Source of the DNA: Vicinamibacterales bacterium | GTDB taxonomy: Bacteria > Acidobacteriota > Vicinamibacteria > Vicinamibacterales > Vicinamibacteraceae | Direction: 5' to 3' | Length of the DNA: 64,000 nucleotides | Assembly: GCA_963844435.1 (NCBI GenBank) | Contig: CAWJOG010000001.1 | Location: 80,201 to 144,200 of the forward strand | Part shown: positions 1 to 64,000 of the stretch, in pieces | How positions within the stretch are numbered: the first letter of the stretch is position 1 | Layout of the letters: each line of letters opens with the position of its first letter | The notes under the pieces: generated by a model | Told to the model about the DNA's origin: nothing | Databases searched by the model: none | The model's input: only the letters and a program-made list of their open reading frames with translations | Position numbers and translations under genes: made by a program

Positions 1-14
1 GCGAGCCGGTCGCG

Positions 15-1214
15 CTACAGCGTGTTGAGGAAGCGCAGCAGCGCGGCGCGCTCGTCGTCGCCGAGCCGCCCGTAAGCCGGCGCGGGCGCGGGCGGCTTCC
101 CCGCCGTGGCGCAGGATCGCGTCGGCGATCGTCGCCGCCGAGCCATCGTGCAGCAGCGGACGGCGGTGCCGCAGGCCCCACAGCGCCGGCGTCCGGATCT
201 CGTCGTGCTCGGCGGACGCCTGCCTGATGCCGTCGCCGGTCGCCGACGTCGTGCAGCAGCAGATCGGAGAACAGCGCGACGGGCCGGCGATCGAACAGCG
301 GATGGCGGCTCTCGGCCGGTCGTCAGCGCCGGCACGTGACAGGCGGCGCAGCCGATCGCCGCGAAGACCTGCTCGCCCTCGCGCGTCACGTCGTCGCCGG
401 CGCCGCGCTCGAGCGGCGCCGAGGAAGCGCATGAAGCTGGCGAAGTTGTCGATGCCGCGCCGGCGCGTCACGGGATCGGGGATGTCTTCGGGGTCGGGAA
501 TCGGATCGCAGACGCGCATCCGCGCCGGCGTCGATGCCGATGGCGAGCTCGTCGCGGAAGAGGTCGTTCGTGATCCCCATCTCGTTGCGATAGGCGTCGG
601 CGCTGAAGGCGAGCAGCGTGGCGTGCTGCGCCTTCCAGCCGAAGCGGCCGACGCGGCGATCGCCCGTGCCGCGCTCCGTGACGATGGCGGCGCGTCCGCT
701 GACGCCGTCGCCGTTGCGATCGTCGGGATCGGCCAGCGCCAGGATCGTCGTCGTCGGCGATCGCCTCGACCAGGCCGGCGCCGAACACCGGAATCGGGAT
801 CCGGCGGATGATGATGTTGGCATCGGCCGGGATCACCGGCTGGCAGCCGTGGCCGGGCAGCGAGAACAGGTGGACCAGCGTTTCGCCGGAGGCGTCGAGG
901 CCCTCGAAGCGGCCGTCCGCGGTGAGCCGGCCGGCGCGCGTTTCGGCGATCGGGCTCGATGCCGCCGACGGCCGGCACGTTGTGGCACGCGGCGCAGCTC
1001 GTGCCGTTGAAGGCCGGGCCGAGCCCTTCCTCGGCGGTCTCGACCTCGAGGAAGTCGTCGAGACCGAGGCGGAACTCCTCGAACTCGGCGGCGTGATGCC
1101 GGGCAGGGGATCGCCGGGCTGCGGCGCACGCGTCTGCGCGACGAGGACGCCGGTCGCCGCGAAGACCAGCGCACGAGCAGCGACGGACGAGCGCGCGCGG
1201 CAGTCCGGCGTCAT
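15..1214 (-). CDS. DUF1111-family di-heme cytochrome c (peroxidase-like / 'thiol oxidoreductase'), secreted; split by at least 2 frameshifts
   Basis: ORF fragments 15-389, 386-823 and 468-1295 (all minus strand) read as one protein. It has a signal peptide (MTPDCRARSSVAARALVFAATGVLVAQ), two CxxCH heme motifs (SCAACHNVPAVGG and GCAACHVPALTT), GRFGWKAQ, LLHDVG and a C-terminal ...LRFLNTL, all typical of DUF1111. Confidence 0.6.
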
Positions 1215-1618
1215 TTCGTCTCGCTCTCTGCGCTCGATCGACGACGATCGCGCCGCGCATGAAGCCGTGCCCGGCGCCGCAGACGCTGCGAGCACTCGAA
1301 CGTGTAGCGGCCGGCCTTGGCGGCGTGAAGGTGACGGTCACGGTGCCGCGCCCGCGCTTCGGGATGCTGGACGTTGACGCCCTTGCCCTTGATGCGGAAG
1401 CCGTGCGTCGTGTCGTCGCTGCTTGAGCACGACCGTCAGCGTCGTGCCGACGGCGACCTTGATCTCCGAGGGCTTGAAGCGCGAACCGCTCGGCGGTCAC
1501 TTCGACGGTCTGCCTCGGCTGCCGGGGCCTGCGACTGCGCCGCGCAGCGCGACACCGCCGCGCAGGGCGGCCGCGACGGCGCGAGCCACGGCGTCATCCG
1601 ACGTGTACGTCCGCGACA

Positions 1619-2793
1619 TCAGAACCACCATCCCAGCCCGACGTTGAGGGCGTTCGGGGCCGCGCACGACGCCGCTCTGGTTGCGGACCATCGACGTAGT
1701 CGACCTTGACCGCGATGTCGGGTTCCGGCCAGTAGTTCGCGCCGATCACCCACGCGTCGCGATCGAAGGCCACGAGCGGCAGTGCGCCGGCCGGCATGCG
1801 GTACTGCGTGTCGAAGTTCTCGTAGCGCGCGAAGACGCCGACGTCGCCCCAGCGCTGCGCCTTCGATGACGCGATAGCTCGCCTTCGGCGTAGGCGCCGC
1901 GGAGCGCCGCTGGCGATGTTGGGATCGACGCCGGTGGTGCGGCGCGATGGCGTCGTTCAGCTGCGCCGGCGTTGTCGATGCGACACCTGGCGAACTGCGC
2001 CGCGCAGCTCGAGGCGATCGCGGCGTGTAGCGGGCGTCCGCCTCGATCAGGTGCACCGGCACGTCGAAGCGCGGCCGCAACTCGAAGCCGGACTTGCCGG
2101 TCCAGAAGCTGACGCCGGCGGTGAGGCCGCGGAGCGCCGACGTACTCGAGCGCGGCCGGTCGAGCGCGGCGCGGCCGATGTTGGTCTCGCTGCCCTTCTG
2201 GCGCCCTCGCGGATGCCCTTCGTCGGCGCTGAACTCGAGCGGCGTTGAGCGGCGACGTCACGAAGAGCGCGGTAGCGCCAGCCGTGGCCGACCTCGCCGT
2301 GGATGCCGGCGCCGACCTCGAACCAGGTGGTCGGCACGATCACGGTGTCGACGAACGGGCGCTCGACGCCGTAGAAGACCGGCGGCTCGTGGCGCTCGTT
2401 GAGGATGCCGATCGGCATCAGCAGCATGCCGGCGCGCACGTTGAAGCCGCGCGACGAGCAGGAAGTCGACGTAGGCCTGTTCGAGCTCCAGCTCGCCGCC
2501 CTCCTCGAGGCCCTCGACGAACGCGTGCTCGAGCTCGAGCTCGCCGACGAAGCGGATGCGTCGGCGAGAACTCGTGCGTCACGAGGAGCACGAAGCGGTG
2601 GAAGTCGAGCACGCCCGTCCGCGCTCTCGGGCTTGTTGTAGTGGAAATCCATGTAGCCCGACAGGCGCGTCTGCGGCTGATGGTCGTCGCCGTCTTTCGA
2701 GTCCTGGGCCCAGGCGGGCGCTCCGACGAGCGCGACGGCGAGGGCCGCCCCGACCGCGCTCGGCAACGCGAAGAACTGTTTTTGATAACTCAA
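1619..2793 (-). CDS. outer-membrane beta-barrel porin-like protein (family uncertain), with at least 4 frameshifts
   Basis: N-terminal signal peptide MSYQKQFFALPSAVGAALAVALVGAPAWAQ. Conserved blocks lie in different frames (LDFHRFVLLVTHEFS; FNVRAGMLLMPIGILNERHEPPVFYGVERPFVDTVIVPTTWFEVGAGIHGE; RFDVPVHLIEADARYTP; AFDRDAWVIGANYWPEPDIAVKVDYV). The C-terminus is LNVGLGWWF, i.e. a terminal aromatic as in OM barrels. Confidence 0.45.
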
Positions 2794-2819
2794 AACTCAA
2801 ACAGTGAACCACCGAAAGC

Positions 2820-2960
2820 TCAGGGGTGTCAACCTGCCCGGCCTACGCCCGGCCTTCATGCCCCGGCCTCTCTCCCGGCCTCCGCCCGACCTGAGCCTGG
2901 GCCTCCTCCCGGCCTCTCCCCGGCCACGGCCGGGCCTCGGCCCGGCCTGGCCTAGCCATA
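2820..2960. repeat. GC-rich short-motif repeat array, (C)CCGGCCT / AGGCCGGG repeated about 9-10 times at 10-16 nt spacing, in the porin-TBDR intergenic region
   Basis: Direct reading: cccggcctacgcccggccttcatgccccggcctctctcccggcctccgcccgac...cccggcctctccccggccacggccgggcctcggcccggcctggcc. Confidence 0.5.
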
Positions 2961-3170
2961 AGCAGTGGACAAGCCTCTTTGCTAAATCTGATGAGCTAGA
3001 GGACCACTACCGGTTCTTGGATCGGATCCAAGCGATTGCTCTGGCGCTGATGTCGCAAGCGGGCCGACGCGGCTATAGCCATGATTACCTTGTAGATTCT
3101 TTCGGATCCGCGACCCGAGTCACCATGCGCCAGCGCAACTCACAGTGGTGTCTCAAGTGTCGAAAGATCT

Positions 3171-3184
3171 TGACCAATTGGTCA
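3171..3184. promoter_or_regulatory. perfect 14-bp palindrome TGACCAATTGGTCA (candidate operator) about 110 nt upstream of the TonB receptor start, inside a low-GC island (2960-3300)
   Basis: The sequence tcttgaccaattggtcatacc is its own reverse complement over 14 bp. The surrounding ~330 bp is visibly AT-richer than the rest of the window. Confidence 0.4.
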
Positions 3185-3296
3185 TACCTCATCTACTCTG
3201 CGCCCGAACAGACAACCTCAGCGATCGGGTCGTTGCACCGGCGTGCGCTCCGCGCGCGGTGTGTCGATCGCGGAGAAGTGTGTGGGGAGGACTACT

Positions 3297-6200
3297 GTGT
3301 CAAAGACGCGTAACGCATTGAGGCTGCTGGCGAGCACCCTCGTCGTCCTGCTGGCGGCGCTGGTGGCGCCCGCGCAGGCGCAACAGTTCAACGGCACGCT
3401 GCGCGGAGTCGTTCAGGATTCCACCGGCGGCGTCCTGCCGGGTGCCGAGGTCTCGGTCATCGAGGTCAGCACGAACGATACGCGCAGCCTGACGTCCGAC
3501 GCACGGGGCAGCTGGGTGTTGCCGAACCTCAAGCCGGGCACCTACCGGATCGTCGTGTCGCTCGACGGCTTCAAGACGGCCGCGATGGACAACGTGAAGC
3601 TGGACGTCCAGGGCGTCCGCGACGTAGAAGTCTCGCTCGAGACCGGCGCCGTGGCCGAAACCGTGACCGTCAGCGGCCAGGCCGCCGCCGTGGAAGTCAC
3701 GAGCTCGACGATGAGCCAGACCATCGAGAACAAGCGGATGGTCGATCTGCCGCTGAACGGCCGCAACCCGTTCTCGCTGGCCACCCTCGCCCCCGGCGTC
3801 GCCCCGACGTCGACCGGCGGCGGCTCGTCGCCGTCGATCAGCGGCGGGCGCAACGCGACGTCCGAGGTCGCCATCGACGGCGTCTCCAACGTCAACGCCG
3901 AGAACAACGTCTCGATCCTCGACCTGAACTACACGCCGTCGGTCGACGCCGTGCAGGAGTTCAGCGTCCAGACCAACGCCGTCAGCGCCGAGTTCGGCCG
4001 CCTCGGCGGCGGCGTCATCAACCTGATCACGAAGAGCGGCAGCAACGCGCTGCGCGCCACCGCCTGGGAGTTCGCGCGCAACGCCAAGATGGACGCGACC
4101 AACTTCTTCACCAACCGCGGCGGCGGCAAGAAGGGCGACTTCAAGCGCAACCAGTTCGGCGGCAACGTCGGCGGCCCGATCAACAAGGACAAGACGTTCT
4201 TCTTCGCGAACTACGAAGGGCTCCGCCAGGAGAACGCCAACGTCCAGACCTTCACGGTGCCGCTGCCGGAGTGGCGCAACGGCGACTTCTCGAACTTCCG
4301 CAACGGCGTCGGGTCAGCTGATCACCATCTACGATCCGCTGACGACGCGCGCAGATCCGGCCAACCCGGGCCAGTTCATCCGCGATCCGTTCCCGGGCAA
4401 CGTCATCCCGCAGAGCCGCATCAGCCCGATGGCGCGCGCGATGATGTCCTACTGGCCGCTGCCGAACACGACGCCGACCAACCAGTTCACCCAGACCAGC
4501 AACTTCTCGGCCTCGGGCGTGTCGGTCAGCAACGGCGACCGCATCGACTCGCGCGTCGACCACGTCTTCAACGACCGCTGGCGCACGTTCGTCCGCTACT
4601 CGTACTCGGACGAGGAAGGCCTGCCCTTCAACAGCTTCGGCAACGCGGCGTCGTCGGCCGGCGGCGACGGTCCGACCTTCACCCGGACGCACAGCCTCTC
4701 GGTCGATCAGAACTACACGCTCGGGCCGACCTGGGTGCTGAACCTCCGCTACGGCCTCAACCGCCGCTTCGTCGATCGCCTGCCGCTGTCGGCCGGCTTC
4801 GACCTGGCCGACCTGAACTTCCCGACGCAACGTCATCGACACGGCCGACGCCTTCGAGTTCCCGCGCGTGAACGTGCAGAACTTCCAGTCGCTCGGCCAG
4901 AACACCTTCACCGACCTGGTGATTGCGCCGACGACGCACAGCTTCAACGCGAACGCGACCAAGGTGTGGGGCACGCACACGCTGAAGATGGGCGCCGACT
5001 ACCGGAAGTTCTTGCTGAACTTCACGCAGCTGTTCTTCCCGTCTGGCCAGATCAGCTTCAACAACGCGCAGTGGACACAGCGCAACCCGAACGTGACCAA
5101 CGGCACGCAGGGCGCGGCGCTGGCTTCGATGCTGCTCGGCATCCCGAGCGGCTTCAATCTGAGCCACAACCCGGACCCGGCGTCGGCCAGTTCCTATTTT
5201 GGCGGCTACCTGCAGGACGACTGGAAGGTCGCCCGCAACTTCACCATCAACCTCGGCCTGCGCTACGACTTCGACGTGCCGCGCACCGAGCGCTTCAACC
5301 GCCTCGCCTCCTTCGACACCGAAGCCACGTCCCCGCTCGCCGGCGTGGTCCCGGCCAACCCCTACTTCGATCCGTCGCAACTGAAGGGCGCGGTGGTGTT
5401 CACCGACGAGAACAACCGCCAGCAGGTCGACACCGACTACAACAACGTCAGCCCGCGTATCGGCTTCGCGTGGAACTTCGCGGAGAAGACGGTGGTGCGT
5501 GGCGGCTATGGCATCTTCTACATGCCGTCGCACGTGCAGGCGGCCGGCCACTCCGGCTCGTCGGGGATGATCGGCTACAACACGCAGAGCGACATGATCG
5601 TCAGCGTGGACAGCAACCGCACGCCGCTGCGCTACATCGACAACCCATTCCCGGACGGCTTCAACCTGCCGCCGGGCAACACGCTGGGCGCGTCGACGAA
5701 CCTCGGGCTGGGAATGGGCGGCGGCACCGGCGGCTACTTCACGACCAACCAGGTGCCGCACATGCAGCAGTGGAACCTGAACGTCCAGCGCGAGCTGCCG
5801 GGGAACATCATCACCGAGCTGGCCTACATCGGCAGCAAGGGGACCGACCTGCTGATCGGCGAGAGCGGACTCGCAGTTCGGCCAGGTCGATCCGTCGTAC
5901 CTGGGCCTCCAGAACGCGCTGCTCGATCAGGTGGACAACCCGTTCTTCGGGATCATCACCAACCCGTCGTCGCCGCTGCGGTTCCAGACCGTCTCGCGCA
6001 ACCGCCTGCTGCGGCCGTACCCGCAGTACGACGGCGTGTCGGCGTTCCGCGTGCCGGGCGCGAAGTCGATCTACCACGGCTTCACGGCGCGCGCCGACAA
6101 GCGCTTCGCGAAAGGCCTCAGCCTGCTCGCGTCCTACACGCTCGGCGAGCTGAAGGACGACGCCTCGACCACGGTCGGCTTCCTCGGCCAGGCGGGCACG

Positions 6201-6807
6201 CAGCAGAACGCCTACGATCGCGTCGGCGACTACTCGATCTCGTCGAACGACGTGAAGTACCGCTTCGTCAGCGCCTTCGTCTACGACCTGCCGTTCGGCC
6301 AGGGCCAGCACTGGGGCGGCAACAGCCGGCGGCGTGGTCGGGGCGCTGATCAGCGGCTGGCAGATCAACGGCATCCTGACCTTCCAGAGCGGCTACCCGC
6401 TGATCTTCTCGCAGGGCGCGAACAACGTGAACCTGTTCAACCCGACGCAGCGCCCGAACTGGACCGGGGCCGACGCCACCCTGAACGATCAGTCGCGCGG
6501 CGACGCCATCCTGCGCTGGTTCGACACCAGCCAGTTCAGCGTGGCGCCGGCGTTCCAGTTCGGCAACACGCCGCGCGTCACGGAGTTCCGCTCGGACGGC
6601 GTGAAGAACCTCGATTTCTCATTGATCAAGAACAACCGCTTCAACGACGGCAAGTGGAACGCGCAGATCCGCATCGAAGCGTTCAACGTGCTGAACCGGA
6701 CGCAATTCAACGCGCCGAACACGCAGGTCGGAAGCGCGGCTTTCGGTACGGTCAGCGGCGCCGGCGGCGCGCGCCAGGTCCAGATCGGCCTGAAAATGAT
6801 GTTTTGA
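3297..6807 (+). CDS. TonB-dependent outer-membrane receptor with carboxypeptidase-regulatory-like N-terminal domain (~1170 aa); at least 4 frameshifts
   Basis: GTG start at 3297 is preceded by GGGGAGGA. Signal peptide LLASTLVVLLAALVAPAQAQ. CarboxypepD_reg-like block (GAEVSVIEVSTNDTRSLTSDARGSWVLPNLKPGTYRIVVSLDGF). Plug region (DLPLNGRNPFSLATLAPGV). The barrel continues across ORFs 4429-6153, 4868-6349, 5931-6851 and 6334-6807 and ends ...QIGLKMMF (terminal Phe). Confidence 0.8.
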
Positions 6808-6814
6808 TCGGTGG

Positions 6815-6876
6815 CGGCCGGCCCTCAGGGCCGGCCGCGGCAGCCCTGTAGCGTGCGGCTGCTGTTCGCCGCACGC
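6815..6876. terminator. two GC-rich hairpins between the convergent TonB-receptor and RibD_C genes: cggccggccc-tca-gggccggccg (6815-6837) and gcgtgcggc-N8-gccgcacgc (6851-6876)
   Basis: Inverted repeats read directly from the sequence, immediately after the TGA at 6805-6807. Confidence 0.5.
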
Positions 6877-6898
6877 GGGCTGCAAACAAGCCCAATGG

Positions 6899-7447
<549 letters not shown>

Positions 7448-7547
7448 GGCGCAACAGTACCGCCGGTGAGGTGGACGAGCAAGGCGCCTCGTCGGATCGG
7501 CGCAGGCCCACCGGCCCGGCTTGGCGGTCGAGCCCGCTCGCGTCGAA

Positions 7548-7883
7548 CTAGTCGGGGATCGTCAGGTCGATGCGACCGTCGGCCACCGCCAGCGTGACAC
7601 CCGCGCTGGCGGCCGCCTCCTGGAGCGCGGCGTCGAGGATTGCCACCGGGTCGGGACCGTGCGCCAGGCGGCGCAGCAGGCCTTCCCCGCTCTTCCCCTT
7701 CACGGTCAGCACGATCTTGAGGCCGCGCCGCTTGCACTTCACGGCGATGCCGTCCTCGCGCTTCACGTTCATCGGCTTGATGTAGGCATCGACGTAGTGG
7801 ACGCCGACGCCCGACTTGTCTTCGGTCTTTGCCGGCAGCTTGTCGATCGCGCCGGCGTTCACGGGACACAGGGTAAAGGTCAT
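7548..7883 (-). CDS. small hypothetical protein (111 aa), last gene of the corrinoid methyltransferase operon
   Basis: Intact ORF starting 12 nt downstream of the HMT stop on the same strand. No recognisable family. MTFTLCPVNAGAIDKLPAKTEDKSGVGVHYVDAYIKPMNVKREDGIAVKCK... Confidence 0.5.
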   Translation of the reverse strand: MTFTLCPVNAGAIDKLPAKTEDKSGVGVHYVDAYIKPMNVKREDGIAVKCKRRGLKIVLTVKGKSGEGLLRRLAHGPDPVAILDAALQEAAASAGVTLAVADGRIDLTIPD

Positions 7884-7895
7884 ATTCGGCGGGAC

Positions 7896-8822
7896 TCAGG
7901 CGCGGGTGCCGGCGGCGACGGTGGCGAGATGGGCGTCGAGCAGCCGCCGGAACTCACGGATGTGATCGGGGGTGCTGCCGCAGCAGGCGCCGACGATGTT
8001 GGCGCCGGCCTCGACCAGCGGCACCACGCCGCAGCCCATGTGGTCGGGGGTCTCGTCGTAGATCACCTTCATGTTCACCAGCTTGGGCACGCCGGCGTTC
8101 GGCTGCACCATGATCGGCAGGCTGGTGACGGCGCGATAGCGCAGCACCGCGTCGCGGGCCCGCTCCATCTCCATGCCCGTCCCGCAGTTGAGGGCGACGA
8201 CGTGGGCGCCGTGCTCCTCCATGAACGCGGCGGCGCGCTCCGGATCGATGCCCATCATGGTGCGGAAGGTCGAGCCGTCGAGCGTCACGTCGTAGGCCAT
8301 CGAGCCGATGATGCACGGCGCGCCGGCGGCCTTGGCCGCCTCGATCGCGAGCTGCAGCTCCTCGAGCGAGGTCATCGTCTCGATGATGATGGCGTCGGCG
8401 CCGCCGTCGACGAGGGCCTGGGCCTGCTCGTTGAAGGCGTCGCGCACCTGCGCCTCGGTGAAATCGCCGTAGGGCTCCATCAGGCCGCCGAACGGGCCGA
8501 CGTCGCCGAGCACGTAGCCGGGCTTGCCGCCGAACGCCTCGCGCGCGATCGCGACCGCGGCCTTGTTCACCTCGGCGACGTCGCCGGCGTGGCCGTGGCG
8601 GTTCAGCATGATCCGCGACCCGCCGAAGGTGTTGGTGATGATGCAGTCCGAGCCCGCCTCGGCGTAGCGGCGCTGAATGCCCAGCACCTTGTCCGGGTGC
8701 GTCAGGTTCCAGGCCTCGCCGCAGCCGCCCTGTTCGAGGCCGGCCAGCATGAGCTGCGTTCCCATGGCGCCGTCGCCGATCAGCGGGCGGGTCCTGACGA
8801 TGTCGAGTAGCGGGGTCTTCAT
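7896..8822 (-). CDS. stand-alone homocysteine S-methyltransferase domain protein (Pfam S-methyl_trans / MetH N-terminal module-like), no pterin-binding domain
   Basis: MKTPLLDIVRTRPLIGDGAMGTQL...GSDCIITNTFGGSR...VLGDVGPFG...ALNCGTG...GACCGSTPDHI are hallmark motifs of the Zn/homocysteine-binding HMT fold (BHMT/MmuM/MetH N-term). Its ATG overlaps the stop of the upstream gene (ATGA at 8819-8822). Confidence 0.8.
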   Translation of the reverse strand: MKTPLLDIVRTRPLIGDGAMGTQLMLAGLEQGGCGEAWNLTHPDKVLGIQRRYAEAGSDCIITNTFGGSRIMLNRHGHAGDVAEVNKAAVAIAREAFGGKPGYVLGDVGPFGGLMEPYGDFTEAQVRDAFNEQAQALVDGGADAIIIETMTSLEELQLAIEAAKAAGAPCIIGSMAYDVTLDGSTFRTMMGIDPERAAAFMEEHGAHVVALNCGTGMEMERARDAVLRYRAVTSLPIMVQPNAGVPKLVNMKVIYDETPDHMGCGVVPLVEAGANIVGACCGSTPDHIREFRRLLDAHLATVAAGTRA

Positions 8823-10097
8823 GCCTCTCCGGTCGTGCGCTCGGCGAGCGCGTAGTGAATCGTCTCGAGCACCAGGCCCCACTTGTGAACCCGGCTCGCG
8901 TCGTCGCAATAGCAGCCGGCCGACGACACCGGCCGTGTCCAGCCGATGACCGCACGCAGCGGCTCGCCGGCGAGCGGCGTGTCCCGGCCGACGGCGGCAA
9001 TCAGGTCGTCGCCGACGCTGATGTAGCCGCACATGTGGGTGTGCCCGGTGTCGTCGGCCGCGGGCCGGCAGCGCTGGGCGCGGATGGGGTAGCCGTCGCC
9101 GCGCGGGCCGAGCTGCACGTGATAGTCGAAGCGCAGCGGGCGGCCCATGTTCGTGCAGGTCGTACCTTCGTAGCGGAACAGCGCGTCGATCGATCCGTCG
9201 TCGCGACGCGTCAGCGTCAGGCGTTCGGCCGCCCAGCGGCGCAGCGCCTTCGCGTTGACGGTGTAGGCGGCCGACGGGTCCAGGACCGGCGGCGGGATCG
9301 CGTCGTCGATGGCCGCGTCGACGGCTGTGTCGTCGGGGGTCGGCTCGTCGAACGCGCGCGCCGTCGATCGCAGCGCACCGCGGCGATACGGCGCCCGCCG
9401 GGTACTGGCACGGGGCGAACGAGCAGCGCTCGCACGGCACCAGGTCGCGCAAGTGCGTCAGCCGCTCGACGTGGCGGGTCAGGCCGAACACCGCGATCAG
9501 CGATTTCTTCGGCCGCAGGGCGCCCGAGTCGAGCACCTCGAGCGGGCCCGGCAGCGGCGCCGCGGATGCCGTGAGCAGCGCGTGCAGCGGGGCCTGCTCG
9601 GCGATGTCCCACTCCGGATATCCCGGGCTGTCGTGCGGCAGCACCGCCAGGCCCTGCGCCTCGGCCCAGCCGCACAGGCGGGCGCCGGCTTGCGTCACCA
9701 GGTGCTCGACGACGGCGGATCCGTAGACCTCGAGGAAGAAGTACTCGTCGGGCTTCTCGTCCTGCCACCGCCGCGCCGCTTCCGCTTCCAGCTCGGGCCC
9801 GGCCCCCACCGCGACCAGCACCGCGCGGTGCGCCCCGGCGTCGACCAGCGATTGCCGCAGGCGGGCGCTGGCGAAACGCCGCCCGTCGAGGCGCACGCTG
9901 TCGGCGTCGAGCCTCAGCGTCGATGCCTCGCGGGCGAAGATCCACGGCCGGCCGTGCTCGGCGTACCAGGCCTCGGCCTCGGCCGCCAGCGCCGCGGCCC
10001 GGCCTTCGAGGCGGTGCCCGCGCGGATAGCCGAGCAGGCGCGCGTACTCGGCCGGATCGACCTGGACCGCCGGCCGGACGTCCTCGAGCGCGATCAT
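8819..10097 (-). CDS. MetH activation-domain (Met_synt_B12, pfam02965-like) protein with a ~200-aa Cys-rich C-terminal extension; internal frameshift near 9150-9250
   Basis: MIALEDVRPAVQVDPAEYARLLGYPRG...DEYFFLEVYGSAVVEH...LPHDSPGYPEWDIAEQAPLHALL matches the SAM-binding reactivation domain of MetH and the Thermotoga-type stand-alone homologs (PGYxxWP/DQ motif). C-terminal Cys clusters are CERCSFAPCQYP and HTHMCGY...CYC. Start ATG 10097 overlaps the RACo stop (ATGA). Confidence 0.6.
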
Positions 10098-11810
10098 CGC
10101 GCGGCCTCCGGCTCGGCGACGCCAGCATCCGCCGTCGCCGACGACGCCGGGAGCACCGGCGCGAACTGGCAGCCGTCGACGAAGAAATCGAAGAAGCGCC
10201 GGATGCGTCTCGAGGCGGCAGTGCTCGACCCGCCGCACCGTCTCCTCCAGCTCGGCGCGCTTCGCCCGCGACAGCAGCGCCAGCGTCGCGCCTTCGATCG
10301 CGGCATTGCCGACCTGGACGATCCGATCGGCCGGAATCATCGGCACCAGGCCGATGCGCTGCGCCGATTCGAGGCGCAGGTGCCGGCCGAACCCGCCGGC
10401 GAGATAGAACACGTCGATGGCGTCCACGTCGACGCCGAACGTGTCGAGCACCACCTTGAGTCCGGCGACGTTGGCGCCCTTGGCCTGGGCCAGCTCGTTG
10501 ACGTCGCTCTCGAGCAGGCCGACGCCGGTCGCCGCATCGAGGGTGACCTTCGACTCGCCGTCCTCGAAGCGGCCCATGGCGTTCATCCGCCCCGTGCGCA
10601 GCAGCTCGCTCAGGGTGTCGACGAGGCCCGATCCGCACAGCCCCTCGGCCGGGCCGTCGCCGATCACGCCGAGCGCGAACGTGCCGTCCGCGCGCGCCTC
10701 GACCGTCGCGACGGCGCCGTCGAGCGCGGGCATCCCACAGGAAATCGCGCCGCCCTCGAAGGCCGGACCGGCCGGGCACGACGCCGCCAGGACGCGGCCG
10801 CGATGGCCGAGCAGCAGCTCGGTGTTGGTGCCGATGTCCATCACCACCGTGAGGCGATCCGCGTGCGCCAGATCGACCGCGAGCAGGCAGGCCGCGGCAT
10901 CCGCGCCGACATGACCGCTGATCACCGGCAGCCCGTAGACGCGCGCCCTTGGGTGGATCGGCAGCAGCGACCGGCGGCCGCTGGCCACCAGGCTGGTACT
11001 GGCGCGCTTGCCTTCCGCCATCTCGATCTCGGTGATCGACTGGTACGGGCTCTGGCCGATCGAGTGCACGTTCTGCCGGAAGAACAGGTCGCGCATGGTC
11101 GCGTTGCCGACGACGATCAGCTCGTAGATCGTCTGCGGATCGACCGGGAACTCCTCGATGGCGTGGCTGATGTAGCCGGCCAGCGTCCGCATCAGCAGGA
11201 AGCCGCCCTGCTCGGTGTCGTACTGGATCCGCGCCATCACGTCGGAACCGCCGAAGCGCTGCGGGTTCTCGAACGACGCGTCGGCGACGAGCGCGCCGGT
11301 CTCGAGGTCGAACAGGCGCAGCACGACGGTCGTCGTGCCGAGATCCATCGCCAGGCCGTGGATCGGACCGGTCGACCGCGCCACTTCCTCGCCGTCGACG
11401 AGGATGCGATCGCCGTCGCGTGTCACCGCCGGATCGAGCACCAGGCCGGTGTGTCGCGCCGCGATGTCGGCGCAGCCGGTGAGGACGCGCAGCTGGCCGC
11501 GCCGCATCGTGTGGCAGCGGACGTGGGCGTCGCCGTCGATCGTGGTCCGGCACGACAGGCGGAAGTGGCCGCGCAGGTGCTGCTCCTCCGGTGTCGGCGG
11601 GGACAGCGCGTCCTGGCCCTCGGTGACCTCGACCAGGCACTCCTTGCACTTGCCCTGCTTCTTGCAGGACGTCGGCACGCGCACGCCGAGCCGCTCGGCG
11701 TGCTCGAAGAGCGTGAGCCCCGGCACCGCCGCGGTCGACTGGCCGTTCAGGGTGAGCGTCGCGGGCACTCTGTCTGGAACCGTTCCTTTGCCTGTTGGCG
11801 GCGTCCGCAC
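10094..11810 (-). CDS. corrinoid reductive activase RACo-like (N-terminal 2Fe-2S plant-type ferredoxin plus ASKHA/DUF4445 ATPase); C-terminal frameshift near 10200-10300
   Basis: N-terminal TLTLNGQSTAAVPGLTLFEHAERLGVRVPTSCKKQGKCKECLVEV (2Fe-2S ferredoxin Cys pattern). ASKHA motifs GLAMDLGTTTVV, VMDIGTNTEL and GSGLVD. The C-terminus (FFDFFVDGCQFAPVLP...) lies in the adjacent frame ending with TGA at 10094. Confidence 0.8.
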
Positions 11811-11829
11811 GGCGGCGGCTCTCTCAACA

Positions 11830-12086
11830 CTAAAAGCCGGCCTTCGCCTCGAGCTCGGCGCGCACGGCCTCGGCCACGTCCTGGGCCGACCCGTCGCGCT
11901 CCTCTTCCTCGCTCCAGCGCCACTGCGCCAGGTAGTCGTCCGAGCCGCCCAGGCCGCGCTCCGCCGCCAGGCGGTCGATGCGCTCCTGGAAGCGGTCGGG
12001 CATCAGCAGCGTCACGTCGTCGGCGTCGTCCTCGGCCTTGATCTGCGAGGGGACTTCCTGCCAGTAGAGGACCTTGTAGCTGGCCA
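11830..12086 (-). CDS. small acidic protein of unknown function (85 aa), translationally coupled between corrinoid protein and RACo
   Basis: MASYKVLYWQEVPSQIKAEDDADDVTLLMPDRFQERIDRLAAERGLGGSDDYLAQWRWSEEEERDG... Its ATG overlaps the upstream stop (TGATG at 12084-12088). Confidence 0.45.
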
Positions 12087-12761
12087 TCAGGCAGGAGCTC
12101 CCGTCTCTCTCGGGGCGGCTTCCGCTTCCTGCGACAGGCGGAGGAAGAGGTCGACCGCCGCCGACGCGTTCTGGCCGTAGCCGTCGGCACCGATCTCGTC
12201 GGCGAACATCTGGCTGATCGGCGCGCCGCCGACCGCCATCTTGATATGGCCGCGGCCGGCCGATTCGAAGCCGTCGATGACCTGCTTCATATAGGTCATC
12301 GTCGTCGTCAGCAGCGCGCTCATGCCGATGATCGTCGGCTGGCACTTGTCCGCGGCGGCCATGAATTTCTCGACGCTCTGATCGACGCCGATGTCGACGA
12401 CCTCGAAGCCGGCGCCCTCGGCCATCATGCAGACCAGGTTCTTGCCGATGTCGTGCAGGTCGCCGCGCACGGTGCCCATGAGCAGCGTGCCGACGCGCTT
12501 CGTCGTGCTGTCCTTGGCCGAGAGCAGCGGCTTGAGGACGCTCATGCCCGCCTTCATCGCGCGCGCCGCGATCAGCACTTCCGGCACATAGAGCACGTTG
12601 TGCTTGAAGTCCTCGCCGACCACGCTCATCCCCGCGATGAGGCCGTCGGTCAGGATCTCCTGCACCGGGCGCCCCGCGGCGAGGGCATCCCTGGTCATCT
12701 GCTCGACCTCGTTGGCCTTGCCCTCGTAGAGGTACTGGTTCATCAGGGCGTAGTCGATCAT
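12086..12761 (-). CDS. cobalamin-binding corrinoid protein (B12-binding domain with N-terminal cap helix; MtaC/MetH-B12-domain-like)
   Basis: Intact 224-aa ORF. DxHxxG B12-ligand motif (GTVRGDLHDIGKNLV), then GxxV...GMSAL...T Rossmann-like B12-binding signature and the N-terminal helical cap. Confidence 0.85.
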
Positions 12762-13828
12762 CGCCCGCCCGCCATCGCGACCTTGCGCTTGCCGTTGAAC
12801 TCCGCGAGCGCCTCGAGCATCGCGCGGATGTTGCGCCCCGGCATGCCCGGGCTCGTGCCGCCGCCGACCGAGAGGATGATCCCTTCGCCCTCGGAGCCTT
12901 CGAGCACGTCCAGCGTCGCTTCCTTCACGTCGTCCTCGTCGCCGCGCACCGCGATCTCGAGCGGGTTGACGTTGCCCATCAGCACCATGCGATCGCCGAC
13001 GCGCCGCTTCACCTCGCGGATGTCCTTCTGCTTGCCCCAGTTGAGGCAGTTGAAGCCGGCGTCGGGCAGGTGATCGAGGCAGGCGTCGACCTCGGCGTCG
13101 TTGTGATAGAGCTTCACCCAGTCGTTCGGGAAGGCATCACAGATGCGCTTCAGGTAGGGGTGCGCGAACTCCTTGTAGTGCTCCTCGTTGATGAAGCCGA
13201 CGATGTCGTCGAGGATGAAGATGCCCTCGACGGTGTCGCCCATCGCCGCGTGCTGCGCCTTGAGCCAGTCGATGATGACCCGCGTGCACAGGTCGATCAG
13301 GCGATGCGCGCCTTTCGGGTCCTCGACCAGGTCGATCATGAAGTGCGTGGTGCCGCGGACGAAGCCGGCCGTGCAGAGCGGGCCGCGCGCGGTGACCATC
13401 GGCAGGATGTAGCCGGCGTCGAGGATGCGCTGCTTGTGCATCCGGATGCGGTGCAGCGTCATCGCCGCGAAGGCGTCCGCATCGACTTCGTACTCAGGGA
13501 AGTTGTCGATGTCCTCGAGCCGGTAGAGCGTGTGGTACTCGCTCGGCGTGTTGTCCTGCCAGAACTTGATCTTCGAGCCGAGGATCGACGGCTCGGCGGC
13601 CATGCCGTATTCCATCCACCAGCCGGGGACGAAGATGACCTCCGGATACTCCTCGAAGATCTTCAGGTTGGCCTGGAACCACACCTCGGGGTCGAGGTAG
13701 TAGTCCATGTGCTTGATGCCGAGATACCCGGGAATCCACGGGCTGTCGACGATCAGCGCCATCGGGATCTCGTCCAGCTTCTCGCGGCGCACGGCGCGCT
13801 TGAAGGTGTCCCATTGAGCAGGCAACAT
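12758..13828 (-). CDS. uroporphyrinogen decarboxylase (URO-D) superfamily methyltransferase, MtaA/CmuA-like (corrinoid-dependent methyl transfer)
   Basis: Intact ~356-aa ORF. URO-D fold length and pattern (IPMALIVDSPWIPGY...ILPMVTARGPLCTAGF...GIFILDDIVGFI...). AAGGA Shine-Dalgarno before ATG 13828. First gene of the operon. Confidence 0.75.
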   Translation of the reverse strand: MLPAQWDTFKRAVRREKLDEIPMALIVDSPWIPGYLGIKHMDYYLDPEVWFQANLKIFEEYPEVIFVPGWWMEYGMAAEPSILGSKIKFWQDNTPSEYHTLYRLEDIDNFPEYEVDADAFAAMTLHRIRMHKQRILDAGYILPMVTARGPLCTAGFVRGTTHFMIDLVEDPKGAHRLIDLCTRVIIDWLKAQHAAMGDTVEGIFILDDIVGFINEEHYKEFAHPYLKRICDAFPNDWVKLYHNDAEVDACLDHLPDAGFNCLNWGKQKDIREVKRRVGDRMVLMGNVNPLEIAVRGDEDDVKEATLDVLEGSEGEGIILSVGGGTSPGMPGRNIRAMLEALAEFNGKRKVAMAGGR

Positions 13829-13842
13829 TCGATAAGGTCCTT

Positions 13843-13880
13843 TTCTGACCGGACGGGCCAGTTCTGACCGGAGGGGCCAG
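13843..13880. promoter_or_regulatory. tandem 19-bp direct repeat TTCTGACCGGA(C/G)GGGCCAG x2 immediately 5' of the operon's first gene; nearby imperfect palindrome with two CACGTG cores (13925-13950)
   Basis: Read directly: ttctgaccggacgggccag ttctgaccggaggggccag. The downstream stretch gctcacgtgtcaacgtgtgagc lies in the 420-bp divergent intergenic region. Confidence 0.3.
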
Positions 13881-14251
13881 CCCTGGTCCACGACCCGAAC
13901 AAAACAGGAAGTACATCACCGTGAACGCTCACGTGTCAACGTGTGAGCGCGTCATTCCTCAGGGTGCAACCGCAGGCAGCAGCGCGAGTTGCCGTGTCCG
14001 TGCGTTTACCAGGGGCCGTTCCGGCCGCCGTGGGGCGACTTGCCGGTGGGGCGAACGCCCGCCGGCGACGGGAACGACGGGCCGGCGGACGGGCCGAATC
14101 GCCGGAAGAGGCGGCGACCGGACGACCCTGCTAGACTTCCCTCAGCGGCCCCCGCCGCGTCAGCAGCGCGGCCCCCGACGCGCGACTTCCCCGCAGCCTC
14201 CCCCGGGGCAGCGAGTGGCTTCCACAGTCGCGATTTCCGGAGGTACTCGAC

Positions 14252-14694
14252 ATGCCGCGCTCCATTTGGGCTGCCAGCCTGGCCGCCCTGACCCTGACCA
14301 TCGGTTCGTCGCTCGCCGTCGTCGCTTGCGGAGGCAGCGATTCGCCGAACGAGCCGACGCCCGCGCCGACACCTGCTCCCAACCCGCCGCCGCCCCGCGC
14401 CTCCTCCCGCGGGCTCGACCACGATCACGATCACCTCAGCCGGCGTGTCGCCGAAGGACATCGTCGTCTCGCGCGGCGCGCGCGTCACCTTCGTCAACAA
14501 CGACGGCGTCGGCCACGACATGAACTCGGATCCCCATCCGGCGCACACGAGCTGCACGGACATGAACGTGGGCAACGTCGCCCCCGGACAGAGCCAGCAG
14601 ACCGACGTCCTGAACATCGCGCGGACGGTGCGGCTACCACGATCACAACCAGCCGTCGAACGGGAACCTGCAGGGCACGATCACCATCCAGTAG
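14252..14694 (+). CDS. cupredoxin-like (plastocyanin/azurin-type) lipoprotein; frameshifts
   Basis: Lipoprotein signal with lipobox (LTLTIGSSLAVVACGGS). The cupredoxin region is TFVNNDGVGHDMNSDPHPAHTSCTDMNVGNVAPGQSQ. The C-terminal ...YHDHNQPSNGNLQGTITIQ* is in a shifted frame and carries the His ligands. Confidence 0.55.
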
Positions 14695-14704
14695 TCGATC
14701 TCGC

Positions 14705-14730
14705 GGGCGAGCGCGGCCCCGCGCTCGCCC
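14705..14730. terminator. GC-rich hairpin gggcgagcgcgg-ccc-cgcgctcgccc after the cupredoxin gene
   Basis: Perfect inverted repeat located 10 nt after the TAG at 14692-14694. Confidence 0.5.
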
Positions 14731-14801
14731 CCCTCGCAGCGCACGGAGTCTCAGCCCCGGCGTTCTTCCGGAGGCCGCGAGTTCGTTGTGCTGGATCACC
14801 G

Positions 14802-15422
14802 ATGCCGTCCAAGCTGCTGATCGCCATCCCCAACTACGGCAACAACGCTCCCGGCCTGTTCCTCGACTCGATGGTGCGGCTGATGACGCACCTGGCCCGC
14901 AAGTTCGGACCAGGCGAGATCGACTACATGCGCGTCGGGCTGATGTACATCGACATCGCCCGCAACATGATCTGGGACGAGGCGCGCAAGCGGCAGACCG
15001 AGGCGCTGCTCTGCCTGGACGACGACATGACGTTCACGCCGCAGACGTTCGAGGCGGTGTGGAACACGCCGGGCGACGTCGTGTCGGGCCTCTACTTCCA
15101 GCGCCGCCAGCCGCCGACGGCGCCGTGCATGTACCAGCGCATGCCGAACGGCCACCACTCGGCGGTGATGGCCTATCCGAAGGACGCGGTGATCGACGTG
15201 GACGCGGTCGGCTTCGGCTTCGTCCTGATCCGCAAGCCGGTGATCGACGCGCTCGAGCACCCGTTCACGACCAAGACCTCGAAGGGCGAGGACATCGCCT
15301 TCTGCGAGAACGCCAAGGCGGCCGGCTTCAGCGTGAAGGTCAACACGGCGGCCAAGGTCGGCCACATCCTGACCGTCCCGCTGATCATCGAAGAGAGCAA
15401 CGCGGGCCCGGAATTCGGGTGA
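14802..15422 (+). CDS. glycosyltransferase family 2-like protein (small, ~206 aa)
   Basis: LLIAIPNYGNNAPGLFLDSMVRL...EALLCLDDDMTFTPQTFEAVWN...GEDIAFCENAKAAGFSV matches the GT-A fold DxD region and C-terminal acceptor loop. Confidence 0.6.
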   Translation: MPSKLLIAIPNYGNNAPGLFLDSMVRLMTHLARKFGPGEIDYMRVGLMYIDIARNMIWDEARKRQTEALLCLDDDMTFTPQTFEAVWNTPGDVVSGLYFQRRQPPTAPCMYQRMPNGHHSAVMAYPKDAVIDVDAVGFGFVLIRKPVIDALEHPFTTKTSKGEDIAFCENAKAAGFSVKVNTAAKVGHILTVPLIIEESNAGPEFG

Positions 15423-15494
15423 TCGCCGGCCCGCGGCGGCGGCCGCCTGCGCGGATGAAACACCCGGCCATGGAACGGAGTAGCATCTGGCACC

Positions 15495-16656
15495 ATGGCT
15501 GACATCCACGATCCGAACTATTCCCGGCGGCGGTTCCTGCAAGCGGCCGGTGGCTCGCTCGCGGCCGCGCCGCTGCTCGGCGCCGTCTCGCCCGCCGCGG
15601 CCCAGGTCCCCGACATCCGTCTGCCCGAGGTCCCCGGCCCGAAGGTGGGATGGGCGCTCGTCGGGATCGGCGGGCTGACGGCGAACCAGATTCTCCCGGC
15701 CTTCCCGAAGTGCCAGAAGTCGAAGGTCGTGTCCTTCGTCAGCGGACGCCCGGAGAAGGCGGCGCGGTTCGCGCAGGTCCACGGCGTCGATCCGAAGAAC
15801 ATCTACAACTACGAGAACTTCGACAAGATCGCCGACAACCCGGACATCCAGGCGCGTCTACATCGTGCTGCCGAACAGCATGCACGCCGAGTACACGATC
15901 CGGGCGCTCAAGGCCGGCAAGCACGTGCTGTGCGAGAAGCCGATGGCCAACACCGCGGCCGACTGCGAAAAGATGATCGCGGCGGCCAAGGCGGCGAACA
16001 AGAAGCTGATGGTGGCGTACCGCTGCCGCTACGAGCCGAACAACCAGCTCGCCATCAAGATGGCGCAGGACAGCAGCGAGGCGGGGATGGGCCCGACGCG
16101 CGTCATCCTGGCCGAGATGGGCTTCAACATCGGCAACCCGGGCCAGTGGCGCCTGAAGAAGGCGATGGCCGGCGGCGGCTCGATGATGGACATCGGCATC
16201 TACGCCCTGAACGCCGCGCGCTACCTCACCGGCGAGGAGCCGAACGAGGTCTACGCGATGATCTCCTCGACGCCGAACGACGTGCGCTTCGCCGAGGTCG
16301 AGGAGAACATCACCTTCCAGCTCCGCTTCCCGAGCGGCATCCTCGCCAACTGCGTGTCGAGCTACGGCACGAACTTCAACAAGTTCCGCGTCTGCAAGCC
16401 GCGCGGCGCCTTCGAGCTCGATCCGGCGACGCCCTACACGGGCCTGCGGATGCGCGTGTTCCGCGGCGGCGCCATCGAGGATCGCTCGCTGCCGCAGCGC
16501 GACCACTTCCAGCTCGAGATGGACCACTTCTCGGAGTGCATCCAGACCGAACAAGGAGCCGCTCACGCCAGGCGAGGACGGCCTCAAGGACATGCGGATC
16601 GTCGAAGCGATCTACGAGTCCGGCCGCACCGGCAAGCCGATCAAGCTGGCCTGATC
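15495..16656 (+). CDS. Gfo/Idh/MocA family NAD(P)-dependent oxidoreductase with twin-arginine (Tat) signal; 2 frameshifts
   Basis: Tat motif SRRRFLQAAGGSLAAAPLLGAVSPAAAQ. Rossmann N-terminus (WALVGIGGLTANQILPAF), then the block in ORF 15865-17079 (HVLCEKPMANTAADCEKMIAAAKAANKKLMVAYRCRYEP...). The C-terminus ...RIVEAIYESGRTGKPIKLA* is in a third frame. Confidence 0.75.
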
Positions 16657-16670
16657 GATCCGCGGGCGTG

Positions 16671-17110
16671 TCACGCGGTCGGGTCCGGTTCGCCGGACCC
16701 GGCCTCGACCGCCCACGACGCCAGCATCAGCGGATACATCCCCACCAGCGTCGCGCCGAGCGCGATCGCCGGCGCCGATGGCGCCGCCCCACCAGGCCGC
16801 CAGCGGCAGCACCACCACAGCGACACCACGAGACCGGCGGCATTGAGCGCGTCGGGGATCCACGCGGCCGGCGCCGGCCGTTCCGCGGCCACGCGGCGCG
16901 CGGACGGCGGCGCTGAACCCGGCCGACGGCATGGCGTCGCGGAAGCGCGCGGCGAGCGCGGTGTCGAGCGCCGTCTCCTGCTCGAGCAGCTCGGCGCACG
17001 ACGGGCAAGAGGCGACGTGCGCGTCCAGCGACGACGTCATCCTGCGGCGACGCCTCGCCGTCCAGCCGCCGTTCGATGAGGACCGCGGCGCGGTCGCAGC
17101 CGATCATCGG
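16671..17110 (-). CDS. putative anti-sigma factor (zinc-finger N-terminus, single TM segment), frameshifted
   Basis: MIGCDRAAVLIERRLDGE... / MTSSLDAHVASCPSCAELLEQETALDTALAARF (HxxxCxxC-type anti-sigma motif). C-terminal hydrophobic segment LVVSLWWCCRW. Directly downstream of an ECF sigma gene. Confidence 0.45.
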
Positions 17111-17690
17111 ACGGCTCCGGCGGCTGGCGCCATCAGGCTGGCCAGACGCTTGCGGGCACGGTGCAGGTGGCTGCGCACGGTATTGATCGGCATGTCCAGC
17201 ATCCCGGCGACCTGCTCGTAGGATCGCTCTTCCAGGTAGAACAGCCGCACGATCCGCCGCTGCGGCTCGTCCAGCATCTCGACCAGCGTCTCGCACTCCA
17301 TCCGCAGATCGACCGGCGACGCCGCAGACATCGGCGCCGCCGGATCGGCGGGGTCGTCGTCGAGCGACGCCGTCGGCCGCGCATCCGCGCCGGCGCAGCT
17401 CGCTGAGGCAGGCGTTGCGCGCGATCACGTAGAGCCACGTCGAGAACGACGCCCGCCCGTCGTAGAGCGGCAGCGCCCGCCACAGCCGCACGAACGCCTC
17501 CTGCGCCAGATCCTCGGCGTCGGCCGGCGTCCGCACGTAGCCCAGGGCCAGCCGATAGACCCGGCCGCGATACGCCGTCAGCAGCCGCTCGAACGCCCGA
17601 TCGCGCTCGCCCGCCGCGAGCAGCCGGCAGACCTCGGCGTCAGGGGTCGACTCGTCGGGCACGCGCACGGTGATACCCGCGGCCGGCCGG
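17104..17690 (-). CDS. ECF-type RNA polymerase sigma factor (sigma-70 family, regions 2 and 4), frameshifted
   Basis: Region 2 is DAEDLAQEAFVRLWRALPLYDGRASFSTWLYVIARNACLSELRRR (ORF 16727-17773). Region 4 is LDEPQRRIVRLFYLEERSYEQVAGMLDMPINTVRSHLHRARKRL (ORF 17104-17331). The two lie in different frames. Confidence 0.7.
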
Positions 17691-17771
17691 AAAAGTTGCA
17701 GCCAGGGGGACGCCGCCGCCTGCAACCTTGCCGGCATGCCCCGAGTATCAAGCACGGAGGTCAACCCGTCC

Positions 17772-18158
17772 ATGGAATATGTCTGGTTTCCGCTCTTCGT
17801 CGCCTCGGTGCTCGCGTTCGTCGGATTCCGTCAGTGGTTGCGGCACCAGCAGCGGGCGATGGTGCATCGCGAACGGCTGGCGGCGCTCGAGAAGGGCGCC
17901 GATCTCCCGGCCTGGCCCGATGAGTCGCCATCGCGGTTCGCCTTCGGGCTGGACAGCGTCCTGCTGCTGTCCGGGCTGATCTGGCTGTCGATCGGCCTCG
18001 GCGGCATGTTCGCCGCGTGGTTGATCGTGTCCGATCCGATGGTGCAGCGGCTCCCCGATGCGGTCCCGGAGTCCATCGCGCTCATCGGGGTGCCGGTCGC
18101 CTTGATCGGCGTCGCGCACCTGATCGTCTACGGGGTCCGCCGGCGAGGCAGCCGATGA
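17772..18158 (+). CDS. small integral membrane protein (3-4 TM) of unknown function
   Basis: MEYVWFPLFVASVLAFVGF...LLLSGLIWLSIGLGGMFAAWLIV...IALIGVPVALIGVAHLIVYG is a hydrophobic profile only. Confidence 0.4.
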   Translation: MEYVWFPLFVASVLAFVGFRQWLRHQQRAMVHRERLAALEKGADLPAWPDESPSRFAFGLDSVLLLSGLIWLSIGLGGMFAAWLIVSDPMVQRLPDAVPESIALIGVPVALIGVAHLIVYGVRRRGSR

Positions 18159-18173
18159 TGGCCGACGCGTGGG

Positions 18174-19988
18174 TCAGGCCGCCCGCACGGATCCGAAGAT
18201 CTGCAGCATCGCGAAGACGACGACGCCAGTGACCGAGACGTACAGCCAGATCGGGAACGTCCACCGGGCCACGCGCCGGTGGCTGGCGAAGCGGCCGGAG
18301 AGCGACAGGTAGAACGTCGACAGCACCAGCGGCAGCGCGACCACGGACAGCAGGATGTGGGAGATCAGGATCGCGAAGTAGATCGGGCGGACCACGCCCT
18401 GGCCGAGGAAGCGCGAGTCGCCGTGCAGCGCGTGGTAGGTCACGTAGGACACGAGGAAGACGCCGGACGCGGCCAGCGCCGTGAACATCCAGCGCTGGTG
18501 GACGTCCCGGCGGCCCCGGCGGATCGCCGCGAACCCGAGCACGATCGCGATCGCGCTGACGCTGTTGAAGAAGGCGTTGACGAACGGCAGCCAGCCGACC
18601 CAGGCCGGCTCCGGCCCGGCGACGCCGCCGCGATAGACCAGCACCAGCAGCGCCGTCGCGATGACCGCGCTGGCGATGCCGATCGAGACGATCCCGCCTC
18701 TCATATGGAGCCTGAACGCGATGACGGCCATCAGCGTCGGCAGCAGCGCGCCGACCAGCAGCCAGATCGGCAGCACCGCGCCGTCGAAGTAGCGGCCCAG
18801 AATCGCCTGGCCCGCCGGGTTCGGGGCATTGGCGATGACCGTCAGGCCGCCGCCGGTCACCGCACCTTCCATCACCGCGGCCTTCATGCCGTCGCTCAGG
18901 TTGGGCACGAGCGTCGACAGGTAGGTGATCAGCGCGTTGTCGTTGAAGGCCGTCAGGATCGTCGCGGTGGCGAACAGCGGCGTCTCGCTCAGGCTGGCGA
19001 GGACCGGCGCGATCCACCACGCCTGCAGGCCGCCGTGGATCACGAGGCCGGCGAGGAAGAAGCCGACCAGCAGCGGCGCCTTGAGCTCGACCCGGCTCTG
19101 ATACGGCGCCGTGGCGCGAACGAAGCCGAGGAAGATCAGGAACCCGCCGAGGAACAGCGCCGGATAGTGCGACGTGAAGACCGTCCAGCCCATGAAGACG
19201 ACATGGACGATGGTGATCCAGGCCGGCACCGGCAGCAGCACCAGTCCCGTGCTCGCGTCGTCCTCCTCCGGCACCTCGACGTCCGGCACTGCGCGCCGCG
19301 CGCCGAGCTCGGCCAGCTCCCGCCGGAAGATCAGCCCGTAGACGACGACCGACGCGACGATCGCCACGACGGCCCGCCAGCCGAAGTGCCCGAGCATGAA
19401 CGGCGTATCCCAGTTCCACAGCCGCGCCACCATCAGGACCGGCGGCGCCGCGAAGTGGGTCAGGGTGCCGCCGATCGACACGTTGACGAAGAGCAGGCCG
19501 AGCGTCGCGTACTTCAGCCGCGACGACGGCTGCAGGTCGTAGAACTGCCGGCCGAGGAGGAGGGCGCAGATCGTCATCGCCCCGGGCTCGGTGATGAGCG
19601 AGCCCATCAGCGGACCGACGGTCAGGATGATCGCCCACCACGTCGCCGGGGTCCCCTTCCCCACGCGCGCCAGCACGCGCAGCGCGTTCTCGGCCAGGAG
19701 GATGATCGGGCGCGTCGACGCGAGCGCCATGATCACGATCACGAACAGCGGCTCGGTGTAGTTGACGGTGCCGTTGAAGTAGCCCGCGGCCGTGTGCCAG
19801 CCGGCGTAGCTCGTGATCGCGACGAGCAGCACGATCGCCCACAAGCCGAAGACGACTTCGACCTCGCCGAGGAAATGGAGCGCTTCGGCGAGGACGCTGG
19901 GCACCTCGGGACGGCCGAGCTGCCGCTGCCGCTCGGCGTGGCGGTGCTGGAGCCCGGTGCGCCAGCGCCGTGAAGCGGGCGGCGGCAA
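18174..19988 (-). CDS. polytopic membrane transporter-like protein with a C-terminal DUF420-like 4-TM domain (fusion or two adjacent genes read through)
   Basis: ~470 aa with 10 or more TM segments and an AFNDNALITYL motif reminiscent of ArsB/NhaD-type ion-transporter permeases. The last ~130 aa (MFTALAASGVFLVSYVTYHALHGD...PIYFAILISHILLSVVALPLVLSTFYLSL...WTFPIWLYVSVTGVVVFAML) resemble DUF420/YozB. Confidence 0.55.
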   Translation of the reverse strand: MPPPASRRWRTGLQHRHAERQRQLGRPEVPSVLAEALHFLGEVEVVFGLWAIVLLVAITSYAGWHTAAGYFNGTVNYTEPLFVIVIMALASTRPIILLAENALRVLARVGKGTPATWWAIILTVGPLMGSLITEPGAMTICALLLGRQFYDLQPSSRLKYATLGLLFVNVSIGGTLTHFAAPPVLMVARLWNWDTPFMLGHFGWRAVVAIVASVVVYGLIFRRELAELGARRAVPDVEVPEEDDASTGLVLLPVPAWITIVHVVFMGWTVFTSHYPALFLGGFLIFLGFVRATAPYQSRVELKAPLLVGFFLAGLVIHGGLQAWWIAPVLASLSETPLFATATILTAFNDNALITYLSTLVPNLSDGMKAAVMEGAVTGGGLTVIANAPNPAGQAILGRYFDGAVLPIWLLVGALLPTLMAVIAFRLHMRGGIVSIGIASAVIATALLVLVYRGGVAGPEPAWVGWLPFVNAFFNSVSAIAIVLGFAAIRRGRRDVHQRWMFTALAASGVFLVSYVTYHALHGDSRFLGQGVVRPIYFAILISHILLSVVALPLVLSTFYLSLSGRFASHRRVARWTFPIWLYVSVTGVVVFAMLQIFGSVRAA

Positions 19989-20260
19989 AGGTGTGCAGGA
20001 TCGCCAGCCCGAAGATGGCCGATGCCACCGCGTTGAACGGCTCGGCGGCGATTCGCGCCGACAGGGTGTCCAGGAGCGAGGCGGCCGGCGGCGGGTAGCT
20101 GTCCAGGAGCCGGGGAAACGTGGCTGGGTTCGGGGGCGGTGAGCATGAAGTTCCGCTATTCTCCGCCAGAACCCGCGTATGCTGATACGGCCTCACCCCT
20201 TGGAGGCAGCCTGCCTGCAGTGCGCGCAGCCCGCCAGCTGCCGCGGAAGGAGTTGCGTCC

Positions 20261-22513
20261 AATGCGTCCGCTGACGTCGATGGTGTGCGTCGGGGTGGTG
20301 GCGATGACGGTCGTCGTGCCGCGGGCCCAGGTCCCGGAGGCGCAGCAGCCAACCGACTCGCCGACGTTCCGTGTCGGTACGCGCCTGGCGACCATCGACG
20401 CCGTCGTCGTCGATGACAGGGGTCAGCACGTCACCGACCTCAAACCCGAGGACTTCGAGATCGTCGAACGTGGAAAGTCGCAGGCGGTGCGACAGGTGGT
20501 CTACGTCCAGGTCATCGGTCCCGACGGACGGCCAGTCTTCCAGCCGACCGTGAGCCGGGGCTCCAGCGCCAGGAGCGCCCCCGGCGTCGCTTGATGCGGC
20601 GGCACGGTCCCGGCCGCTCGCCGGCGGCAACGGGCTCGCGTCCGGCAAGCGCGCCAGCCGGGTACTGGCGATCGTCGTCGACGATCTCGGCCTCTCGCAC
20701 GAGAGCACCGCCTACGTGCGGATGATGCTGACGCGCTACGTGGATACGAAGATCGCGCCCGGCGATCTCGTGGCGATCATCCGTACCGCCGGCGGGGTCG
20801 GCACGCTGCAGCAGTTCACGACCGATCGCCGGCTGCTGCACGCCGCCATCGATCGCGTCCGCTATTCGCTCCAGAGCCGCAAGGGCGTTGGCGCCTTCGA
20901 GGCCATCACGCCCCCGTCGAGCACCAGCCTGGTCACCAAAGTCGGCCAGACGATCGATGAGCTCCGGACCGAAGTGAACACGGCCGGCACGCTCGGCGCC
21001 CTCGAGTACGTGCTGCGCGGGATCGAAGAGCTGCCGGGACGCAAGAGCGTGGTGTTCGTCTCGGAGGGGTTCGACCTCGGCTTCCGTGACGCCAAGGCCA
21101 GTCGCTCGTGGTCGGCGTTCACGCGCGTGATGGACCGCGCCAACCGCGCCGGCGTCGTGGTCTACACGATGGATGCCCGCGGCCTGCAGACCGGCGGTCT
21201 CACCGCGGAGGACGACGCGCAGACCAAGAAGATCGCAATGCCGGGCGACGAGTGCGCCTGACCCAAGCCCGGTGGTCCGCGAGCGAGCCAGCGGCCGCCG
21301 GCGGGACCTGCTCGATTCGCAGGACTCGCTGGTCTACCTGGCCCAGCAGACCGGCGGCTTCGCGGTGCTCAACGGCAACGACCTGGTCGCCGGCATGGCC
21401 CGCGTGATCGACGACACGCGCGGCTACTACCTGCTCGGCTTCGACACGTCGATCCCCACGAACGAGCGGTGGGATCCGAACGACATCCGCATCCACGTCA
21501 AGCGGCCCGGGCTCACCGTGCGGGCGCGGCGCGGCCTGTTCGGGCCGGCCGAAAAGGAGCGCCCGCGCGACGCGACACCTGCCGATCCGCTGGTCGCCGC
21601 CACGCTGTCGCCCTTCGCCACCGGCGCCATCGATGTGCGCCTCACCACGCTGTTCGCGCACGACAAGACGGCCGGCTCGTACGTCCGGACGCTGTTCTTC
21701 ATCGATCCGGCCGGGCTGACGTTCGCGGTCGGCGCCGACGGCAGACATGAGGCCGACCTGTCCCTGCTGCTGCTCGCCGTCGGCGACAACGGGCAGACCT
21801 CCGCCCAGGTCCGCATCGAGGTGCCGCTCCGGCTCAATGACGACGACTACGCGCTGATGCGCCAGCGCGGTCTCCTCTACAGCGCTCGACTGGGGATCAA
21901 GGAGGCCGGCGGCTACCAGATCCGCGCCGCCGTGCAGGACGATCGCTCGAAGGCCATCGGCACGAGCGCCCAGTTCGTCGAGGTGCCGAAGGTCGGCAAG
22001 GACGTCGTCGCCCTCTCGGGCGTCCTGATGACCGACCTCACCTCGGCCATCGGCGGCGCGCCGGGTGAGCCCGCGATCGCCACGGCCATCCGGACCGACG
22101 CGCTCGCCGACGGCGTCCTCGGCGAGCCGGCGATCAAGATCTTCAAGCCCGGCAGCGAAGTCGTCTACGCCTTCGAGATCTACGATGGCCGCGGCAAGCG
22201 CAAGGACGGGTTCTCGACCCGCGCGACGCTGATCCGCGACGGCAAGGCGTTCTACACGACGCCGCCGGCACCGATCGGCGCCGCGCCGAGCGACGCCAAG
22301 CCGGTCGGCTCTGTACCCGTGGGCGGCAAGCTGTCGCTCGGCCGGGGTCTGCCGCGCGGCACCTACACGTTGCAGGTCAGCGTTGCGCCGCAGTCGGGCA
22401 AGGGCCGCGATCGGCCGGCGTCGCAGTGGGTCGACTTCGAAGCAGCTCACGGTCGCGGAGGACGGCAGCAAGGCCGTGCCCGCGATCCAGTGGGTGGACT
22501 TCGAGGTGCGCTG
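20261..22513 (+). CDS. VWA domain protein of the 'VWFA-related Acidobacterial domain' family (TIGR03436-like), paralog 1; at least 3 frameshifts
   Basis: Signal peptide, then the family N-terminal block PTFRVGTRLATIDAVVVDDRGQHVTDLKPEDFEIVERGKSQAVRQV. VWA/MIDAS region (VVFVSEGFDLG...VVVYTMDARGL). C-terminal WVDFEVR*. Fragments are in ORFs 20139-, 20716- and 21173-. Confidence 0.7.
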
Positions 22514-24584
22514 ATGCGAATCGATGCGAAGCTTGGAATCGCGGCCACTGCGCTCGCGCTGGCCGCCTGCCTGCTAGCGCCCGGCGTGACCGCGCGCCCC
22601 GGCGCCCAGGCGCCGGTGGCACAGGCGCCCGGCGGCCAGCCGACCTTCCGTGCCGGGACGCGCCTCGCCACCTTCGACGCGGTGGTCACCGATCGCAAGG
22701 GCCGTCACGTCACGGACCTGGCGCCCGCCGACTTCGAGGTGGTCGAGCGCGGCAAGCGACAGACGGTCCGCCAGGTGGCGTACGTCCACGCCGTGCGCCC
22801 GGATGGCGCGCCGACTGCGGTGGCGGGCGCTGACGCGCCGGCTGCGCCGGCGCCCGCCATGCCGGGCGCGCCGGGGCTGCCGTCGCGCGAGCAGACCGGC
22901 CGTGTGATGGCGATCGTCGTCGACGACCTGCGCATGTCGTTCCGCAGCACGGTCGACGTGCGGACCATGCTGAACCGCTACGTCGACCGGCAACTGCGGC
23001 CGGGCGATCTCGTCGCGATCATCCGGACCGCGGGCGGCGCCGGCGCGCTGCAGCAGTTCACCACCGATCGCCGGCTGCTCAAGGCGGCCATCGAGCGCGT
23101 CCGGTGGTCGGCGCGGGTCTGGCCGTTCAATCCGTCCGGCCCCTGGGAGGAGCAACGGCGAAGGGCTGGCCGATCGCTTCGAGCGCGACGTCACGCTGGA
23201 GGGCTCGCTTGGCGCCCTGGCGTACGCCGTGCGCGGCGTCCAGGTGCTGCCGGGACGCAAGACCGTGGTGTTCGTGTCGGAGGGTTTCTACCTGGCCACG
23301 CCAGACAACCGGCTGAACGACGCCCTGCCCGAAGTCGACCACGTCATCGACACCGCCAACCGGGGCGGCGTCGTCATGTACACCATCGATCCGCAGGGGC
23401 TCGTGAACCCAGTCATGGCTGAGTTCACGGCCCAGCGGTCACGGTCCGACCCGAGCTACACCGGCACGAGTATGGCACACGGTGGCGCCGGCCAGCTTCT
23501 TGGCGTCGAGGGCGCTGTTCGAGACGCAGGGGTCGCTCGAGTACCTCGCCGGGCAGACGGGCGGCTTCGCCGTCGTCAGCAACAACGACCTCACCGGCGG
23601 CCTCGCCCGCATCGGAGCGGACACGCGCGGCTATTACCTGGTCGGCTTCGACACAGCGATCCCATCGGGCGTGAGGACGGACAAGGGCGAGGTCAAGATT
23701 CGCGTGAAACGCAAGGACCTCGAGGTGCGGGCGCGCCGGGATCGCTTCGGCCCGGCCGACCCGGACGCGCCGCCCCCGACGCCACCGGCCGACCCACTGC
23801 TCTCGGCCGCGCTCTCGCCGTTCACGACCGGCGCGCTGGACGTGCGGCTCGCCGCGCTGTTCGGCCACGACACCGCGGAGGGCGACTTCGTACGCGCGTT
23901 CGTCGCCGTCGATCCGGCCGGACTCACGCTCGCCGAAGTTCCTGGAGGCGGGCGCGAAGGCAACCTGACGATGCTCGTGTTCGCCCTCGACGACGAAGGC
24001 GACGTGGTCGGCCAGGCGCGCGAGGTCATCGCCGTCCGGCTCGACGCCGACGCCTACAATCGGGCCCGGCAGCACGGCCTCCGCTACAGCGTCCGCCTCC
24101 CGTTCAAGAAGGCGGGCGGCTACCAGATCCGCGCCGCCATCCTCGACGAGCGCTCGCAGGCGATCGGCGCGAGCGCGCAGTTCGTCGAAGTGCCGCGCGT
24201 CGGCGACAAGCGGCTCGCCCTCTCCGGCGTCGTCCTGACCGAGGCGGACGCCGGCGAGAAGCCGATGACCGCGACGTTCGCCCGTGGCAGCCGGATCGAG
24301 TACAAGGGCACCCTCTACGACGGCCGGCGCCGCGACGGCGGCTTCTCGGTCAGCGCCACGGTGCTGCGCGACGGCAAGCTGGTTCACGCAAGCGCGCCTG
24401 CGCCGCTCGCCGGCGCGCCCGCGGACACGCCGGGGGTGGCGCCGATCCCGTTCCGCGGCACGCTGACGCTGGGAGACGACTTCACGCCCGGGCTCTACAC
24501 GCTGCAGGTCGACGTCGCGCCGGCGATCATCAACGGGAAGAAGAGCCGCCCGGTGCGGCAGTGGGTCGACTTCGAGGTGCGCTG
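22513..24584 (+). CDS. VWA domain protein of the 'VWFA-related Acidobacterial domain' family, paralog 2 (tandem duplicate); at least 1 frameshift
   Basis: Same architecture and near-identical motifs (QPTFRAGTRLATFDAVVTDRKGRHVTDLAPADFEVVERGKRQTVRQVAYV; ...WVDFEVR*). Its start overlaps the paralog-1 stop (TGATG at 22511-22515). Confidence 0.7.
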
Positions 24585-24689
24585 AGTATGTTGGCGGCCG
24601 GCCTCTCACGGCCGGCCGCGGGCCGCGCCTTGGCCGTGCGGTCTGCTATTCGCGACGCTGGGCGCGTCGCGGCGCCCGCACGCGCGCGT

Positions 24690-25822
24690 CTAGGCGGACG
24701 GCCGGCGGCGGAACGGGTGCGCGAGCTGGCGCAGGAAGCCGTCGGGCACGGGCCGGTCGGTGTGCACGCCATAGCCTGACGGCCACCGGCCCGCCGGCAG
24801 GTGGAACGTCCCGAACAGCCAGTCGAGCACCGGCAGGTGGATCGCGAAGTTCTTGTCCACGGCCTCGGGCTCGATGCCGTGGTGCCAGTGGTGGAAGCGC
24901 GGCGTCGCCACCAGCCACGCCAGCGGCCCGAACTCGAAGCGCACGTTGGCGTGGATGAAGGTGGCCTGCACGCTGACGAAGATCACGTAGGCGACCAGCG
25001 CGGCCTGATCGAAGCCGAGCACGTAGATCGGCACGTAGGTCAGGCCGCGCGTCACCGCCACGTCGACGAGGTGCAGGCGCGCGCCGGCGATCCAGTCCAT
25101 CGTCTCGGCCGAGTGGTGGATCTCGTGGAAGCGCCACAGCAGCGGCACGCGGTGGAAGGCGCGATGGATCCAGGTACTGGCAGACGTCGGTGAGCACGAG
25201 GATCTCGAGGAACTGGACGACGCCGGGCTGGCTCGACACCCAGGCCTGCACCTGGGCGCTCGCCGCCCAGTCGAAGAACACCATCGCCGGCCGCATCGTC
25301 AGCAGCGTCGTGAGCTGCAGCAGCAGCGCGCTCATCCCGAAGTACATCAGGTCGGTGCGCCACGCCGGCCGGAACACGTCCTGCTCCGGGCGCAGGGCGA
25401 AGAGCCGCTCGATGCGGCACGAACGTCGCCGAATAGAGCATCAGCGACAGCAGGAACCAGTCGAGGCCGAGGAACGGTCCCTGTGTCAGCTCGCCATCGA
25501 CCGGCACCTGCGAGCCGCCGAGCAGCGCCGCGGCCAGCGCGAAGCCGATGCCGCTGACGCCGAGCGCCTTGTTCTGGCGGAGCGTGACGCTGATCGCGCC
25601 GAGCACGAAGGCACCGACCAGCACGAGGTGCAGCAGCGCCCGCATGTAGGCCAGCGGATACAGCGCCCGCAGCTCGGGCACCGTGAAGATCGACGGATAG
25701 TGGAAGCAGACCACCGCGCCGAAGCCGATGAAGCCGAGCGCGGCGGCGAGCACGCCGCTGATCCAGCCGGTGCCGAAGTGGCGCGGCTCGATCGTGCGCA
25801 GCGTGAAGCGCCAGGGCCTCAT
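24690..25822 (-). CDS. fatty acid hydroxylase superfamily protein (sterol desaturase / C-5 desaturase-like, di-iron membrane enzyme); frameshift
   Basis: His boxes HRVPLLWRFHEIHHSAETMDW and PRFHHWHHG (HxxHH motifs of the FA_hydroxylase family). N-terminal TM region MRPWRFTLRTIEPRHFGTGWISGVLAAALGFIGFGAVV. Start overlaps the upstream gene stop (ATGA at 25819-25822). Confidence 0.7.
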
Positions 25823-26552
25823 CGCGGCGCCTCGTCGGCGCGCGGCACCAGCCCGGTGAGCCGCGTGACCACCCGTTCGAGGCCGGTGAAGAACCCGATC
25901 CGGGCGGTCCACGCGTTGTTCCAGCCGGTGGTGATGCAGTAGTGGGTCGCGTACGGCGACGCGTGATGGACTCGATGCGCGGCCGGCGGCAGGACGACGC
26001 GCGCGCGCTGCAGCCAGCGAACGGCGCGGGGCGGACGGACCATGTGCGCCCACTGATGCACCTGGTTGGTGGGGAGCGCCCACGCCGCCCAGGCGGTGAA
26101 GAACGTCGCCGCCGCCAGGCCGGCGCGTGACTCCGTCGGCAGCAGCCACGCGGTGGCCAGGAGCGGCAGCGCGAGCAGCGCCACGTCGCCGTTCAGATCG
26201 ACGAAGCCGCGGCCGAGCATGTCGGCCGGGTTGACGTGGTGGACACGGAACGGGCGCAGGAGGCGCGGCCCGATCACGGGCCAGGACTCGTGCCCCCAGG
26301 TATCGGCGACCCAGTGGACGACGCCGGACATGAGGTCGGCGACCACGCCGGCGGCCAGCACCACGATCGGCAGCCACCAGGCGAGACCGACGGCCGGACC
26401 CAGCCGGACGATCAGCAGCGTGAGCGCGATGGCCGCCGCGACGAGGCTGGCGAGCTCGATCGCCTGCGACGCGCGCGAGCCGGCCGCGAGGGCGGGCGGG
26501 CGACGGCGCCGGTCGGCTGCGGGGCGGCGATGAGGACGGGCCGAAGCTCCAT
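25819..26552 (-). CDS. TMEM189/CarF (Kua) family lipid desaturase-like protein (plasmanylethanolamine desaturase family); frameshift near 26450
   Basis: HWVADTWG...FRVHHVNPADM...HQWAHM...HRVHHASPYATHYCITTGW are the conserved His motifs of pfam10520, the TMEM189 / M. xanthus CarF family. Confidence 0.6.
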
Positions 26553-26577
26553 GGTTCCCTCGGCGCCCGCCGCCCGC

Positions 26578-27367
26578 CTATCTCGCGGCCAGCCGGGCGC
26601 GGGCCTTCTCGACGTCGCGATGGAAGACGAACAGCGGGTCGGCCTGCCCCTTGGGATCCTCGAAGTTCCAGGTGCGTCCGCCGCGCTTCTTCACCCGAAG
26701 GTTCTTCTTCAGGTAGTCGACGACAAAGATATCGACATCTTCGAAGCGCAAGGTGAACGCGTCTTCACGATTGGCCGTCTCGTAGCGCAGCCCCGCCGGA
26801 TCCGCGACGAGCTGCCCGCTGCACGAGCCCACGCCGTGCTTGTGGACCACCGGCACCGCGGCGTTCAGGCGGACGTCCTTGAACCGCACCTCGACTTCGG
26901 CCGGCGCCTCGCCGATCTCGATCGCCTGCGCGTGCCCCTCGTAGCCCTCGACCGAGACGTTCAGCCGGTGCGAGCCGGCCGCCAGCCCGTCGACGTCCAG
27001 CGGCGTGGTGCCGAGGAACTTGCGGTCGAGGAATACCGACGCCCCCGGCACGTCGCTGCGGACGCGCAGGACGCCGGCGGTGCGGGATGGAGCGGCGGGT
27101 GCCGTGGGCTCGGCCGGTTCACGCACCGGGGCCGGTCGATCGGTCGCGCGCCGGCGCCGTCTCGCGGGACGGAGCTGGTTCCCGCTTCGGGGAGGGACGG
27201 GGCGGCGCCGGCGCCTCCCGCACGGGCCCGTCGGCGCGAGGAGCGGGCGTTCGCTGGGACAGCACGAACCACGACCCGGCCGCAGCCACTGCCGCGCCCA
27301 TGAAGACCACCAGCAGCACCGGCCATCGCCGGGATCGCGGCGACGGCTCGTCGTCGAATACGCTCAT
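26578..27367 (-). CDS. membrane-anchored PEGA domain protein; frameshift
   Basis: N-terminal TM anchor (WPVLLVVFMGAAVAAAGSWFVL), Pro-rich linker, PEGA domain (VLRVRSDVPGASVFLDRKFLGTTPLDVDGLAAGSHRLNVSVEGYEG), and a conserved C-terminal domain of unknown function. Confidence 0.6.
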
Positions 27368-27427
27368 GCGGGGGCGAGTGTACGCGACACGCTGGCAAGT
27401 GGTCGACTCGAAGGGTAACGTCTAGCG

Positions 27428-27942
27428 ATGCGACCCTTCACCCTTCGATTCGTGGCGACGTCCCTGGCGGCGTTCGTCCTCGGCCTGGCCCTCCCTGCTG
27501 GCGGGCACGGGCCCAGGTCACCTCTCAGCCCGGGTCCCGCGCCCGACGGCGACGGCGTGATCCTGATCGGCGGGGCGACGACGCGCGACGGCTTCGTCAA
27601 GGGCCGGCCGCTGATCGAGACGGCCACCTACAAGGTGCACGCCAGCCGGCGCGACGGGCCGGGCATCGCCGAGGTCCACGCCGCGACACCGACATCTTCT
27701 ACGTGCTCGAGGGCACGGCCACGCTCGTGACCGGCGGCAGCACGGTCGACGGGAAGACCACGGCCCCGGACGAGATCCGCGCCGCCCGCCTCGAAGGCGG
27801 GACGACGCGCTCGCTCGCCAAAGGCGACATCGTGATCATCCCGAGCGGCGTGCCGCACTGGTTCCGTGACGTCCAGGCGCCTTTCCTCTACTACACCGTC
27901 AAAGTAACAGGCCCGGCCGCGACCGCCGGGAGCGGCCGATGA
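27428..27942 (+). CDS. secreted cupin domain protein; frameshift near 27690
   Basis: Signal peptide MRPFTLRFVATSLAAFVLGLALPAGG. Cupin motif DIFYVLEGTATLVTGG...KGDIVIIPSGVPHWF. Confidence 0.55.
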
Positions 27943-28220
27943 CACCCTCCGCGTCCGACGCGGCATCAAAGGCATCAGGAGAAGCGCCCGTGACGTGCCG
28001 CGATTTCGCCAACTTCCTGCTCGACTACGTCGAGAGTGAGCTGCCCGCCGACACGCGCCGCCGCTTCGACGAGCACATGGCCATCTGCCCTGACTGCGTG
28101 CAGTACCTCCAGCACTACACGGAAACGGTCAAGGCCGGACGCCTGGCAATGGCGGAGGACCTCCCGGCCGACGTTCCCGATGACCTCGTGAGCGCCATCC
28201 TCGACGCGCGGCCGCGCTGA
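27939..28220 (+). CDS. putative zinc-finger (zf-HC2) anti-sigma factor-like small protein
   Basis: 93-aa ORF. CRDFANFLLDYVESELPADTRRRFDEHMAICPDCVQYL is the canonical HxxxCxxC anti-sigma zinc motif. Confidence 0.5.
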   Translation: MTPSASDAASKASGEAPVTCRDFANFLLDYVESELPADTRRRFDEHMAICPDCVQYLQHYTETVKAGRLAMAEDLPADVPDDLVSAILDARPR

Positions 28221-28230
28221 GCGCTCGCGA

Positions 28231-28995
28231 ATGGACGTCCGGCAATTCATCGACGACGGCTTCGTCCGGATTCCACGGGCGTTCCCGCGGGAGACCGCCG
28301 ACGCGGCCCGCGCCATCCTGTGGCGCGATACGGGCTGCGATCCGAGCGACGCGTCCACGTGGACCCGCCCCGTCATCCGCCTCGCGATGTACGGGCAGGA
28401 ACCCTTCGTCGACTCCGCCAACACGCCTGTCCTGCACGCGGCCTTCGACCAGCTCGTCGGACCGGGGCGCTGGCTGCGGCGCGACAGCCTGGGCACCTTC
28501 CCGGTGCGCTTCCCGTCGCCGGACGACCCCGGCGACGCCGGCTGGCACGTCGACGCGAGCTTCGGCTACGACCATCCCGATTTCCTCGAATGGCGCGTGA
28601 ACATCCGCTCGCGGGGACGGGCGCTGCTGATGCTGTTCCTGTTCTCCGACGTCGGCGAGGACGACGCGCCGACCCGCATCCGCGCCGGCTCGCACGTCGA
28701 GATGGCTCGCATCCTCGCGCCGGCCGGCGAGGCCGGCCTGTCGCTGCGCGAGCTGGCGGCCAACGGCTTCGCGGAGACCGCGCACTGCCCGGAGGTTCTG
28801 GCAACCGGCGAAGCGGGCACCGTCTACCTGTGCCATCCGTTCCTCGTCCACGCCGCCCAGCCGCATCGCGGATCGCGGCCGCGATTCCTGGCCCAGCCGC
28901 CGCTGCTCCCCGCGTCGCCGTCGGGCCTCGATCTCGAACACGGCACCGCTCCGGTCGAGCAGGCGATCCGGCTGGCGCTCGACGCGCCGTCGTAG
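28231..28995 (+). CDS. phytanoyl-CoA dioxygenase (PhyH) family Fe(II)/2-oxoglutarate-dependent oxygenase
   Basis: Intact 254-aa ORF. It matches the PhyH-family pattern (GWHVDASF... HxD facial triad region, ...RIRAGSHV...). Confidence 0.75.
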   Translation: MDVRQFIDDGFVRIPRAFPRETADAARAILWRDTGCDPSDASTWTRPVIRLAMYGQEPFVDSANTPVLHAAFDQLVGPGRWLRRDSLGTFPVRFPSPDDPGDAGWHVDASFGYDHPDFLEWRVNIRSRGRALLMLFLFSDVGEDDAPTRIRAGSHVEMARILAPAGEAGLSLRELAANGFAETAHCPEVLATGEAGTVYLCHPFLVHAAQPHRGSRPRFLAQPPLLPASPSGLDLEHGTAPVEQAIRLALDAPS

Positions 28996-29009
28996 CCGCA
29001 TCCGTGGAA

Positions 29010-29751
29010 CTACTCGAGGTGACGGCCGCCATCGACGCGGATGGTCTCGCCGGTGACGAACTCGGTCTCGCACAGGAACAGGACGGCGCGGGCGATCTCG
29101 CTCTCGCCGCCCCACCGTCCGAGCGGCGTGGCCCTGGCAACGTCCGCGATCTCTTCCGCCGTCATGTCCGGTGGTGCCACGATCGGGCCCGGGGCGATCG
29201 CGTTGACCAGGATGTGGTCGCGGGCGACCTCGAGCGCCAGCGCCTCGGTCAACGCCACGACGCCGGCCTTGGCCACGTAGTAGGACGTGAAGCCGGTGTA
29301 GTGCGGCCGGCCGCTGCGGGCCAGCCAGTCGGCGAAGTTGACGATGCGGCCGCCGCCCGCCTTGCGCATGTGCGGGATGGCCGCGTGCGCGCACAGGAAT
29401 GCCGAGCGCAGGTTGACGTCGAGATCGGCCGCCCAGTAGGCCGGCGTAATCGCCTCGAGCGGCGTCGAGCGGTAGATCGACGCCATGTTGATCAGGATGT
29501 CGACCTTCCCGAAGGTCTGCACGGCGTGGTCGACGATCGCGGCGCAGTCAGCCGGCTCGGCGACATCGGCCTGGACGATGGTGGCGCGTCGTCCGGCGGC
29601 TTCGACATCGGCGACCGTCGCCTCGGCCTCGGCCCTGGATCCGCGATAAGACAGCACGAGATCGACGCCTCGCTCCGCCAGCTCGCGCGCCACCACGCGG
29701 CCGATGCGCTTGCCTCCGGTGATGATCGCCACGGCGTCGGTCAGCAGCATG
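29010..29751 (-). CDS. SDR family short-chain dehydrogenase/reductase
   Basis: TGGKRIGRVVARELAERG (TGxxxGxG), NMAS, YxxxK (YYVAKAGVVALT), PGPI. Confidence 0.85.
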
Positions 29752-29760
29752 TCCACTATG

Positions 29761-31026
29761 ATGCGCGACGTGGCCGGAAGTTACGATGCGCGCCCGATCG
29801 TCGTCGTCGGAGCGGGCGCCGCCGGCCTCGCCGCGGCGATTCACGCCGGGGGGCACGGCGTCCCAGTCGTCGTGCTGGAGGCAACGGCTGACGGCGGCCG
29901 CAAGATCCTGATCAGCGGCGGCGGGCGCTGCAACGTCCTGCCGCAGGCGCTGGAGCCGGCCCGCTTCGTCAGCGAGGGCCCGGCGCACGTCGTCCGCCAC
30001 CTGCTCCGATCCTGGCCGCTGGCCGAGCAGCACCGCTTCTTCGAAGAGGACGTCGGCGTCCTGCTGACGCTCGAAGCGGAGTCACGGAAGTACTTCCCGA
30101 CGTCGAACCGCGCCCGCGACGTGCGCGACGGTCTGGTGGCGCTGGCCCGCCGCCGCGGCGTCACGTTCAGCATGGACGCCCGCGTCACCGGGCTCACGCC
30201 GGCCGCCGACGGCGGCTGGTCGGTGGCCCTCGATGGTGGCCACGCGGTCGAGGCGCGCGCGGTGGTGATGGCCACCGGCGGCTGCTCGGTGCCGCAGACC
30301 GGCAGCGACGGCGCCGGCCTGGGCCTGCTGCGCGCGCTGGGCCTGCGCGTGCACGCGCTGTACGCCGCGCTGACGCCGCTCACCGCGACGCCCGCCGTCC
30401 ACGCGGGGCTGTCCGGCGTGTCGCTGCCGGTCACGCTGCGCGTCGCCGGGACCAGCGCATCGGCGTCCGGCGGCTTCCTGTTCACGCACCGCGGCTACAG
30501 CGGCCCCGCGGTCCTGGACGTCTCCCATCACGCCGTCCGCGCCGCGGCCGCCGGCCGTCCGCAGCCGATCCTGGCGCAGTGGAGCGCGGCTGACGACGCG
30601 GCCTGGCATGCCACGCTGCAGGGCGGCGACGGCCTGGTCGTCTCGCGGCTGCGGGCGACGCTGCCGGAGCGGCTGGCGCAGCAGCTCGTCGTCGAAGCCG
30701 GGCTCGCCGTCGACCAGCGGATCCCCACGCTGCGGCGGGAACACCGCCTGGCGCTCGTCGAGCGGCTGTGCCGCTACCCGCTGCCGTGGACCGGCGACGA
30801 GGGCTACCGCAAGGCCGAGGTGACGGGCGGTGGCGTGGCGCTCGACGAAGTGGATCCCCGCACCATGGAGTGCCGCCGGCACCCCGGGCTCTTCCTGTGC
30901 GGCGAGCTGCTCGACGCCTTCGGCCCGATCGGCGGCCACAACTTCGCGTGGGCGTGGGCGACCGGCCGACTCGCCGGCCGCGGAACCCTGCAGTACGCAC
31001 AACGTATTCCGATCACGATGGCGTAG
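29761..31026 (+). CDS. HI0933/BaiN-like NAD(P)/FAD-dependent flavoprotein oxidoreductase
   Basis: IVVVGAGAAGLAAAIHA (FAD GxGxxG), GGGRCNV and ...LFLCGELLDAFGPIGGHNFAWAWATG are typical of the HI0933 family. Confidence 0.8.
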   Translation: MRDVAGSYDARPIVVVGAGAAGLAAAIHAGGHGVPVVVLEATADGGRKILISGGGRCNVLPQALEPARFVSEGPAHVVRHLLRSWPLAEQHRFFEEDVGVLLTLEAESRKYFPTSNRARDVRDGLVALARRRGVTFSMDARVTGLTPAADGGWSVALDGGHAVEARAVVMATGGCSVPQTGSDGAGLGLLRALGLRVHALYAALTPLTATPAVHAGLSGVSLPVTLRVAGTSASASGGFLFTHRGYSGPAVLDVSHHAVRAAAAGRPQPILAQWSAADDAAWHATLQGGDGLVVSRLRATLPERLAQQLVVEAGLAVDQRIPTLRREHRLALVERLCRYPLPWTGDEGYRKAEVTGGGVALDEVDPRTMECRRHPGLFLCGELLDAFGPIGGHNFAWAWATGRLAGRGTLQYAQRIPITMA

Positions 31027-31099
31027 TGAACGGTAGAATGCTGCGGTTGCATTCGCGCACCGGCGGTTCGGCACGACGGGCATCGAGGAGAGAGACGAC

Positions 31100-32170
31100 A
31101 TGGCTCTGATGGACTTTTTGAAGCGGCAGTTCATCGACATCATCGAGTGGACCGATGATTCGCGCGACACGCTCTCGTTCCGCTTCCCCGACGACGACAA
31201 GGAAATCAAGAACGGCGCGCAGCTGATCGTGCGCGAGTCGCAGGTCGTCCAGTTCGTCTACATCGGCGAGTTCGGCGACACGTTCGGTCCCGGCAAGCAC
31301 ACGCTGACGACCGACAACATCCCGATCCTCACCAATCTCAAGTCGTGGAAGTACGCCTTCGAGTCGCCGTTCAAGGCCGACGTCTACTACGTCACCACGC
31401 GGCTCTTCACCGGCAACAAGTGGGGCACCTCGAACCCGATCATGGTGCGCGATGCCGACTTCGGCATCGTCCGCGTGCGCGCGTTCGGGACCTTCGACTT
31501 CCGCATCTCCGACCCGAAGCTCTTCCTGAAGGAAGTGGCCGGCTCGGACCACAACTTCCGGCTCGACGAGTTCAACGACACGATGCGCTCGCGCCTCGTC
31601 AGCGTCTTCAGCGACGCGCTGGCAACGGCGAAGATCCCCGTGCTCGATCTGGCGACGCGCTACCAGGAGATCGGCGACGCGCTGCTGCCGCTGATCAACC
31701 CGCTCGTCAACGCCAAGTACGGCCTGACCATCGAGAGCTTCATCCTCGAGAACGCGTCGGTGCCGCCGGAGGTCGAGGCGGCCATCGACAAGCGCTCGAG
31801 CATGAGCGCGATCGGCAACCTGAACGACTACGTGAAATTCCAGATGGCGGAAGGCATGGCCAAGGGCGGCAGCTCCGGCGGCGCCGCCACCGAGCTCGCG
31901 GTCGGCATGGCCATCGCGCAGCAGATGATCAAGGACCAGGGCGGCTTCGTGCCCGGCGCGCGGCACGCCGGCGGCCCCGGGTGCGGCGGCGCCGCCGCCG
32001 GTCCCGCCCGGGATCCCCGAGCTGCTGACGCCGGCCGACGCGGCCAAGGCCCTCGGCGTCACCGAGGCCGACGTCATGGCCAGCATCGAAGCCGGCGACC
32101 TCAAGGCCAAGAAGATCGGCAGCGCCTTCCGGATCACCCGCGCCGCGCTCGATCAGTTCCTCGCCCACTA
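31100..32170 (+). CDS. SPFH (band-7-like) domain protein fused to a C-terminal excisionase/MerR-type helix-turn-helix; frameshift near 31960
   Basis: An N-terminal ~290 aa SPFH-like fold (MALMDFLKRQFIDIIEW...VRVRAFGTFDFRISDP...) and a Gly-rich linker. The C-terminal ...LLTPADAAKALGVTEADVMASIEAGDLKAKKIGSAFRITRAALDQFLAH* is in a shifted frame. Confidence 0.6.
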
Positions 32171-32225
32171 GCCCACCAGCACCGCCGTGAGGAGGGCTCC
32201 TCTGCGGAGCCCTCCGACCCCGCCG

Positions 32226-33307
32226 ATGTCCGACGTCGCTGCCCTCGACAAGCATTCCTGCCCCGCCTGCGGGGCGATGGCGAATTGGAACGCCGCGCAG
32301 CAGGCCCTGGTCTGCCCGTACTGCGGCGCCGTCTCGCCGGTGGAGCTCGCCGCCGATGGCAGCGTCATCAAGGAGCACGACCTCGTCGCCGCGCTGCGCG
32401 CGGTCCCGGACGAGAAGAAGGGCTGGGAAGCGGACCGCGTCTCGGTGCAGTGCCAGAGCTGCAAGGCGATCTCGTTGTTCGCGCCGGGCCGGGTCGCGCA
32501 GAACTGCGAGTTCTGCGGATCGCCGAAGATCATCCCGCAGAGCGCGGTGCGGTCGCCCATCGTGCCCGAGAGCGTGCTGCCCTTCGTCGTCGCCGAATCG
32601 AAGGTGCGCGAGGATCTTCGGAGGTGGTACGGCAGCCGCTGGTTCGCGCCGAACCGGCTGAAAGCCGCCGCGCTCACCGACAAGGTCCACGGCCTCTACA
32701 TCCCCTACTGGACGTTCGACGCGCAGGTCGCGGCGCGCTGGACGGCGGAGGCCGGCCACTACTACTACGTGACCGAGCGGCGCGGGAACAAGACCGAGCA
32801 GGTCCGCAAGGTGCGCTGGGAGCGGGCCGCCGGCGCGCTCGATCACTTCTTCGACGACGAGCTGGTGCCGGCGACGCAGGGCGTCCCGGCGCGATCTGCT
32901 GAGCAAGGTCGAGCCGTTCGCGACGCAGTCGCTGGTCCCGTACGACGCGGGCTACGTGTCCGGCTGGGTGGTCGAGCAGTACCAGATCGACCTCGTCGCC
33001 GCCGCTCAGAGCGCCCGCACGCGCATGGACGCGCACCGTCCGGCAGCTCTGCTCGGCGCAGGTGCCGGGCGACACGCAGCGCAACCTGCAGGTCGACGCC
33101 GACTACTCGCAGCAGACGTTCAAGCACGTCCTCGTGCCGCTGTGGATCGTCGCCTACAACTACGGCTCGCGCACCTTCCAGGTGCTGGTCAACGGCCAGA
33201 CCGGCCGCATCGCCGGCAAGCATCCCTACAGCTGGGTGAAGATCGCGCTCGCGATCCTCGCGGCGCTGATCGTGCTGATGATCATCGCCTACATCCAGGA
33301 CAAGTAG
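32226..33307 (+). CDS. double zinc-ribbon protein with C-terminal TM helix (unknown function), partner of the SPFH gene; frameshift near 32900-33060
   Basis: CPACGAMANWNAAQQALVCPYCGA and CQSCKAISLFAPGRVAQNCEFCGS (two CxxC...CxxC ribbons). C-terminal WVKIALAILAALIVLMIIAYIQDK. Confidence 0.5.
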
Positions 33308-33480
33308 CCCGCCGACAGTCAGCATCCCGCTTCGCGGAAGCCTGGTCAGAGCGTGCCGCGTGCGCGTATGCGCCGGCCAGGAGTCCGCGAAGCGGGACAA
33401 CGCGCAGCGCTACTGCCTTCGGTACAAACGAAGGGCCCGGCGGATCGCCGAGCCCTTGCGCGGACGCCGGAGGCGCTCGT

Positions 33481-33876
33481 CTACGCGCGCGGAATCTTCA
33501 GGATCTGGCCCGGGTGGATCACGTCGGGCGTCTTGAGGATGTCGCGGTTGGCGTCGAAGATCTTCTGGAACGCGCTGGCGTCACCATAGATGTAGCGGGC
33601 GATCTTGGACAGCGAGTCGCCGCCCTTCACCGTGTACTGGCCGTGCAGGTCGGTGTTGGCCACCTTGATGTCCGCGGTCAGCTCGTCTTCCCACCCTGCG
33701 TGGCGCTTGATCGCGTTCCACAGCTCGTCCTTCGCCAGCTGGTAGCTGGCCGTCCCGGTGAGCTGCAGCTTGCTGCCGCTCTCGACGATGTCGAAGTTGA
33801 TGATGCCGAGGTCGTTGGCGATCTTGGTCAGGTCCGCGTATTTCTTGCGAAGGGACGGCGCCGGCGTGGGGTTCAT
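33481..33876 (-). CDS. BON plus LysM domain protein (E. coli YgaU/Kbp-like)
   Basis: N-terminal BON-like segment. The C-terminal LysM (YTVKGGDSLSKIARYIYGDASAFQKIFDANRDILKTPDVIHPGQILKIP) is a canonical LysM. Confidence 0.75.
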   Translation of the reverse strand: MNPTPAPSLRKKYADLTKIANDLGIINFDIVESGSKLQLTGTASYQLAKDELWNAIKRHAGWEDELTADIKVANTDLHGQYTVKGGDSLSKIARYIYGDASAFQKIFDANRDILKTPDVIHPGQILKIPRA

Positions 33877-33891
33877 GGGCCTCCTCCAGGG

Positions 33892-34833
33892 TCAGACGGG
33901 TCGCGAGGTGGTGAGCCAGCGCGTGACGCGGGCCGAGACGTCGGCGAGATAGGCGGCATCGCCCGACGCGAGCTCCGTCGTCATGTAGCCGGCAAAACCG
34001 ATGTCGGCAAAGGCCTGGCGCACGGCCGGCCAGTCGATGTCACCCTCGCCCAGGTTCTTCCAGGCGAAGGTGCCCTTGCCGCGATCCATCGAGAAATCCT
34101 TGAGGTGCACGCGGACGATGCGTGGACCCAGCGTGCGAATCCAGTCCTGCGGGTATCCGTAGAGGACGACGTTGCCGACGTCGAAGTAGGCCTTGGCCCA
34201 GGGCGAATCGAGCTCGTCGACGTAGCGGGCCATCTCGAGCGGGCTGAGGAGGAACCGGTTCCAGACCTCCTCGATGCCGATGATCACCTTCAGCTCGGCG
34301 GCGAGCGGCAGGAGCCGCTCCTTGATCACGCGCTGCGATCGCTCCCAGGCGTCCTTGTAGGAGGTCTGCGGATCGACCACGGCGGGCACGAGGAGCACCA
34401 CGCCGGCGCCCCAGGTCTTCGCGTTGCGCAGCGAGGTCTCCATGCCGGCGACGCTCTTGGCGACGACAGCGGGATCCGCGCTCGAAATCGGTGAGCGCCA
34501 GTGCTCCATGTTCATCACGGAGTGGATGGCGATGCCGGTGGCGGCCGACGCCGCGCGCGCGGCTTCGACTTCGGCGGCATCGGTCAGCGTCTGCATCTCG
34601 ATCGCTTCGAAGCCGGCGGTCTTCGCGGCGGCGAAGCGATCCGCGAACGGGCCGGCCGGCAGCATCGAGATCAGCACCGCGCGCTTGGCCATCGCGGGGG
34701 CGGCGGGCGCGGAGCCTTGCGGGGCGGAACCTTGGGAGGTCTGGGCCGACGCAGACGCCACCGTCGCGGCGGCCAGTGGCAACGCCGCGGCGGACTCCAG
34801 GAAGCGCCGACGCGAGGGGGACTCGGGCAGCAT
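33892..34833 (-). CDS. sugar phosphate isomerase/epimerase (xylose isomerase-like TIM barrel) with Tat signal
   Basis: SRRRFLESAAALPLAAATVASASAQ Tat motif. The AP_endonuc_2 / TIM-barrel pattern (GFEAIEM...HLKD...) runs over ~300 aa. Confidence 0.75.
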   Translation of the reverse strand: MLPESPSRRRFLESAAALPLAAATVASASAQTSQGSAPQGSAPAAPAMAKRAVLISMLPAGPFADRFAAAKTAGFEAIEMQTLTDAAEVEAARAASAATGIAIHSVMNMEHWRSPISSADPAVVAKSVAGMETSLRNAKTWGAGVVLLVPAVVDPQTSYKDAWERSQRVIKERLLPLAAELKVIIGIEEVWNRFLLSPLEMARYVDELDSPWAKAYFDVGNVVLYGYPQDWIRTLGPRIVRVHLKDFSMDRGKGTFAWKNLGEGDIDWPAVRQAFADIGFAGYMTTELASGDAAYLADVSARVTRWLTTSRPV

Positions 34834-34956
34834 CGCGGACCGCAGGGTGATAAGACTGCGCTGGCCCGTTGCGGGTGTCAATACACGAAACCGTGACGCT
34901 TCATACGAATTTGTGATGGCACGTATCGAGGACGCTTCTGGCACGGGCGCGCGCGG

Positions 34957-35388
34957 TCACGCCCGGGCCTTCAGGATGTCGCGGATCTCGGCCAGCAACG
35001 CTTCTTCAGCCGACGGCACCGGGACGACCGCCGGCGCCACCGCTTCCTGCCGGCGCATCCGGTTCATCCCGCGCACGAGCAGGAAGATGGCCCAGGCCAC
35101 GATGAGGAAGTTGATGACGGCGTTGAGGAACATCCCGTAGTTCAGCGTCACCGCATGGGCGGCCTTGGCCGCCGCGAGGTCCTTGTAGGGCGGCGGCGTC
35201 GTCCCGGGGCTGAGCAGGATGAAGAACTCCTTGAAGTCCATGTTCCCGAGCAGCATGCCGACCGGCGGCATGATGATGTCGGCCACCAGCGAGCTGACGA
35301 TCCCGCCGAACGCGGCGCCGATGATCACGCCGACGGCGAGATCGACGACGTTGCCCTTGGCGGCGAACTCGCGGAATTCCTTGAACAC
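34957..35388 (-). CDS. mscL: large-conductance mechanosensitive channel
   Basis: [42 protein letters not shown]...[23 protein letters not shown] is a near-consensus MscL; intact 143 aa. Confidence 0.9.
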
Positions 35389-35518
35389 GTCTGCCCCCTT
35401 CCCGTGAAATCACGCCGTCGGGCCCGAGCGGCCGCCAGCGTCAGCACTTGTACACCAGCGAGGTCTCGGGTCGCGAGCGAGCCGCGAAAACGCATATACT
35501 CGCCGGCCAGCACGACGC

Positions 35519-36277
35519 ATGCAACGTGGGCGCGAGCCAGCACGACCGGCGTTTCCGTATCTGAGGGTCCTCGAGGCGCTCAGACAGGACGTGTTGGCGC
35601 TCGCGCCAGGGTCGGCGGCTCCGTCCGAGACCGAGCTCGCCGCGCGGCATGGCGTCAGCCGGATGACCGCGCGCAACGCGGTCCTCGTCCTCCGCCAGGA
35701 GGGCCTGCTCTACGTCGTCCGCGGCCGGGGCGTCTACGTCGCCACGCGCAAGCTCGATCTCCACGGCACGACGGCGCCGCTCGGCTTCACCGAGATGGCC
35801 CGCCAGCACGGGCTCACGCCGTCGTCACGGCTGCTCCGCTTCGACCGCGGCACGGCCGATTCCACCCTCGCCAGCCGCCTCGGTCTGGAGCCGGGCGACC
35901 CGGTGTTCTTCGTCGAGCGCCTGCGCTTCGCCGACGCCGCCCCGATGTGCCACGAGCTGACGGCGGTACCGGTGGCGGTGTGCCCGACGCTGTTCCGGCG
36001 CAACCTGGCGGCCGATTCTCTGTATCGCATCCTCGTCCACGACCACGGGCACGCCCTCAGCGGCTACTCGGAGGAGGTCGAGGCCGGGGCTGCGGGACGG
36101 ACCATGGCGCGGCTGTTCCGGATCGCCGCCGCGGACCCGGTGCTGATCGCCCGCCGGGTCGTCTACGCCAAGCAGGGCAAGCCGGTGGAGTGGACGCTCG
36201 GCACGTATCGGGCCGATCGGTATCGCGCCACCTACCGCACCGGTGCGGCGCCGCCGCCCGGAACCGATCCGACGTAA
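35519..36277 (+). CDS. GntR family transcriptional regulator (HutC subfamily, winged HTH plus UTRA effector domain)
   Basis: N-terminal PSETELAARHGVSRMTARNAVLVLRQEGLL (GntR wHTH). C-terminal UTRA-like domain. Intact. Confidence 0.85.
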   Translation: MQRGREPARPAFPYLRVLEALRQDVLALAPGSAAPSETELAARHGVSRMTARNAVLVLRQEGLLYVVRGRGVYVATRKLDLHGTTAPLGFTEMARQHGLTPSSRLLRFDRGTADSTLASRLGLEPGDPVFFVERLRFADAAPMCHELTAVPVAVCPTLFRRNLAADSLYRILVHDHGHALSGYSEEVEAGAAGRTMARLFRIAAADPVLIARRVVYAKQGKPVEWTLGTYRADRYRATYRTGAAPPPGTDPT

Positions 36278-36286
36278 CACGCTGCG

Positions 36287-37429
36287 ATGATGAACGCCGA
36301 CCAATCGCCCCTCGAGTTCGAGACCGTCGCCAAGCTGGACGCCCACCTGCGGGAGAGCCGGCCGCTCACGGCGTGCGTCTTCCAGGGGCTCGACCTGCGG
36401 CTGCACACCGCGGCACTGACCGCCGGCCGCCTCACGGGGTCGGCGTTCCTCGGCTGCCAGCTCGAGCCGGGGGCCGTCGCGCATGCCCTGGGGGACAAGG
36501 CGCTGGTGGTGCCGAAGCCCGAAGGCATCCCGTTCGATCCGTTCCGCGGCAGCCTCTACTCGGTCGAGCAGGATCTCTACGCCGGCTACGTCATCGGCCA
36601 GCCCGGCGGCTATGCCGCGACCCGCGACGCCCGGATCTACGCGCATTTCTGCGCCACCGGCCGATCCCACCCGCCGAACATCCTGGAGTCGCTCTACCGC
36701 CGGCTGCACGACCACGGCATGTCGGACGCGCTCGAGGAGGTGCTCTCCGGGCACCGCGTGGTGGCGATCATGGGCGGCCACAGCCTGGCACGCGATGCCG
36801 AGGAGTACCGCGCCGTCGCGCTGCTGGGACGCGCGCTGGCGCGCGCGAACTTCGTGGTGGTGACCGGCGGCGGGCCCGGGGCCATGGAGGCCGCGCATCT
36901 CGGCGCGTGGCATGCCGTCCGGCGCGACGAGGATCTCGACACGGCGATTGCGATCCTGGGGCACGCGCCGCTGTACTCGCCCATCGAGCCCTGGCTCGAC
37001 ACGGGGCTCGAGGTCCGGCGCCGCTTCGACGGCGGCCGCCCGGCGCTGAGCATCGGCATCCCGACGTGGCACTACGGGCACGAGCCGTCGAACGTGTTCC
37101 CGACGGCGATCGCCAAGTACTTCGCCAACAGCGAACGCGAGGACGGGCTGCTCACGATCGCCACGCACGGCGTCGTGTTCGCGCCGGGCAGCGCCGGCAC
37201 GATCCAGGAAGTGTTCCAGGACGCGGCGCAGAACCACTACCGCACCACCGGCTTCGCCAGCCCGATGATCTTCCTGGGCGCGCGCTATTGGCAGCACACC
37301 AAGCCGGTGTATCCGCTGGTGCAGCAGCTTGCCGCCGGCGAGACCTATCGCGACCTGCTGTACATCACCGACAGCGTCAGCGAAGTGGTCGAGCGCATCA
37401 AGGCGTTCAAGCCCGCGGTCCCGCTGTAG
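36287..37429 (+). CDS. LOG family protein, long form (TIGR00730 Rossmann-fold nucleotide-binding; PpnN-like nucleotide 5'-monophosphate nucleosidase)
   Basis: Core LOG motifs VVTGGGPGAMEA and ...GSAGTIQEV..., plus long N/C-terminal extensions as in PpnN/YgdH. Confidence 0.75.
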   Translation: MMNADQSPLEFETVAKLDAHLRESRPLTACVFQGLDLRLHTAALTAGRLTGSAFLGCQLEPGAVAHALGDKALVVPKPEGIPFDPFRGSLYSVEQDLYAGYVIGQPGGYAATRDARIYAHFCATGRSHPPNILESLYRRLHDHGMSDALEEVLSGHRVVAIMGGHSLARDAEEYRAVALLGRALARANFVVVTGGGPGAMEAAHLGAWHAVRRDEDLDTAIAILGHAPLYSPIEPWLDTGLEVRRRFDGGRPALSIGIPTWHYGHEPSNVFPTAIAKYFANSEREDGLLTIATHGVVFAPGSAGTIQEVFQDAAQNHYRTTGFASPMIFLGARYWQHTKPVYPLVQQLAAGETYRDLLYITDSVSEVVERIKAFKPAVPL

Positions 37430-37456
37430 CCCCGCGCGCGGTCGCCGCCCGTGGCG

Positions 37457-39111
37457 CTACGGCTCGGTCGTGAGCTGGGCGGGCAGCTGGCGATCCACCG
37501 CCGGCCGCGTCGGCAGCTCGGCGAGCGCATGGGCGGTCGAATAGATCGTCCGCGTGACGCGCTCCATCTTGCTGAAATCGATGGCGCCGACCTCGTCCGA
37601 GGCGCGGTGGTAGTCCTGGTGAACGCCGTCGAAGTAGAAGATGATCGGGATGCCCTTCTTCGCGTAGTTGTAGTGGTCGCTGCGGAAGAAGAAGCGGCTG
37701 GGATCGCTGGGATTGTCGTACTTGTAGTTGAACGACAGATCCAGATAGTCCTTGTTGACCCGCTCGCTGAGCGCGCCGAGCGTGCTGCTCATCATCTTCG
37801 AGCCGATCACATAGATCTCGCTGGGACCGGTCAGGCTGTTGTTCGCGCCGACCTTGTCGTCGGGCTTCTTGCTGCGCCCGATCATGTCGACGTTGAGCTG
37901 CACGATGATCTTGTCGAGCGGCACGGTCGGGTTTTCGACGAAGTAGCGCGAGCCCCACAGGCCCTTCTCCTCGCCGGCGTGCCACACGAACAGCCACGAC
38001 CGGCGCGTCTTCACGTTGCCGCGGACCAGCGCCTCGGCCATGTTCAGCAGCGCGACGGTGCCCGAGCCGTCGTCGTCGGCGCCGTTGTTGATGCGATCCG
38101 TCCCTGACGACGACAGGCCGATGTGATCGTAGTGGGCGCCAAGCGCGACGTATTCCTGCTTGAGCGTGGGATCGGTGCCTTCGTAGATCGCGACGACGTT
38201 CTGCGTCTTCAGGGCTTCGACGCGGGCGCCGAGATCGAGACGCAGGCGCTTCTTCTCGTCGAGCGCGACCACCGCGTGCGGCTTGTGCTCCTGCGACCAC
38301 TTGGCGACGTCGCTGGCGCTGATCGACTCGCCACTGAAGATCGCGGACACGAGCGGCATCGACGCGGTCACCACCGGCACCGGCGCCGGGCGCCCGGCCT
38401 GGAACGCGTCGACGGTCAGCGACCCGCGCGACGTGACGGCGCTCTCGCGGCTGGTGCGCCAGCCGGCCAGGGTCGCGTAGTCGGGCACGAGCACGACGCC
38501 GAGGGCGCCGTGGCGGGCCGCATAGCTCGCCGGGCTCTCCCACGTGTCGGGCCCGGACTCGCCGCGCAGATCGGCGCGGGTGACGCCTTCCGGATACCCG
38601 GAGTGGGCGACGACGATCTTCCCCTTCACGTCGGCGCCGGCGTAGGCGTCGACGTTCTTCTTGTTCACGACGTAGCCGTGGCCGACGTAGACCATCGCGC
38701 CCTCGGCAGTGCCGGGCGCGCTGGCGAGAAAGTCGTCGCCGTAGCTGAACGTGCGCTCGCCAAGCGTCAGGGTCGCCTTGGCTGGATCGACCGTGCGCCG
38801 CGTCGTGCCGAAGCGCTGGAAGTAACCGCCGTCGTCGCCGCCGGGCTTCACGCCGAGCGCCTGCAGCCGCGAGGCCAGGTAGCGGGCCGCGAGATCGAGG
38901 CCGCGCGACGGCGTATCCCGGCCTTCGAGCTCGTCCGAGGCGATGAAGGACAGGTCGGCGCGCAGCCGGCCGATATCGACCTGATCGGCGCCGCGCGGGC
39001 CCGAGGCGCCCTTGCGGGCGGCTGACAGGAGACCGCTGGACGAGACGGCGAGCGCCGACGTCAGGGTTACGGCGACGACGGCGGGGGCGAGCGACCGGAA
39101 GCGGCTGGACA
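37457..39111 (-). CDS. secreted M28 family zinc aminopeptidase with PA (protease-associated) domain
   Basis: Signal peptide MSSRFRSLAPAVVAVTLTSALAVSS. M28 metal-ligand blocks (HYDHIG...NGADDDGSG...EEKGLWGS...). PA insert. Confidence 0.8.
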
Positions 39112-39166
39112 TAGGACCCTCCAGTTTCGCACAGCCGGTGGCGGGCTGGCGTAGACTACCCGCCCT

Positions 39167-41358
39167 ATGAATCAGCAAGGGCTCAGGGGGGCCGCCGGAC
39201 ACGGCCGGACGGCGCTCGTCACGGGCGTTGCGGCGCTCGTCACGGCCACGGGGACACTCGTCGCCGGCCTGCCCGGCCAGGCGCGGTGCCGGCCACCGTC
39301 GCCGCGACCGTCGATTGGGCCGCGCACGGCGCCAACGCCGCCCACACGCAGTCCTCCCCGCTCGATCAGATCACGCCGAAGAACGTCGCCGGCCTGAAGG
39401 TGGCGTGGACGTACAACACCGGCGACGCGCGGCCGGGCCGCTCGCAGATCCAGTGCAACCCGATCGTGGTCCGCGGCGTGCTCTACGCCACGTCGCCGCA
39501 GCTCAAGGTGTTCGCGCTCGACGCCGCCACCGGCCAGCCGAAGTGGGTGTTCGATCCCTTCACCGCGGGCGCCGACCAGAGTGGCCTCGGCGTCAACCGC
39601 GGCGTTGTCTACTGGGAAGGCGAAGGCGGCCGCGACGCGCGCATCCTGGTCGGCGCCGGCTACACCCTGTTCGCGCTCGACGCGGCAACCGGCCGGCCGA
39701 TCGAGAGCTTCGGCACCAAGGGCGGCGTCGATTTGCGAGCCGGCCTCGGCGACCGGGCGAAGTCGCTTTACGTCGTCGCCAACACCCCGGGCGCGATCTA
39801 CAAGGACCTGCTGATCCAGGGCACGCGCGTCGGCGAAGGGCCCGGCCCCTCGGCGCCGGGGTACGTGCGCGCCTACAACGTCCGTACAGGCGCGATCGCC
39901 TGGACGTTCCACACCATCCCGCAGCCGGGCGAGCCGGGCCACGAGACCTGGCCGGCCGATGCCTGGAAACGCGTCGGTGGCGCCAATTCGTGGAGCGGCG
40001 TCACCGTTGACGTCGAACGCGGCCTGGTCTTCCTGCCGACCGGATCGGCGGCGTTCGACTTCTGGGGCGGCAACCGCAAGGGCGACAACCTCTACGCGAA
40101 CAGCCTGCTGGTGCTGAAGGCCGACACCGGCGCCTACGTCTGGCACTACCAGTTCGTCCGCCACGACGTCTGGGATCGCGATCTGCCGCAGGCGCCCGTG
40201 CTGGTGACCGTGCGGCGCGACGGCCGCGCGATCCCGGCAGTGGCGCAGGCGACCAAGACCGGTCACGTCTACGTGTTCGATCGCGTGACCGGCGCGCCGC
40301 TCTTCCCGATGGAGGAGCAGGCGGCGCCGCCATCCGATCTCGAGGGCGAGGTCACGGCGGCGACGCAGCCGGTGCCGAAGGCGCCGCCGCCGTTCTCGCG
40401 GCAGCTGTTCTCGGAAGACCAGATCACCGACCTGTCGCCCGAGGCGACGGCCAGCGTGCGCGAGCGCTGGCTCGCCGCGAAGCGCGGCAGCACGTGGGCG
40501 CCGCCGAGCACGCAGGGCACGATCATCTACCCCGGCTTCGACGGCGGCGCCGAGTGGGGCGGATCCGCCTACGACGAGCGCTCCGGCCTGTTCTACGTGA
40601 ACGCCAACGAGATGCCGTGGATCCTGCGGCTCGTGAAGCTGGGCAAGCCGGGCGAAGGCGGCGAGCCGGCCGGGCGCCGCACCTACCAGGCGTTCTGCGG
40701 CACCTGCCATGGCGAGAACCGGCAGGGCGATCCGCTGCGGGCCATGCCGTCGCTCGACAACGTCGAGAGCCGGCTGTCGCGGTCGGCGGTCGCGACGATC
40801 ATCGAGAACGGCCGTGGCCAGATGCCGTCGTTCACGGTCATCCCGGCCGAGGATCGCGAGGCGCTGATCGCCTACCTGTTCCGCGACGTGCAGACGCGGC
40901 GCCCGACGCGGACGCAGGACGATCCGACCGACGACATCGTCTACGCGCACACCGGCTACAACCGCTTCCTCGATCCGCAGGGCTACCCGGCCGTGAAACC
41001 GCCGTGGGGCACGCTCAACGCGATCGATCTGAACAAGGGCACGATCGCCTGGCGCGTGACGCTCGGTGAGTTCCCCGAGCTGACGAAGCAGGGCGTCAAG
41101 CCGACCGGGACTGAGAACTACGGCGGCCCGGCGGTGACGGCGGGCGGACTGGTCTTCATCGGCGCGACGAAGGACGAAAAGATCCGCGCCTTCGATGCGG
41201 CCACCGGGAAGACGCTGTGGGAGGCGCCGTTGCCCGCCGCGGCGCACGCCACGCCGGCCGTCTACGCCGTCAACGGCAAGCAGTACGTGGCGATTGCCGC
41301 CGGCGGCGGCAAGGGCACGAAGTCCGGCGACGCCTACGTGGCGTTCGCGCTGCCGTAG
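39167..41358 (+). CDS. PQQ-dependent dehydrogenase (quinoprotein beta-propeller) with embedded cytochrome c domain (quinohemoprotein-like); frameshift near 39280 in the signal peptide
   Basis: Repeated W-motif propeller blades (VYWEG..., WTFHT..., WSG...). Heme-binding CGTCHGENRQGD plus a downstream Met ligand region. 690-aa intact body. Confidence 0.8.
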
Positions 41359-42405
41359 CGTCCTGCCGCAGCCACGCGAGGCGGCGCCGGGGCGGACAGC
41401 GCGCTGGCGTCCGCAAGGCTGCCGGCGACACCGGCCGCGTCGACAAGCGCCTGCACATCCGCCGGCAGCGGCGCCGTGATCGCCAGCGGCGCGCCGGTCA
41501 CCGGATGCGCGCACGTCAGGCGCCAGGCGTGCAGCGCCTGCCGCGGGAACGTCGCGCAGACGTCGCGCAGCCGGGGATCCGCGATCCCCTTCCAGCGCGG
41601 CTCGCCGTAGATCGGATCGCCGACGATCGGCAGCCCGACGCCCGCCAGGTGCACGCGGATCTGGTGCAGCCGCCCCGTGATCAGCCGACATCGCAGAAAC
41701 GTCAGCTCGGGGCTCGGCCCCGGGCTCAGCCCAGAGCTGATCCCGCGCCACGTCGCAAGAAGTGCGATCTCGGTGGACGCCGGGAGGCCCTCGTGGCGGC
41801 TCGTCGTCATCCGCCGCGTCGCCGGATCCCGGCGGATGCGCAGATCGATGCGATCGCGCGGCGCCCGCGGCGTACCGTAGACGACCGCGAGGTAGTCCTT
41901 GTGGACGGCGCGTCGCGCCATCGCGCGCGCCAGCGTCGCGTGGACCGCCGGCGACTTCGCGACCAGCACGATCCCCGACGTCTCGCGATCGAGGCGATGG
42001 ACCAGGTGGACGCGGCCGCCGCCCCCCGGGTGTGCCAGATGCGCGAGCAGCGCGTTCATCAGCGTGCCGGACGGATGCCGGCGCGTCGGGTGCATGACCA
42101 GGCCGGCCGGCTTGTCGATGGCGAGGAGCGCGTCGTCCTCGTAGATCACCGTGAGCGGCCTGGCTTCGGCGAGGTGTTGCCGCGGCGGCGGCTCGGGCAG
42201 ATCCAGCGCGATCGCCTGCCCGGGACGGAGGCGCTGCGCCGCGCGCGTCGCCGGCACGCCGTCGACCTCGACCCGGCCCTCGCGGATCCACGCGGCGAGG
42301 CGCGTGCGCGACAGCCCGGCCCCATCGGGCAGCCGCGCCACGAGCAACCGATCCAGCCGCAGCCGGGCATCGCCGCGATCGACTTCGAGCACCCGTCGCA
42401 TGTGT
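41334..42405 (-). CDS. RluA family pseudouridine synthase (S4 RNA-binding plus catalytic domain; RluD/RluC-like)
   Basis: S4 ([34 protein letters not shown]). Catalytic HRLDRETSG motif. Its 3' end overlaps the PQQ gene end by ~24 bp. Confidence 0.8.
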
Positions 42406-42507
42406 GTGTCCGCGCCCGGCCATGGGGCCGCGAAACGCGCGGCCCGGACGCGGGTGTTCAGGATACAGTGGACATCCGCGCCGTGGGTTTGGCGCGCCGG
42501 AGGGGCC

Positions 42508-45500
42508 ATGATCACCGCCGACCCGCAACGCCGGGTCTCGACGCTTGCCCGCATCCTCGATCACGTCGGGCGCACCGCGCCTGACGCCGATCGCGACCTG
42601 CTCCTGGCCCTTGCGCCCGTCGTCTACGGCGACATGCCGGACCCCCTGGCGCTGCGGCTCTCCCCCGAGATGATTTCGGCGCGGCTGGCCGGCATCTTCC
42701 GCTTCGTCGCGCGCACGATGCCGCCGGCGGTCCAGCTGTACAAGGGCCTGCCGGGGCTGCACGTCACCGTCCGCAACCCCGACGATGCCGAAGCGCGCGC
42801 CGAAGGGTCGACGCACGAAGTGACGATCGTCGAGACCCACTCGCCCGACGCGCCGTTCGTCTTCGAGAGCCTCAAGAACTACTTCCAGAAGGAAGGCCTC
42901 CGCGTCTTCTCGTCGATCCATCCGATCTTCAGCGTCCGCCGCCAGTGGGAGCGCGTGGTCTGGATCGGCGGCCCGCAGGAGGACGGCTCGCGCGAGCTCT
43001 ACTGCCAGTTCCGCATCGAGCGCGTCGAAGCCCGCGACCGCCTGCGCCGCATCGAGCACCAGGTGTTCTCGGTCCTGAAGGCCGTGTTCCTCGGCGTCGA
43101 GGACTTCCCCGCCATGCGCCGCGGCATCGCCGAGCTGGCGCCGCGGCTGCGCGATCGCCGGGGCGGATCGAAGGAGGCCGACGCGGCGCGGTCGTTCATC
43201 GACTGGCTGATGGCCGACAACTACGTGATCCTCGGCGTCGAGCGCTACACCTTCGGGCCCGACGGCCAGCCGCACGCCGATTCCACCACCGCGCTCGGCG
43301 TGTTCAAGGATCCGACGCTGCTGCCCGTCGTCTTCCCCGGCCTGATGGAGGTGCAGCGCACCCATCTGCGTCCGGTCGCGACCGACGAGCGCGTCATCGA
43401 CGTCGACTACTGCCCCAACGCCCAGGCCATCCACCATCTCGAGCCGATCGACGACGTCGTGATCCGCGAGTGGGGCCCCGACGGCAACCTCGAGGCGTCG
43501 ACGCTGCTGCTCGGCCGCCTGGCCAAGGGCGCCCTCACCGCCAAGCCGCAGGATGTCCCGTTGATGCGGGAGAAGCTGGCCTGGCTGCTCGAGCGCTGCG
43601 GCGCCTCGAAGAACTCGCACGCCTACCGCGAGACGCGCGCGCTGTTCAACCACATGCCGCGGCGCGAGCTGCTCTACACCGACGCCACCTCGCTCAAGAC
43701 GCTCGTCGACCGCATGGTCTACATGTCGAGCGACACCGAGATCGTGGTGACGACGCGGACCGGACAGGGCTACGAGACGGTGTCGGTGGCGTTCTCGGAC
43801 CTGCACTACTCGCACCGCGTCGAGGAGGACCTGAAGCGGGCGCTGGGCGAGGCCTTCGGCCCGATCTCGTTCAACACCTGGGCCGACATGGGCGTGATCG
43901 CCCTGCTCGTCTTCTACTTCGACCAGAGCGGGCTCGAGCACCCGATCGACGTCGCCGCAGGTGCACGCCATCGTCGAGCGCGTGATCTCGACGTGGGAGG
44001 ATCGCGTCGCCGTCACCCTCGAGCAGACCTTCGGCCCGGCCGAGGGCCGTCGGCTCTACACGCGCTACATCCGCAGCGAGTCGCGCAGCGGCATGTACCG
44101 CGAATCGACTCGCCCCGAGGACGTGCCGGAGGATCTGCGCCGGCTCGAGACCATCGAGGCCCAGCTCGAGACGCACGTCCGCGTCGACACCGCCGATTCG
44201 GCGACGCTGACGATCTACTCGGCGCGCCCGCTCGGCCTGACGTCCACGCTGCGGACACTCGAGCACCTGGCGCTGCCGGTGCAGGAAGAGCTGTCGATCC
44301 CGCTGACGCTGCCCGATGGCCGCACCATCGCGCTCGAGCGCCTGAAGATCGGGGCCGCGCCGACGATCATCGCGGCGATGGTCGAAGGCGAGGACCGCCT
44401 GTGCGGGGCGCTGCGCGCGCTCCAGGAAGGCCGCGCCACCGACGATCCGCTGAACGGCCTGATCCTGAACGAGGGACTCGACTGGCGCGAGGTCGAGGTG
44501 CTGCGCACGCTGCGCAACCACCTGCTGCAGATCCGGCCGGTGCTGAACGCCGAGACCGTCAACGGCGTGCTGGTGCGCAACTGCGGCGCCGCCGCCGCTA
44601 TCTATCGCGCGTTCGCCGCCCGCTTCGATCCCGCGTTCCAGGGCAAGCGCGAAGCGACCATCGAGCACGCCGACGACGCGTTGCGGAGCGAGATGCACGC
44701 GGTCGCCAGCCTGTTCGACGACGAGATCCTGCGCGGGCTCGAGAACCTGGTGCACGCCTCGCTGCGGACCAACGCCTATCAGCGGCCGGAGCGGCCGGTG
44801 GTGGCGATCAAGGTGGCCAGCGGCAAGGTCGACGGCATGGCCTCGCCGCGGCCGCTGTTCGAGATCTACGTGCACTCGCGCAAGCTGGAGGGCATCCACC
44901 TGCGCGGCGGCATGGTCGCGCGCGGCGGCCTGCGCTGGAGCGATCGCCACGACGACTTCCGCACCGAGATCCTCGGGCTGATGAAGACGCAGCAGCTGAA
45001 GAACGCCATCATCGTCCCGGTCGGGTCGAAGGGCGGCTTCGTGCTGAAGGGCCAGCTGCCGCCGCGGCCGGCGCTGGACACGTATCTGATCGAGCGCTAC
45101 CGCGAGTTCGTGTCCGGCCTCCTCGACGTCACCGACAACCTGGTGCAGGGCGAGGTCGTGCACCCGCCCGACGTGGTCCGCCACGACGACGACGATGCCT
45201 ACCTCGTCGTCGCCGCCGACAAGGGCACGGCGCACCTCTCCGACACGGCCAACTCGGTGTCGGCGCAATACGGCTTCTGGCTGGGCGACGCGTTCGCCTC
45301 GGGCGGCAGCAACGGCTACGACCACAAGCGCGAGGGGATCACGGCGCGCGGCGCCTGGGAGTGCGTCCGCCACCACTTCCGCAACCTCGGCCTCGACGTG
45401 CAGACGCAGCCGTTCACCTGCGCCGGCATCGGCGACATGGCCGGGCGACGTCTTCGGCAACGGCACTGCTGCGCAGCAAGGCGACGCGGCTGGTCGCCGC

Positions 45501-46783
45501 GTTCAACCACCAGCACCTGTTCCTCGACCCGACGCCCGACCCGGAGAAGAGCTTCGCCGAGCGCGCGCGGCTGTTCGCGCTGCCGCGCTCGTCGTGGAAG
45601 GACTACGACCCGGCGGTGATCAGCGAGGGCGGCGGCGTCTTCGAGCGCGCCGCCAAGGAAGTGCCGCTCAGCCCGCAGGCCCGGACGCTGCTCGGCCTCG
45701 ACGACGAGGCGCCGAGCGGCGAGGAGGTGGTGCGCGCGATCCTGTCCGCGCAGGTCGACCTGCTCTACAACGGCGGCATCGGCACCTACGTCAAGGCGTC
45801 GACCGAGGAGGACGCCGACGTCGGCGATCGCTCGAACGATCGGGTCCGCGTCGACGCCACGACGGTCCGGGCCCGCGTCATCGGCGAAGGCGGCAACCTC
45901 GGCCTGACGCAGCGGGCGCGCCTCGAGTTCTGGGAGCGCGGCGGCAACCTGAACACCGACGCCATCGACAACTCCGGCGGCGTCGACATGTCGGATCACG
46001 AGGTCAACATCAAGATCCTGCTCGACGTGCTGCTGCGCGCGGGGCAGCTCGAGAGCCGCACCGCCCGCAACGATCTGCTGCGCGGCGATGACCGACAACG
46101 TGTCCGAGCTGGTGCTGGCCGACAACCAGCAGCAGGCGCTGGCGCTGACCCTGGACGGCCTGCGCAGCGCCGCGGCCTATGACAGCTACGTCGCGTTCGT
46201 CCAGGAGCTGGCCGTCGCCGGGCTGATCCACCGCGACGACGACGCCGTGCCCTCGCGCGACGAGCTGATGGCGAACCCCGCCCGCGGGCGGGGCCTGCCG
46301 CGTCCGCTGCTGTGCGTGCTGATGGGGCACGTCAAGAACTGGGCCTACGCGCGAGTCCTGAAGACCGGGCTGCCTGACGACCCGGCCAACCGTCACTTCC
46401 TGGCCAGCTACTTCCCCGCGCTGATTCAGCAGCGCTTCGACGGGCAGATCGATCGCCATCCGCTGCGCCGCGAGATCATCGCCACGGGAGCGGTCAACTA
46501 CGTGGTCAATCAGGCCGGCATCCGGCTGCTGTGGGCGCTGGCGGGGGGCACCGACGGCGACCTCGGGGCGGTGATGCAGGCCTACCTGAACGTCGACGCC
46601 GGCGCGGACGCCCGGACGGTGCGCGCCCAGCTGCAGGCGGCCGGTTCGACGCCGCCGAAGGAGCACGAGGCGCTGCTGGCTGTCGAGAGCCAGATCGAGC
46701 AGACGGTCCGCGACGTCCTGGCCGGTGGCACGCCCGACCTCAAGGCGCTGCTGCGCCGGTCGCCGCAACCGACGGGCACGTAG
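42508..46783 (+). CDS. NAD-specific glutamate dehydrogenase, large (~1400-1600 aa) bacterial type (Bac_GDH family); at least 3 frameshifts
   Basis: Family-typical N-terminal ACT-like repeats. The catalytic region ([75 protein letters not shown]) is diagnostic of Bac_GDH. Fragments are in ORFs 42151-, 43961-, 45195- and 46088-. Confidence 0.85.
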
Positions 46784-46813
46784 CCCTCAGCCAGACCGGG
46801 AGATAATCCGCGG

Positions 46814-47266
46814 ATGCTCTATCTCTGGCTGAAGACCTTTCACGTCCTGCTGGCCATCGTCGCCGTCGGCTTCAGCATCAGCTACGGCCTGATCATCGGC
46901 CGCGCCCGCCGGGCCGGCCGCGTCGAGCTGACGTTCGCGCTGAAGACTGTCCAGGCGATGGGCGAATACGTCGCGAACCCGGCCTTCGTCCTGCTGTTCG
47001 TCACCGGCTTCGGGATGATCCGCATGAGCGGCCTCCCGATCGGCACGCGCTGGGTGCACGTGTCGATGGCGCTGCTGCTCCTGGCGATGGGCCTTGGCTT
47101 CGGCGTCGCCGGCCCGACGCTGCGCAAGCAGATCGGTATCCTCGAGGCGCGCGGCCCCGAGGACCCGGAATTCCAGTCCCTGTCGAAGCGCGGCGCCATC
47201 GTCGGCGGCATCCTCGGCCTGCTGTCCCTCACGATCATCTACCTGATGGTCCACAAACCGACCTAG
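46814..47266 (+). CDS. small integral membrane protein (4 TM; DUF2269-like, tentative)
   Basis: MLYLWLKTFHVLLAIVAVGFSISYG...FVLLFVTGFGMIRM...VHVSMALLLLAMGLGFGVAGP...IVGGILGLLSLTIIYLMV. Confidence 0.5.
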   Translation: MLYLWLKTFHVLLAIVAVGFSISYGLIIGRARRAGRVELTFALKTVQAMGEYVANPAFVLLFVTGFGMIRMSGLPIGTRWVHVSMALLLLAMGLGFGVAGPTLRKQIGILEARGPEDPEFQSLSKRGAIVGGILGLLSLTIIYLMVHKPT

Positions 47267-48160
47267 CCCCGACGACTCCGGAGTCCTGGGCGTACGACTC
47301 CGGAGTCCTGGGCGCGCGACTCCGGAGTCTGCGCACTCCGGAGTCGGACACGACTCCGGAGTGCCAGAACACCGGACTCCGGAGTGGTTGAAGGAATTGA
47401 TCGCCCCGAGCGCCCGGGCGGTGGCAGTCCTTCCTCAGTCGTATTCATCGATCATGCGGCGGCGGAGTCGACGCAGTGGCTCGCGCTTCAGCTGAGAGCG
47501 GATCCGCTGGAGCTCTGCCGTTTCGATCGCCGTATCGACGTAGTCCTTCCAGTCGGGCGGACGCGGCGCCGGCCACGTCGACAGTTGGATCGGCGAGCCG
47601 GCCGCGGCGCTGGACCACGGCCATGCACCCGGCGTCGACACCAGGCGTGCCGCGCAGGGATTGCGTTCCACATATCGAACGACGCGATAGAGGTTCGCAT
47701 CCGCTTGGACCGCAACTGCTTCGTACCGTTCCGGATACACCTGCCCCCTGGTGCCGTGCCAGCGGTGGAACCGCTTCGCGTGCGTCAGCGACAGCCAGCC
47801 GACGAAGCGCTCCACGGCTGCGTCGGTTTGAGGCCAGATCACGAAGTGCCAGTGGTTCGGCATGACGCAGTAGGCGAGCAGCCGCGTCGGCCGCACGACC
47901 TGGGTTTCGGCGATCAGATCGACGAACGCGCGATACGCGGCGCGCGAATCGAACAGGGTCACGCCGGCGGCGGAACGATTGGTGACGTGGTAGACGAAGT
48001 CGGCGAGGATGCGAACAGGTCGGCTGGGCACGCCAGTCGCTGATCAAGCCGCGTACCAGACTTCGATTCCGGAGTCGTCCCACCAGGACTCCGGAGTCGA
48101 CTTGCCAGGACTCCGGAGTCGTCACGACACGACTCCGGAGTCGTTCAATCCCATCACCGG
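47263..48160 (-). mobile_element. REPtron: REP-associated tyrosine transposase gene flanked by REP clusters
   Basis: Left cluster (47263-47400): about 6 copies of the perfect 12-bp palindrome GACTCCGGAGTC (some truncated to ACTCCGGAGT), with 8-15 nt spacers. Right cluster (48055-48160): 4 copies. The RAYT gene lies between them. Confidence 0.75.
47435..48031 (-). CDS. REP-associated tyrosine transposase (RAYT; IS200/IS605 TnpA-like Y1 HUH transposase)
   Basis: YHVTNRSAAGVTLF (N-terminal motif), HUH motif MPNHWHFVIW, catalytic-Tyr region LYRVVRYVERNP. 198 aa, intact. Confidence 0.8.
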   Translation of the reverse strand: MPSRPVRILADFVYHVTNRSAAGVTLFDSRAAYRAFVDLIAETQVVRPTRLLAYCVMPNHWHFVIWPQTDAAVERFVGWLSLTHAKRFHRWHGTRGQVYPERYEAVAVQADANLYRVVRYVERNPCAARLVSTPGAWPWSSAAAGSPIQLSTWPAPRPPDWKDYVDTAIETAELQRIRSQLKREPLRRLRRRMIDEYD

Positions 48161-48336
48161 GGCGCATGGCGTCGATGCATGCCCGGAATCAGGGGTGCCG
48201 CGACGGTCCATGCAAATTCGGCATGGAAAGAATGATAGGTTTCTATTTCCCTTCACCGGCGTTCTACCGCCTAATGAAGGTCCGCGAGGCGGGGACACGT
48301 GTCCTCCGCCGCCGCATTTCCTTTCGGGGTACCAAC

Positions 48337-53060
<4,724 letters not shown>

Positions 53061-53062
53061 GC

Positions 53063-54511
53063 ATGGGCAAGCCGACAGGTTTCATCGAGCTCAAGCGCAG
53101 CAAGCAGCCGGCCCGCCCGGTCGCCGAGCGCCTGCAGGACTGGCGCGAGGTCTACAAGCTCAACCCGCCGCAGGTGCTCGCCGATCAGGGCGCGCGCTGC
53201 ATGGACTGCGGCATCCCGTTCTGCCATCAGGGCTGCCCGCTCGGCAACCTGATCCCGGACTGGAACGACCTCGTCTACCGGGATCGCTGGCAGGCGGCGA
53301 TCACGCGGCTGCTGGCGACCAACAACTTCCCGGAGTTCACCGGACGGCTGTGCCCGGCGCCGTGCGAAGGCGCGTGCGTCCTCGGCATCAACGCCGACCC
53401 GGTGACGATCAAGTCGATCGAGTGGGCGATCATCGAGCGCGCGATGGAGGAGGGCTGGGTCAAGCCGGCGCCGCCCGCGTCGCGCACCGGCAAGACGGTC
53501 GCGGTGGTCGGCTCGGGCCCGTCCGGGCTGGCCGTGGCCGATCAGCTGAACAAGGCCGGCCACAGCGTCACGGTGTTCGAGCGCGCCGATCGCATCGGCG
53601 GCCTGCTGCGCTACGGCATCCCCGAGTTCAAGATGGAGAAGGCGATCCTCGATCGCCGGCTCCGCCTGATGGAAGCCGAGGGCATCGTCTTCAAGCCGGG
53701 CTGCGATGTCGGCGTGTCGCCGGACGCGGCGACGCTGAAGAAGTCCTTCGACGCGGTGGTCCTCGCCTGCGGCGTCCCGGTCGGCCGCGACCTGCCGATT
53801 CCCGGTCGTGAGCTCGAAGGCATCCACTTCGCGATGGACTACCTGCCGCTGCAGAACAAGCGCTGCGAAGGGGACGCCATCAAGGAGAGCCAGTTCATCA
53901 CGGCGAAGGACAAGCACGTCGTGATCATCGGCGGTGGCGACACCGGCGCCGACTGCCTCGGCACGGCGCACCGGCAGGGCGCGAAGTCGGTGCACCAGCT
54001 CGAGCTGCTGCCGAAGCCGCCGGCGATCCGCGCGGCCGACAACCCGTGGCCGCAGTGGCCGAACATCTTCCGCGTCTCGGGGGCGCACGAAGAGGGCGGC
54101 GAACGGCTCTACTCGGTCGCGACCTCGAAGTTCCTCGGCGACGACAAGGGCCGCGTCCGCGCGCTGGCCGGGTCGAGCGTCCAGGCGGTCAAGGAAGACG
54201 GCCGGCTGACGTTCAAGCCGGTGCCCGGCACCGAGTTCGAGCTGGCGGCGGATCTCGTCCTGCTGGCGATGGGCTTCACGGGCGCCGAGGGCAAGGGCCT
54301 GGTCAGCGACCTCGGCCTGGCGATGACGCCGCGCGGCACGGTGCAGCGCGACGCCAGCTGGATGACGAGCGTGCCCGGAGTGTTCGTCACCGGCGACATG
54401 CAGCGCGGCCAGTCGCTGATCGTGTGGGCGATCGCCGACGGCCGCAGCACGGCGCGCGGCGTCGACAGCTGGCTGATGGGCGCGTCCGAGCTGCCGGCGC
54501 CGGTCCAGTAG
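53063..54511 (+). CDS. gltD: glutamate synthase small (beta) subunit, NADPH-dependent
   Basis: MGKPTGFIELKR..., two [4Fe-4S] Cys clusters (CMDCGIPFCHQGCP), FAD/NADPH GxGxxG pairs (VAVVGSGPSGLAV; VVIIGGGDTGADC). Intact 482 aa, 2 nt after the gltB stop. Confidence 0.9.
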   Translation: MGKPTGFIELKRSKQPARPVAERLQDWREVYKLNPPQVLADQGARCMDCGIPFCHQGCPLGNLIPDWNDLVYRDRWQAAITRLLATNNFPEFTGRLCPAPCEGACVLGINADPVTIKSIEWAIIERAMEEGWVKPAPPASRTGKTVAVVGSGPSGLAVADQLNKAGHSVTVFERADRIGGLLRYGIPEFKMEKAILDRRLRLMEAEGIVFKPGCDVGVSPDAATLKKSFDAVVLACGVPVGRDLPIPGRELEGIHFAMDYLPLQNKRCEGDAIKESQFITAKDKHVVIIGGGDTGADCLGTAHRQGAKSVHQLELLPKPPAIRAADNPWPQWPNIFRVSGAHEEGGERLYSVATSKFLGDDKGRVRALAGSSVQAVKEDGRLTFKPVPGTEFELAADLVLLAMGFTGAEGKGLVSDLGLAMTPRGTVQRDASWMTSVPGVFVTGDMQRGQSLIVWAIADGRSTARGVDSWLMGASELPAPVQ

Positions 54512-54512
54512 C

Positions 54513-54526
54513 GCGCCGCCCGGCGC
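54513..54526. terminator. GC hairpin gcgccg-cc-cggcgc between convergent gltD and the ABC permease gene
   Basis: Perfect 6-bp inverted repeat starting 2 nt after the gltD TAG. Confidence 0.45.
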
Positions 54527-54528
54527 GT

Positions 54529-55758
54529 CTACTCGGCGCGAATCGCGTCGACCGGCGGCAGGCGAGACGCCCGGAAGGCCGGATAGATGCCGAAGACGAT
54601 GCCGGTAACGAGCGCCGCGGCGAGCGACGCCGCGACGGTTTGCGGCGTCACCGCGGCGTAGATCAACGCCTCGCTGCGGGCCCGCATCACCGCGGTGAAT
54701 GCGAACGCCCCGCCCAGGCCCAGCGCCAACCCCAGCAGACTGCCCGTGCCCGAGATCGCGACCGACTCGGCGAGGAACTGCGCCACGATGTCGCGGCGCC
54801 TGGCGCCGACGGCACGGCGCACGCCGATCTCGCGCGTCCGCTCGAGCACCGAGGCGAGCAGCACGTTCATGATGCCGATGCCGCCGACCAGCAGCGCGAT
54901 GGCGGTGAACGCGCCCATCAGCAGCTTGAACAGCAGAATGCCCTGGGCGACGTCGCGCAGGCGTTGGAGCCCGGTCGCCGCCACGGTCACCCCGTCGGCG
55001 TAACGGGCTGTCGACCACTGCGTCGCGATCGCCTTCAGCCGCTCGACCGCGCCGATGTCGGGAGCCTGGACGACCAGCGCATGTGGCTCCTGGATCTCGG
55101 GTGTGAGGGCGACGAGCAGCGCGAACGGGAGCATCACCACCGGTTCGTCACGGCCGGCGCGATCGGGCAGCACGCCGACGATGCGCACGCGCCGCGCGCC
55201 GACGACGAGGTCCTGGCCGACGGCCGCCGCCGGCACGGCCGCGACCAGCCTGGCAACCGGCGCCGACACGACGGCCACCGGCGTCTCACCGGCCAGGTCG
55301 GCCCCGGCGAGCGGCCGCCCCGCCTGCACCACGATCGGGGCGACGGTGCCGGCGACGGCGAGGCCGCTCGCCAGTGCCGCGTGCTCGACCGGCGGCGTGG
55401 TCGCCGCCGCTTCGGCCGGCGTGCGCCAGCGGAGCACGGCCTTGCGGACCAGCGTGACGCCGGCGCCGGCGCCGAGCGTGTCCGCCAGCGCACCGACGTC
55501 CGCCGCCGTGAACCGTACCGGCGCCGACCGCGGCACGCGCACGCCGTCGATCCGATCGAATGTCCTGGCCGAAAGGAGGATGCTCAGCAGCCCTTCGCCC
55601 TCGATGCGGCGACGGGCGAAGGCTTCGGCACCGTCGCCGAGCGCGAGCACCGCCGACAGCGACGCCGCGCCCATGACGATGCCGAGCGTCGAGAGCACCG
55701 TCCGCAACAGGTTGGCGCGAAGCGTCTGGACGGCGAGGCGCACTGGAAGGGCCGACAT
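54529..55758 (-). CDS. ABC transporter permease, FtsX/MacB-like
   Basis: N-terminal TM, large periplasmic domain, and C-terminal 3-TM FtsX domain (ILLFKLLMGAFTAIALLVGGIGIMNVLLASVLERTREIGVRRAVGARRRDIVAQFL). Confidence 0.75.
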   Translation of the reverse strand: MSALPVRLAVQTLRANLLRTVLSTLGIVMGAASLSAVLALGDGAEAFARRRIEGEGLLSILLSARTFDRIDGVRVPRSAPVRFTAADVGALADTLGAGAGVTLVRKAVLRWRTPAEAAATTPPVEHAALASGLAVAGTVAPIVVQAGRPLAGADLAGETPVAVVSAPVARLVAAVPAAAVGQDLVVGARRVRIVGVLPDRAGRDEPVVMLPFALLVALTPEIQEPHALVVQAPDIGAVERLKAIATQWSTARYADGVTVAATGLQRLRDVAQGILLFKLLMGAFTAIALLVGGIGIMNVLLASVLERTREIGVRRAVGARRRDIVAQFLAESVAISGTGSLLGLALGLGGAFAFTAVMRARSEALIYAAVTPQTVAASLAAALVTGIVFGIYPAFRASRLPPVDAIRAE

Positions 55759-55808
55759 CTCGGGGAGAGACGCAGCCGACCGGACAGCAGTTCCCGCCGC
55801 GGTGGTGA

Positions 55809-56300
55809 TCAGGAGGCGCGCTGCAGCGCCGCAGGGTCGCCCGCCAGCGCGCGGCTGACGCGGGCGCGCATCGTCATCGCGATGGCGGCGAAGACCTCGC
55901 GCCGCGCCGCCTCGGCCTCGGCCGTCCCGCCCGGGTGCGCGCCCAGCTGTCGATAGAACGCGTCGAGCGCGATTGTTCGCGGCAGGGCGCCGGCGTCGCG
56001 CCCCTGATAGACCAGCGTGCCTGGGTGGACGTCCGTGATCGCGACCTCGGGCGCGGCATGCGCCAGGAAGTCCAGCAGTTCCTCGCGGACGGCGGCGCGC
56101 CACGCGTGCCGCGCCCACACCGCCAGGATCACGCCCACGGTCGCCATGAGCCCCGACCAGCCCGACCAGGTCAATGCCAGAACCATGCGGTCCCTCCTGC
56201 CGTGCGCGTGCCGACGCCGCGGCGCGCCCAGCGCCGCGAATAGCAGGCGGCACGCCAGGAGCGCGGCCCGCGACCGCGCGTGAGAGCGCGGTCGCAACAA
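55809..56300 (-). CDS. hypothetical protein (possible membrane protein) upstream of the permease
   Basis: ORF only. There is a hydrophobic segment (MVLALTWSGWSGLMATVGVILAVWA). The N-terminal region is Arg-rich and may be out of frame. Confidence 0.3.
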   Translation of the reverse strand: MLRPRSHARSRAALLACRLLFAALGAPRRRHAHGRRDRMVLALTWSGWSGLMATVGVILAVWARHAWRAAVREELLDFLAHAAPEVAITDVHPGTLVYQGRDAGALPRTIALDAFYRQLGAHPGGTAEAEAARREVFAAIAMTMRARVSRALAGDPAALQRAS

Positions 56301-56425
56301 AACTGTGACCAGAGATATCGGCTCGATGGCCGGCCGGCTTCAGCCCCGCGGACGCGTCCGGCGCGCCTTCCCGAAGCTGCGCGCGGCTACGCAGGAACTC
56401 GAGCACGGGCGGCGATGCTTCGGCG

Positions 56426-57829
56426 CTACTTCACGAGTTCGATCGGCCGTCCCGGGCGCACCGGCGAGATGTAGGCGCTGACGAGGCTCTCGTGGCCGCC
56501 CGGCCCGATTGCCGCGACCCCGAACACCCAGTCGTCGATCGAGACGCCCGGCAGCACCACCTCGGTGACGTTGCCGACCGTCCGCGCATGTTGCCAGTCG
56601 AAGCGCCACGTGTCGCGCCAGTAGACCCGATAGCCGACCGCACCGGGCGACGGCATCCAGCGCAGCGCGGCGTCGTAGCCCGAGGGATCGCGGCCGATGC
56701 GCGCCGTGCCGCGCTCGCTGACCACGACCGGCGCCGGCGGCGCCAGCGCCAGCGACGCCACCGCGGCGGCGTTGACCCGCGCGTTCTGCGCCAGGTAGGC
56801 GAAATCGACGCCGTCGAGCGTGTCGCGGGCCGAGTGCTGCCGGTCGAAGTTCTCGTTGGCCTCGCGGAAGACGACGGCCGGATAGCCCTGCTGGGTGAAC
56901 GACGACTGGTCGCTGCCGCGCCCGAAGCGATCCTCGCGGGCCATCGGCCGGACGCGGTGCGACGGGACGTAGGCCGCGCCGGCGGCGACGATGTAGCGCG
57001 CCAGCGCGCGCGACGGCGAGTCCTCGGGCCCGACCGCGTAGACGCGCACGCTCGCGGCGTCGACGACGCCGGTGCCGCTGCGCGAGTTGCCGACGATGTC
57101 GTTCGAGATCATCGCTTCGACGGGCACCTTCTCGGCAGCGATGCGCTGCGCGTGCGCCGCGGACCCGATCAGGCCCTGCTCCTCGCCGGCCCAGCAGATG
57201 AACACGAGCGTGGCGTCGAACTCGAGGCCGCTCTCGGCGAAGATACGCGCCAGCTCCATCGTCAGCACGGTGCCGCTGCCGTCGTCGTTGGCGCCGGGGG
57301 CGTCGATGTCGTAGTCGATGCCGGGGCGCTGCAGCGGATCGGCCGCTCCCTGGCCCGCCGTGAGCGACCGTGTCCCGGCCGCCAGCTGCCCGCCCGCACC
57401 GAGGTTCAGCGAGTCGTAGTGCCCGCTGACGTAGATCCGGCGCGGCGAGCGCCCGGGCAGCACTGCCATCACGTTGCGCAGCTCGACCGGCCGGGTGATG
57501 CGGCCCTGCTGCGCGATCTGGTAGGTGTCGAAGGACACCTGCAGCTTCGCGCTCGACCGCTTCAGCTCGTCGAAGATCCACTGCCGCGCCGCGCCGATCC
57601 CGCGCGTCGTGGAGGTGGCGTTCGACAGCGTGTTGCGCGTGCCGAAGCCGACGAGCGTCGTGTCGAGCGCCTTCAAGCGATCGACCGAAATGGCGGCGAC
57701 CAGCGCCTGGATCCGGGCGTCGGCCGTCGCCGTCGGCGCCGCAGTCTGAGTCTGGGCTCGCGCGGCAGGAACGGCACCAACCGCGCCGCCAACGACGATC
57801 GCAAGAGCCGCGAGTCTCGTCCCGATCAC
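56426..57829 (-). CDS. secreted M28 family peptidase with C-terminal beta-sandwich domain
   Basis: GTG start overlaps the GH43 stop (GTGA). Signal peptide IGTRLAALAIVVGGAVGAVPAARAQ. M28 blocks (HYDSLNLG...DDGSGTV...EEQGLIGS). Confidence 0.75.
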   Translation of the reverse strand: MIGTRLAALAIVVGGAVGAVPAARAQTQTAAPTATADARIQALVAAISVDRLKALDTTLVGFGTRNTLSNATSTTRGIGAARQWIFDELKRSSAKLQVSFDTYQIAQQGRITRPVELRNVMAVLPGRSPRRIYVSGHYDSLNLGAGGQLAAGTRSLTAGQGAADPLQRPGIDYDIDAPGANDDGSGTVLTMELARIFAESGLEFDATLVFICWAGEEQGLIGSAAHAQRIAAEKVPVEAMISNDIVGNSRSGTGVVDAASVRVYAVGPEDSPSRALARYIVAAGAAYVPSHRVRPMAREDRFGRGSDQSSFTQQGYPAVVFREANENFDRQHSARDTLDGVDFAYLAQNARVNAAAVASLALAPPAPVVVSERGTARIGRDPSGYDAALRWMPSPGAVGYRVYWRDTWRFDWQHARTVGNVTEVVLPGVSIDDWVFGVAAIGPGGHESLVSAYISPVRPGRPIELVK

Positions 57830-58878
57830 CGCGGACCGCCGATCTCGCGGACGATCTTCAGCCGATCGCCGCTGTCGTCCATCTCGAAGAACCGGGCGCG
57901 CTCCACACGCCGGTTCGGCTGGTGGATCGCCATGACCAGGCGTCCCTCGAACGTGGTGAAGAGCATCGGATGTCCCCCGTCGTCCTTCCATAGCGGCTCG
58001 GCGTCCTGAACCCACGGCCCCGCGAGCTTCCCGCTCGTCGATTCGGCTTGTCCAACCGCGTACTTCGCCGGTCCGTAACTGGACCACAACATGATCAGCT
58101 TGCCCGTCCGGGTGCGATGGAACCAGGCCCCGTCGGTGATCGAGGCGTGATACCGCTTGCCTTGGAACAGCTCACCGAGATCGCCGCGGCAGCGGGTCCA
58201 CGGCGCCTCGGTCGCGTGGAACAGGGTCTTTGGTGGACCGGCGGCTTTCGAGAGATCGGCCGTCAGCGGCACGATGTCCATGCTGCCGTCGGTGATCTGG
58301 ATCCACTCGTGGCAGAAGACCATGTAGGGCACGCCGTCCTCGACGTAGAGCGTGCCGTCGAGCGCCATCCAGTCGTGCGGCGTCTGCGGTCCGTGCCCGA
58401 ACGGCGTGAACGGGCCCTCCGGACGATCCGCCACCAGAATCTCGGTGCCCCGCTTCCAGTTCGGTGGCCGCCCCGGCGGCGTCGGCAGCGGATCGGACGA
58501 CGTGAGCGTCACGAACAGGTAGTACTTGCCTTTGTAGCGGTGTACCTCAGGGGCCCAGACGGTCTCCCGTCCCCAGTGCCCCGGCGGCACGGCCCACGCC
58601 GTGATCGGCTCGCCCCAGTCCTCGAGGTCGCGGGTCTTGTAGACCACGACCTCCTTCCGCGCGTCGGACGGGCTCAGGCCGCGATTGGTGCTCCCGTAGA
58701 TGTAGTAGACCTTCGCCGCCGGATCCGGCAGGACGAACGGATCGCGGATGCGGATCTGCGACCGATGGCCGGACTCACGCGATTCGCCCTGGCCGAAGGG
58801 CGATGCAGCGGAGGGGGCTGGAGGCGTGGCCTGCGCGGCGGTCACGAGGGTGACGAGCCAGAGGACGAGCGGCAGCAT
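57826..58878 (-). CDS. glycoside hydrolase family 43 (beta-xylosidase/alpha-L-arabinofuranosidase-like 5-bladed propeller), secreted
   Basis: Signal peptide MLPLVLWLVTLVTAAQA. GH43 catalytic Asp (IRDPFVLPD), WAPE, and further propeller motifs. Intact 350 aa. Confidence 0.85.
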   Translation of the reverse strand: MLPLVLWLVTLVTAAQATPPAPSAASPFGQGESRESGHRSQIRIRDPFVLPDPAAKVYYIYGSTNRGLSPSDARKEVVVYKTRDLEDWGEPITAWAVPPGHWGRETVWAPEVHRYKGKYYLFVTLTSSDPLPTPPGRPPNWKRGTEILVADRPEGPFTPFGHGPQTPHDWMALDGTLYVEDGVPYMVFCHEWIQITDGSMDIVPLTADLSKAAGPPKTLFHATEAPWTRCRGDLGELFQGKRYHASITDGAWFHRTRTGKLIMLWSSYGPAKYAVGQAESTSGKLAGPWVQDAEPLWKDDGGHPMLFTTFEGRLVMAIHQPNRRVERARFFEMDDSGDRLKIVREIGGPR

Positions 58879-59364
58879 GGCCGCTATCGTAGGCTCAGAA
58901 CTCGACCTGGACGACGGTGGGCCGGTCGCGCTTCACGTGGTCCGCGGCCACGACGCGTGTCCGGCCGCGCCAGGTCACCGTGACCTCGACGTGGTCTATC
59001 TCGCGAACGTCTGCCGAGCGCATCGGCGAAGGCGTGCGACCGGCGGAGGTCGTGGCGAGCGAGGCCTCGCTCGCCCGGCTCGGCCTGACCTCCACCGTGT
59101 GGGAGGACCTGCTCCTCACCCTGCCCGCCGCCTTCGAGGCGACGCTCGCGCAGCACACTAAGGACTAGTCGACGCACGCCACGCGCGACGCCACCGCGGA
59201 AGCGTTTCCGCACACGCCCGCGGACGCGGCAAGCACTTGGATCAGCTTTGTTTTAGGCTTGCATAAGCGAGCCCGCGTCCACATACTTGCATCGCGCTGC
59301 ACGAGGCAGCGCTTCCACGCAGAAGCCACATGATCCATTTGTTCGTCCTGCGCCTGGGAGCTCG

Positions 59365-60096
59365 ATGACAGATCGCCTTTCGGACGAAGATCTCCCCATC
59401 ATCGAGGATCTCGGCGCCTGGCTCCGCCGCGAGCGCGAGCGCGCCGGCATCACCCTCGAAACCATCGCGACCCGCACCAAGGTCGCCCGCACCCTGCTGG
59501 AGGCCCTCGAGCGCAACGACGTGTCGCGCTGGCCGAACGGCATCTTCCGGCGCGCCTTCGTCCGAGGCTACGCCAGCCAGATCGGGCTCGACCCCGACTA
59601 CGCCGTCGCACTGTTCATCCGAGCCTTCGACGGCCCACACGCCTCGCCGGCACTGGATCGGGCCACCGCGCGTGCCGCCGCCGTCTACGCCGGCGCCGTC
59701 TCGTCCGGCCGGGCCGAGCCGGCGCTCCGGCTGACCTTGGCGCCCGAAGTGAGCCGGGGTCAGGAAGCGCTGGCCCGTCTTGGAGCGGCAACCACCGACC
59801 TGATGGCGCCGATCACGTTGGCGCTGCCGAGCGGTCTTTTCGGCGGGCTGTCGCTGTTCTGGATCGTGCTCGCGGTCGTGGCGGTGCTCTATCTCACGGT
59901 GGGCACGCTCGTCCTGGGGACGACACCTGGGCTGTGGATGATGCAGCGCGTCGGGTCCCAGCCGCTCGGCGCCCGTCGCATGCCCCTGGGCAAGGCGACC
60001 GGCGCGCTCGGCTTCGGCGACGGCGACGAAGAGGACGCCATCAAAGGCGGCGAGGCCACTCCCCGGCAGGCCTGGAACTCAGGTTTCGGCGGCTGA
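59365..60096 (+). CDS. membrane protein with N-terminal XRE-type HTH (RodZ-like) and C-terminal RDD-like TM region
   Basis: LRRERERAGITLETIATRTKVARTLLEALERNDVSRWPNGIFRRAFVRGYA (HTH_25 / RodZ N-terminus). Hydrophobic LSLFWIVLAVVAVLYLTVGTLVLG. Confidence 0.55.
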   Translation: MTDRLSDEDLPIIEDLGAWLRRERERAGITLETIATRTKVARTLLEALERNDVSRWPNGIFRRAFVRGYASQIGLDPDYAVALFIRAFDGPHASPALDRATARAAAVYAGAVSSGRAEPALRLTLAPEVSRGQEALARLGAATTDLMAPITLALPSGLFGGLSLFWIVLAVVAVLYLTVGTLVLGTTPGLWMMQRVGSQPLGARRMPLGKATGALGFGDGDEEDAIKGGEATPRQAWNSGFGG

Positions 60097-61186
60097 GCGC
60101 CCCGAATCCCCTGAACCGCCATCCGTGCGGCCGGCCTTCATGAGGCCGGCCTTCACGACGTCCCCGAACGGCGTCGGCGTGCAGTCGCCCGCCGCGGTGG
60201 TCGGCCAGCAGCGGCGGCCAGTCGCACCAGCTCCACGCCGTCCAGCCCACGGTCGCCGCCTCGAGATAGGCGAGCAGCCGGCGGCCCCAGTCGACGTCGG
60301 ACGCTCCCCCGCCCCACTCTCCCGCGAAGACCGGATACGCCGCCGCCAGGTGGCCGAAGGCCCGGTGCCACTCCTGCTCGGGCCGGCGGCCCGGCCACAG
60401 CCCGATCGTCGTCCACGGGTAGACGTGCGTGCTGTAGACGAGGCCCTCGACGGGGTGCCCCGAGCGCCGGCGCAACGGGAAGCCGCGCAGGTCATAGGCC
60501 CAGCGCACGCCGGAGACGAAGATCACCGAAGTGGGATGCGCGGCGCGGATCTCGGCGACCAGGCGCAGTGCCCACGGCTGCCACTCGTCCATGCCCACGA
60601 CCCGGGCGGGCAGGCGCCACAGCCCGCCGTCCGGGCGGATGCCGACCAGCGGCGCGTCGTCCGTCTGCATCGGCGTGTGCGGCTCGTTGAACAGATCGAA
60701 GAGCACCGACGGCCGGTCGCGGTAGCGCGACGCCAGGATCCGCCACAGCTCGATCGAGTCGCCGTCGGGAAGCGAGGGCACCCGGTTGATCGACCCGTCC
60801 TGGCCGATGCCCCGCGGCGTATCGGCGTCGATCCACTGGAGGTCGAGCAGGGTGTAGACGCCGCACTCCTCGGCCCAGGTCACCACCTGGTCGAGCGCGG
60901 CGAGGTAGTCGGCGCCGGTGGCAGCGCCACGTCCGCGCAGGACGAAGTCCTGGGTGAAGGGCACGCGCACGACGTTGGCGCCCCAGGCGGCGATGCGGCG
61001 CAGATCGGCCTCGTCGAAGGCGACGCTGTCGAGGAAGGCCCCGGCGCCGACACCAGATCGGCCGGTGCCGGCCGGCCCGGGGTCGGCGTACTCGAGCCCG
61101 GAGCGGTTCACCCCGCGCAGGCGGATCGGCGCGCCGGTGTCGATCCGGACGAGCGAGCGGCCGCGGACGGCGAGCGCCGGCAGCAT
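60041..61186 (-). CDS. glycoside hydrolase family 5 (cellulase-family TIM barrel); possible C-terminal frameshift
   Basis: Acid/base motif LFDLFNEP and nucleophile FAGEWG at the expected spacing. N-terminal sec signal. Confidence 0.7.
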   Translation of the reverse strand: MLPALAVRGRSLVRIDTGAPIRLRGVNRSGLEYADPGPAGTGRSGVGAGAFLDSVAFDEADLRRIAAWGANVVRVPFTQDFVLRGRGAATGADYLAALDQVVTWAEECGVYTLLDLQWIDADTPRGIGQDGSINRVPSLPDGDSIELWRILASRYRDRPSVLFDLFNEPHTPMQTDDAPLVGIRPDGGLWRLPARVVGMDEWQPWALRLVAEIRAAHPTSVIFVSGVRWAYDLRGFPLRRRSGHPVEGLVYSTHVYPWTTIGLWPGRRPEQEWHRAFGHLAAAYPVFAGEWGGGASDVDWGRRLLAYLEAATVGWTAWSWCDWPPLLADHRGGRLHADAVRGRREGRPHEGRPHGWRFRGFGALSRRNLSSRPAGEWPRRL

Positions 61187-61195
61187 GCGGCGTCA

Positions 61196-61946
61196 GGAGG
61201 GATCGAACGAGACGAAGAACTCGCCGATCGACGACAGGCCAGTCGCGACCAGGTCCCAGGCGAGGAGGTCTCCGGCGCCATAGGACTGGTTATGGCGGGC
61301 GAGGTCGGCGAAGACGCGCTCGCCGCGCAGCCGCTCAGTTGCCAGGAGCAGCGGCAGCGCGGGGTCGACCCCCGGCGCGCCCTTGCCGGGCAACGGCTTC
61401 GGCCGCAGCGCCTCGTTCTCCTGGAGCGCCGCGATCGTCCGCTGGAGCTGGTCGGGATCGATCATCGCAATCGGCGCGCGGCAGAACGTGCAGGCCGAGT
61501 GCTCGCGCACGTCGACGGCGGCGCCGCAACCGGTGCACTTGACGCTCTGGACGTGCCGGCGCAGTTCGGCGATCTCGGCCGGGGTGAGATCGCGGACGAA
61601 GTTCTTGGCGCGAAGGAACGCGCCAAAGGTCATGTAGCGGCCGTGGCCGGCCGGGCACCGGAAGGCCTCGAAGGTGGTGGAGCGCTGCTTGTCGAGCTCC
61701 CGGGTCAGGAGGGCCTGGCAGCGCGGACAGGCTTTGCGCGCGCCGAGCGGCCGGTTGGCCTCGGCCACCGCCTCGCCCATCTGCTTGAACAGCGCGAGAG
61801 TCGAGCCGGGCGTGAGCTGGTGGCTCTCCATGCCGTCGAACCAGATGCCGTTGCACCCGGCACAGAGATCCAGCGCCACCCGACGGCCGTGATGGCCGTC
61901 GAAGGTGGCCTCGCGCATGCCGCCGCCACAGGCCGGGCAGGTCATG
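61196..61946 (-). CDS. tandem zinc-ribbon (zf-TFIIB-like, pfam13453-type) domain protein
   Basis: MTCPACGGGMREATFDGHHGRRVALDLCAGCNGIWFDGMES and CPRCQALL...FEAFRCPAGHGRYMTF plus CTGCGAAVDV...CTFCRAPI match the CPxCG...C..CgGvWfD pattern. Confidence 0.6.
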
Positions 61947-61989
61947 CCGCCGAGTATAAGCCGCTCGCCGCCCACGTCTCGTGGCAGGC

Positions 61990-62260
61990 GAGACGCCCTG
62001 ATGCGGTGCGGGCCTTCTTCGGCGCTCGCGCCGTCGTCCGTGAACGCCGCCGCATCGCGCGCGTCGTCGCCCGCGCGGAGTCGAGCCTTGTTGTCCAGCG
62101 TGCAGGCTGGGATCGTCATCGCGCAAGACATGCGGCGTGAGGCGGTGCGGGCCTTCGTTCGGCGCTCGCGCGTGTCCGTGAACGCCCGCATCGCGCCGCG
62201 TTCGCGCCCACGCGAACGGCCCAACGAGCGCCGAACAAGGCCGCCCCACCTCCGCCCGGC
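61990..62260. repeat. imperfect tandem direct repeat (period about 137 bp, 2 copies) in the 5' region of the zinc-ribbon gene
   Basis: atgcggtgcgggccttcttcggcgctcgcgccgtcgtccgtgaacgccgccgcatcgcgcgcg (62000-62066) versus atgcggcgtgaggcggtgcgggccttcgttcggcgctcgcgcgtgtccgtgaacgcccgcatcgcgccgcg (62130-62200). Confidence 0.5.
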
Positions 62261-62316
62261 GTCCACACCCAGTCGCGGCGCCGCCCCAGATCGCTGGGCG
62301 CCTCCGCCCAGACCAG

Positions 62317-64000
62317 CTACGCCTCGATCGTCCGCGTGGCCGGAGCGGCGTCGGCCGGCGCTTCGCGCGGCTCGGCGGCGTGCGCGTGCACCAGCGGCTT
62401 GCCGGTGATCTTCGACGTCAGCCAGTCGCGCCACTCGGTGAGGATCTCGTAGAAGGTCGGGATCACCAGCAGCGTCAGGATCGTCGACGTGATCACGCCG
62501 CCGATCACCGCCTGGCCGAGCGGAGCGCGGAAGTCGGCGCCTTCGCCAGCGCCGATGGCGATCGGAATCATGCCGGCGATCAGCGCGAACGTGGTCATCA
62601 GGATGGGCCGCAGCCGCGTCCGGCCGGCCTCGATGATCGCCTGCCGCCGCGACAGCCCGCCCTCCTCCGCCCACTTCGCGAAGTCCACCAGCAGGATGGC
62701 GTTCTTGGCGACGATGCCCATCAGCAGGATCACGCCGATCATGCTCATGATGTTGATCGTCGAGCCCATCACCAGCAGGCCCAGCATCACGCCGATCAGC
62801 GACAGCGGCAGCGACAGCATGATGGCGAACGGCTCCAGGAACGAGCCGAACTGCACCACCAGCACGAAGTACATCAGCAGCACGGCCAGCCCCAGCGACG
62901 AGAAGATCTGGCCGAAGATCTCGGCCTGGTCCTTCCCTTCGCCACCCGTCGTGATGACGTAGCCGTCGGGCAGCTTGATCCGGTTGGCGAAGCGCGCCCG
63001 GATCTCGCTGAGCACCTCGTTCAGCGATCGCACCTCGGTGTTGGCCTGGATGGCGATGAAACGCTGCCGATCGAGGCGGTCGATGCGGGCCGGGCCGAGG
63101 CCGGTCGACACCTTGGCTACCTGGCCGAGCGGCACCGCGACGCCGCGGCCCTCGGGACCGGGCACGAACAGCGGCAGCGCCGCGAGATCGCTGATTCTGG
63201 CGCGCGCCTCGGGCTTCAGGCGGACGTAGACGTCGCGCGTCTCGCCGGCCGGATCGACCCAGTCGCCCGCGTCGAGACCGGCGAACGCCACCCGCAGCGT
63301 CTGTCCGACCTGGCCGACGCTCACGCCGAGGCTCCCGGCCAGCCCGCGATCGACGGTGACGTCGATCTCCGGCTTCTGGCCGCGCGTCGACAGGCCGACG
63401 TCCACGGCGCCCGGCACCTGCTGCACTTCGGACTTCAGCAGCTGCGCCAGGCGGTTCAGCTCGTCCAGCTCGGGCCCGCGCAGCTGCAGCTGGATCTGCT
63501 TCTGGTTCTCGAAGTTGCCGCTGCCGATGCTGGCGGTCACGCCGCCGAGGCGGACCAGCTGGGCGCGCAGGCGCGCCTCGACGATCGGCTGCCGCTCGCG
63601 CTGGGTCTTCGGCTTGAGCCGCACGTAGACGATCGACTCGTCGACCGACTCGGTGCGGCCGCCGATCGTCGTGTACGTGTAGAGCACTTCGCCCATGTTG
63701 CGCGCCAGGCGCGCCACTTCCTCCGACTTCAGCTTCGTGTAGTCGAGGCTCGAGCCCGGCGGCGTCTCGATGTTGATCAGGAACTCCGATTCGTCCGAGT
63801 CCGGCAGGAAGCCGCCGCCGACCAGGCCGAGGGCCGGCAGCGCCAGGGCGCCGACGAACGAGGCGACGGCGAGCAGCACCATCGAGAAGCGATGGTCCAG
63901 GGCCCAGCCGATGATGCCCTTGTAGCGCTCCGTCTGGCGATCGAACCAGCGGTTGAACTTGTCGAGGCCGCGCGAGATGAACGAGCGCTGCTCCATCGGC
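62317..64000 (-). CDS. RND efflux transporter permease (AcrB/HAE1-like), C-terminal half; 5' end lies beyond the window
   Basis: Periplasmic docking/porter subdomains followed by TM7-12 (GLAVLLMYFVLVVQFGSF...IGVILLMGIVAKNAILLVDFA...RLRPILMTTFALIAGMIPIAI). No start codon within the window. Confidence 0.85.
   Translation of the reverse strand, partial: PMEQRSFISRGLDKFNRWFDRQTERYKGIIGWALDHRFSMVLLAVASFVGALALPALGLVGGGFLPDSDESEFLINIETPPGSSLDYTKLKSEEVARLARNMGEVLYTYTTIGGRTESVDESIVYVRLKPKTQRERQPIVEARLRAQLVRLGGVTASIGSGNFENQKQIQLQLRGPELDELNRLAQLLKSEVQQVPGAVDVGLSTRGQKPEIDVTVDRGLAGSLGVSVGQVGQTLRVAFAGLDAGDWVDPAGETRDVYVRLKPEARARISDLAALPLFVPGPEGRGVAVPLGQVAKVSTGLGPARIDRLDRQRFIAIQANTEVRSLNEVLSEIRARFANRIKLPDGYVITTGGEGKDQAEIFGQIFSSLGLAVLLMYFVLVVQFGSFLEPFAIMLSLPLSLIGVMLGLLVMGSTINIMSMIGVILLMGIVAKNAILLVDFAKWAEEGGLSRRQAIIEAGRTRLRPILMTTFALIAGMIPIAIGAGEGADFRAPLGQAVIGGVITSTILTLLVIPTFYEILTEWRDWLTSKITGKPLVHAHAAEPREAPADAAPATRTIEA

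Follow-up and report, generated by a model that had tools for sequence, protein, structure and literature searches.

Several described systems resemble parts of the locus presented here. Among them are sigma-70 promoters with an operator inside the spacer, for example those under repressor control of the lac O1/tet type, with which the locus shares -35/-10-like hexamers at an 18-nt spacing, an A-rich stretch upstream, and inverted arms inside the promoter spacer. Operators of the GntR/FadR type follow the pattern TnGT-N3-ACnA, and intergenic VNTRs or minisatellites in bacterial promoter regions resemble another part of the locus in being head-to-tail, non-coding, and polymorphic among close relatives. 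In Streptomyces, PhoP occupies direct repeat units of 11 nt, one monomer per unit, with up to at least five units per operator (PMC2691820). The box of the NarL-family regulators OsdR/DevR is a palindrome, AGGGCCGATCGGCCCT, with a 5-4-5 layout (PMC5069765).

How the Vicinamibacteria and other acidobacteria of the soil regulate their genes has hardly been studied, and these organisms carry dozens of TonB-dependent receptors of the CarboxypepD_reg type whose substrates are not known. Here, we analysed a 503-bp intergenic region (2794-3296) that separates the starts of a minus-strand porin gene and a plus-strand TonB-dependent receptor gene within a 64-kb window, i.e. the whole stretch of DNA under study. 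It turns out to be a divergent regulatory region that is conserved but ordinary in type, with cis-elements new to characterisation. In the reading that we favour, and hold to be fairly probable, two divergent outer-membrane genes share the interval as their control region, which contains a receptor promoter with a putative operator, accessory blocks further upstream, and a neutral minisatellite on the porin side.

Genomic setting and orthologous loci

The host is a soil acidobacterium of the Vicinamibacterales (Acidobacteriota), and the nearest relatives of the window are long-read Vicinamibacterales MAGs. The 5' part of the porin gene occupies 2047-2793 on the minus strand, with a TTG start codon at 2793-2791, and encodes a Porin_O_P-like outer-membrane protein; an intact orthologue of 385 aa in the contig L050 matches Pfam PF07396 (Porin_O_P) with 30 bits against a cut-off of 20.9. 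The receptor gene, of the CarboxypepD_reg type, extends from its GTG start at 3297 to 6851 on the plus strand, and its product combines CarboxypepD_reg and OMP_b-brl_4 domains. The divergent porin/TonB-receptor pair of the original prediction is borne out by domain matches on both sides. In this assembly the reading frame shifts repeatedly in both genes (several times in the porin, four times in the receptor), and the receptor product called on the source contig, P0001, is truncated at 524 aa. Comparison of the window with L050, an Illumina contig about 95% identical, revealed scattered 1-nt indels in both genes, so that the frameshifts look like long-read assembly errors, judging by this comparison, and not like the marks of pseudogenes.

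We compared the upstream regions of 13 orthologous loci, taken from MAGs of Vicinamibacterales and from metagenomes, with a receptor identity of roughly 80-95%. L001, L002, L003, and L006 came from a genome scan, L049-L053 were picked up by a metagenome pattern scan, and L054, L059, and L061 were reached through homologous proteins. The gene upstream of the receptor varies among these loci, being a porin in some, a divergent TonB-dependent receptor in L001, and a co-oriented one in L006, while the downstream neighbour, a RACo/S-methyltransferase fusion, is kept across relatives. Some of the neighbouring genes were scanned, and corrinoid-dependent genes were found to adjoin the locus.

The proposed receptor promoter and its conserved spacer

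The receptor would be transcribed from a sigma-70-like promoter at 3170-3199 on the plus strand (also called block E), in which the -35 hexamer TTGACC (3170-3175) and the -10 hexamer TACTCT (3194-3199) enclose an 18-nt spacer (3176-3193). All 13 orthologues carry TTGAC(C/A)-N18-TA(C/G)(T/G)CT at 120-127 nt ahead of the start codon, and in all 13 an A-rich run lies directly upstream of the -35 hexamer, within genomic DNA of 70% GC; in the window this UP-like stretch (3160-3169, plus strand) abuts the -35 hexamer. Measured against TTGACA/TATAAT at the customary distance of 16-18 nt, the -35 hexamer matches at five of six positions and the -10 hexamer at three (A2 and T6 being present), which is why a simple promoter scanner with a threshold of 4/6 per hexamer does not call this promoter. 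Furthermore, the more distant orthologue L058, which has a VWA gene upstream, retains TTGACC-N17-TAGTCT, but its spacer is unrelated and it lacks the upstream blocks A-D described below, and a sister clade of receptors has TTGACS-N16-19-TATTMA at the equivalent place, again without blocks A-D. The hexamers therefore represent the common denominator, or shared functional core, of these loci.

Transcription driven by TTGACC-N18-TACTCT and the UP-like stretch before it, with a start expected about 7 nt downstream of the -10 hexamer, would produce a 5' leader of about 90 nt (3206-3296, plus strand). Within this putative leader, the inverted repeat CTCAGCGATCG...CGATCGCGGAG (3217-3275, plus strand) is conserved, with no copy outside the orthologous loci in the window and the fetched loci, and is followed by the Shine-Dalgarno sequence GGAGGA (3286-3291, plus strand).

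The 18 nt between the hexamers are far more conserved as a whole than the function of a promoter spacer requires: 13 of the 18 positions are invariant among the eight loci that had been found without using the promoter pattern. The invariant positions include the arms of the pattern ACC-N4-GGT / TGGT-N3-ACC, whose centres vary across relatives, and which in the window reads TGGT-CAT-ACC (3179-3188). An operator inside the promoter is likely because fixed, short inverted arms around variable centres fit a bound dimeric regulator, and the spacer is most likely a candidate operator of the repressor type, located between -35 and -10. A dimeric regulator would then bind the spacer arms and act in repressor fashion. 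The locus sequence TGGT-N3-ACC can be set beside the GntR/FadR-type pattern, with its arms invariant and its centre variable across relatives. Unlike in other promoters with a spacer operator, however, the -10 hexamer is weak (TAcTcT), and the conserved part includes the non-symmetric TCATC. The conservation of the spacer could instead act at the RNA level or serve another sigma factor.

With its promoter defined by phylogenetic footprinting, its candidate operator, and its candidate distal sites, the locus could serve regulon searches once complete genomes or isolates are at hand, for which TGGTNNNACCTCATC, GACC-N4-GGTC, TGGACARKCCTCT, and CCCGGCCT-N3 arrays are suitable patterns.

The 14-bp palindrome

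The perfect 14-bp palindrome named in the original prediction is present at 3171-3184 as TGACCAATTGGTCA, and it consists of the -35 box together with the first 9 nt of the promoter spacer. With up to three mismatches tolerated, it still has no second copy in the 64-kb window (0.59 expected). Perfect palindromes of at least 14 bp number 25 in the window, against 11.1 +/- 3.4 in shuffles, and a shuffled version of the 503-bp region contains one with a probability of about 0.04; because of both numbers, the palindrome taken alone is only weakly unusual. Of the 13 loci, the window and L054 alone show perfect symmetry. Eleven of the 13 keep the left arm TGACC, which overlaps the -35 hexamer, six the right arm GGTCA, and four the centre AATT, while the inner GGT is present in all; no compensating changes between the arms were seen across the 13 orthologues. 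Neither the window (at up to three mismatches) nor the fetched loci contain a second copy, and the metagenome pattern scan returned orthologous loci only, so that the search for further sites suggested by the original prediction as a way to define a regulon yielded none in the DNA covered. The alignment suggests that the palindrome is mainly the receptor's -35 hexamer plus conserved spacer, and that its perfect symmetry is incidental and shared by this strain with a single close relative.

A striking palindrome of this kind is not to be over-read. An operator for a dimeric regulator, one of the interpretations originally offered, is partly supported: the 14-bp element has perfect symmetry in 2/13 loci and a left arm that coincides with the -35 hexamer, but the arm-and-centre pattern of the spacer into which it runs fits a bound regulator. 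By the original prediction, the region would count as a random low-complexity spacer if the palindrome recurred nowhere else in the genome and the region lacked conservation; the palindrome is indeed single in the window, but blocks are kept in 13 orthologous loci.

Both shorter palindromes listed in the original prediction are present as well. The first, GGATCGGATCC, is contained in an extended palindrome of 8+1+8 layout, CTTGGATC-G-GATCCAAG, which occupies 3016-3032 (block C below), and the second is GGATCC at 3104-3109. Regulation by Dam through a GATC cluster was considered and discarded: the local count (6 sites per 350 nt) is equalled or exceeded in 17% of equal-sized windows, and is unremarkable against a genome-wide frequency of 10.5 GATC per kb.

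Upstream blocks and the low-GC segment

Upstream of the promoter, conservation is confined to several short blocks. Block A (2964-2978, plus strand), with the consensus (A/T)GTGGACA(A/G)(G/T)CCTCT, i.e. TGTGGACA(A/G)(G/T)CCTCT, forms the sharp left edge of the receptor-linked conservation; searches of the window and of the first 53 fetched loci (L001-L053) placed it once in each orthologous locus and nowhere besides. It is followed by block B (2992-3010, plus strand), TGAGCTnnnG(G/A)ACCACTAC, and by block C (3016-3032), the 8+1+8 palindrome or hairpin, of which the stem TTGGA/TCCAA is kept while the loop varies, and which is absent from three loci, namely the short variants and L052. A fast-evolving, lower-GC spacer (3033-3144) then leads to block D, GTGGTGTCTCAAG (3145-3157, plus strand), present in about seven of the 13 loci. 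Blocks A and B are retained whichever gene lies upstream, be it the porin, the divergent TonB-dependent receptor of L001, or the co-oriented one of L006. Because the upstream neighbour varies and the downstream neighbour is conserved, blocks A-E belong to the receptor gene, and blocks A, B, and C (2964-3032) together with D (3145-3157) may act as its accessory upstream sites.

The DNA between the blocks is 51-61% identical to that of relatives, measured 30-150 nt upstream of the promoter, against a random baseline of 47 +/- 2% obtained with the same aligner; adjacent third codon positions are 79-87% identical. Conserved blocks in 13 orthologous loci, set in DNA near saturation, support the 'dedicated regulatory region' originally proposed. 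In 11 loci, block A lies 200-209 nt from the promoter; the remaining two have distances of 97 and 108 nt. Such a constant distance over nearly saturated sequence hints at a constraint on spacing, which our preferred explanation leaves unaccounted for.

The AT-richer segment of the original prediction is real and contains the GC minimum of the window: the stretch 2978-3177 has the lowest GC content of any 200 nt in the 64 kb (53.5%, against a mean of 70.1% with an sd of 4.1), and 100-nt windows over 2950-3250 range from 52 to 58% GC, compared with about 70%. We take the low GC to reflect relaxed constraint on non-coding DNA, in a genome of 70% GC, together with the AT-rich features of the promoter; the island would then be weakly constrained, fast-evolving DNA among the blocks.

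Other readings of these blocks were tried and set aside. By eye, TGGACA...TTGC recalls a sigma-54 promoter, with the wrong spacing and a TTGC that is not conserved. A relic of the 3' end of a response-regulator gene in blocks A-C was suggested by a weak collinear resemblance in block C (DRIQAI vs DRTEAV), which is not significant (tblastn E values of 3-26). No conserved ORF was found on either strand: a small reading frame, ATGTGGACA..., looks open in L002 and the window, but L001, L003, and L050, all of them Illumina loci, interrupt it by stops within 7-13 codons, and the frames of small minus-strand ORFs are interrupted too.

A two-component regulator in the sister clade

The best-surviving alternative to an operator confined to the spacer arms takes the whole palindrome to be the true operator of a NarL/LuxR-family response-regulator dimer, inherited from an ancestral module that had its two-component system directly upstream. 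It arises from the sister clade (L005, L010, L031, L033, L036, L056, L057, and L060), whose receptors are 66-80% identical, and where the receptor gene is directly preceded, in the same orientation, by genes for a histidine kinase and a Response_reg+GerE regulator. The gap between regulator and receptor contains GACATAGGTC-type boxes (GAC-N4-GTC) at a 14-nt spacing that run into the -35 hexamer. Furthermore, the 9-mer GACCGATTG is common to promoters of the sister clade (L004, L056, and L060) and of the window clade (L049, L053, and L059), and the arrangement TGACC-AATT-GGTCA shares with the OsdR/DevR box AGGGCCGATCGGCCCT the 5-4-5 layout over 14 bp (PMC5069765).

However, no homologue of the sister-clade response regulator was found in the 64-kb window (tblastn, E<1e-5) or in the fetched flanks of the window clade, and neither tblastn over the 64-kb window nor the scan of some neighbouring genes revealed a regulator gene beside the locus. 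The symmetry has not been maintained either, with the right outer arm in six of the 13 loci and no compensating changes, and the site is centred near -29, between the -35 and -10 hexamers, which is the position of a repressor and not the usual one of an activator. In addition, homology between the clades upstream of the -35 hexamer is ambiguous, with a register shift of 8 nt. We rate an inherited NarL/LuxR operator as unlikely, though of modest weight, and the NarL-type two-component system of the sister clade as a testable candidate regulator family.

The repeat array and the putative porin promoter

On the porin side, a promoter-like element on the minus strand (2803-2832) consists of TTGACA (2832->2827), an 18-nt spacer, and TTCACT (2808->2803). 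The pattern TTGACA-N18-TT(C/G)ACT is conserved in seven porin-linked loci, and an eighth, L053, carries the TGTCAA motif as judged by eye; the assignment as a porin promoter is tentative because the second hexamer has no A at position 2. Just ahead of the porin start codon, a small hairpin is followed by a U-rich run in terminator-like fashion (2814->2802, minus strand).

An 11-bp minisatellite (2836-2948, plus strand) abuts the putative porin -35 hexamer, ending 4-5 nt from its TTGACA. TRF describes it with a period of 11, 9.8 copies, and the consensus GCCCGGCCTCC; the short repeats originally reported are thus real, but they span about 113 bp instead of about 140. Each unit comprises an 8-nt core, CCCGGCCT, conserved to 87-100% per position, and a variable 3-nt linker (39 units in the window, L050, L052, and L054). 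The core sequence occurs 19 times in the window (5.3 expected), six of these within the array. The window and L050 have 10 units each, L054 has 11, and L052, whose short-read assembly is broken by the array, has at least 8. Among these genomes both the number of units and the order of linkers differ, although the flanks are about 95-100% identical. At least four units of L052, and probably five, are identical including the linker, the first being cut by the contig end. The array was found only in these four loci, the window and its closest relatives: it is missing, together with any copy of CCCGGCCT, from L002, L003, L051, L053, and L059, all of which have the same porin promoter, and the rest of the window and the first 53 fetched loci (L001-L053) yielded no similar array.

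A minisatellite is defined by tandem head-to-tail units whose number or sequence differs from one close relative to the next, and the simplest reading of these comparisons is a young, lineage- and locus-specific minisatellite turning over by slippage. It would have arisen between the porin promoter and block A and have changed quickly since. The array cannot act as a classical phase-variation switch of the spacing type, because it does not lie between a -35 and a -10 hexamer. Compared with other intergenic VNTRs, its asymmetry between core and linker is unusual, and the 8+3 pattern is not predicted by neutral slippage alone.

This pattern lends some appeal to the idea that the CCCGGCCT units form functional binding sites, set in helical phase, for a regulator of the winged-helix (OmpR/PhoB) type that controls the phosphate-porin-like gene. 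The 11-bp period, the conserved 8-nt core, and the variable 3-nt linker hold over 39 units in four genomes, the array stops 4-5 nt short of the -35 hexamer of a gene in the Porin_O_P family, and the period resembles the 11-nt direct repeat units of Streptomyces PhoP (PMC2691820), so that the array is similar to PHO-box-type operators in period, in core and linker, and in its position directly upstream of a phosphate-porin-family -35. Yet of the properties expected of an OmpR/PhoB-type operator, we found the repeat period and the conserved core but no conservation at orthologous promoters, as CCCGGCCT is gone from L002, L003, L051, L053, and L059 despite the same porin promoter. Moreover, ten or eleven sites far exceed known operators, the GC-rich core is unlike any known PHO box, and the identical whole units of L052, linker included, are typical of recent slippage. 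We consider a binding array of this kind quite improbable. A broader version, in which 10-11 phased 8-nt sites form a tunable platform together with blocks A and B, held about 204 bp from the promoter, is slightly more doubtful still; if it were true, the A/B spacing would point to DNA looping or another form of distance-dependent control of a TonB-dependent receptor in Acidobacteria. We thus retain the neutral minisatellite as the preferred account of the array.

RNA-based and foreign-DNA readings

The low-GC segment might alternatively encode a structured RNA, either a riboswitch or leader of the receptor or a small RNA, as the original prediction had suggested. The long upstream region of about 330 nt with its conserved blocks would suit such a role, and so would the conserved inverted repeat of the leader, in which 89% of the cells of the proposed hairpin are paired; corrinoid-dependent neighbours, furthermore, make a cobalamin-responsive leader plausible. 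Against this, Rfam gave no match in 2300-3800 even at E<=10, apart from a partial match of 20 nt to SorX inside the repeats, and neither the window as a whole, searched at the gathering score, nor any of six Illumina orthologues matched a family. Ten orthologues folded on both strands displayed no excess of folding energy (z about 0 to -1.5), RNAalifold consensus energies were -4 to -8 kcal/mol, and long-range stems were at chance level in 8 of 11 loci. For the stretch between block A and the promoter, RNAalifold, z-scores, and the search for long-range stems were negative or inconsistent. Covariation in the proposed leader hairpin was no better than in shuffles, and a wider alignment of the leader gave a different, weak consensus fold. 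In addition, L058 and the sister clade keep the promoter without blocks A-D. With no Rfam match, no folding excess, and covariation weak or absent, the riboswitch or sRNA is highly unlikely, and a tRNA, raised earlier as something to check, was not found by ARAGORN.

That the low-GC island was left behind by foreign or mobile DNA, be it a MITE, an IS fragment, or a prophage scar, is scarcely credible: it does have the lowest GC of the window, 12-bp inverted repeats in this strain (3036-3047 / 3127-3138; P=0.01), and long and short variants differing by about 100 nt, but BLAST found no phage or plasmid similarity, the segment is single-copy in the window and all fetched loci, it keeps its position ahead of the same downstream gene in all relatives with conserved downstream synteny, and the inverted repeats are not conserved. 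The single-copy state of the locus elements also speaks against REP/BIME or MITE sequences. The genome does possess a REP family of its own, GACTCCGGAGTC arrays that flank a Y1_Tnp gene at 47.3-48.1 kb; these REPs are likewise 12-bp palindromes, of the form GAC-N6-GTC, but they constitute a different sequence family tied to the RAYT gene.

Receptor upstream regions in related loci

In the sister clade, whose receptors are 66-80% identical to that of the window, a NarL-type two-component system lies upstream of the receptor orthologue in eight loci (L005, L010, L031, L033, L036, L056, L057 and L060). The sister-clade loci also carry GACATAGGTC direct repeats (GAC-N4-GTC) at 14-nt spacing, which lead into an adjoining strong promoter of the form TTGACS-N16-19-TATTMA; furthermore, L005 (5663-6000) has a degenerate second copy of the promoter, together with a (CAGT)5 microsatellite. 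Five loci labelled Blastocatellia (L008, L012, L016, L032 and L037) hold more distant receptor orthologues of lower GC content, and a TTGCTGGGAT-like motif is common to their upstream regions, lying ~150-200 nt before the receptor genes. This motif has no relation to the conserved blocks found upstream of the receptor gene in the window clade.

Porin start and reading frames

Directly ahead of the TTG start of the porin gene, positions 2802-2814 of the minus strand encode a short conserved hairpin (CGGUG-GUU-CACUG) and, behind it, a U-rich stretch; in L002, a window-clade locus, the hairpin differs by one G-U to A-U change. If the tentative second porin-side hexamer, TTCACT, were the -10 element, translation of the porin would begin at a UUG codon on an almost leaderless mRNA, an odd arrangement.

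When compared with L050, an Illumina contig of a close relative, the porin, cupredoxin, di-haem oxidoreductase and receptor genes of the window (1-2793 and 3297-6851) show many 1-nt indels, with at least five frame changes in the porin and four in the receptor, and the reading frame of the 1304-aa gene at 7896-11810 is unbroken. These indels probably reflect errors of long-read assembly that cluster in that part of the contig.

Other features of the window

Convergent with the receptor gene, a corrinoid-dependent methyltransferase cluster extends over 6899-13891 on the minus strand, comprising a RibD_C protein, a B12-binding corrinoid protein, a URO-D-like methyltransferase, and the 1304-aa protein, in which a RACo-type corrinoid activator is fused to a homocysteine S-methyltransferase domain. 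The entire window yielded no cobalamin riboswitch. Further downstream (~10 kb from the receptor 3' end and ~13 kb from the porin-receptor intergenic region), a 348-aa ORF (16727-17773, minus strand) contains a Sigma70_r2 domain and possibly encodes an extended ECF-type sigma factor.

Two palindrome arrays, at 47274-47392 and 48065-48148, consist of five and four copies, respectively, of the perfect 12-bp GACTCCGGAGTC at 22-bp spacing, and ACTCCGGAGT was not found in the rest of the window. Between them lies a RAYT-type, IS200-like Y1 transposase gene (~47440-48040, minus strand; ~198 aa; Pfam Y1_Tnp, 37 bits). Together, the arrays and the gene at 47.3-48.1 kb look like a REPtron.

Follow-up and report, generated by a model that had tools for sequence, protein, structure and literature searches.

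The window analysed here (the whole stretch of 64,000 nucleotides) carries on its minus strand seven genes, denoted g1 to g7, with a short inverted repeat upstream of the first.

12758..13828, minus strand: g1, URO-D-superfamily protein of 356 aa (Pfam URO-D, 3e-40); proposed methyltransferase 1 (MT1)
12087..12761, minus strand: g2, corrinoid carrier protein of 224 aa (Pfam B12-binding_2 and B12-binding)
11830..12087, minus strand: g3, acidic protein of 85 aa (Pfam PF13769 'Virulence_fact', 3.6e-16)
10094..~11768, minus strand: g4, predicted RACo (Pfam Fer2, Raco_middle and RACo_C_ter in the corrected sequence)
8819..10097, minus strand: g5, two-domain protein of 425 aa (MetH activation fold plus cysteine-rich domain)
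7896..8822, minus strand: g6, stand-alone MetH-type homocysteine methyltransferase (HMT) of 308 aa (Pfam S-methyl_trans, PF02574, 2e-62); proposed methyltransferase 2 (MT2)
7548..7883, minus strand: g7, conserved protein of 111 aa without Pfam or PDB match
13926..13949, no strand: 7-bp inverted repeat CGCTCAC(N10)GTGAGCG, read from the sequence

The order and common strand of the seven genes are those given in the original prediction of a co-directional operon. Overlaps of the ATGA or TGATG type occur at four of the six gene junctions (ATGA at 12761-12758, TGATG at 12089-12085, ATGA at 10097-10094 and ATGA at 8822-8819), of which the last three had been listed previously and the first had not. 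HMM searches of the reading frames uphold the domain assignments with some corrections. The start of g1, earlier implied to lie at 13880, is the ATG at 13828, its homologues being 356 aa in length, and a start at 13891 is likewise rejected. The inverted repeat lies about 100 nt upstream of g1 and spans a TTGACA hexamer; the related locus L007 has its central CTCACACGTTGACA stretch without the right arm. A scan for consensus promoters gave no match, and it is possible, judging from the nucleotides themselves, that the repeat is an operator or promoter region.

Two of the genes are interrupted as written, a feature previously overlooked. In g4 one extra nucleotide near 10199-10202 puts the final ~35 codons out of frame, and a second 1-nt insertion, in a run of C residues at 9402-9400, breaks the g5 frame. 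Both extra bases are missing from L007 (89% nucleotide identity), and the closer relative L090 (94% identical, with the same flanking genes) has an intact RACo of 547 aa and an intact g5 of 420 aa. Because these relatives are intact and other genes of the window are also frame-split, both insertions are probably assembly errors. Were they instead genuine, the operon would be decaying and non-functional in this organism, as two interrupted genes might suggest; however, both insertions sit in G/C runs, the frames are otherwise uninterrupted and their products 81-89% identical to those of L007, and two or more unrelated genes of the window show similar splits while the syntenic L090 is intact, a pattern so typical of assembly error that we consider decay very improbable. 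The TonB-dependent receptor gene at 3243-6851 is likewise split across frames.

Predicted functions of the seven proteins

Among NCBIfam models, g1 fits the MtaA/CmuA family best (104 bits, cut-off 235), while its score on the hemE model (57 bits, cut-off 303) rejects an identity as HemE. It had also been proposed to be a thiol-type, Zn-dependent methyltransferase, but this is not borne out by alignment to MtaA (4ay7), in which the His-Ile-Cys...Cys of MtaA is matched by His-Asn-Asp...Gly in g1 (His242-Asn-Asp244, with Gly323 in place of the MtaA Cys), so that the zinc ligands His-x-Cys...Cys are replaced by His-x-Asp...Gly and a thiol-type MtaA is rejected. The His-x-Asp...Gly pattern is that of the O-methyltransferases, not the S-methyltransferases, of the UroD superfamily (PMC10418091). 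Because the thiol-type Cys ligands are missing, an O-methyl donor is favoured and methylthiol donors such as DMS and methanethiol are disfavoured, and we propose that g1 is a methyl-donor:corrinoid methyltransferase (MT1) with an O-type active site. It is present in all loci at ~80% identity across phyla, a conservation second only to that of the corrinoid protein and far above those of RACo and g5.

At the other end of the putative pathway, the best solved relative of g6 is Thermotoga maritima MetH(1-566), at 156 bits as against ~50 bits for BHMT. The zinc-binding Cys triad is kept, the Cys of ALNCG and the two Cys of GACCG aligning with the INCS and GCCG cysteines of the MetH homocysteine domain. 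It also scores 221 bits on the PRK07534 model, which names the predicted S. meliloti Bhmt to which the Ruegeria HMT module MtgE is homologous (PMC12478193). We propose that g6 is a methyl-corrinoid:homocysteine methyltransferase (MT2).

Between these two, g2 consists of a cap domain and a Rossmann B12-binding domain whose DxHxxG motif reads DLHDIG; it is MtgC-like, scores 184 bits as a methyltransferase-cognate corrinoid protein (NCBIfam), and is matched by residues 667-864 of E. coli MetH. The g3 protein is found in 77 of 82 loci. In Phycisphaerales (L005 and L006) the corrinoid protein carries it as a C-terminal fusion, and it therefore probably binds that protein. With its 2Fe-2S ferredoxin, middle and ASKHA domains (NCBIfam AcsV-like, 280 bits), g4 is identifiable by homology as a RACo-type ATP-dependent corrinoid reductive activase. 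The earlier description of g5 as a MetH activation domain protein holds for the fold of residues 1-213, the AdoMet-binding part, although no significant sequence similarity to PF02965 was found, but it overlooked a second, cysteine-rich domain (residues 264-420) for which we found no known fold match; the linker following the residue 213 region carries the motif CxxCx4C-YRR. Finally, g7 is found in 66 loci at ~65% identity and always travels with the module. It has an invariant Cys6 and the motifs KRRGLKI and GEGLxRR, but neither Pfam nor PDB yields a match and a single-sequence AF2 model (pLDDT 46) is unusable.

As originally claimed, the operon has no pterin-binding domain in any of its frames, and none is present in those of the whole 64-kb window either. 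The description 'folate-independent' is not universal: in six of 80 related loci, from Planctomycetota and Acidobacteriota, a stand-alone pterin-binding methyltransferase and an MTHFR (MTHFR/DUF5981) adjoin the cluster, and since these loci add both proteins a folate branch exists in some lineages as a minority second outlet. The pterin gene is missing from the remaining 74.

Conservation and genomic context

At least 576 species genomes, from Acidobacteriota, Planctomycetota and Chloroflexota, carry the gene set, and from these matches we fetched and compared the 80 related loci. Nearly all of those with a long enough contig have the same set in the same order, and the arrangement is therefore far from chance. 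The set survives rearrangement in L089 and is reduced to a URO-D–HMT pair in L088, a pattern that makes a direct link between g1 and g6. The bacteria that carry the set belong to soil and peat lineages.

A further feature, not remarked upon previously, hints at a donor: the cluster is linked to glucuronoxylan genes. A gene for a GH67 α-glucuronidase (Pfam 67N/M/C, 4e-142) lies within 10 kb of the cluster in 24 of the 80 loci, in 20 of them on the same strand and usually in the same gene string; the gap is less than 250 nt in nine loci, and in eight more the two are separated by a KduD/UxuB-like SDR alone. A CE15 glucuronoyl esterase is present in six loci and lies within the cluster in L072, L079 has the order URO-D, MFS sugar transporter, GH43 beta-xylosidase, GH67 and then CE15, and the two-gene L088 adjoins a TonB-dependent receptor, GH3 and a ROK regulator. 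Most instances of the GH67 linkage are in Bryobacterales, and Acidobacteriaceae, Limnocylindrales and Tepidisphaeraceae contribute one each; GH67 is absent from the 64-kb window, from the closest relatives L007 and L090, and from most Acidobacteriaceae loci. At least one bacterial GH67 depends on the 4-O-methyl group to discriminate between substrates (PMC8056927).

Because GH67, CE15, GH43 and MFS genes recur near the cluster, we tentatively suggest, as the likeliest physiological donor though at somewhat less than even probability, 4-O-methyl-D-glucuronate or an aldouronate carrying it, freed from glucuronoxylan by GH67. We know of no characterised case in which corrinoid Co(I) attacks an aliphatic methyl ether; the known UroD-superfamily O-demethylases use aryl methyl ethers, in which phenolate is a far better leaving group. 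By a rough estimate, growth on glucuronoxylan would yield several-fold more methyl than is demanded for methionine, and a second sink would thus be required, be it a pterin module at another place in the genome or the turnover of methionine.

A proposed methyl-transfer route and its alternatives

The originally predicted path from an MT1 through a corrinoid protein to a homocysteine-type MT2 is largely supported and is the most economical reading. We favour, with modest confidence, the view that the operon is a self-contained corrinoid methyl-transfer module with an O-methylated donor and homocysteine as terminal acceptor, in which the methyl of a plant-derived methoxy compound probably passes directly to homocysteine to give methionine. 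In such a scheme g1 would move the methyl from the O-methylated substrate to Co(I) of g2, and g6, by homology to the MetH homocysteine domain, would pass it from methyl-Co(III) to zinc-activated homocysteine, yielding methionine and Co(I). Co(II) arising by oxidation would be reduced by g4 using ATP; g5, from its fold, may trap the reduced cobalt by methylation from AdoMet, in the manner of the MetH activation domain, and its cysteine-rich parts may hold a metal or Fe-S centre. The PF13769 protein g3 would bind the corrinoid protein, as its fusion in one lineage suggests, and in the minority lineages the adjacent pterin-binding methyltransferase and MTHFR would form a second outlet into the folate pool.

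The operon could instead be a housekeeping split MetH that is folate-dependent and divided into HMT, corrinoid protein and reactivation proteins as in Phaeobacter and Ruegeria, with its CH3-H4folate module encoded elsewhere and the URO-D protein an optional donor module like MtgB. A split MetH having a trans-encoded pterin module and RamA-like activase is genetically established (PMC5764234, PMC12478193), the pterin methyltransferase and MTHFR/DUF5981 genes do adjoin six of the 80 clusters, and the PRK07534 match of g6 leads to a homologue of Ruegeria MtgE. We nonetheless think this rather unlikely: the pterin gene is missing from 74 loci and from the window, the ubiquitous URO-D gene is among the best conserved parts and is still paired with the HMT in L088, and DUF1638, needed in Phaeobacter, is absent.

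The same architecture might act on a methoxylated aromatic from lignin, such as vanillate, syringate or ferulate, as the classical three-component O-demethylases do, homocysteine replacing tetrahydrofolate. This chemistry is well precedented, the characterised O-demethylating UroD MT1s (OdmB, VdmB, MtvB and MtoB) all using aryl methyl ethers (PMC13222342), and CE15 esterases cut at lignin-carbohydrate junctions, so that aromatics would be freed in the same niche; the hosts, moreover, live in soil and peat. But the recurrent neighbours are sugar-side genes (GH67, GH43, MFS, xylose-isomerase-like and KduD/UxuB-like SDR), not those of aromatic ring cleavage, and g1 is only distantly related (29 bits) to the chloromethane MT1 CdmB, the only solved member of the O-demethylase branch; an aromatic donor seems to us distinctly unlikely. 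A reversed flow, also raised originally, would carry methyl from methionine, S-methylmethionine or another S-methyl compound through the HMT to the corrinoid and then through URO-D to an oxygen acceptor or onward. The sequence itself leaves the direction unfixed and HMT-family enzymes handle sulfonium donors; yet g6 scores three times higher against the homocysteine domain of MetH than against BHMT or SMM-type HMTs, the MetH homocysteine half-reaction runs strongly to methionine, and the neighbouring glycoside hydrolases are degradative and supply O-methyl sugars rather than require their making, and we give reversal very little credence. The methyl-transfer module ending in methionine remains our preferred reading.

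Comparison with known systems

A literature search found no description of this gene combination and the operon is apparently undescribed, as originally suggested, but the concept has precedents in the split MetH of Phaeobacter (PMC5764234) and MtgBCDE of Ruegeria (PMC12478193). Like the three-part MetH of Phaeobacter inhibens and MtgB/C/D/E of Ruegeria pomeroyi, it combines a homocysteine module of the MetH type and a corrinoid protein, both stand-alone, with an ATP-dependent activase of the RamA/RACo type, and in Ruegeria methionine synthesis is fed by the very corrinoid protein that MtgB, the glycine betaine MT1, loads (PMC12478193). It differs in that the donor module belongs to the UroD rather than the MttB superfamily, that the operon and most related loci lack a pterin-binding module, that DUF1638 is absent, that PF13769, the activation-domain-like protein with its cysteine-rich domain and g7 are added, and that all parts form a single translationally coupled operon in soil Acidobacteriota and Planctomycetota.

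With the three-component O-demethylases and haloalkane methyltransferases (OdmABD, VdmB, MtvABC, MtoABCD, CdmBCA) it shares a UroD-superfamily MT1 whose active site lacks thiol-type Cys ligands, an MtaC-like corrinoid protein and a RACo-type activase. Their MT2, however, is a pterin-binding H4folate (or H4MPT) methyltransferase rather than a homocysteine-type enzyme, their hosts are strictly anaerobic acetogens and archaea rather than soil and peat lineages, the similarity between g1 and CdmB is no more than remote (29 bits), and the gene context here suggests a sugar rather than an aryl methyl ether. The UroD S-/Se-methyltransferases of type 1 mlp clusters likewise have the UroD fold, with MtaA/CmuA the best NCBIfam model for g1, and a clustered corrinoid protein and activase without an H4folate methyltransferase; but their defining His-Cys-Cys zinc site is missing in g1, they have two or three UroD-family genes where there is here one plus an HMT module, and they occur in obligately anaerobic lineages, a restriction that does not apply here.

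Price et al. in 2021 are said to have described MesA and MesB as MetE-like, folate-independent methionine synthases taking methyl from a corrinoid. Core-MetE is also a MetE-like methionine synthase with a corrinoid methyl donor (PMC7005905). The proposed system resembles these enzymes in using methyl-corrinoid, not CH3-H4folate, as immediate donor to homocysteine, but it differs in having a MetH-like module (PF02574) for homocysteine and, encoded beside it, an enzyme dedicated to loading the methyl from the donor. The 6-O-methyl-D-galactose of porphyran is oxidatively demethylated by a cytochrome P450, a reaction that needs O2 and releases formaldehyde. Either route would remove a methyl ether standing in the way of the breakdown of a sugar derived from a polysaccharide, but the one proposed here would do so by nucleophilic Co(I) methyl transfer, with the methyl kept as methionine.

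Operon organization and surroundings

Seven co-directional genes, g1 to g7, occupy the minus strand of the window from position 13828 to 7548, and four of the six junctions between them are overlaps (ATGA at 12761-12758, TGATG at 12089-12085, ATGA at 10097-10094 and ATGA at 8822-8819). The original prediction of a seven-gene operon in this order is confirmed, and searches of the ORFs against Pfam and NCBIfam give direct family support to five of the seven products (g1, g2, g3, g4 and g6).

Genes of the operon, in order (window coordinates; family assignments from Pfam)
From 13828, minus strand: g1, URO-D family protein (3e-40)
Minus strand: g2, corrinoid protein with B12 cap (PF02607) and B12-binding (PF02310) domains, the latter with DLHDIG as its DxHxxG motif
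Minus strand: g3, acidic protein of 85 aa, family PF13769
From 11768, minus strand: g4, RACo-type activase with Fer2, Raco_middle and RACo_C_ter domains (frameshift-corrected sequence)
Minus strand: g5, activation-like protein
Minus strand: g6, homocysteine S-methyltransferase (HMT) domain PF02574 (2.3e-62)
To 7548, minus strand: g7, 111-aa protein

The start of g1 is placed at the ATG at 13828 because its homologues are 356 aa long, and the GTG at 11768 is the most likely start of g4. As written, the last ~35 codons of g4 (…LETHP followed by RFFDFFVDGCQF…) run on in another frame, as does the second half of g5 (…CSFAPCQY followed by RRAPYRR…). Comparison of the window with L007, a Vicinamibacteraceae MAG of 89% nucleotide identity, reveals one extra base per frameshift site (about 10200 in g4 and 9401 in g5), both in G/C runs, and L090, a relative that is 94% identical and flanked by the same genes, encodes an intact 547-aa RACo and an intact 420-aa g5; an intact g5 of 97% identity is also present in public data. 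The HMT of the window has no exact match on record in public assemblies. We read both frameshifts as assembly errors rather than decay, and all protein analyses were run on frameshift-corrected sequences. Two other genes of the window, a TonB-dependent receptor of the CarboxypepD_reg type (3243-6851, plus strand; a single 1167-aa gene in L090) and a Gfo/Idh/MocA oxidoreductase (15495-17079, plus strand), are likewise broken over at least two reading frames each, and the window seems to carry many single-base indels, like an unpolished long-read assembly.

On the same strand as the operon, 100 nt 3′ of g7, lies a RibD_C (dihydrofolate-reductase-like) gene (6899-7447, minus strand) that is probably outside the module because it is absent from that position in L090. 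Just upstream of the operon, on the opposite strand, is a 325-aa ORF (14445-15419, plus strand) with no Pfam match, and an inverted repeat, CGCTCAC(N10)GTGAGCG, is located at 13926-13949. In six related loci (L009, L011, L017, L036, L059 and L060) g1 is preceded by an AT-rich motif resembling TTGTTGTACC(N4-6)AACTAT, within the last ~100 nt before position 10001; the L059 copy is partly palindromic (TTGTGGTACAACAA), and a GntR-type operator is one possible reading of the motif. At Rfam gathering thresholds, neither the window nor seven related loci show a riboswitch for cobalamin, SAM or anything else, and a scan of window positions 7300-14200 for consensus promoters and terminators found nothing.

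Domain identities and active sites

The protein proposed to take the methyl group from its donor, g1, is not a true HemE: it scores 57 bits on the hemE model TIGR01464 (cut-off 303), and the RQAGRYLPEY-type N-terminal substrate motif is not kept, the position reading IVDSPWIPGYLG in an alignment to solved HemE proteins. Identity as a uroporphyrinogen decarboxylase is therefore rejected. The best curated NCBIfam model is the MtaA/CmuA family at 104 bits, well below the 235-bit cut-off, so that g1 belongs to a separate branch of the UroD superfamily. When g1 is aligned with the solved MtaA structure (4ay7), His242-Asn-Asp244…Gly323 fall where MtaA has its zinc ligands His-Ile-Cys…Cys, with Gly323 opposite the Cys of 'pgCg', and H242, D244 and G323 are invariant in 19 g1 homologues from several phyla; the His-x-Cys…Cys zinc sphere of the thiol-type UroD methyltransferases (MtaA/MtbA/MtsA; Mlp1-3) is thus missing from g1. 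S-methyltransferases of the superfamily have His-Cys-Cys, its O-methyltransferases have carboxylates or non-coordinating residues in place of the Cys ligands (Kountz and Balskus, PMC10418091), and some members use no zinc at all (CdmB paper, PMC13222342). Because its Cys ligands are replaced, g1 is not thiol-type by the distinction drawn in PMC10418091, and on this point the original prediction was wrong; the site is of the O-type, and judged by these residues an O-methyl donor would fit g1 better than DMS or methanethiol.

The only matches to E. coli MetH in the window are g2 (MetH residues 667-864, 34% identity) and g6 (residues 12-326). Both the B12 cap and the DxHxxG-bearing B12-binding domain of MetH have counterparts in g2, which is nevertheless nearest to the methyltransferase-cognate corrinoid proteins of the MtgC/MtbC/MtaC type, and not to the B12 domain of MetH, among NCBIfam models. 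Among solved structures g6 is closest to the homocysteine domain of T. maritima MetH, at 156 bits, compared with 84-136 bits for other MetH proteins and ~50 bits for BHMT and SMM-type HMT; on PRK07534, a model that names a Bhmt/MtgE-like group, it scores 221 bits, below the 338-bit cut-off. The zinc Cys triad expected of a homocysteine-binding PF02574 domain is kept, as the prediction had it, with one Cys from ALNCG and both from GACCG aligning with cysteines of T. maritima MetH. By sequence, g6 is a MetH-type module, the kind that takes its methyl group from methylcobalamin.

What is missing, relative to MetH, is PF00809, the pterin-binding domain to which CH3-H4folate gives up its methyl group. 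Pfam searches find none in any frameshift-corrected ORF, and two tblastn queries (a related stand-alone pterin-binding protein; residues ~350-650 of E. coli MetH) find no homologue in the 64-kb window, so that a pterin domain hidden by frameshifts is rejected and its predicted absence from the operon is upheld across the whole window. The accompanying claim of folate independence is too absolute, however, since a pterin-binding gene stands beside the cluster in six of 80 related loci (the best 80 of at least 576), in two phyla. There it is part of a trio (L005, 4665-8539; L038, L063, L065, L072 and L084) composed of an amidohydrolase (PF01979), a stand-alone pterin-binding methyltransferase whose best model is a methyltetrahydrofolate:corrinoid methyltransferase, and a fusion of MTHFR with a Cys-rich DUF5981 domain, the latter MetV-like in our view. 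Because these six loci carry both a pterin-binding methyltransferase and MTHFR, strict folate independence is not family-wide, and in their organisms the corrinoid protein probably swaps methyl groups with the folate pool, by analogy with MtgD, which links a corrinoid protein with that pool in Ruegeria (PMC12478193).

The N-terminal Fe-S ferredoxin, middle and ASKHA ATPase domains of RACo/RamA activases are all present in g4, a predicted ATPase. No family match was obtained for g5 or g7 in NCBIfam or in Pfam up to E = 10, and their HMM profiles gave chance matches only against all PDB sequences. An AlphaFold2 model of g5 built from 29 homologues (pLDDT 80.6) has two domains; in the activation-like one, HxSPGYP…(D)SGxLxPxKS resembles, by eye, the RPAPGYP…TESFAMWPGAS of E. 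coli. Aligned by hhalign with the activation domain (PF02965) of E. coli MetH, the g5 profile gives no significant match, so that fold is the basis of the assignment. As far as fold goes, the predicted activation domain is probably right, but the other half of the protein is new: beyond an invariant CxxCx4C-x-YRR linker that follows the activation-like domain lies a C-terminal domain of 160 residues with invariant C310, C339, C352, C391, C393 and H400 and no convincing fold match, which is possibly a metal or Fe-S site. AlphaFold2 on the single g7 sequence gave an unusable model (pLDDT 46).

Distribution of the module and the candidate methyl donor

Across phyla, homologues of g1 share ~80% identity, and in metagenomes they fall into large clusters. 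When one genome per GTDB species was scanned, relatives turned up in at least 576 genomes, the best 80 of which are nearly all soil or peat MAGs of Acidobacteriota (Terriglobia, Bryobacterales, Vicinamibacteria), Planctomycetota (Phycisphaerae, Pirellulales) and Chloroflexota (Limnocylindrales). In the 82 loci compared (these 80 plus two from Phycisphaerales), g1 is accompanied by g2 in 80, g3 in 77, RACo in 77, g5 in 71, HMT in 68 and g7 in 66, and most of the missing genes fall at contig ends. Several variants are informative. One rearranged locus, L089, retains the set in the order RACo, g5, g7, URO-D, corrinoid protein, PF13769, HMT; in the Phycisphaerales loci L005 and L006 an Ala/Pro-rich linker joins the PF13769 protein to the C-terminal end of the corrinoid protein in a single fusion (L005 g2, 9827-10807); and in L087 and L088 (10001-11973) the URO-D gene is followed directly by HMT, with corrinoid protein, RACo, g5 and g7 not nearby, the L088 pair being divergent from a neighboring TonB-dependent receptor, GH3 and ROK regulator. 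The L089, L088 and fusion variants argue for joint action of the operon genes and for a direct partnership of g1 with g6.

To look for the methyl donor, flanking ORFs of the 80 loci were clustered and the recurrent ones annotated. The commonest neighbor is a GH67 alpha-glucuronidase (Pfam 67N/M/C, 4e-142), present at 24 of the 80 loci, on the strand of the core in 20 of these and no more than 250 nt from g1 or g7 in nine; in eight further loci only a KduD/UxuB-like short-chain dehydrogenase separates it from the core. A CE15 glucuronoyl esterase occurs in six loci, including L072, a Tepidisphaeraceae MAG in which it lies between g5 and g6 on the opposite strand (14899-16400, minus strand; Pfam GCE_fung, 5e-31), and in L079 genes for an MFS sugar transporter, a GH43 beta-xylosidase and GH67 come immediately after the g1 homologue, with CE15 farther downstream. 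Xylose-isomerase-like and arabinofuranosidase-like genes are also recurrent. GH67 enzymes free (4-O-methyl)glucuronic acid from xylo-oligosaccharides, and at least one needs the methyl group for substrate discrimination (PMC8056927). With a few GH67 genes per 6-9 Mb genome, we estimate that one would be expected within 10 kb of a random locus about 1% of the time, against which the 30% observed is a large excess; the cases are not independent, because most fall in Bryobacterales, and some independent support comes from the single cases in Acidobacteriaceae, Limnocylindrales and Tepidisphaeraceae and from the variety of arrangements.

We therefore favor 4-O-methylglucuronate as the donor, and several considerations bear on this choice. 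No GH67 gene is found near the cluster in the window or its closest relatives. To our knowledge, attack by Co(I) on an alkyl methyl ether is without precedent, which counts against this donor; the activation of methanol by MtaB makes Lewis-acid-assisted C-O cleavage feasible, though in a different fold. By a rough estimate, xylan would also supply several times the methyl groups that methionine synthesis demands, so that another sink would be needed, and this surplus too counts against 4-O-methylglucuronate. In L005, a Phycisphaerales MAG, the region ~4 kb upstream of the cluster holds a gene for a cytochrome P450 (3053-4651, plus strand); P450s are known oxidative demethylases of methylated sugars, and its presence may be coincidence or reflect an alternative demethylation route. 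On balance we regard it as a serious though rather less than even possibility that g1 is the first corrinoid-dependent demethylase of an aliphatic sugar methyl ether, taking the 4-O-methyl group from 4-O-methylglucuronate of glucuronoxylan origin and delivering it, with a dedicated corrinoid protein as carrier, directly to homocysteine.

The proposal is specific and testable, and of high interest if true. Glucuronoxylan is among the most abundant biopolymers, and the literature searched contains nothing on how its 4-O-methylglucuronic acid side chains lose their methyl ether in bacteria. Removal by a corrinoid system would account for this missing step of methylglucuronate catabolism and would extend B12 methyl-transfer chemistry to alkyl methyl ethers, a substrate class new to it. 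In that case abundant Acidobacteriota and Planctomycetota of soil and peat would make methionine from hemicellulose methoxyl groups without folate; methoxyl carbon of plant cell walls would reach the methionine/SAM pool of bacteria dominant in soil and peat, and xylan degraders would have a need for B12. With another donor, the module would still be an unnamed route from methyl-corrinoid to methionine, tightly conserved and spread over at least 576 species, that uses a MetH-type homocysteine domain, has no pterin domain and holds three uncharacterized families: PF13769, the g5 family (activation-like plus cysteine-rich domain) and g7.

Proposed mechanism and comparison with known systems

In the mechanism we envisage, g1 would methylate the Co(I) form of g2 from an O-methyl donor and g6 would pass the methyl group to homocysteine, with RACo and ATP re-reducing Co(II). 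The g5 protein may bind AdoMet and perhaps trap reduced cobalt as methyl-Co(III), much as in MetH reactivation, and g3 would ride on the corrinoid protein. The architecture originally proposed is largely right, apart from the thiol-type g1 and the over-absolute folate independence.

The literature searched describes neither the gene cluster, PF13769 nor corrinoid demethylation of methylglucuronate, in agreement with the prediction that the combination is undescribed as a unit. The conserved co-occurrence of a UroD-type MT1, a cognate corrinoid protein and a RACo-type activase is that of the three-component methyltransferase systems, but the MT2 of those systems is a pterin-binding (H4folate/H4MPT) or MtaA-type CoM methyltransferase, whereas the only second methyltransferase in the operon (Pfam) is the PF02574 protein g6. 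Anaerobic O-demethylases and CdmBCA share the UroD-type MT1, corrinoid protein and activase, but give the methyl group to H4folate. The split MetH of Phaeobacter (PMC5764234) and MtgBCDE of Ruegeria (PMC12478193) likewise have a free corrinoid protein and a free homocysteine module, but in them the donor enzyme is of the MttB type, and a pterin module and DUF1638 take part as well; Pfam finds no MttB-superfamily MtgB, MtgD pterin module or DUF1638 in the operon. The mlp clusters also lack an H4folate methyltransferase, but they encode several His-Cys-Cys Mlps in obligate anaerobes, and a type 1 mlp cluster is rejected here, given a single UroD gene, no His-Cys-Cys site and host lineages other than the obligate anaerobes in which such clusters occur. 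Core-MetE (PMC7005905) also forms methionine from a methyl-corrinoid, but it is a MetE-like enzyme. The gene combination of the operon is present in none of these systems; it is a new form of the modular corrinoid methyltransferases and split MetH, widespread in soil bacteria.

Follow-up and report, generated by a model that had tools for sequence, protein, structure and literature searches.

A RAYT gene bracketed by arrays of a perfectly palindromic REP beside gltB in a Vicinamibacterales genome: a probable REPtron

This locus raises the question of whether a gene for a small nuclease and the short palindromes on either side of it form one element and, if so, of what kind. The gene lies in a window (the whole stretch of DNA analysed) of 64 kb from a Vicinamibacterales bacterium. 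An earlier note on this DNA had proposed a REPtron, that is, a REP-associated tyrosine transposase (RAYT) bracketed by REPs, inserted between the NAD-GDH and gltBD genes. The region is as described, but the gene immediately to the left is not GDH; it encodes a 150-aa DUF2269 membrane protein (46814-47266, plus strand) and lies downstream of NAD-GDH. The features of the locus are as follows.

47271-47388, no strand assigned: left REP array, six palindromic ACTCCGGAGT cores (repeat scans, ssDNA folding).
47389-47434, minus strand: spacer from the RAYT stop codon to the innermost left REP (GTTGAAGGAATTGATCGCC...) (sequence comparison).
47435-48031, minus strand: RAYT gene (TnpAREP-like HUH/Y1 nuclease), 198 aa, GTG start (Pfam, NCBIfam, PDB profile, fold, dN/dS).
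48032-48064, minus strand: region upstream of RAYT, from the start codon to the innermost right REP (...GCTGATCAAGCCGCGTACCAGACTTC) (conservation).
48065-48145, no strand assigned: right REP array, four copies with a strict 22-nt period (repeat scans, folding).

The 198-aa minus-strand ORF had been singled out for an HWH motif and a catalytic tyrosine, and both are present. The HUH motif is H60-W-H62 and the catalytic tyrosine is Y120 within RYVERNP (Y---NP); H60/H62 and the Y120 motif are invariant across a 21-sequence alignment. Residues 137-141 form a WPWSS motif. There is a Pfam match to Y1_Tnp (PF01797, E 4e-9), and the sole NCBIfam match is to REP_Tyr_transpos (NF047646), at 62.6 bits and under the cut-off of 80. 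A phmmer search of the PDB with the single sequence matched no transposase and a profile was required, for which the best match is E. coli TnpAREP (4ER8, E 5e-8). The AF2 model has a pLDDT of 85 and Foldseek also places 4ER8 on top (E 1.5e-6, TM 0.52/0.61, identity about 18%). By both profile and predicted fold, 4ER8 outranks the IS200, IS608 and ISDra2 TnpA structures. These results support the identification of the ORF as a predicted RAYT-type Y1 nuclease, as had been proposed. With dN/dS values of 0.09-0.44, the gene is under purifying selection. There is no Pfam domain in the C-terminal tail, and an exact-sequence look-up of the protein matched no record.

In the published classification, Y---NP is the signature of class 2 and Y---Q that of class 1 (IS200) (PMC6006769, Table 1). 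The run Y120-V-E-R-N124-P125 has the Y---NP form, and YVERNA replaces YVERNP in a lineage of 40-46% identical RAYTs. The motif set NHWH / YP-YQ / YVERNP is an exact match to no subclass consensus, and the middle residue of the HUH motif (W, M or A) is outside those given for class 2 (PMC6006769).

There are six exact copies of GACTCCGGAGTC in the window (at 47274, 47296, 47318, 48087, 48109 and 48131; shuffles expect 0.01) and nine copies of the 10-nt core ACTCCGGAGT (0.13 expected); the full REP consensus is ACGACTCCGGAGTCGT. When one mismatch is allowed there are 10 copies, six on the left (47274-47386) and four on the right (48065-48142), in agreement with the numbers first estimated, and none at up to one mismatch in the remainder of the 64 kb. 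The 12-mers are at 47274-85, 47296-307, 47318-29, 47334-45, 47352-63 and 47375-86 in the left array and at 48065-76 (GATTCCGGAGTC), 48087-98, 48109-20 and 48131-42 in the right. The spacers had been described as irregular and 8-15 nt long, but in the left array they measure 10, 10, 4, 6 and 11 nt and in the right array all three are 10 nt. Tandem Repeats Finder places arrays of period 22 at 47272-47329 and 48068-48144. The left array begins 8 nt beyond the DUF2269 stop codon (TAG, 47264-47266), with GACG directly before the outermost ACTCCGGAGT. At the outer boundary of the right array ACTCCGGAGT is followed by CGTT, and the conserved gltB upstream region adjoins it from about 48150. The region between the right array and the RAYT start codon (48032-48064) is conserved among orthologous loci and is presumed to be the RAYT promoter or leader.

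Folded as single-stranded DNA, the left array reaches -48.7 kcal/mol (z = -7.3) and the right array forms two 14-bp hairpins (-30.3 kcal/mol, z = -6.5). A single REP copy folds weakly (-4.2 kcal/mol), and neighbours 18-24 nt apart pair to give hairpins of 12-16 bp; these REPIN-like doublets fold to -14 to -21 kcal/mol (z -5.6 to -8.6). Overall, the two arrays are mutually inverted (I1; 59-nt arms, 83% complementary). It had been suggested that the hairpins might terminate transcripts, but no T-runs follow them and a terminator scan found nothing at the arrays. Rfam gave only sub-threshold look-alikes of miRNA hairpins (22-28 bits against gathering thresholds of 93-95).

The order GDH/DUF2269 - RAYT - gltB is found in about 19 related loci (L001, L002, L003/L004, L105, L076, L111-L121 and L123). 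REP arrays flank RAYT in these loci, with L076 having no array on one side, and in L123 RAYT is inverted relative to DUF2269. The flanking motif is of the ACTCCGGAGT type in about 15 loci; where the RAYTs are 56-94% identical the core motif is identical and is repeated 2-8 times on a side with a period of 21, 22 or 24. A crude neighbour-joining tree groups the syntenic RAYTs in one clade. A recent insertion, as the earlier wording implied, is not what is seen; RAYT occupies the same intergenic position, in the GDH-gltB region, in lineages with RAYT identities as low as about 40%. On these comparisons the REPtron is vertically kept at a conserved position. The arrays themselves gain and lose whole units rapidly: between the window and L001, which share 97.4% identity over 20.6 kb, the arrays differ by whole units, and comparison of the left array with same-species relatives likewise gives whole-unit indels. 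Close relatives hold no further REP copy in the flanks of about 20 kb around their REPtrons, and the window and the REP-bearing loci gave no usable overlap beyond the REPtron locus for comparing orthologous intergenic regions with and without REPs.

The two clusters could have been local duplications rather than members of a dispersed family, and this was checked in related genomes. A scan for doublets found at least 22, at least 12 and at least 19 loci in three Vicinamibacterales genomes and single, chance-level matches elsewhere. We sampled 60 clusters with 145 cores from these three genomes. The motif is present as hairpin-forming doublets or triplets with dominant doublet spacings of 22, 24 and 18 nt; the consensus of the outer flank before the core is A72/C93/G88 (60 clusters), and the doublets have symmetric outer flanks (ACG-core...core-CGT). 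As in a REPIN, the unit is an inverted pair of REPs that are closely spaced, fold into a long hairpin and recur throughout the genome. Most of the 60 clusters fall outside the ORFs defined by GC3, and 38 genes have their 3' end 2-29 nt from a sampled cluster. Genome SOY_63 combines a RAYT (L076) with at least 18 dispersed loci; the period of 24 seen beside its RAYT also predominates among the dispersed copies. In CAWFJQ and CAVRKP, which have the most dispersed copies, RAYT was not seen among the matches listed. Comparison of these relatives shows that the motif is dispersed in predicted extragenic space, the source sequence itself covering 64 kb only and holding no copy beyond the two arrays.

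A GT[AG]G foot was not seen in the outer flanks of the sampled clusters, where A/C/G stands directly before ACTCCGGAGT and there is no GTAG or GTGG. A preference for TAG stops, which might act as a remote GTAG-like foot, was also tested and there was no bias (17 TAG, 17 TGA and 4 TAA beside clusters; background 93, 118 and 13). The REP is therefore atypical in having no GT[AG]G foot and in being a perfect palindrome of 12-16 nt. The recognised atypical subclasses 2.6 and 3 are likewise without this foot (PMC6006769).

Taken together, the data make it very probable that the locus is a REPtron of the REPIN-RAYT kind, in which a fixed, vertically inherited RAYT lies between two arrays of the cognate REP. 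The enzyme family, the six and four REPs and the fixed synteny all bear out this reading, which was also that of the earlier note. Weighing against it are the sub-cut-off NCBIfam score, the missing GT[AG]G foot, the HUH middle residue, the absence of further REPs from the window and from the flanks in close relatives, and the terminal inverted repeats of the nearest non-syntenic relatives examined. REPtrons, single-copy vertically inherited RAYTs and cleavage and ligation by TnpAREP have been described previously (PMC6006769, PMC5581495, PMC3733652, PMC3479197), and E. coli TnpAREP is the only enzyme for which sequence-specific cleavage and rejoining of REPs in single-stranded DNA has been shown (PMC3479197; cited in PMC6006769). 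By analogy with that enzyme and with the REPIN-RAYT systems of Pseudomonas, the RAYT would bind the hairpins of REP doublets on single-stranded DNA and Y120 would cleave, with a metal held by H60/H62, before rejoining; binding, cleavage and transposition are all modelled on these systems. The doublets would be copied or moved in trans to other extragenic sites, mainly just past stop codons, while the RAYT gene itself would stay in place. We infer that the RAYT disperses the REPs, and the REPs may in turn affect host transcripts.

The syntenic RAYTs that are 40-46% identical have other short GC-rich repeats, of period 11-13, at three loci; a fourth locus was too short to judge. The RAYT of L112 is flanked by AGCCCCGGGGCT (period 13), that of L121 by GCCCGGGGCTGA (period 12) and that of L114 by TGCTCGGGGCA/GCCCCGAGCAC (period 11, inverted). 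AGCCCCGGGGCT occurs neither in the window nor in any other of the loci fetched, among them the carriers of the ACTCCGGAGT REP. Across these loci the repeat motif changes along with the RAYT lineage at the syntenic site. We suggest, tentatively, that the GDH-gltB REPtron may be ancient and fixed, with a single vertical RAYT lineage, at least three changes of cognate repeat (ACTCCGGAGT, AGCCCCGGGGCT/GCCCGGGGCTGA and TGCTCGGGGCA) and constant flanks, its clade lying beside TIRYT-like relatives. If this is true, the locus records a transition from TIR to REP and a natural series of specificity switches, and the code of RAYT-REP recognition could be read for foot-less, perfectly palindromic REPs.

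It is improbable that the locus is instead a domesticated Y1 nuclease whose arrays have a local host role at a nitrogen-assimilation locus, REP mobilisation being extinct or incidental. The arrays might, for example, act as DNA or RNA structures that insulate or stabilise the transcripts, convergent for DUF2269/GDH and divergent for gltB. Such a role would fit with RAYT and arrays being kept at one intergenic site down to about 40% identity, even with a changed motif, and with the placing of the arrays, the right one abutting a very strongly conserved gltB upstream region of about 190 nt and the left one starting 8 nt past a stop codon. However, the motif is dispersed at dozens of unrelated extragenic sites in related genomes and there are no terminator-like T-runs. 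Nor does a precise structural requirement seem likely when the copy number and spacers of the arrays vary even between 97% identical genomes and one side of L076 is without an array.

There is very little likelihood that the element is an ordinary autonomous insertion sequence of the IS200/IS605 family with ends that are repetitive by chance. The Pfam Y1_Tnp match, the mutual inversion of the arrays (59-nt arms, 83% complementary) and the inverted RAYT of L123 are compatible with an insertion sequence, but the signature is Y---NP and not Y---Q (PMC6006769, Table 1), and RAYT is neighboured by DUF2269 and gltB with no adjoining tnpB. RAYTs of 40-94% identity occupy one syntenic site in about 19 loci, a pattern other than that of near-identical copies spread over many sites. 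On the flanks there are arrays of 2-8 repeats in place of the distinct hairpins that mark the left and right ends of an insertion sequence, and TnpAREP ranks above all the IS TnpA structures. In these respects the ORF is unlike an ordinary IS200 TnpA with IS ends.

We consider it just as unlikely that the palindromes are operators of a dsDNA-binding regulator (for example, a TetR-family dimer) and are near a Y1 gene by coincidence. Perfect dyad symmetry is typical of operators and the mycobacterial DarR operator TAGATACTCCGGAGTATCTA includes the identical 10-mer (PMC10636190); a literature search for the motif returned only this unrelated operator and primers. Against this, a single gene has 4-8 phased copies on each side, the dispersed copies are mostly 2-29 nt past stops and between convergent genes rather than at promoters, the motif changes along with the RAYT lineage at the syntenic locus and there is no associated regulator gene. 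A CRISPR-like reading was rejected on the 12-nt repeats, the spacers of about 10 nt and the lack of cas genes.

Read as a REPtron, the locus can be compared with known systems. E. coli TnpAREP (YafM; 4ER8; PMC3479197) is likewise a monomer-type HUH/Y1 nuclease and is the best structural and profile match. Its REPtron (Ton-Hoang et al. 2012, as cited in PMC6006769) is also a single gene with several flanking REPs that are dispersed extragenically, E. coli BIMEs have regularly spaced REPs in arrays, and TnpAREP shares Y---NP. The E. coli REP, however, is a bulged, imperfect palindrome of about 35 nt whose 5' guide tetranucleotide is GTAG, whereas that of the window is perfect, 12-16 nt long and without a GT[AG]G foot. 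In addition, the clade of the window RAYT has HWH, HMH or HAH and Y for W in the WQ motif, and the window protein, only about 18% identical, carries about 55 aa more as a C-terminal tail. The REPIN-RAYT system of P. fluorescens (Bertels & Rainey; PMC3116915, PMC5581495) is similar in its unit (a REP doublet forming a long hairpin), in its conserved, vertically inherited RAYT locus under purifying selection, in the genome-wide overrepresentation of the RAYT-flanking sequence and in having its own REP for each RAYT lineage. It differs in that the host phylum here is Acidobacteriota (Vicinamibacterales), abundance is apparently far lower (at least tens as against hundreds per genome), the arrays are strictly phased at 21-24 nt and the window-type core is self-complementary, so orientation is set by the flanks only.

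The nearest non-syntenic relatives examined (about 43% identical; L107 and L108; Planctomycetota and others) have terminal inverted repeats of 26-28 nt and no REPs. They are TIR-flanked in the manner of the TIRYTs (TnpAY1 subclass 2.1, Bertels group 1; PMC3733652, PMC6006769). Shared features are an aromatic middle residue in HUH, an aromatic substituted for W and, in the tail, an SS motif. Members of subclass 2.1 are reported to be without REPs and to have a C-terminal HTH, whereas the window has REPs in phased arrays in place of single TIRs and the short tail of its protein contains no Pfam domain. Class 3 and subclass 2.6 (for example, in Solibacter usitatus; PMC6006769) are alike in their hosts (Acidobacteria and Planctomycetes) and in having atypical flanking secondary structures without GT[AG]G in many genomic copies, but class 3 has YV..EQ (Y----Q) and NHVH where the window protein has the class 2 signature YVERNP. 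The window REP motif is absent from Table S1 of Quentin 2018 (PMC6006769). RAYT/REP systems had been thought less documented in Acidobacteria; this stands only in part, as they have already been reported in Terriglobus (subclass 2.2) and Solibacter (class 3) (PMC6006769, Table S1).

The locus is best regarded as one more domesticated mobile element of a known kind, new, real and fairly ordinary, and it bears out current understanding without altering it. Long-lived, vertically inherited mobile DNA is rare, and REPIN-RAYT systems are an example of it for which almost all the detailed work has been in Proteobacteria; this locus would extend them to Vicinamibacterales, a soil order rich in uncultured members, with a minimal, perfectly palindromic REP without a GTAG guide. 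Because RAYT is at one fixed, recognisable site, orthologous loci with different RAYT/repeat pairs can be collected from metagenomes, and such collections could be used to study the co-evolution of nuclease and hairpin specificity. The arrays are also assembly-fragile repeats beside two key nitrogen-assimilation genes and should not be taken for regulatory sites or CRISPR-like arrays.

Finally, the stretch that separates the RAYT stop codon from the innermost left REP (47389-47434) is kept in L001 and L002, and its start appears to resemble the GGTTGAGGAACC spacer of the dispersed doublets in genome CAWFJQ.

As the earlier note had claimed, the locus is a REPtron (REPIN-RAYT system), a REP-associated tyrosine transposase (RAYT) gene with flanking REP arrays. 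The RAYT has TnpAREP as its best match, and the repeats co-vary with the RAYT and are dispersed in related genomes. The features are arranged as follows.

46814-47266, plus strand: DUF2269 gene, 150 aa, the left neighbour, downstream of NAD-GDH
47274, 47296, 47318, 47334, 47352 and 47375: REP 12-mers of the left array, at most one mismatch
47435-48031, minus strand: RAYT ORF, GTG start, 198 aa
48065, 48087, 48109 and 48131: REP 12-mers of the right array, at most one mismatch

There are six exact copies of GACTCCGGAGTC in the 64-kb window, every one beside the RAYT ORF, where dinucleotide shuffles predict 0.01, and nine copies of the 10-nt core ACTCCGGAGT (0.13 expected). With up to one mismatch allowed there are 10 copies, six to the left and four to the right, and none beyond the RAYT flanks in the whole 64-kb window. 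The 198-aa minus-strand ORF and the approximate copy numbers proposed earlier are confirmed. The spacers, previously put at 8-15 nt, measure 10, 10, 4, 6 and 11 nt in the left array, and all three in the right array are 10 nt; Tandem Repeats Finder gives the arrays a period of 22. The element had been placed between NAD-GDH and gltBD. The right-hand neighbour is indeed gltB, with an ATG at 48338 that matches the gltB start of relatives by alignment (the listed ORF 48166-49308 begins upstream of it purely through the ORF delimitation rule), but the gene directly to the left is the DUF2269 gene, not NAD-GDH, and its TAG stop lies 8 nt from the first left REP.

One genome per GTDB species (596 Gb) was scanned for ACTCCGGAGT-N4-30-ACTCCGGAGT, which gave at least 99 stretches. 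At least 22 are in the Vicinamibacterales MAG MFD04651.bin.2.36, at least 12 in MFD01275.bin.2.21 and at least 19 in Vicinamibacteraceae SOY_63; among the matches listed, the rest are nearly all singletons in unrelated taxa, at about chance level for 596 Gb. The three genomes, together with one further Vicinamibacteraceae locus (L073), hold at least 60 clusters with 145 cores, mainly doublets and triplets with preferred spacings of 22, 24 and 18 nt. The outward flanks of these cores are symmetric (A 72%, C 93% and G 88% before the core), so the full consensus is a 16-nt palindrome, ACGACTCCGGAGTCGT. Most clusters lie outside coding ORFs, as judged by a GC3-based coding predictor, and 38 gene 3' ends are 2-29 nt from a cluster, often between convergent genes; no stop-codon preference was detected beside the clusters. 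The left array of the window, 8 nt past a stop, is placed in the same way. SOY_63 has the RAYT (at L076) with a period-24 doublet alongside, and period 24 is also dominant among its dispersed loci, of which there are at least 18; this links the flanking and dispersed populations in one genome. Extra clusters in the fetched 8-kb pieces suggest a density of roughly one per 60-140 kb, so it is uninformative that the window has no others. A purely local, host-regulatory role for the arrays and RAYT, to which their position beside gltB might point, is unlikely given this dispersal.

A composite of two doublets 54 nt apart, or more generally of a doublet or array, a spacer of constant length and variable sequence (core-to-core 53-55 nt) and a second doublet or array, recurs in two Vicinamibacterales genomes (L024, L051, L066, L071, L096 and L100 of CAWFJQ; L077 of CAVRKP). 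Such composites might have arisen from a REPtron by deletion of the RAYT, or might be larger MITE-like units.

If nuclease and repeat are a cognate pair, RAYT and repeat are expected to co-vary, and they do. All loci with a RAYT 56-94% identical to that of the window share the ACTCCGGAGT core, strictly phased with a period of 21, 22 or 24 and 2-8 copies per side (at L076, L113 and L123 only one flank was available or occupied). Three syntenic loci with a RAYT 40-46% identical carry other repeats on both flanks: AGCCCCGGGGCT with period 13 (L112), GCCCGGGGCTGA with period 12 (L121), and, with period 11, TGCTCGGGGCA on one side facing the complementary GCCCCGAGCAC across the gene (L114). AGCCCCGGGGCT was not found in the window or any other fetched locus, and no clear array was seen at L122, a fourth locus of this 40-46% group, on a 1-kb contig with only the first 44 RAYT residues. 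The two more distant relatives looked at (L107 and L108, ~43% identical) have one terminal inverted repeat of 26-28 nt on each flank, which resembles the arrangement of TIRYTs (Di Nocera et al., PMC3733652). At L108 the element lies between two direct copies, 60 nt long and 92% identical, of the end (3') of its upstream gene (3700-3759 and 4967-5026), and at L107 a 66-nt tandem duplication (3869-4012) takes in one inverted repeat.

The RAYT matches Pfam Y1_Tnp (E 4e-9), and its single NCBIfam match is REP_Tyr_transpos (62.6 bits, below the 80-bit cut-off). The HWH and catalytic-Tyr motifs noted earlier are borne out by an alignment of 21 homologues, in which H60, H62 and R119-Y120-V-E-R-N124 are invariant and P125 nearly so; the middle HUH residue is W, M or A among orthologues. 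This gives the Y---NP signature of class 2 (TnpAREP) and not the Y---Q of IS200 (Quentin et al., PMC6006769, Table 1). An IS200-type insertion sequence is therefore unlikely, although such transposases are among the weaker matches: in the profile search E. coli TnpAREP (4ER8) is top (E 5e-8), with ISDra2 and IS200 TnpA at 3e-4 and weaker, and Foldseek with the AlphaFold model (pLDDT 85, pTM 0.83) likewise ranks first the structure 4ER8 (E 1.5e-6; 'REP associated tyrosine transposase bound to a REP hairpin'), followed by IS200, ISDra2 and IS608 transposases.

RAYT/REP systems are well described, as are their single-copy vertical inheritance and the specificity of REPs to RAYT lineages (PMC2817692, PMC3116915, PMC5581495, PMC6006769). 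The earlier note called them less documented in Acidobacteria-like genomes, but Terriglobus (subclass 2.2, Table S1) and Solibacter (class 3) were already reported (PMC6006769). What is new is the host order Vicinamibacterales; this REP, which is a perfect 12-16-nt palindrome, strictly phased in its arrays and without a GT[AG]G foot; a RAYT clade with a set of motifs (NHWH / YP-YQ / YVERNP) that exactly matches no published subclass consensus; and the collection of orthologous loci with switched repeats.

As single-stranded DNA a lone REP 16-mer folds weakly (-4.2 kcal/mol), whereas neighbouring REPs pair into 12-16-bp hairpins (-14 to -21 kcal/mol, z -5.6 to -8.6), and the right array forms two 14-bp hairpins. 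The predicted folds suggest that the functional unit is most likely the REP doublet (REPIN). A TetR-like operator is an unlikely reading of palindromes so arranged, even though the same 10-mer is present in the DarR operator. By homology with TnpAREP, the RAYT would bind single-stranded DNA at REP hairpins, cut it with Y120 and an HUH-bound metal and rejoin the ends; doublets would spread in trans through this RAYT while its gene stays in place. Whole-unit indels separate the arrays of the window from those of 95-97% identical relatives, and alternating spacers with a 48-nt super-period at two loci (L111 and L120) point to tandem duplication of doublets. A terminating role had also been suggested for the REPs; the arrays show no intrinsic-terminator features, and an Rfam search of them gave no family match.

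The RAYT locus is fixed and old. Orthologues lie with gltB on one side and GDH, in some cases plus DUF2269, on the other at L001 and L002 (94% identical), L105 (71%), L076 (68%) and L003/L004 (67%). Scanning metagenome contigs with a conserved segment from upstream of gltB added 12 loci, and tblastn found RAYT-like sequence beside that segment in all 12 (for L113 and L122, which are short contigs, an N-terminal fragment only). A crude NJ tree unites the syntenic RAYTs in one clade, sister to non-syntenic relatives from Planctomycetota and other phyla. Over 20.6 kb the window shares 97.4% identity with L001, suggesting the same species. RAYT dN/dS is 0.09-0.44, indicating purifying selection. 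Its synonymous divergence from the window (0.64 for L105, 1.21 for L076) is 2-5 times that of the flanking gltB, GDH and DUF2269 in the same genome pairs (0.17-0.33), which could reflect faster local mutation, a weaker codon bias or recombination that replaced the allele.

At L123 the RAYT (56% identical) adjoins DUF2269 in reversed orientation; the two genes are co-directional there (1780-2672) and convergent in the window and the other loci having both. This fits inversion by recombination between the mutually inverted flanking arrays.

The ~190-nt noncoding stretch from the right array to the gltB start (48150-48337) is more conserved than the RAYT, being near-identical even at loci where RAYT identity drops to 40-46%. 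A perfect palindrome in it, GGACACGTGTCC (48293-48304), lies ~35 nt upstream of the gltB ATG, and the stretch has a plausible RNAalifold fold with almost no covariation (both-side changes in 2/42 pairs). The stretch is likely to be a gltB promoter/operator or leader.

NAD-GDH is in two frames (42151-46182 and 46088-46783) and gltB is broken inside its GATase_2 domain (48166-49308 and 49050-53060). Both gene calls are also fragmented at L001 and L003, which are related contigs from long reads; at L105 gltB is called as a single gene of 1608 aa that extends past the locus end. The splits are probably assembly indel errors, not pseudogenes. A 1614-aa ORF overlapping the GDH gene (39172-44016, minus strand) had no match in a Pfam search and is almost certainly spurious, since antisense ORFs like it are common in 70% G+C DNA. 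Finally, 20315-22035 and 22593-24242 are tandem paralogous coding segments with ~68% nucleotide identity (71-83% in blocks), and one fetched locus, L023, contains sequence related to them.
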